Below are positions 1 to 37,473 of a DNA stretch of 37,473 bases, one piece after another. The position numbers and the translations under genes were made by a program. Below the pieces are notes generated by a model that saw nothing but the letters and a program-made list of their open reading frames with translations, did not search any database and was not told where the DNA came from. The stretch lies in the NCBI RefSeq assembly GCF_018977255.1, contig NW_024704746.1, positions 27,306,528-27,344,000 of the forward strand, given 5' to 3'. Origin of the DNA: Callorhinchus milii. Taxonomy: Eukaryota. Numbering within the stretch: the stretch's first letter is position 1; every line of letters begins with the position of its first letter.

Positions 1-8005
<8,005 letters not shown>

Positions 8006-8503
8006 AATGATCTGAAAAGGTTCGGCGGCAGGACTAAGCTTGGTGGAGGTGGACTTCAAATTGCGAAGGAAATAATTCTTGTCGGTGGAAGATTTCTGCC
8101 CTGCGCTGCTTTATGTGATTGGGTTGTGTGAAATGAAACTTCTCTGAACTTTAATGCACTCTTGTCTGTTCAAGTCACAATGAAGTCTGTCATTCAAGTC
8201 TATGATTATGTTCAAAAACGTTAGCATCAAAGGAAACACTAGTCGTCTCTGTTGTGGAATGAGTAAAACAGTCTTGCACTGAAAAGCCCTTATTATTTTC
8301 GTACAATACTGTTGAAGTTAAATAATTAGGTTACGTTCACAAATTAAACCGTAAAATTTATGGTTTAATTTGCTACCTTCTGATGGCTTGAGTTTTGTAA
8401 ACGTGGTAACTCAATTTTTTTCTAACAATGATTTTAGGTGTAAAAATACTCCATAGGAATGTAACTTCGTCAAATCCATTATTACAATTATCAACGGTAA
8501 TGA

Positions 8504-8509
8504 AATAAA
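8504..8509 (+). terminator. Candidate CMAS polyadenylation signal
   Basis: AATAAA ~500 nt after the stop codon, followed by a GT/T-rich stretch at ~8531-8560. Confidence 0.6.
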
Positions 8510-8694
8510 TAACTGAATATTTATGCAAAACTTGTGTTTCTGTAGTTTCGTTTCTTTTCCAGATCATAGCCTGAACCATCTGATCATATCATTTATAAAT
8601 TCTATCACTCCTGGGCTCAGTGTAATATTGGACTAGGAAACCTCACTCTCGTTTTGCTCAGGGTTTTACTCATGAGTTTATCAGTTGGCAAAAG

Positions 8695-8823
8695 GCAAAA
8701 TACTGCAGATGCTGGAAATGTGAAATAAAAACCGAGTCGCTGGACTTCGATAAAAACAGAACACTCAGCGGGGCAGGCAGCATCTTTGGAGAGAGGAAAG
8801 CGAGTTAACATTTCAGGTCGATT
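8695..8823. mobile_element. Probable Penelope-like element terminal-repeat fragment
   Basis: AAAATACTGCAGATGCTGGAAATGTGAAATAAAAAC...GGCAGCATCTTTGGAGAGAG...GTTAACATTTCAGGTCGA resembles, from memory, an abundant chondrichthyan repeat. Family assignment uncertain. Confidence 0.45.
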
Positions 8824-9586
8824 TGAGTTTTCACAAAAGCCGTGATAAGGCGCTATATCAAATGCAAAGATTATTATTACAACACTTTCAGACTCTTCGT
8901 AAACCGGTTTGAAATGCTGTCGTGGACATATCCACTATTGAGATTAACTTTGTGATACTAGTTGAATCGGCTCCTAGTAAATGGTTTAGAACATTCAAAT
9001 TTGTCAACAAGATTAAACCTAAAGTTAACACAAATAAAGCACTTGATTGACCATGTGTGAATGTGGCTATTGTATTTAGGTTGAGTCTTGTCATAGCCAT
9101 AAGATGGAGAACCTGGGAACCCAGCAACGCAAACGATGCTTTCACCTCATTCAGATAAACAGCACTTAATGTATTCCTCTCTGAGTAACAAAGATTGTGG
9201 AGAAATAGCTAATGTGGTAAAAGGCTGAACAGCTGAAGGGTGTCTTTAATTGCAATTCATATTTATAACATGTTGCCCCACAAGATGGTGCTATTACAAT
9301 GGAAGAGATTCTGTGAGCTTTTATTTGACTTTGATGGTCTTTGGGAGGTAGAATGGGAAGAGAGATTTAGCTTTACAGGTATTAAATATGAATCTCTACG
9401 TATTCACTACATACCTCTTGGTACCTATTGAGTGCCTCTGGTTAGAAACGTTGAAACAGAAATCTGCGGTGCAGAAGGAGGCCATTTGGCCATCAAACTC
9501 CACACCGGCTCACAGAGCAACGAGATCAATCAATCCCACTGCCCCACCTTGTCCCTTCATGCCTGTCTAATTCCCCCTTTCTGAAG

Positions 9587-9727
9587 GATAGAGGGATTAA
9601 GGGATATGGCAATAGGGCGGGTAAATGGAATCAGATTAGAAGATCAGCCACGATCTTATTAAATGGCGGGGAAAGCTCGAGGGGACGAATGGCCTACTCC
9701 TGCTTCTACGTCTTATGGTGTTATGGT
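9587..9727 (+). mobile_element. CR1-clade LINE 3' UTR fragment
   Basis: AAGGGATATGG...AGATCAGCCACGATCTTATTAAATGGCGGG...GAATGGCCTACTCCTGCT; related copies at ~17690-18062, 21245-21391 and 33365-33452. Confidence 0.7.
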
Positions 9728-9849
9728 CTTTGAAAGCTACAATGGACTCCACCTCCTCCATTATATCCAACACTTTGGATGAAAAAAAATTCCTCCTAAG
9801 TTCGTCTTTCGCTGTTTTTGTGGCTCTCATCACCTGGGCCAATAGAAAT

Positions 9850-10281
9850 TCACAGGCGCAATTTTTTCACGGAGTTCACTAAAACCAACACTCCACGGAA
9901 ACAACTCCTTTCCCTCCCGGAAGGGGTTAGGATGTTGCAGAGGTCGGGGAGAGCAAGGCTATGGAGGGTTTGGAAGGTGAGGACCAGGATCTTGAACTGT
10001 ATCCTCTGTGTGATGGGAAGCCAGGGAAGTCGGGTGAGGTTGGGGGTGATAGGGTCACGGAGCCTGATGCGGGAGAGGATGCGAGCTGCGGAGTTCTGGA
10101 GGCTGCAGAGTCCTGAGGTGAGGAGGTGCTGACGGGAGTCTATCAGGACTTGTTGATGTTCAACTGTAGAAAGTTCGCTCTCATCCAGGACTTGATGTCT
10201 GACAAGACATTCTGTCAGGACAGCAGTGGGTCCTGGAGTCGAGGGTGGAGACAGAGAGATAGAGTTGTCATCTGCATACAT
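9850..10281 (-). mobile_element. Degraded L2 reverse-transcriptase fragment
   Basis: ORF starts MYADD and contains LQNSAARIL...LPWLPITQRIQFKILVLTFQ. Confidence 0.85.
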
Positions 10282-10610
10282 GTGGAGTCCTGTAGCTCAG
10301 TGGTTAGAGCACTCACTTTGCAAGTGAGAGACCTGAGTTCAATTCCAGGCAGAGGGCGAAACCTTGGGCAAGTTTCCTTACTCCACACAGAGCCTAATAA
10401 TAATCCCTCCAAAAACCAAACCAATAATAATAAATTGGTCATTTTCAATCCACGACTGTTTGTGGGACATTGCTGTGCGCAATTGGCTGCCACGTTCGCC
10501 CACAAATATACAGTCAATTCACTTTATAATGTGTTCTGTGAAGCGCTTTGGGACGTCCTCCCGACGTGAAAAGCGCTATATCAAATGCAAGGATTATTAT
10601 TAATATTATT
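10282..10610 (+). mobile_element. Full-length young tRNA-derived SINE
   Basis: GTGGAGTCCTGTAGCTCAGTGGTTAGAGC...GAGTTCAATTCC (A and B boxes); nearly identical to 22174-22497 and 35580-35903; (ATT)n tail. Confidence 0.93.
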
Positions 10611-10849
10611 ATGTGGAAGTTGAATTCATTGATGCTAATTCTGTGCAGGAATACCTCAATTTTTAAACAATGTGAACAGCACGTGATGTCCTTACATACC
10701 TGTGAATTGTCAATCTATTGCTAAGCAGGTGGAATTTCAATTACAATTTTTGCAATGCGTCCCAGTACATAGAAATGCTAATAAGAGAGAGCAGTGTTAT
10801 TCAATCCAGTTATGGACAATGAGCCAGAGCAGGTTAGGAATTTAAATGT

Positions 10850-11670
10850 GGAGAATTAACTCATGGGGAGTGATCAAATAATAATAAGGTTCACAATCAT
10901 GATAAAGAAGGAGATAAACGAGCTATGTACCGAGGTCTTTCATTGGAAACATGTTAATTACAACGGTTCGAGGAGTGAACTCGCTGAGGTAGATTAGAGG
11001 CAAAAATTGGCAAATAAAGATATTGAGCAACAATGGAAGATTTTGTAACGTGAGATAGAGAAGGATAGAAATTAGAGAAAAGGTTAAGGAGGGTGGCTAA
11101 AGCAGCAATGAAAAGAGTACAGTGTAGGTTTACTACGATGATACCAGATAGCTGCTATCAGGATAGATTGCATAGCTTGGGCCTTTTATTGTTAGAGAGG
11201 AGACGATTAAGAGATGACCTAATAGAGGTGATAAAGATTGGGTGCATTAAGATTAATATAAATATAAATATTAGTATAAATATGTTGTTCCCATTTGTTG
11301 ATGAGTCTGTAATCAAGGGTCACAAGTATAAGGTAATGAGTAGGGAATCTAAAAGAGAATTTAATAATAATAATAATAATTTAGGAGGAATTACTCCATG
11401 CAAAATGGTGGTTCATGTAGATATACTGATATACACATTTTACCGATTATTTTAGTGACTACTTCCTTAAATGTTTGGCAAACGCCAAATATAGATTTAT
11501 TATATATCTTCAATTTATTATATAATTTATCAAATGATATAGATGAATATAATAGGACGCTCAATCTACACATGAGGGAGAAGGGATTGAATGGTATGGG
11601 AGGTAAAGTCTCACATGGAGTATAAACACCCGCACAGACTAATTGCGCCAAATGGCCTGTTCCTGTGCTG
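10850..11670 (+). mobile_element. Degraded CR1-clade LINE fragments
   Basis: ORF 11093-11455 has RVQCRFTTMIP...YQDRLHSLGLLLLERRRLRDDLIEV, typical of the CR1 ORF2 C-terminus; 3' end AAATGGCCTGTTCCTGTGCTGTA. Left boundary approximate. Confidence 0.7.
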
Positions 11671-11677
11671 TACAATC

Positions 11678-11982
11678 CATCCTTCAGATGAGATGTTAAA
11701 CCCAGATCCCATCGTCTTGTTTTCGGAGGATGTTGAAGATCCCATGGCCCTATTGGAAAAGAGAAGGGAGTTTTTCCTGGTGTCCTAGCCAACAATCCCC
11801 CAAATTAAAATAAAACATGAGTCACTCATTCCGTGACTGTTTGTGGGACACTGCTGTGCGCAATTGGCCGCCGCGTTTTATCCACAAAATACGCAGTCAA
11901 TCCACTTTAGAGTATATTCTGTGAAGCACTTTGAGACGTCTCAACTACATGATAAGGGTGTTATTATCAAATTATTATTATC
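11678..11982 (+). mobile_element. DeuSINE-like element with Deu core domain
   Basis: TTCAGATGAGATGTTAAACC...AAGATCCCATGGCCCTATT...CCTGGTGTCCTAGCCAA matches the recalled Deu domain (AmnSINE1/SacSINE1), followed by the same 3' body and tail as the other SINEs. Confidence 0.7.
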
Positions 11983-13342
11983 TATAATAAACTATGTACT
12001 AACTGAAAAAGCAAGATTACTTTAACTGATTCGGAAGTGCTCTACTATGTTACATCTGTATGATTTCACTAATAAAACAGGAAAAGGTTAAATTTGCTGC
12101 GTACATAAAAAGCCATGCAGTAACATGCTCTATCAGGGCCTATACCTTTCTCTTCCAAATACATGTTCTCATCCTCACAACTCCCTGATCCCCAAAGTTA
12201 AATAAGCAAAACCCCAGAATATTCAGCCTTCCCCATATTGCCAGATTTAATATGTGGGGGCTGTAGTTTATTTTTAGAGCATTAATTTCTCTATTTCTAC
12301 TGTTTTCCTAATTTCAAAGCTTGCACTGAAAAAAATGTTCAATGCAACAAGGTTTATATTTGCAGGAACCCACATAGAAAATGTAGATGGGGACAGAAAT
12401 GTGTGCCTGAAAGCGAGTTGCTGGGTTGTGACACATCTGCTCTGGGTGTCAGTCTCGCCTGGATTAATGGGTTTTTCGTTATTTGATCAATAAACAGGAT
12501 TAGCAATTGCTCTGCATTTGCCAGACATTTAAGCGAGTGGTCACTAAATTAATCAGTGAGATGAGTCTTTGCCAATATTTGTCAATAGTTTTTCTGTCTT
12601 GGGATCAATAACTCAGGTGTTGGGGAATTCCAGGAATTATTGCTACCCAGAGATTTGTAAGGAACTATTATAGCATATGATATATTACATTTGGATTACA
12701 TGAACGTTATGATAAAAGCATTGTACATGTAAAAGGTCAAAGCTCTGTGCCAACAATGAACATTTCTTAGAATATTGTCAGGGTGGCAGAGTGAAATGTT
12801 CCATTAACATCACATCTGTTGAGTTAGACACCTAATATTGCGTTTTTCTATTTCCATTTCCTTTTGCGAACTGATCCCCTCTGGGGTACAGCAACTTAAT
12901 ATCTCACTTACATATCAGTGATGGGGAATTCCAGAAGTTATTGCTATCTTATTACTATCGTAGCTGAACACTATCCTTTCTCTGCTCAATGTCCACTTGT
13001 ACCTTCCTGCATTACTGAAGAAAAATCCTTACATTTCATATAGTGAAGGAGGAAGTCTTCAAACGCGTTTTACTGTATGTTTTAATAACGGTGCATTTTC
13101 ACACACTGCTACATTGCTGCGATTGCATCTTGTAGGCGAACGTGGCAGTCAAGTTGCACAATGCAGTTGTCTTGCAAACAATCATACATTGTTCAGAAAG
13201 GTTTGCCTGTTCCTGGCCAAAGGCTATTTAAGACAATGGTTTGCTATTGGTGTTTGGCAGAGATTATCTAACCCAGCACAAAATAGAAATCTAAACACGA
13301 CCTTTCTAGTTTATGGGGATTAAACTGCATTAGGCAGTCCAT

Positions 13343-13663
13343 TTAATAATAATAATGATAATAATAATCTTTGCATTTGATATAGCGCCTTATCACGTCT
13401 TCTAAACCTCTCAAAGCGCTTCACAGCACATACTGTAAAGTGAATTGACAGTATATTTGTGGATGAAACGCAGCAGCTAATTGGGTACAGCAGCGTCCCA
13501 CAAGCAGTCGTGGATTGAAGTGACCAACTTATTATTTTCTTGAGGGATTATTATCAGGCGTGTGGAGTAAGGAAACTTGCCCAACAATTCTCCCTGCCGG
13601 GAATCGAACCCGGGTCTCTTGATTGCAGGGTGAGTGCTCTAACCACTGAGCTACAGGACTCCA
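13343..13663 (-). mobile_element. Full-length tRNA-derived SINE
   Basis: Reverse strand: TGGAGTCCTGTAGCTCAGTGGTTAGAGC...GGTTCGATTCC...(ATT)n. Confidence 0.9.
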
Positions 13664-13906
13664 TTTACCTCCACACTAACTTGCATTGTTATAAACACTA
13701 CATAGTTTAACATAAAACTTTATAATGTCCACCATAAACATTTCTGTGCAACATTATAAACTTTGCAACGTCTCTAATTCACCCTGAATTTATTGTGGCC
13801 AACAATTCACATCATAAACACTTGCACCATATCCGATTGTGGGACCTGGCTGTGCGCAAATTGGCTGCCAAATTCTTCTCCTATATATACCACTACACTT
13901 TACCCA

Positions 13907-14287
13907 GTAATAATAATCCTTATGCATTTGATACAGCGCCTTAACAGCATTTGAGACATCTCAAAGCGCTTCACAGAATATACTGTAAAGTGAATTGACT
14001 ATATTTTGTGGGCAAATGCGGCAGCTGAATGAGCACAGCAGCGTCCCACAAACGGTCGTGGATTGAGTGACCAAATTCTTCTTATTATTTCTTTATTTTT
14101 GAATGGATTATTACCCCCGGAAAAGTGATCTGACAATTGACTAACAACCGGGTTCCTACTTACTGCTGGGTACAGAGAGGTGTGGAGTAAGGAAACTTGC
14201 CCAACATTTTGCTCTGCCCAGGAATCGAACCCAGGTCCTCTCGCTTGTGAGGTGAGTGCTCTAACCGCTATGTTACAGGACTCCACC
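13907..14287 (-). mobile_element. Full-length tRNA-derived SINE (longer subfamily)
   Basis: Same head and tail; shares the internal CCCCGGAAAAG...GGTTCCTACTTACTGCTGGG block with 2706-3099. Confidence 0.9.
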
Positions 14288-14644
14288 ACTCTAGTATATG
14301 AAGCGCTTGAGGTATCTTACTGAAGTGAAAGGTGATATACAAATGGAATGATAATTATTATTATCATCAGACTGTGTTGTGCAGCATATTACAGCAGTTC
14401 TTTGTTTGCCATAAACAGTTTAATCAATTTCAATGCAATTTACAAAGGGCTATAAAAGGCTCTATTTTGCTTTCAGGTACTTTTGAAAGTTGGATAAACT
14501 TAGTACCTTTGAATGTTCTGGTGGGGCCAGACCTGAAAAGCTCTGGTCACTTTGACCTAATGAGTCAATGAAACAGAATGTAATTAGGCTGAAATCCAGT
14601 GTTTTACAGGAATGAGCTTTGAGAAATGATTATACCATCTGACC

Positions 14645-15996
14645 ATCTGTGACCAGGGCTCCCTCTGCCTCCTCGTCCTCCTCGACCTATCGGCAGCATT
14701 CGATACGGTCGACCACGCTATCCTACTCCACCGCTTGTCCTCCCACCTCAACCTTCAAGGCACTGTCCTTGAGTGGTTTAGGTCGTACCTTTCTCACCGT
14801 CTTCACTTTGTCTCGACAAATGGCTTCTCCTCCACCCCCCGTACTGTCTCATGTGGTGTCCCTCAGGGCTCTGTCCTCGGTCCCCTCCTCTTCACCCTCT
14901 ATATGCTCCCCCTGTGGTGACATCATCCGCAGACATGGAGTTAACTTCCACATGTATGCGGATGACACCCAACTCTACCTTTCCTCCTTTACTCTCAACT
15001 CCACGACCACCGATGTCCTGACAGCTGCCTGTCCGACATCGAGTCCTGGACGAGAGACAACTTTCTTCAGCTCAACGTGCGCAAACTGAGGCCCTCCTGA
15101 TTGGCTCACGTCAGCGCCTCCGCACCTCAGGCGCTGACACCATCAGCATCCAAGGCTGCACTCTCCACCTCTCAAAGCCAGTCAGGAACCTCGGCGTTTT
15201 GTTCGACCCTGAGCTGTCCTTTCTCCCTCACATCCGCACCACAACTGGCACCGCCTTCCATCACCTCCGGAACATCGCCAGACTACGGCACTACCTCACC
15301 CCTCACGCGGCTGAAACCCTGGTCCACGCCTTTGTCACCTCAAGGCTGGACTATGGGAACTCTCTCCTCGCCGGCCTTCCCGCCACCTCCCTCCACAAGC
15401 TGCAGGTCATTCAGAACTCTGCAGCTCGTGTACTGTCCCGCACCAGACACCGCGACCACATCACTCCCACCCTCACCCTCGCCCTCGCTCGCCTCCACTG
15501 GCTCCCCATCCCCCAGAGGATTGATTTCAAGATCCTCATCCTCACCTACAAGGCCATTCACGGCCTCACTCCCTCCTACCTCTCCAACCTACTATCCCCC
15601 TCCCTATCCGCCCGTAACCTCCGTTCCTCTGGCTCCGGTCTGCTCCACGTCCCCCGCCCCAACCGCCCTACTATCGGTGGTCGGGCCTTCAGCCTCTCAG
15701 CCCCGAGGCTCTGGAACTCTATCCCCAGTGCCTTCGCCGCTTCCTCCCTCTCCTCCTTCAAGGCCGGTCTCAAAACCTTTCTCTTTGACCGAGCCTTCAG
15801 CTCCCCTCTCGACTCTCTTCCCCCTCCTCGCTCCCACCCTTCCCTCCCCTCACCCTGACCATTTCCCCCCTCCTTGCTCCCTCCCTTCCCCTGACCATTT
15901 CCCCCCAATGCTCGGGTCATGACCCAACTGTGCAGCGCCTTGGGACGTCCTCCTGACGTGAAAGGCGCTTTATAAATGGAATCTTGTTGTTGTTGT
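14645..15996 (+). mobile_element. 5'-truncated L2-clade LINE (RT domain to 3' tail), frameshifted
   Basis: Motifs [63 protein letters not shown] and LHWLPIPQRIDFKIL spread over shifted frames; ends in (TTG)n. Confidence 0.95.
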
Positions 15997-16210
15997 ATAC
16001 AAATTCAAGCTCTTTGGACTCAAAAAAAAGTATCTTAGAAAAGTATTGTATTTCAGTATATATGTAACAAGGCAAGAAAGTAAATCATCAATAACAAATA
16101 TATACTGCAAGGCAAGAGCACATAGGTTTAATGTTTATATGTTTAAGAACTCATTAGAGAAAGGGATTGTGACAATGTAATACCTATTTTAAAAAGAGTG
16201 ACACAGCTAT

Positions 16211-16297
16211 TTAATAATAATAATAATCCTTGCATTTGATATAGCGCTTTTCACATCTTATCGACGTCTCAAAGCGCTTCACAGAATAGACTGTAAT
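16211..16297 (-). mobile_element. SINE 3' tail fragment
   Basis: TAATAATAATCCTTGCATTTGATATAGCGCTTTTCAC...AAAGCGCTTCACAGAA. Confidence 0.8.
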
Positions 16298-17203
16298 GTT
16301 CCATGTGGGGGTTTAAAAACAACAGGCACTTCTCCTTGTCTATCAACACATCCACCCAACAGGTAGCAGGTGAATGGCTATGAGGAGGAGGAGTGACGCT
16401 TCCAGCCGTTGCCGGGTGATGTGCCGTTTGTCGATTAGCAGTTTATGTACTTGCTCCAATCTTGCTTCTGACAGTATTTGCACCTACCCTCCCTAAAGCC
16501 TGCATACCCACCCATGGAGTTAATCCTTCCCACTGCACAATGCCCACGCATTGCTTCATTGCTGTCAATGAAAGCTATGTGGTTTTAGCTGATCTCCAAG
16601 CCTTGGCTCTTGCCAAACTGCACCTAATACTTGCCAGAAGCAGGTAAGCAGGATGTCGTTTGGAGACTCTTAAGCAACGGTGATGGGTTTCCGCATGTGT
16701 CAGACATCCGGCTGAGTAAAAATGAATCATTGAAAGAGATAATGAAATTGTTTCTCATTATTATTTTAATTGTAGTAAATGTAAGAAGTAAAACACTGAT
16801 CGCAGAACCATTCAACAATATAATACACTTAACATTGGCATGATGAACTAGTTGACCGCAAAATATTACAATGACTTAATTGTAACCAAAAGTCATACAA
16901 CTTGCTCTAGTTTTTAAAGCATAAGAGATAAGTGCACATATAAAAAACTGCTGGTAGCTTGACCCTGGCTTAACTTGTCACTACCACTTAAGTCATCACT
17001 CTGTCAATATTCAACCACATTTATTAATGTATATATACATATGCCTAACACGTCGTTCATAAGAACATAGGAATTTGCTCAACAACAACAACAACAACTT
17101 GCTTATATATATAGTGCCCTTCACACCAGATAGCATCTTGAAGTACTCCTCTGGCTCCTGTGAAAGATTTTTCTTCTTTTCATTTCCGGAACGACCTTTG
17201 ATG

Positions 17204-17781
17204 TTAATTCTCATATTCAATACATTTCATTAGTTGACTTGAATTCATTTTCTCCTCAATCTGCGCATCAAATATTTTAGTTTGCTTTGTGCTGAAATGG
17301 TTCTTCCAATCACCAACGGTGCCTGAAGGTGATAAATGTATCAGTTAGATGGTAACGTGTCATAGCCTCATAGAATCATGGAAATTTGCTGCACAGAAAG
17401 AGACCATTTGGCCCATCAAGTCTGTACCAGCTCTCAGAGCAAGATGTTCATTCAATCCTACTGCTTTATCCTATCCTTCCGCGCCTCTATCTTTCATATA
17501 ACTGTGAACTTCCCTCTATAACCCACAATGGATTCTACCTCTACCACCTGACTTGGCAGGGCACTCCACGTCCCAACAGCTCTCGGAATGAAAATAAATT
17601 TGCCTAAACCCTCTTCTTGTGACTATCTTATAATTATTAATCCAAATTATCCGTAATTATCCATTCAAATTTTCACGACTGAGGTGGGTAGATGTTCGTT
17701 AGGTCAGGGTATCGAAGGATATGGGGCAAAGGCCGGTATTTGGAATTGAGGTACAGATCAGCCATGATAATAATAATAATG

Positions 17782-17827
<46 letters not shown>

Positions 17828-20800
17828 TAATAATAATAATAATCCTTGCATTTGATATAGTGCTTTTCACATCTTCTGGACGTCTCAAAGGGCTTCACAG
17901 AATAGACTGTAAAGTGAATTGACTGTATATTTGTGGGCGAAACGCAGCGGCCAATTGCACACAGCAATGTCCCACAAACAGTTGTTTATTATGATCTAAT
18001 AGAATGCCGGAAAGTACAGGCTTGAGGGGCTGAATTGCCTACTCCGGGTCCTATGTTCCTAATTATGGTTCTGAGTCACTGTTCCTTACCAACCAGTGGA
18101 AATAACGTCTCACTATTGACCATGTCAAAACCCCTCACAATTTTGTTCACATCCAACAGGTCTCCCCGCAATCTTCTCAGCTACAATGAAAACAAACCCA
18201 ATTTCTTCAATCTCTTCTCGTAGCTAAAGTCCCTCATCCCTGGAATCATTCTTCTGGCTCCTCTGTACCCACTCCCAGGCTTTGACATCTTTCTGAGGTG
18301 CCCAAAACTGAATACAATATTCCAGCTGTGGCCTAAATAATGATTTGTAAAACTTGGCATGACTATTTTCCTTTTGTACTCTGTGTCCCATATATACAAG
18401 AAACTGCCCTTCAATATTCGCTAATTTTATCGATAGAGAAACTCAATGTGTACATGAGGGAATAGCGGGATATTAGGAGGGAGATAGGGAGAGGAGTTTA
18501 GGAGGGTGGAATTACAAGAGTATAAACTAATTGAGCCAAATGAACTATCTCAGTTCTCCTTGCGTTATACTAGTTAAGTGATTCATTACTCAAGGAATAC
18601 TTTGGTTGGCACAGGATGTTGGCACACTTTAAAGTGACACTCAACCTGATTAATGTACAAAACAACACAAAAATACATTTGTAAAGGGTCTGTCATGTTG
18701 GAGGAAGTCCTAAATCATTGAACAGTCAGAGATTAGGGATTAATATGTAACATATTAACAACTCAAAATAAATCCTGTCCACCCACACCTAATTAATAGT
18801 GGAACATGCTCCACAACTTACTATTGTGTCCCTACTATTGCAGTGTTGCTTAACAAAGTTCTTCCTAAGGTTGTTTTGCAATCGGAAGTGGAAAAAGAAT
18901 TGACATTCATTTATTATACTAATACAGTCAACATGTGTCACCAGCTATATTTGTGGAAGAAAAAGAATTGACATTCATTTATTATACTAATACAGTCAAC
19001 ATGTGTCACCAGCTATATTTGTGGAAGAAAAAGAATTGACATTCATTTATTATACTAATACAGTCAACATGTGTCACCAGCTATATTTGTGGAACAGACA
19101 TACCTTTTCGAAATATCAATTGTTTGTTGGATGTCAGAGCACAAACAGTGTTATTTGGATTGATGTTTTCTTTCTGTGCCTGTTCCTTCATCTCACTGAA
19201 GGAAGATTTCATAGCAATTTCATGTATTTTTTCAGGAGTCAGGTTTACACCCAGAAAGTTGCTGAGCTGCTCAATGCTCCTGGTCGCATCCTACAAAATA
19301 TTCACAAGGACAACAGTCTCTTTATTAAAACAGTTTTCACCATGAAAGCGAAAGGACCTGGTCTGTAAAGCCATTTCATTTGATTATTTAAAATTCTTAA
19401 ATTCCATCTTAATTTGGAAGCCAGTTCCCTTGACGAACTCTGGAAAATATTTTTTCCCCCCACAATCCACACAATCTTAAATTTTAAGACAAAGTATTCC
19501 TGCGGGCTATTGCCAGGGGCAATTTAGGGCATCAGCATTAAAATTTGAATGGATAAGCGAGAGGGCTCTGGGGTTAGCCTGCAAGACTATTTTTGTCTCA
19601 AAATTTAAGATTGTGCAGGTTGGGGGGGGGGGGGGGGGGGGCGGGGAAATGTTTTTCTACAGTTCTTAAAGAGAATCGTAGAAAAGATTAGGGATTAGGA
19701 TGGAATTTAAGAATTTTCCGCCATTCCGTAGAATTTTAAATATTCAGTTGAAATGGCTTTACACACATCAAGACCGTGTGAAATTTCCGGTGTGCACAGC
19801 AGTGTCCCACAAACCGTTGCTTGTTGTGTTGCACTGTTACAGAGCTAGCAAAAGAACGTTCAGAAACAACCAACCTTCTTCATGGCTTCGTAGTACAGGA
19901 TGAGAACATTGTCGTCATTTTTGTGGTCTTCCCAGCTGTGAATGTGATCAAACCACGAGCCACAAACAACTGCAATAGAAAAGAATGGTTGTTCAGTCAT
20001 CTGTAAATGAGATTTCCGGCCTTTGTAATATTTCTAGTTTTGTTTTTTCCTTTTCCTTTCATTTTCAGCAAATATACAGTTATCACATTACGTACCATAT
20101 ATTTTTCCCCTTTATGTTTTGGTAGCACATTGAGACTATAATGCAATGAGGTGGATTATTTCGAAGTGTAAAAACTATCTGTTTCAGCTGTCATGAGTAT
20201 ATTTTTCTTAAGCGAACTGTACTGAAAATTTGACCAAATAACTGTGTCTAAATTGAAGTTGTAAATCTCACCTTCTCCTCTCAGGAACATTTCCAAAAAG
20301 GTGGTCCATTTGTCAATGGTTGGCAGGTTGGGATTATCTTTGTAGTAGTGATACAAGGAAACAGCGGTGTCTTTAGGGTTTCTGATGATGTAGATCATCT
20401 GTGAATAGAGAGAACACAACATGTTTATAATACATTATAAAAGATCAACATACTCGATTACACATTTCCCTGATTTTCCTTAGGAAGAACAATCACCATC
20501 AAATTAGGCAAGAGTCATTGATTTTATATGAGCTATGAAGCTATACAGTTTAGAGTACAATAGGTGACAAATTGCAATAAAAACGAATTAACGTTTAATG
20601 CTTTTAGAATGATTTACTGAATATTGTTCGGAAACAAAACACAGAGGTTATTTTGAAAACACAGAGGCTATTTTGAAAAAGAAAGAAAAATTTGAGCAAT
20701 TTATTTATAAAATAAATCTAATAATCTGAAGCTTCCCGTGAATTTCTCCTTGTACCTTGCATTTCTTGGTTTTGAGCTGCACTGGCAACATCTTGTAGTT

Positions 20801-21583
20801 CAGGTGTGTGGGGATCAGTCTCGGGGAAGGAAGATTTCTCAGGTCCTCGTATTTGGAAGGATCTCCAAACTCAATGGGAGAGGTCAGTGTCACTGTTCCA
20901 CAGCCATTTGCACCTTGTTGAGTGCGGTACAGGTTTTTCAGGATCTCTGCCAACCAGTGAGTCCCTGTGAGGGTTGAAGAGAGAAAGACGATGAGAGTGA
21001 GACATGATCAAGCTGCATTTCCCACCACAAATCAGCGGCCAAACTGGTGATGAGTTAGGCATATAGTGATGTGTTAAAATCAACGACAATTACAAGTGGA
21101 ATAAAACTTGAATAAGATTCGATGACTTATTTGTGAAATAAATCAAACCTTTCCATAATCACGACTGGGTAAACATCTGGAATAGTAGGAAGAGGAGAAT
21201 CATGACAACAATACATATCACCAGTTGGAATTATGAAGGAGTGTTAAGGGAGAGAGGGATTAAGGGATATGGGGATAAGGCGGGCAGACAGAATTAGGTC
21301 AGAAGATCAGCCATCATCTTATTGAATAGCGGGGCAGACTCGAGGGGCTGAATTCCCTACTCCTGCTCCTAATTCCTATGTTCCTATGTTTATTGAACAC
21401 TGTCACATAGTGAAATGTTGCTTTTTCTTCTAAAACCTTCTTACCTGACTTTGGGTAGGACACCAACAGCACATCATCCTCTCTGGCTTCAAAGGAGTCC
21501 AACGTGTGTAAAAGCTCTTTTGATGAGCGTGTAGAAAAGGGAATCCCGTTAAACGTGTGGACGAGGGCTGACTGGGATGGCAT
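17204..21583 (-). CDS. SULT6B2: Cytosolic sulfotransferase, SULT6B2-like, copy A; exons 21445-21583, 20756-20964, 20272-20398, 19875-19969, 19104-19290, 17204-17322
   Basis: GT-AG exons of 139/209/127/95/187/119 nt give 291 aa + TAA. Motifs: 5'-PSB SYPKSGTHW, catalytic His in IPTHL, 3'-PB RNPKDTAVSLYHY, GSWFDH, FRKGTVGDWKNHF. Sulfotransferase call is firm; the symbol rests on recalled synteny (SULT6B2P/Sult6b2 next to CMAS) and such genes are often labelled SULT6B1-like. Confidence 0.9.
17766..17983 (-). mobile_element. SINE 3' half with expanded (ATA)n tail, nested in a CR1 3' UTR
   Basis: ~26 ATA/ATG triplets (17766-17843) followed by the reverse SINE body; CR1 3' UTR sequence on both sides. 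Confidence 0.85.
18065..18400 (-). mobile_element. CR1-clade LINE ORF2 fragment
   Basis: ORF 18181-18414: RRMIPGMRDFSYEKRLKKLGLFSL. Confidence 0.8.
18888..19094. repeat. Three-copy 68-bp tandem repeat
   Basis: Unit GTGGAA(GAA)AAAGAATTGACATTCATTTATTATACTAATACAGTCAACATGTGTCACCAGCTATATTT starting at 18888, 18953 and 19021. Confidence 0.95.
19390..19717. mobile_element. Palindromic MITE-like element
   Basis: Terminal 24-mers AAAATTCTTAAATTCCATCTTAAT / ATTAGGATGGAATTTAAGAATTTT pair with one mismatch; inner 24-mers CACAATCTTAAATTTTAAGACAAA / TTTGTCTCAAAATTTAAGATTGTG also pair. Confidence 0.7.
21245..21391 (+). mobile_element. CR1-clade 3' UTR fragment in intron 1 of SULT copy A
   Basis: Similar to 9587-9727; ends CCTATGTTCCTATGTT. 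Confidence 0.75.
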
Positions 21584-21662
21584 GTTGCAGACAGGTGGAC
21601 TCTGAAATCTCAGACTGTGTGTATTAATGAATGAAGAAACTAATACTGGCAGTGCAGAGCAT

Positions 21663-21670
21663 CTATATAT
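21663..21670 (-). promoter_or_regulatory. TATA-like box of SULT copy A
   Basis: ATATATAG on the minus strand ~80 nt upstream of the ATG, at a position equivalent to those in copies B and C. Confidence 0.55.
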
Positions 21671-22173
21671 CACTGTATCTTGATGCAATTATTTTACTTA
21701 GGCAACTTCCAGCAGGAAATGACTTCATGTTATTTAATCTCCAATAAGCACCTAGCCTAGTGTTGGGTTGGAATTTTGCGACACATCTTATAATTATTAA
21801 CCTTTAGAGTTAACTGTACGAATGGAGCACAAAGTAATTCATTGTCAACATGAAGCTCTGCTGATTATTCCATGTGCCGCGTCAAATGCCTTTTGTTTTG
21901 ATTTATTTGTCATGGTAATTCAATGCTCAACGTAAAACTAGTTTGAGAAAAAAATCACTCAGATCAATTCAATGAGGTTGAAATTGATATTTGTAAGCTG
22001 GGTGGTGCTATGCTATTAGTGACTTCTATTGTGTAAATTAAATTGATGGATTAGGTAAAGATTGGGGGAAGGGAGTGGGGGGAATGTGATACAGAATATC
22101 AGCACACCAAAATTTTAACATAGGATCATAAGATTTGTTATGATGAAGCAGATAATTTGACTAATTTGACTTT

Positions 22174-22497
22174 GTGGAGTCCTGTAGCTCAGTGGTTAGA
22201 GCACTCACTTTGCAAGTGAGAGACCCGAGTTCAATTCCAGGCAGAGGGCGAAACCTTGGGCAAGTTTCCTTACTCCACACAGAGCCTAATAATAATCCCT
22301 CCAAAACCCAAAACAATAATAAATTGGTCATTTTCAATCTACCACTGTTTGTGGGACATTGCTGTGCGCAATTGGCTGCCGCGTTCGCCCACAAATATAC
22401 AGTCAATTCACTTTATAATGTGTTCTGTGAAGCGCTTTGGGACGTCCTCCCGACGTGAAAAGCGCTATATCAAATTCAAGGATTATTATTAATATTA
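22174..22497 (+). mobile_element. Full-length young tRNA-derived SINE
   Basis: Nearly identical to 10282-10610. Confidence 0.93.
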
Positions 22498-22734
22498 TAA
22501 TCTGATCTCAACCTTCCAGGACACTCACCTTATAAATCTTGCCTTCAATGTATCAAGTTTTCTTTTGATGGGTTATAGTGTAATATGTTATCTTGAAGGA
22601 CTTGGCTCGGGAGAAACTTATTACAACAGCTCATTGAATTTTCTGTAATTGAGAAATTACTGATACAAAGAGTTCCTCTTTAAGGAAGTATTTAACACAA
22701 ATCAATGGTTCCAAAGATAGATAATGTCTGCTTG

Positions 22735-23716
22735 ACTTCCTCCTCTTCCTTTTCTTGTGTCCCCCATCACCCCAGCCTTCTGCATTACCCACTCCTTCAG
22801 CCAATGCTCCTACCACTGCCACCACCCCTTTGCTACCCATTTTTCCCTCCTCCCTCTCAACGATCATCACCCATAAAACTCACCACCTCTGCCGCGGCAC
22901 CCTCCCAACCCAGCTGCTGGCCACCCAACTGCCCTTCTCTGCCCACTGCTGGCCGACTCAATCAGCCAGTCCCTCTCCTCAGGCTCCATACTGCTCTCTC
23001 TCAAAAAATGGTGCCATTGCTCCCCTCCTCAGAAAAACACAGAGAAAGGGGCAGTTGATCCCTCTGTCTTTGCAAACAACCGGCCCGTTTCAAACTTGCC
23101 CTTTGTTTTAAAGTCCTGGAATTACTCTCTTCCAGCTGCAACCCCAGGTCCACTGATATTCTGTCCTCTTGATTGTCAGACATCAAGGCCAGGTTGAGTG
23201 GCAACTTTCGGCAGCTGAATGTTGACAAAACGGAAGCCATGCTTGAATCCAATCAACGTTTCCTTGCCCGCAGCTCCGACCTCCTAAATCTTCCTGGCCT
23301 TTCCCTCAGACCTGTCCATAACCTAGCCTGCAGTTTGAGCCTCAGCTGTCCTTCCTTCCTCACATCCAGTTCCTGGACCTCTGCCACACCGCCCGCTTCT
23401 GACCATTCCTCACACCCAACGCAGCTGAAACTCTTATCCACGAGTTCATCACCTCCTGCCTCAATTATTACAATGCTCTCCTCACCAACACCATCCATAA
23501 AAATACAATGGATTCAAACCTTTGGAACTCTCTGCCTCAATCCTTCAGCCTTTCCCCCTTTCTCCCCGCCTGAAAACCTTACTCTTCCACCGTGCTTACA
23601 GCCACCTCCCCCCTCACCCACCCAACCTGGCTCAGAGTCAGGCTCCATCACTGTGAAGCGCTCTGAGATGCTACCCTGCATGGAAGGCACTATATAAGTG
23701 CAAGTTGTTGTTGTTA
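22735..23716 (+). mobile_element. Old, internally deleted L2-like LINE remnant
   Basis: C-rich strand; LSDIKARLSGNFRQLNVDKTEA resembles the L2 ORF2 segment; (TTG)n tail at ~23703-23715. Confidence 0.7.
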
Positions 23717-23747
23717 TGTCCAGTATAAATCTAGACATGCTTATAAC

Positions 23748-23975
23748 ATCAACTTGCATTTATATAGCACCCGTCTACACAGGATAGAGTCCTAGAGCAC
23801 TTGACAGTGGTGGAGAGCGATACCAAGCCGGGTGGAGGTGACCTTACACCCGGTCGAAGAGGAAGGTCTTCAGGCGCGACCTGAAGATGGAGAAGGAGGC
23901 GGCCAGGTGGAGGGATAGAGAGAGAGAGTTCCAGAGTTGAAACATGGGCATGCGGGACAAGCAAGAGGCCGGAGC
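23748..23975 (-). mobile_element. L2-like 3' fragment
   Basis: CAACTTGCATTTATATAGCACC tail and purine-rich body, tail-to-tail with the preceding element. Confidence 0.6.
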
Positions 23976-26019
23976 CAGTTAAATATAACCTTAATTTTGA
24001 AGGGGGTTTTTTTGTAATTTTTTTTAAAGAAACACCACAAACAACTTCAAAGTTAAGACTGATTCAACAATTATGAACGCACTGACATTCTGCTCGAATA
24101 GAATCAGTGTAGGTTCTCCTCAATGCAGTGGTAAGGCAGGAAGGCAGAGAGATGGGATTAGGGGAGGCTGTGGTTTGTGGACCATGGAGTCGGCTCAGTG
24201 GCCATACAGATGTGTCCTGCTCTTAGTTCCCATTGTTTTCATGGGAAATATTGGTATAAAGTACACACGTGAGAATGACACTTAATTGACAGATTGATAA
24301 CTCCTGATAATAATAAAGCAAATATGAGGGAAAGCTGACTCTCCCTGGTGCGAAGATTATTGCAAAAGAATAAACTGAGGGATTGGATGAACAAAGGGAA
24401 TGGGGGTAGTTTGAAGCAAGAAAGATGTAAGGTAATAATAAAAATAATTATAAGGAATGTATTGAATAACATTATAATTTTAATATAACCCTTATCTGAA
24501 TCCATATGAATACTGGCACTGCACTATACCCCCAGCACAGTACTAAGAGAGTCAACTTATATTAGCTCAAACTCCCAATGTAGGGCTTCAAATCAGCTTC
24601 CGTTGGACAATACAAAAAATTTACTGATATTGTGAAAAGTTTTATGGCTGAAAGGATTGGCCTTTGCTGGGATTTTTTCCAAGTCTGCTTCCTGATGTTT
24701 GGGTTCAACAATTTGCCATCAAACAATGCAGCCCTCATAGCCTTGACTTACTGAAATAATCATTACCTTCCATCCAGCAATAAAATATGCCTTTCTGCAG
24801 ATTATTGAGACATGGTTATGATTTGCAGTATTGAGTAATGGGCTAAGATTGATATGAGTCCAAATAATTAATTTCCTGTGCTGAAGTCACAGCAATGGAA
24901 TCGTTGAACCGAGTATCCCTCTGTGACTGTCTCTAGTCCTGTTCCTGAGCCAGGAGGATCCCAGTATCCCAGGGCACTCACTGCAGCACAGCCCGGCCCG
25001 ACTCATCGGCAGGACCTGGAAGGGCTGACCAGTCACTGGGGGCAGGGAATCCTCCCCTCAGCTCCTGGTAACCCCACAGCCAAGAGTATCCTGTAGCTTA
25101 TTGGTTAGGGCATTAGAGCACTTGCCTCGCAAGTGAGAGGACCTGTGATTGAGTGGTGCTAAGAGGAAGAGCAGTCGGTCAAAGAGGAAGATAAGATCTT
25201 GAGGAAAGAGCGAAGGAAGGGCAAATTGAAGGGATTCCGGGAGTTCTGATGAGTGGACGGAGTGACTGGGTTCGTACAGTTTGAGGAAGTCAGAGGTCAG
25301 AGATCAGAGGTAAGGTAGGGCAAGATCACGGAGGGATTTAAAGTTTACGTTAAGGCACTGGGAACCTAGTGTTGGAAAGGACACAAGTCTGCAGATTTCC
25401 AGATAGTCTGCAGCTTGTGAAGGGAATAGGCGAGCGGAGAATTAGCCTAATCTGGCCAGGAAGTCATAAATTATTACAACATTAGATAGAGTGATTATAA
25501 TTATTAATAATTATTATTATGCGTACGAGCCATTTCAGAAAAAAGTATAAGATGTAACAAAAGTCAGAAGAACAGGAAACAACACAAGTAGCCTTTCCCA
25601 CAGGATTCCCGTGTAATTCAAATCACAAGGAGAAAACGATGTAGTTTTAACAGACCAAATGTTAACCTCCTGTTTAGCGAAGTAAACTAGCTCCCTCTGG
25701 TGTGGGGAATCCTAAACACGTTACTTCGAAACTATATGTTATTAAGTTTAATCCACTTTGCAGGTTACCGTGTACTTATCGGCATGTGAATCAACGGCAA
25801 TGTTAATGTTGGTTTGCTGCGGGGTCATTTTCCCTTTTTTTGGCCTGTGAACTTAGTAGCTAATTCTAGCAAGAGGAAATTCCGAACCGTGGAAAACCAG
25901 CTCTCCAATTGGGATTATATTTAAGAATCTTTCAAAATGTTGCACAATCTTAAATATTAAGACTGTGATCCTGAAACTAAGAGCAGGAGAATATGTTCAG
26001 ACTGTTAATTATTAACAGC

Positions 26020-26196
26020 CATAATAATAATAATAATAATTATAATCCTTACGTTTGATATAGCGCCTTATCACACTATTAAGATGTCCCAAAGCGCTTC
26101 ATAGAATATATTGTAAAGTGAATTGACTGTGTATTTTGTGAACCGTCTCAACGCTGTGATAAGGCGCCCTGTCAAATGCAAGGATTATTATTTATT
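26020..26196. mobile_element. Two SINE tail fragments in inverted orientation
   Basis: ATAATCCTTACGTTTGATATAGCGCCTTATCACA ... TGTGATAAGGCGCCCTGTCAAATGCAAGGATTAT. Confidence 0.75.
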
Positions 26197-26604
26197 AAAT
26201 AATCCATCTTTATACCATTGTGTGAGTGGGAGTTGCAAAGCCCATAATACACACACAATCATTAGGCCATGAATGGAGATGAAAGTTATCAGAACAAGTC
26301 AACAGATAAGTTTCTTTTTTTTAATTATTTTTAATAATAATAATAATAAACAAATGTAATGACAAACGAATGTTCACAGAGATCATTTCAAAATAAAAGC
26401 AAATAATTACCTGCTGACCAAAAAATATGTGCTAAAATATCTTGTTATAAATAAAAGCTATTTACACATTTATCAATATAATAATATAAGAGAAAGATTT
26501 CTATACATGATTATAAATATAGCCATTACAATATTTTCTCCCTAACTCTGTTGATTTAGTGTCAAGAGATTTTCTTCTTCCGACTTCACTGATGTCCCTC
26601 GATG

Positions 26605-29085
26605 TTAACTCTCATATTCAATAGACTTTGCCAGTTCACTGGAATTCATTCTCTCTCCAAATCGCTCGTCGAACAGTTTATTCTGTCTTGTGCTGAAATG
26701 GTTCTTCCAGTCTCCAACAGTACCTAAAGAGAAGAGGCGCATGGATTAGACTGGGAAATATATGTAATTAACACAAACAAGAGTTTAGAGACACATAATG
26801 TGATTGTAACTGCTCTGGGTGATGCTAAACTATGTTCAGTGGTTTCCCTTTAAGTGCTGTTATTACTCACAGTGGAAATTGCCCACAAAATGCACAGTCA
26901 CTACACTTTACAGTATATTCTGTGAAGTGCTTTGAGTCGGAGAATTCCTTCCTCTGACTTTAATTTGCAATTGAATCCCAATCTAAATTAACATGTAAAG
27001 TAGGGCCACAGGTGGTGAAAAGGACAAATAGCAACTGAAGGCTGTTCAGGGTTGGAACACACACTGATTACTAACAGTATTCGTGCCGTCCGCATGTTAC
27101 CTAACGGACCTCTCTGAGCCCTTTGCTGCCGCCACAACATATAGTGATGTCAGTATTATTGTAAATCAAAAGCTAACGACACCTATTGACATCAATTCAG
27201 AGACAAACCTTTTCGGAATATCAGCCTCTTGTTGGATGTCAGAGCGCACACAGTGTTATTGGCATCGACCTTTTCCTTCTGCGCCTGTTCCTTCATCTCA
27301 TTAAAGGACGATTTCCTGGTGATGTCGTCAATTTGCTCAGAAGTCAGGTTGACACCCAGGAAGGTGCTGATCTGCTCAACGCACTCGGTCGGATCCTGAT
27401 AAAATATTCAGAGAAGAAAAATTCATTAGTATGTGTGAAAGCAACAATGTTCTACAAAATACAGTCACTACACTTTCCAGTAGATCTCATGAAGTAATTT
27501 GAGACATTTCAATGATGTGATAAGCTGCTGAATCAACTTATTATTCATACATAATAATACTTTCACCCACAAATATACAGTCAATTCATGTTGCAGTATA
27601 TTCTGTGAAGCACTTTGAGATGTCGAGACATTCAAAGCGCTATATAAAATGTGAGGATTATTATAAGTTTTCAGTATCTTTCAGAGGGAAACAACTGTTT
27701 ATGAACAATGAATTTAACCATTGAAATGAGGAAACTCAATGGATATAAATGTCATTTGTAGCTCTCTCTCTGCTCATATTTCAATTCAATCTAAGCATTA
27801 AGCGCTCTGGAATGCCACCCTGCGTGAGGGCACTAAATAAATGCAAGTTGTTGCAGCGTGTAATGTGGTTCCATCCGTTATTCTTATCTCCAAGAGAAAC
27901 ACAGAGCAGTTTGTTACAGATCTGGTGGGTAACTTGGTGCAGTATCTCACCTTCTTCATGGTTTCGTAGTACAGAATGAGAACATTGTCATCATTTTTGT
28001 GCTCCTCCCAACTGACAATGTGATCGCACCACGAGCCACAAACAACTGCAATAGAAAAGAATAATTGTTGAGCAATTTGTAGATCTAGAAATCTAGATTT
28101 TATTTCCAGGAAATTTTTATTTATTCACAAATTGAGAGAATGGGTCAGAATTTTAACATTAAATTTAGTGACAATAACTACTACTACTAATAATGATAGT
28201 AACAATAACTACTAATACTACTAATAATAATATTAGCAATCACTAACTGTGACATAATCTCACCTTCTCCTCTAAGGAACATTTCCAAAAAGGTGGTCCA
28301 TTTGTCAACGGTTGGCAGGTTGGGATTATCTTTGTAGTAGTGATACAAGGAAACAGCAGTGTCTTTAGGGTTTCTGATGATGTAGATCATCTGTGAGAAG
28401 AGAGAACACAACATGTTCAGCAAAGATCATACAAACAGCATTAAATATCAGTGCTCAAAGAGCACAATATTAATCAAAGTATTGTTTATGAGTATTGATT
28501 ATGAGTATTTTGATAAATTTTAAGTCTTTATGAAACATTAACATTGTAATATGTTGCATGAAAACCATTTCTCTAATGTAAGGATTATTGTGATATTTAT
28601 CAAGTGTCTGTACCTTGCATTTCTTGGTTTTGAGCTGCACTGGCAACATCTTGTAGTTCAGGTGTGTGGGGATCAGTCTCGGGGAAGGAAGATTTCTCAG
28701 GTCCTCGTATTTGGAAGGATCTCCAAACTCAATGGGAGAGGTCAGTGTCACTGTTCCACAGCCATTTGCACCTTGTTGAGTGCGGTACAGGTTTTTCAGG
28801 ATCTCTGCCAACCAGTGAGTCCCTGTGAGGGTTGAAGAGAGAAAGACAATGAGAGTGAGATATTGTCAAACTATTATCAATAGAAACACACCATCTTCCC
28901 TATCTCTGGAGATTTGATTTTATATTTAATGTGTAAAACTTCTTACCTGACTTTGGGTAGGACACCAACAGCACATCATCCTCTCTGGCTTCAAAGGAGT
29001 CCAAGGTGTGTAAAAGCTCTTTTGATGAGCGTGTAGAAAAGGGAATCCCGTTAAAGGTGTGGACGAGGGCTGACTGGGATGGCAT
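26605..29085 (-). CDS. SULT6B2: Cytosolic sulfotransferase, SULT6B2-like, copy B; exons 28947-29085, 28614-28822, 28264-28390, 27951-28045, 27209-27395, 26605-26723
   Basis: Same six exon sizes as copy A, all GT-AG, open frame of 291 aa ending KSIEYES*. PAPS-binding motifs intact. Confidence 0.9.
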
Positions 29086-29167
29086 GTTGCAGTCGGATTC
29101 TCTCTCAGATCTGAGGCTGTGGAAACGAGAAGAGACTCTGAATGATGAGAGGCTGGAGATCCTCCTG

Positions 29168-29175
29168 TATATATA
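29168..29175 (-). promoter_or_regulatory. TATA box of SULT copy B
   Basis: TATATATA 83-90 nt upstream of the ATG; CCAATCAG at 29361-29368 further upstream. Confidence 0.6.
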
Positions 29176-29235
29176 CATCCTCTCTGTCCTGTCGTAGTTA
29201 CACCATTGACGCAACCTTCAGTACCGGAAAATGAT

Positions 29236-31058
29236 TTCACAATTGACCAACGCAAATAAGATTGTCGTCACGGAATACTACAACAACATTCTCATTATTG
29301 TTTTTCCTCAGCCCAAGATTTACTTTTCTGATATTTTAAGAAATTTCCCAATTTAACAATCCAATCAGGAACTCGTGTCAATTATCATTAATAATAAACA
29401 TTGCATTTGATATAGAGTCGCATCACATCTTTGAGACATTTCACGGAATATACTGAGAGTATATATTTTTTGTGGGCGAAACACTTTACGTTTTGCACAG
29501 CACAGGAATCAAACCCAGGTCCTCTCGCTTGCAAGGCGAGTCCTCAAGCAATTGCTACAGGATCCCACATCTTAATCATTCCCAATAGGTGACAAAGTGT
29601 TGTTTGAGGGGTTCTTACACAGAATTGTTTACTGATACTGTGAGAATTCACAAAGCGTGAGAACAGTAGCTGTGTCTGTTTTGCAATACTTTCCGTTGCT
29701 TTTTATTATGTAGAAATAGTGACTTGTTATTGGAAATAGATCAGACTTTGGGACAGGGAAGTAAAGTCTGTCTGTCTGGCTTTGGGGCTATTTGGAGGAG
29801 AAGTTCCTCCCAAACATTTGTAAAGTTATTGACTGAATTAGGAGTTTAATACAGCAATCCACGGCTTAACAAAATTCTGTAGGACATTTTACCAGCCTTA
29901 AAACATGTATATTATTAGGATAAAATCCTTCATTGGGTCCTATTAACAGGTTATCTGTAGATTAGCATCACTTTACCCTATGAATTCTTTTGTTTTAAAT
30001 GGGTTTAAGACCAGCATTAATTACAGCTGTCACTTTGTTAGACAGGCTGCTATAGAAAGGTCCTAAAGACCGTGTTGGTCAACAGTTGCCTCCTTCAAGG
30101 CCCGTCTCAAGACCCTCCTGTTCGACCGCACCATCGGTCACCCTCCTACCCCCACCCTCCTTGCCCTCCACCCACCCCCAATGCCAACTCGCAGCACTGG
30201 GTCCAAATCCCTGACTGTCCAGCGCCTTGGGACGTCCTTTATATGTGAAAGATGCTATACAAGTGCAATGTGTTGTGGTACTATAATATTCTTCGCTATT
30301 TCCAATTCCCTTCATCTTCAATTCAATTCCCTTAAATAATATTTGTCCTGGAAATGCTTCTGTTATTGGTCTCCTCCATGTCCAGCAATAACTCTTTGGG
30401 CCCAATGAGGCTTGTGTAGAGGAAGATCTGATCAGAGCTGATCATCAGCACCCAGAACTGTGTAGTGACTAAGGGCAGTGAATTGATGGTGATAACAGAA
30501 ATAGTGAAGAATATTATATCACAACAACACATTACTTCCCTATTCCAAAGTCTGATCTATTTCCAATAACAAGTCACTATTTCTACATAATAAAAACCAA
30601 TGGAAAGTATTGCAAAACAGACACAGCTACTGTTCTCACGCTTTGTGAATTCTCAGAGTATCAGTAAACAATTCTGTGTAAGAACCCCTCAAACAACACT
30701 TTGTCACATATTGGGAATGATTAAGATGTGGGATCCTGTAGCAATTGCTTGAGGACTCGCCTTGCAAGCGAGAGGACCTGGGTTTGATTCCTGTGCAGTG
30801 CAAAACGTAAAGTGTTTCGCCCACAAAAATATATACTCTCAGTATATTCCGTGAAATGTCTCAAAGATGTGATGCGACTCTATATCAAATGCAATGTTTA
30901 TTATTAATGATAATTGACACGAGTTCCTGATTGGATTGTTAAATAGGGAAGTTTCTTAAAATATCAGGAAAGTAAATCTTGGGCTGAGGAAAAACAATAA
31001 TGAGAATGTTGTTGTAGTATTCCGTGACGACAATCTTATTTGCGTTGTCAATTGTGAA
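29236..31058. repeat. Large inverted repeat upstream of copy B: arms 29236-29764 and 30532-31058, spacer 29765-30531
   Basis: Arms align as reverse complements over ~528 bp with only scattered differences. Each arm contains a decayed SINE (~29388-29568 and its mirror). Confidence 0.95.
30080..30280 (+). mobile_element. L2-like 3' fragment inside the palindrome spacer
   Basis: CCTCCTTCAAGGCCCGTCTCAAGACCCTCCTGTTCGACCG...CAGCGCCTTGGGACGTCC matches the 3' end of 14645-15996. Confidence 0.8.
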
Positions 31059-31871
31059 GTACTTTCGAACAGGAAACTAAATGTACACACGTTTAACACA
31101 CTACAGAAATGTAAATTTGTATTGTACCTTCCAAGCACCACGTTCTTGGGTTTTACTTTAAGTTATATTTATCTTAATTTTAAACATGTCAATCGTCTCT
31201 TCCCCGGAGAGGAAAGCTCCACCCTGTCCGGTCTCTCTCGGTGGCTGTGTGATGACAGGGAATTGTTTCCTCTCTAAAGCATGTCTTGTTCTTGTGACAC
31301 ATTCTTGTGAAATCCAGTATCTGTTTATCGTACATGAGTAACGTCCACATACAGTCACATAACAAAATATTGGCTGTGACCCAAGAAAGACAGAAAACCA
31401 TCTAATGAGACGATGTGACATGAATTCTTACATGAAAGTTGACTTTTTTCTTACATGGTGTTGACTGTCAATTCAGTCAATATCTAATTTGCAAAGTAAA
31501 GAGACTTTGGGACTGTGAACCCATACAGTCTGAGGCTCCAATGTAATGCTAGGAATCTGCTGCATTGGTGGAGGGGCCGTCCTTCATAGAACCAAAGAAT
31601 TATAGAATTATACAGCACAGAAGGAGGCCATTCGGCCCATCGTGTCGGTGCTGGGAAACAGCACTAAGTAAATGGAACAAATAACCAGATTTCTGAAATA
31701 GTGATTTTTAAAAAAAAATAAGCCCAAAGAATGGCTCCAATGTGCAGATATCAGGGAGAGAGGAGGATTAATTTCCACAGCAGTCTTCAGAAATGACTGG
31801 AAATAGTGTTTCATAACTGAATCAGTGTGATAGGTTGCAAATGCCACATTGGTTTAGAATTTTGAAACACG

Positions 31872-32568
31872 ACAACAACAACAACAACAACAACAAGATT
31901 CCACTTATAGAGCGCCTTTCACGTCAGGAGGACGTCCCAAGGCACTGCACAGTTGGGTCATGACCCGAGCATGGTCAGGGTGAGGGGAGGGAAGGGAGGG
32001 AGCGAGGAGGGGGAAGAGAGTCGAGAGGGGAGCTGAAGGCTGAAGGTCAAAGAGAAAGGCCTTGAGACCGGCCTTGAAGGAGGAGAGGGAGGAGGCAATG
32101 CGAAGGCACTGGGGATGGAGTTCCAGAGCCTCGGGGCTGAGAGGCTGAAGGCCCGACCACCGATGGTAGGGCGGTTGGGGCGGGGGACGTGGAGCAGACC
32201 GGAGCCAGAGGAACGGAGGGTACGGGCAGGTAGGGAGGGGGAAAGTAGGTTGGAGAGGTAGGAGGGAGCGAGGCCGTGAATGGCCTTGTAGGTGAGTATG
32301 AGGATCTTGAATTCGATCCTCTGGGGGATGGGGAGCCAGTGGAGGCGAGCGAGGGTGAGGGTGAGGGTGGGGGTGATGTGGTCGCGGTGTCTGGTGCGGG
32401 ACAGTACACGAGCTGCAGAGTTCTGAATGACCTGCAGTGTGGAGGGAGGGCCGGGAAGGCCGCGAGGAGAGAGTTCCCATAGTCCAGCCTTGAGGTGACA
32501 AAGGCGTGGACCAGAGTTTCAGCCGCGTGAGGGGTGAGGTAGTGCCGTAGTCTGGCGATGTTCCGGAC
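31872..32568 (-). mobile_element. 5'-truncated L2-clade LINE, same family as 14645-15996
   Basis: Reverse complement closely matches ~15267-15996; (CAA)n tail at 31872-31896. Confidence 0.95.
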
Positions 32569-32603
32569 AGGAAAAAGTCAATCAATATTATTGGTTTCAC
32601 TTT

Positions 32604-32609
32604 TTTATT
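32604..32609 (-). terminator. Candidate polyadenylation signal of SULT copy C
   Basis: AATAAA on the minus strand ~325 nt past the stop codon. Confidence 0.45.
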
Positions 32610-32932
32610 GAAGTGCAATGAGAAGAAACAAACCACAAAGCTGTTCAATAATAAAAATAAATATTCAGATAAATTAACAACAATCCAAAATGTTCATTGA
32701 TCTAATCCTTGGGTTATGTGTGTAATAAGTTTTATATATAAAGAATACAATTCAACACATCATAAATATTACACGCAGCACTGAGTACACTAAGCTCATT
32801 GCCTCATGAACCTTGTGCTGCAGTTTAAGTAAAAAATTCCTGCAATAAATTATTACAAATACAAATATTGTTTGAATCCTAAATCTATTTCCGAAGCACG
32901 AGATTTTCTGCTTCAAAAAACATCCTTCAATG

Positions 32933-35366
32933 TTAACTCTCGTATTTAATAGACTTTGCCAGTTCACTGGAATTCATTCTCTCTCCAAACCGCTCATCAA
33001 ATAGCTTATTCTGTCTTGTGCTGAAATGGTTCTTCCAATCTCCAACAGTACCTAAAGGTTAGAAGGGCAAATAGATTAGTTTGGAACATGTCTAACAGTC
33101 GAATAAATAGTGAGGAACATGGCAGTCATTTATCAAATATATACATATATATGGTGTCCAACACACAACACAATGTTTAATAAGAAAATTAAATATGTCA
33201 ACCATCCCCCTACGTATATTCCGTTATGACTGGTTCTCAAAGGATCAGCAGCAGCAACGCTTAAAGTCAAAATAACTCGAGCAAGTTGTACTCTCCTCAA
33301 CCTGAGAGGAGCAGCAAATCTAACAGAGACTTCAGTCAACACCGAGACATTCTTAATCAGTAAAAGGGGAACTGAGGTTGAGGTACAGATCCGCCATAAT
33401 TTATAGAATAGTGGAACAGGCTCTTGGGGCTGAATGGCCTACTCCGGCTCTATAAGAATCGCCCCATTTTACCCAATTAGCTCTGAATTTACCTAAATCT
33501 GCTGTGACTGTAGCGAATTGTGATCATTACTACAATCTCACTATTTCAGCTCAATCCTGTCACCAAATAAACTCAGAGGAGACGAACCTTTTCGGAATAT
33601 CAGCCTCTTGTTGGATGTCAGAGCACACACAGTGTTATTGGCATCGACCTTTTCCTTCTGCGCCTGTTCCTTCATCTCATTAAAGGACGATTTCCTGGTG
33701 ATGTCGCCAATTTGCTCAGAAGTCAGGTTGACACCCAGGAAGGTGCTGATCTGCTCAACGCACTCGGTCGGATCCTGGAGAAACAATCACAAGAAGAAAA
33801 GCTTGTTATAAAAAGGGAGATAAAACTATCATTAATTTGAATATGAATATTTTCCTCATGGCCCAGTAACAGATACTGTTCAATGAGGATGAGAATCTCT
33901 TTTGCCAGTTTAGTAACTTACAAGAAATGTGTGTATATGAGGAATAGGATTTTCCTGCTTTAGGACAACGGCACATTGTGAATGATGGGACCAAAAGTGC
34001 TGTGGATTCGAGTGAAATCCTCCTGAATTGTTGGTCAAATCTTCCCCAATAAATATTTGCTGGTATTTGTAACCTGTTCCTCATATAGTGAATGAATTGG
34101 TGCCCTGTGGATTCTGATGACTAGATATATATGTAATTGCAGAGATATTACAGGGGTTCTTACTTGTTTAGACCCAATTTGGATGTAAGATGTGACATAG
34201 AATAAAGCAGAACCTTTGTGCACGACCTTACCTTTTTCATGTCCTCGTAATATAGAATGAGAACATTGTCATCATTTTTGTGCTCTTCCCAACTGACAAT
34301 GTGATCGCACCACGAGCCACAAACAACTGCAATAGAAAAGAATAATTGTTTAGCAATTTGTAGATCTAGAAATCTAGATTTTATTTCCAGGAAATTTTTA
34401 TTTATTCACAAATTGAGAGAATGGGTCAGAATTTTAACATTAAATTTAGTGACAATAACTACTACTACTAATAACGATAGTAACAATAACTACTACTACT
34501 ACTAATAATAATATTAGCAATCACTAACTGTGACATAATCTCACCTTCTCCTCTAAGGAACATTTCCAAAAAGGTGGTCCATTTGTCAACGGTTGGCAGG
34601 TTGGGATTATCTTTGTAGTAGTGATACAAGGAAACAGCAGTGTCTTTAGGGTTTCTGATGATGTAGATCATCTGTGAGAAGAGAGAACACAACATGTTCA
34701 GCAAAGATCATACAAACAGCACTAAATATCAGTGCTCAAAGAGCACAATATTAATCAAAGTATTGTTTATGAGTATTGATTATGAGTATTTTGATAAATT
34801 TTAAGTCTTTATGAAACATTAACATTGTAATATGTTGCATGAAAACCATTTCTCTAATGTAAGGATTATTGTGATATTTATCAAGTGTCTGTACCTTGCA
34901 TTTCTTGGTTTTGAGCTGCACTGGCAACATCTTGTAGTTCAGGTGTGTGGGGATCAGTCTCGGGGAAGGAAGATTTCTCAGGTCCTCGTATTTGGAAGGA
35001 TCTCCAAACTCAATGGGAGAGGTCAGTGTCACTGTTCCACAGCCATTTGCACCTTGTTGAGTGCGGTACAGGTTTTTCAGGATCTCTGCCAGCCAGTGAG
35101 TCCCTGTGAGGGTTGAAGAGAGAAAGACAATGAGAGTGAGATATTGTCAAACTATTATCAATAGAAACACACCATCTTCCCTATCTCTGGAGATTTGATT
35201 TTATATTTAATATGTAAAACTTCTTACCTGACTTTGGGTAGGACACCAACAGCACATCATCCTCTCTGGCTTCAAAGGAGTCCAAGGTGTGTAAAAGCTC
35301 TTTTGATGAGCGTGTAGAAAAGGGAATCCCGTTAAAGGTGTGGACGAGGGCTGACTGGGATGGCAT
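32933..35366 (-). CDS. SULT6B2: Cytosolic sulfotransferase, SULT6B2-like, copy C; exons 35228-35366, 34895-35103, 34545-34671, 34232-34326, 33588-33774, 32933-33051
   Basis: Same six exon sizes, all GT-AG, open frame of 291 aa ending KSIKYES*. Confidence 0.9.
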
Positions 35367-35448
35367 GTTGCAGTCGGATTCTCTCTCAGATCTGAGGCTG
35401 TGGAAACGAGAAGAGACTCTGAATGATGAGAGGCTGGAGATCCTCCTG

Positions 35449-35456
35449 TATATATA
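35449..35456 (-). promoter_or_regulatory. TATA box of SULT copy C
   Basis: Identical context to 29168-29175. Confidence 0.6.
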
Positions 35457-35579
35457 CATCCTCTCTGTCCTGTCGTAGTTACACCATTGACGCAACCTTC
35501 AGTACCGGAAAATGATTTCACAATTGACCAACGCAAATAAGATTGTCGTCACGGAATACTACAACAACATTCTCATTAT

Positions 35580-35903
35580 GTGGAGTCCTGTAGCTCAGTG
35601 GTTAGAGCACTCGCTTTGCAAGTGAGAGACCTGAGTTCAATTCCAGGCAGAGGGCCAAACCTTGGGCAAGTTTCCTTACTCCACACAGAGCCTAATAATA
35701 GTCCCTCCAAAACCAAAAACAATAATAAATCGGTGATTTTCAATCTACGACTGTTTGTGGACATTGCTGTGCGCAATTGGCTGCCGCGTTCGCCCACAAA
35801 TATACAGTCAATTCACTTTACAGTGTGTTCTGTGAAGCGCTTTGGGACGTCCTCCCGACGTGAAAAGCGCTATATCAAATGCAAGGATTATTATTATTAT
35901 TAT
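35580..35903 (+). mobile_element. Very recent full-length SINE insertion
   Basis: 324-bp insertion relative to the empty site CTCATTAT^TGTTTTTCC at 29298/29299. Confidence 0.95.
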
Positions 35904-36617
35904 TGTTTTTCCTCAGCCCAAGATTTACTTTTCTGATATTTTAAGAAATTTCCCAATTTAACAATCCAATCAGGAACTCGTGTCAATTATCATTAATAAT
36001 AAACATTGCATTTGATATAGAGTCGCATCACATTTTTGAGACATTTCACGGAATATACTGAGAGTATATATTTTTTGTGGGCGAAACACTTTACGTTTTG
36101 CACTGCACAGGAATCAAACCCAGGTCCTCTCGCTTGCAAGGCGAGTCCTCAAGCAATTGCTACAGGATCCCACATCTTAATCATTCCCAATATGTGACAA
36201 AGTGTTGTTTGAGGGGTTCTTCCACAGAATTGTTTACTGATACTCTGAGAATTCACAAAGCGTGAGAACAGTAGCTGTGTGTTGCAATACTTTCCGTTGC
36301 TTTTTATTATGTAGAAATAGTGACTTGTTATTGGAAATAGATCAGCCTTTGGAATAGGGAAGTAATGTGTTGTTGTGATATAATATTCTTCACTATTTCT
36401 GTTATCACCATCAATTCACTGCCCTTAGTCACTACACAGTTCTGTGTGCTGATGATCAGCTCTGATCAGATCTTCCTCTACACAAGCCTCATTGGGCCCA
36501 AAGAGTTATTGCTGGACATGGAGGAGACCAATAACAGAAGCATTTCCAGGACAAATATTATTTAAGGGAATTGAATTGAAGATGAAGGGGATTGGAAATA
36601 GCGAAGAATATTATAGT

Positions 36618-36818
36618 ACCACAACACATTGCACTTGTATAGCATCTTTCACATATAAAGGACGTCCCAAGGCGCTGGACAGTCAGGGATTTGGACCCAG
36701 TGCTGGGAGTTGGCATTGGGGGTGGGTGGAGGGCAAGGAGGGTGGGGGTAGGAGGGTGACCGAATGTGCGGTCGAACAGGAGGGTCTTGAGACGGGCCTT
36801 GAAGGAGGCAACTGTTGA
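36618..36818 (-). mobile_element. L2-like 3' fragment in the inverted spacer
   Basis: Mirror copy of 30080-30280. Confidence 0.8.
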
Positions 36819-37473
36819 CCAACACGGTCTTTAGGACCTTTCTATAGCAGCCTGTCTAACATAGTGACAGCTGTAATTAATGCTGGTCTTAAACCCATTT
36901 AAAACAATAGAATTCATAGGGTAAAGTGATGCTAATCTACAGCTAAACTGTTAATAGGACCCAATGAAGGATTTTATCCTAATAATATACATGTTTTAAG
37001 GCTGGTAAAATGTCCTACAGAATTTTGTTAAGCCGTGGATTGCTGTATTAAACTCCTAATTCAGTCAATAACTTTACAAATGTTTGGGAGGAACTTCTCC
37101 TCCAAATAGCCCCAAAGCCAGACAGACAGACTTTACTTCTCTGTCCCAAAGGCTGATCTATTTCCAATAACAAGTCACTATTTCTACATAATAAAAAGCA
37201 ACGGAAAGTATTGCAAAACAGACACAGCTACTGTTCTCACGCTTTGTGAATTCTCAGAGTATCAGTAAACAATTCTGTGGAAGAACCCCTCAAACAACAC
37301 TTTGTCACATATTGGGAATGATTAAGATGTGGGATCCTGTAGCAATTGCTTGAGGACTCGCCTTGCAAGCGAGAGGACCTGGGTTTGATTCCTGTGCTGT
37401 GCAAAACGTAAAGTGTTTCGCCCACNAAAAATATATACTCTCAGTATATTCCGTGAAATATCTCGAGAATATG

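What the first reader, a model, noticed from the sequence alone, without database searches (positions are those of the whole stretch)
29236..37473. Invertible ~770-bp segment between long inverted repeats at the promoters of two sulfotransferase paralogues, caught in both orientations
Seen: copies B and C each have ~530-bp inverted arms starting ~60 bp upstream of the TATA box. In B the left arm runs into AGTCTGTCTGTCTGGC (29765) and the spacer ends ...ATCACAACAACACA (30531). In C the left arm runs into TGTGTTGTTGTGAT (36366) and the spacer ends ...GCCAGACAGACAGACT (37132). The same spacer is therefore flipped. Arm variants switch phase: the C left arm matches the B left arm out to ~35955 but matches the B right arm at 36104 and at its inner end, which places a crossover between ~35955 and 36104. 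Established: recombination between inverted repeats inverts the enclosed DNA. Inference: this may be a recurrent flip-flop inversion in a vertebrate proximal promoter that could change what lies ~600-1400 bp upstream of the TSS. Whether it is a single old event, a polymorphism or a somatic switch cannot be told from one sequence, and no recombinase is encoded here.
Basis: partly seen in the sequence, partly recalled or inferred. Interest (0 to 1): 0.85.

Follow-up and report, generated by a model that had tools for sequence, protein, structure and literature searches.

The report
Small palindrome flipped between two gene copies
Two neighbouring elephant-shark sulfotransferase genes each carry a 1.8-kb mirror-image DNA unit just upstream of their start, and its middle part points opposite ways in the two copies, most likely from one ordinary recombination event and not from a gene switch.

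Summary
Copy B has arms at 29236-29767 and 30529-31058 (97.6% complementary) around a 761-bp spacer. Copy C has the same unit from 35517, and its spacer (36369-37129) is the reverse complement of B's. C's spacer differs from B's at 9 of 761 bases, about the same as the flank (18 of 1303), so it is a true paralogous copy.

- C's left arm is split by a young tRNA-SINE.
- C's right arm is cut by the window end.
- The arms are duplicated genomic DNA holding an old SINE fragment, not transposon ends.

The two places where C's arms differ from each other and B's arms also differ (36104 and the inner cluster) are swapped. Four outer sites keep the left type. This fits an exchange inside the arm, but the reciprocal arm is out of view.

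The best reading is a single inversion by homologous exchange between the arms after B and C separated. This is a known mechanism at small scale. Nothing supports a recurrent or regulated flip-flop.

Spacer orientation could not be checked independently.

The parts
29236..29767 (.). Unit B, left arm (promoter-proximal)
   Evidence: 97.56% complementary to 30529-31058 (13 differences in 532 columns).
29768..30528 (.). Unit B, spacer (761 bp), holding a degenerate SINE/LINE-tail-like piece at about 30089-30285
   Evidence: reverse complement of 36369-37129, with 9 of 761 differences; weak matches (70-85%) to repeats elsewhere in the window.
30529..31058 (.). Unit B, right arm
29379..29570 (-). 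Old tRNA-SINE fragment inside the arm (mirror copy at 30726-30916)
   Evidence: 75-93% matches to the window's SINE copies. This shows the arms are duplicated genomic DNA and not terminal repeats of a mobile element.
35517..35579 (.). Unit C, left arm, outer 63 bp before the SINE
   Evidence: continuous with the B/C flank alignment 27933-29298 = 34214-35579 (98.7%).
35580..35898 (+). Young tRNA-derived SINE inserted into C's left arm, with an (ATT)n tail. The end and the target duplication are blurred by the tail.
   Evidence: Rfam tRNA match at 35588-35650; 95-96% identical to 10280-10610 and 22173-22498; absent from the same point in B.
35899..36368 (.). Unit C, left arm, inner part. It has private changes at 36034 and a 4-bp deletion at about 36279-36281.
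35955..36104 (.). Interval where C's left arm changes from left-type to right-type letters (putative exchange point)
   Evidence: Inferred from one arm only.
36369..37129 (.). Unit C, spacer, flipped relative to B
   Evidence: (pair I1).
37130..37473 (.). Unit C, right arm. Only the inner 344 bp are present, because the window ends here. A single N lies at 37426.
28903..29085 (-). Gene B first coding exon (SULT6B1-like). The TATA-like stretch lies at 29168-29175.
35184..35366 (-). Gene C first coding exon. The TATA-like stretch lies at 35449-35456.

Best explanation
A small palindrome lies 61 bp upstream of the TATA-like stretch of an ancestral SULT6B1-like gene of the elephant shark. It is an inverted duplication of about 530 bp of ordinary upstream DNA around a 761-bp spacer.

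The palindrome was already present when the B and C copies arose, or when they were last homogenised. Afterwards, in one of the two copies, a single homologous exchange between the two arms turned over the spacer and the inner part of the arms. The exchange could have been an intrachromatid crossover or a replication template switch. It probably fell between 35955 and 36104 in C coordinates.

Occasional arm-to-arm gene conversion keeps the arms alike. The inversion is most likely neutral, for two reasons:
- It leaves the promoter-proximal arm almost unchanged.
- It only reverses DNA about 590-1350 bp upstream.

Shown: the structure, the flip, and the linkage of the inner arm variants to the spacer ends. 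Inferred: the order of events, the exchange point, neutrality, and that the assembly has the orientation right.
For: - Arms and flip.
- The palindrome is older than the B/C split. The arms differ by 2.4% within B (13 of 532). B and C differ by 1.2% in the spacer (9 of 761) and 1.4% in the flank (18 of 1303).
- C's spacer has its own 9 differences, so it is not B's sequence used twice.
- At the two places where C's arms differ from each other and B's arms also differ (36104 and the inner cluster), the letters are swapped relative to B. The four outer sites of C's left arm keep the left type.
- If all four outer sites were private to B's right arm, that arm would have 7 private changes, against 2-3 in each other arm. 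This makes an exchange inside the arm the simpler reading.
- Both C arms share letters that neither B arm has (36222/37280 and 36346/37152), which shows arm-to-arm conversion.
- The arms carry an old SINE fragment and have no target-site duplication.
- In 4 of 4 other individuals a contig bridges the arm/spacer junction at 36368/36369 (records 6, 12, 21, 28). The palindrome itself is therefore not peculiar to one assembly.
- Inversions between inverted repeats are common and often recurrent in humans (abstract of PMC3961182).
Against: - No spanning read or second assembly confirms the orientation at either copy. The runs available were Logan contigs of 91-484 bp laid. They break inside the arms and mix B and C letters.
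- The outer part of C's right arm is beyond the window, so the reciprocal product of the exchange is unseen.
- C's left arm is equally distant from B's left arm and B's right arm (13 differences each). Read site by site it is a mosaic (L L L L L / R R R / L L / R R R), which could also reflect several exchanges or conversions.
- The last 14 bases of the window differ from all other arms at 5 positions. This is unexplained.
Confidence: 0.6

Rival explanations
1. Recurrent or polymorphic germline flip-flop. The mechanism is the same (homologous exchange between the arms), but it keeps happening, so that one or both loci segregate in both orientations in elephant-shark populations.
For: - Arm-to-arm conversion has occurred since the B/C split (shared C-only letters).
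- The site pattern of C's left arm is mosaic.
- In run X18 the only contig covering 35949 carries the right-arm letter there, with no change listed at the left-type sites 35932 and 35955 (table 3). This hints at exchange between arms that is still segregating.
- Human inversions between inverted repeats are often recurrent (abstract of PMC3961182).
Against: - There are no orientation data from any individual.
- The arms are short, and their identical tracts are only 115-175 bp. From recalled knowledge of the minimal identical tract needed for efficient homologous recombination in mammals, this is near the lower limit and predicts a low rate.
- The single T>C in X18 could be an independent mutation.
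Confidence: 0.2
2. Assembly or phasing error. The two units really have the same orientation, and the assembler joined C's left arm to the wrong inner arm.
For: - The window ends inside C's right arm, with a single N at 37426 and 5 odd letters in the last 14 bases.
- A spacer between near-identical inverted arms is a classic ambiguity for assemblers.
- No independent check was possible.
Against: - A wrong join would have to fall in the 205 bp or less between the SINE tail (about 35899) and 36104. Inward of that, C's two arms are told apart by 36104, the 4-bp deletion and the inner cluster.
- C's spacer is a distinct copy with paralogue-level divergence.
- The window lies more than 27 Mb into a large piece. 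That suggests a chromosome-scale assembly, but its read technology was not established here.
Confidence: 0.13
3. A mobile element with long terminal inverted repeats that sits, or was re-inserted, in opposite orientation at the two genes.
For: The shape of arm-spacer-arm, 1.8 kb long. Another first-reader note reports a mobile palindrome elsewhere in this genome (unchecked).
Against: - There is no target-site duplication at 29236/31058.
- The arms contain an older SINE fragment.
- There is no other copy in the window.
- The outer part of C's left arm matches B's left arm, not B's right arm, so the whole unit was not turned.
- The unique spacer parts have contig depths at or below those of the flank in 4 of 4 runs (table 2). 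The tool warns that this depth is not a copy number.
- No transposase domain was found.
Confidence: 0.03
4. A programmed or somatic orientation switch that regulates the two sulfotransferase genes.
For: Only the position next to the promoters, and the existence of a regulated inversion between 250-bp repeats in a fungus (abstract of PMC3574095).
Against: - No recombinase was found.
- No directional CTCF-like motif lies in either unit (0 of the 13 window matches fall inside).
- No Rfam family other than the SINE's tRNA-like head was found.
- The flip does not change the proximal ~590 bp.
- No expression or tissue data were seen.
Confidence: 0.02

Closest known systems
[quoted passage not shown] 2014, PMC3961182; abstract read)
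   Same: A segment flanked by highly similar inverted repeats is found in both orientations. The mechanism is homologous exchange between the repeats. Variants are shared between orientations.
   Different: In the human set the repeats are 1.6-24 kb and the inversions 5.1-226 kb, and orientation was genotyped in people and apes. Here the arms are 0.53 kb and the spacer 0.76 kb. The two orientations are seen in two paralogous copies on one sequence, not in two individuals, and nothing was genotyped. A preprint abstract states that about 85% of human inversions under 2 kb arise by L1 twin priming (10.1101/2021.12.20.472354; listing only). A repeat-mediated inversion this small is therefore the less documented kind.
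Sex-chromosome and autosomal palindromes with arm-to-arm gene conversion and spacer inversion (titles and abstract starts only, in the listing: PMC13252187, 10.1101/2022.12.01.518724, PMC13688818; the rest recalled)
   Same: Two inverted arms around a unique spacer, arms kept alike by conversion, and a spacer that can invert.
   Different: Those arms are tens of kb to Mb long and usually carry genes. Here the arms are 530 bp of non-coding upstream DNA.
Sclerotinia sclerotiorum MAT inversion region (PMC3574095; abstract read)
   Same: Short inverted repeats (250 bp) flank a segment found in both orientations next to or within genes.
   Different: There, tetrads show 1:1 segregation in every meiosis, and expression differs between orientations. 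Here no recurrence or expression effect is shown.
Bacterial invertible promoters (invertons such as fimS or hin; recalled, not tested by any search)
   Same: DNA between inverted repeats near a gene start lies in either orientation.
   Different: Invertons use a site-specific recombinase and repeats of tens of bp, and the promoter sits inside the invertible segment. Here no recombinase was found, the arms are 530 bp, and the TATA-like promoter lies outside the unit.

Membership tests
Inversion by homologous exchange between inverted repeats (NAHR-type) | Two long, highly similar inverted repeats flank the segment | tested here: met
   532-bp arms, 97.56% in B. In C the visible part of the arms (348 alignment columns) is 95.4%.
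Inversion by homologous exchange between inverted repeats (NAHR-type) | The segment between the repeats exists in both orientations | tested here: met
   the B spacer equals the reverse complement of the C spacer (752 of 761 identical). This holds between paralogues in one assembly only.
Inversion by homologous exchange between inverted repeats (NAHR-type) | The breakpoints fall inside the repeats: arm variants change phase, and no sequence is gained or lost | tested here: inconclusive
   C's left arm is left-type at 4 outer sites and right-type at 36104 and the inner cluster. C's right arm is reciprocal at 36104 and the cluster, but its outer 190 bp are outside the window.
Inversion by homologous exchange between inverted repeats (NAHR-type) | Orientation confirmed by molecules that span arm, spacer and arm | not testable with these tools
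   only Logan contigs of 91-484 bp laid, and none spans an arm; the tool that could have fetched another assembly was closed.
Recurrent or polymorphic inversion | Both orientations at one locus among individuals, or shared variants that need several events | not testable with these tools
   cannot phase orientation. The mosaic is explained as well by private changes and conversion.
Programmed invertible switch (site-specific) | A recombinase encoded nearby and short specific recombination sites | tested here: not met
   10 of the 34 ORFs of 100 aa or more were scanned, and only a CMAS-type cytidylyltransferase domain was found; the two spacer ORFs match no family. The other 24 ORFs were not scanned.
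Programmed invertible switch (site-specific) | A promoter or other directional element inside the invertible segment | tested here: inconclusive
   The TATA-like stretch lies outside the unit. No CTCF-like motif lies inside it. No transcript data were seen.
DNA transposon or foldback element with long terminal inverted repeats | Target-site duplication, multiple dispersed copies, and ends that belong to the element | tested here: not met
   no duplication at the ends; no further copy in the window, and the arms contain an older SINE fragment. Genome-wide copy number was not testable.
Cytosolic sulfotransferase SULT6B1-like genes (context) | Sulfotransfer_1 domain and identity to an annotated protein | tested here: met
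   PF00685 in 3 of 4 exon peptides. P0031, named 'sulfotransferase 6B1-like [Callorhinchus milii]' by NCBI, matches copy A at 100% within the exon limits.

The most novel reading that the evidence does not exclude
The 761-bp spacer keeps flipping in the elephant-shark germ line. Individuals would then differ in orientation at B, at C or at both, and orientation would alter expression of the adjacent SULT6B1-like gene. A directional element in the spacer, such as its SINE-derived part, could cause this. The locus would then be a small recombinase-free orientation polymorphism at a vertebrate promoter, kept in two paralogues.
Probability: 0.05. Interest if true: 0.6.

Novelty: new member of a known kind. 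Interest (0 to 1): 0.25.

Why it matters
As it stands, this is a tidy small-scale example of three ordinary processes at one spot:
- formation of a palindrome;
- conversion between its arms;
- inversion of the spacer by exchange between the arms.

It sits next to the promoters of two tandem SULT6B1-like genes in a slowly evolving vertebrate. It is useful as an annotation warning, because the orientation of such spacers is easy to misassemble and cannot be seen with short reads. It would also serve as a test locus for how short inverted repeats can be and still mediate inversion.

It would matter more only if long reads showed both orientations at a single locus, or an orientation-dependent effect on expression.

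Tried and rejected
1. Independent assembly.

2. Reads. Only Logan contigs were on offer. As expected for 31-letter words, the contigs stop inside the arms. They are mosaics of B letters (36445, 36590, 36943, 36947) and C letters (36862, 36908). They cannot show orientation and gave no evidence for or against the flip. The many joints in table 5 link SINE or tRNA-like pieces and were disregarded.

3. Transposon reading. Rejected: no target duplication, an old SINE inside the arms, and an outer arm that was not swapped.

4. Haplotype-duplication artefact (B and C as two alleles). Rejected because B/C identity falls from 98.7% near the promoter to 95.5% and 92.6% towards the 3' exons, with unalignable stretches between.

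5. Directional CTCF-like motif. There are 13 matches in the window and none in either unit.

6. Rfam. There are 5 matches at gathering score, all tRNA-like SINE heads. The only one inside a unit is the SINE insertion in C.

7. Earlier notes of the scan searched by sequence and by several words gave nothing on the arms.

8. Literature. Searches for this locus found no paper on it: 'elephant shark' + 'inverted repeats' + 'inversion' gave 3 papers, 'SULT6B1' + 'tandem' + 'duplication' gave 5, and 'Callorhinchus milii' + 'sulfotransferase' gave 9. I judged these from titles and abstract starts only. The assembly's sequencing technology could not be established. Supplementary files were not opened.

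Full report
**What is there**

A self-comparison of the window and the repeat finder show two units with the same architecture.

| Part | Unit B | Unit C |
|---|---|---|
| Left arm | 29236-29767 | 35517-35579 and about 35899-36368 |
| Spacer | 29768-30528 (761 bp) | 36369-37129 |
| Right arm | 30529-31058 | 37130-37473 (the window ends inside it) |

- B's arms are 97.56% complementary, with 13 differences in 532 columns.
- C's left arm is split by a SINE of about 320 bp. The SINE has an Rfam tRNA match at 35588-35650. It is 95-96% identical to the copies at 10280-10610 and 22173-22498. It is absent from the same point in B.
- B 29433-31007 aligns with C 37464-35893 on the opposite strand at 98.0% over 1576 columns.
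- The B spacer equals the reverse complement of the C spacer except at 9 of 761 positions.

The flip is therefore real in this sequence and far beyond chance.

**Context**

The genes lie on the minus strand.

- Three of four exon peptides match Pfam Sulfotransfer_1.
- A protein that NCBI names 'sulfotransferase 6B1-like [Callorhinchus milii]' (P0031) matches copy A (17207-21583) at 100% within the exon limits. The window is therefore elephant shark.
- A first-reader note places another finding 27.3 Mb before this window on the same piece, so the window is part of a large scaffold or chromosome.
- A TATATATA stretch lies 61 bp outside each left arm, at 29168-29175 and 35449-35456. The start codons are at 29083-29085 and 35364-35366. 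No transcript data were seen, so the promoter assignment is inferred.
- Copy A has no such unit.

**What the unit is made of**

- Each arm holds a degenerate SINE fragment, 29379-29570 and its mirror image, which is 75-93% similar to the window's SINEs.
- The spacer holds another repeat-derived piece at about 30089-30285.
- The unit's ends have no target-site duplication.
- There is no further copy in the window.
- The two spacer ORFs match no Pfam family.

The arms are therefore an inverted duplication of ordinary upstream DNA. The unit is a small palindrome, not a transposon with terminal repeats.

**Order of events**

- The arms differ by 2.4% within B.
- B and C differ by 1.2% in the spacer (9 of 761) and 1.4% in the flank 27933-29235 against 34214-35516 (18 of 1303).
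- The palindrome is therefore older than the last common ancestor of the B and C promoter regions, and C's spacer is a true paralogue and not B's sequence used twice.
- B and C are not two alleles laid in tandem. Their identity falls to 95.5% and 92.6% towards the 3' exons, with unalignable stretches between.
- The SINE entered C's left arm after the split.

**Arm variants**

B's two arms differ at 13 positions.

- At the four outer positions (29247, 29327, 29344, 29350), C's left arm has B's left-arm letters.
- At 36104 and in the inner cluster (36353, 36355, 36366), C's left arm has B's right-arm letters, and C's right arm has B's left-arm letters.
- At 29588 and 29640 both C arms agree with B's right arm.
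- At 29695 and 29699 both C arms agree with B's left arm.
- At the T run (29466) both C arms have the left-arm length.
- Two letters are shared by both C arms and by neither B arm (36222/37280 and 36346/37152).

Only 36104 and the inner cluster tell C's arms apart, and both are swapped, as an inversion predicts. The sites shared by both C arms show private changes or arm-to-arm conversion.

If all four outer sites were private to B's right arm, that arm would carry 7 private changes, against 2-3 in each of the other arms. It is simpler to take them as old left/right differences. The caveat is that the outer 190 bp of C's right arm lie beyond the window, so the reciprocal product is not seen. 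Overall, C's left arm is equally far from both B arms, with 13 differences each.

**Independent data**

Of the 22 runs listed, all are kept as Logan contigs. Four runs from 2025 (X15-X18), from four samples of the same organism, hold 70-76% of the sampled words. Laid on 34900-37425, they give pieces of 91-484 bp.

- In 4 of 4 runs one contig bridges the arm/spacer junction at 36368/36369 (records 6, 12, 21, 28). The palindrome junction therefore exists in other animals.
- No listed contig crosses the other junction (37129/37130) with 31 letters on each side.
- No contig spans an arm.
- The contigs mix B letters (36445, 36590, 36943, 36947) with C letters (36862, 36908).
- They also carry letters found in neither copy (36318, 36319, 36367, 36376, 36919, 37022, 37027, 37034, 37165, 37196). 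These are polymorphisms or further copies.

An exchange inside identical sequence creates no new 31-letter word, so these data cannot show orientation. They neither support nor contradict the flip.

**Could it be an assembly error?**

A wrong join would have to lie in the 205 bp or less between the SINE tail and 36104. Inward of that, C's arms are told apart by 36104, the 4-bp deletion and the inner cluster. That is a short ambiguity, and I could not establish the read technology of the assembly. Three things keep the possibility open:
- the window ends inside C's right arm;
- a single N lies at 37426;
- the last 14 bases differ from every other arm at 5 positions, all transitions.

I put this reading at about 0.13.

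**Mechanism and function**

The pattern needs one homologous exchange between the arms in one copy, plus a few conversions. This is the known mechanism for inversions flanked by inverted repeats.

- In humans such inversions, with repeats of 1.6-24 kb, are common and often recurrent (abstract of PMC3961182).
- Inversions under 2 kb there are reported to arise mostly by another route (abstract in the listing).
- A fungal mating-type region between 250-bp repeats inverts at every meiosis (abstract of PMC3574095).

Nothing here indicates regulation:
- No recombinase or transposase domain was found. Ten of the 34 ORFs of 100 aa or more were scanned, plus the two spacer ORFs.
- No CTCF-like motif lies in either unit.
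- No RNA family other than the SINE head was found.
- The arm next to the promoter is nearly the same before and after a flip, so only DNA about 590-1350 bp upstream is reversed.
- The identical tracts between arms are only 115 bp (B) and 175 bp (C). From recalled knowledge of recombination requirements, this argues for rare rather than frequent exchange.

**Verdict**

The flip-flop or promoter-switch part is not. I file this as a new, small member of a known kind. The open questions, to be settled by spanning long reads, are whether the orientation is right in the assembly and whether it varies among animals.

Noticed in passing
window 37426 and 37460-37473: A single N sits in a T run of C's right arm. 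The last 14 bases differ from all three other arms at 5 positions, all transitions. This could be low-quality sequence next to a gap or a real diverged patch.
   Followed up: no
window 19096-21590 against 27201-29092 and 33580-35373: The first three coding exons of copy A are 96.9-99.6% identical to those of B and C, while the introns do not align at all. Another first-reader note (s1-906015) flags this as exon-limited concerted evolution.
   Followed up: partly
window 26595-29298 against 32923-35579: B/C identity rises from 92.6% at the last exon through 95.5% to 98.7% at the promoter and 98% in the palindrome. This suggests recent homogenisation of the 5' half and the upstream unit, not a uniform duplication age.
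   Followed up: partly
window 10280-10610, 22173-22498, 35578-35904: Three copies of a tRNA-derived SINE are 95-97% identical to one another and have Rfam tRNA heads. The family was recently active. One copy landed in C's left arm after the B/C split.
   Followed up: partly
window 15266-15996 and 31884-32567: An inverted pair of a G+C-rich (about 60%) element, 89-95% identical and 16 kb apart. Its long ORFs (273 and 247 aa) match no Pfam family. It is probably a repeat family.
   Followed up: partly
window 5-418 and 445-1135: The window opens with an exon encoding the start of a cytidylyltransferase domain (PF02348; CMAS-like). A G+C-rich tandem array with a period of about 21 bp follows it.
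   Followed up: no
window 35949, 35990, 36318-36376, 36919, 37022-37034, 37165, 37196: Contigs from four other animals carry letters found in neither B nor C (table 3). In X18 a right-arm letter at 35949 sits between left-arm letters at 35932 and 35955. These are segregating variants, a conversion tract, or further copies of the unit outside the window.
   Followed up: no
same genome, other pieces: First-reader notes list 46 'palindrome' findings in this genome, among them several non-coding or promoter palindromes of about 2 kb. If real, small palindromes are a general feature of this genome. These notes are unchecked.
   Followed up: no
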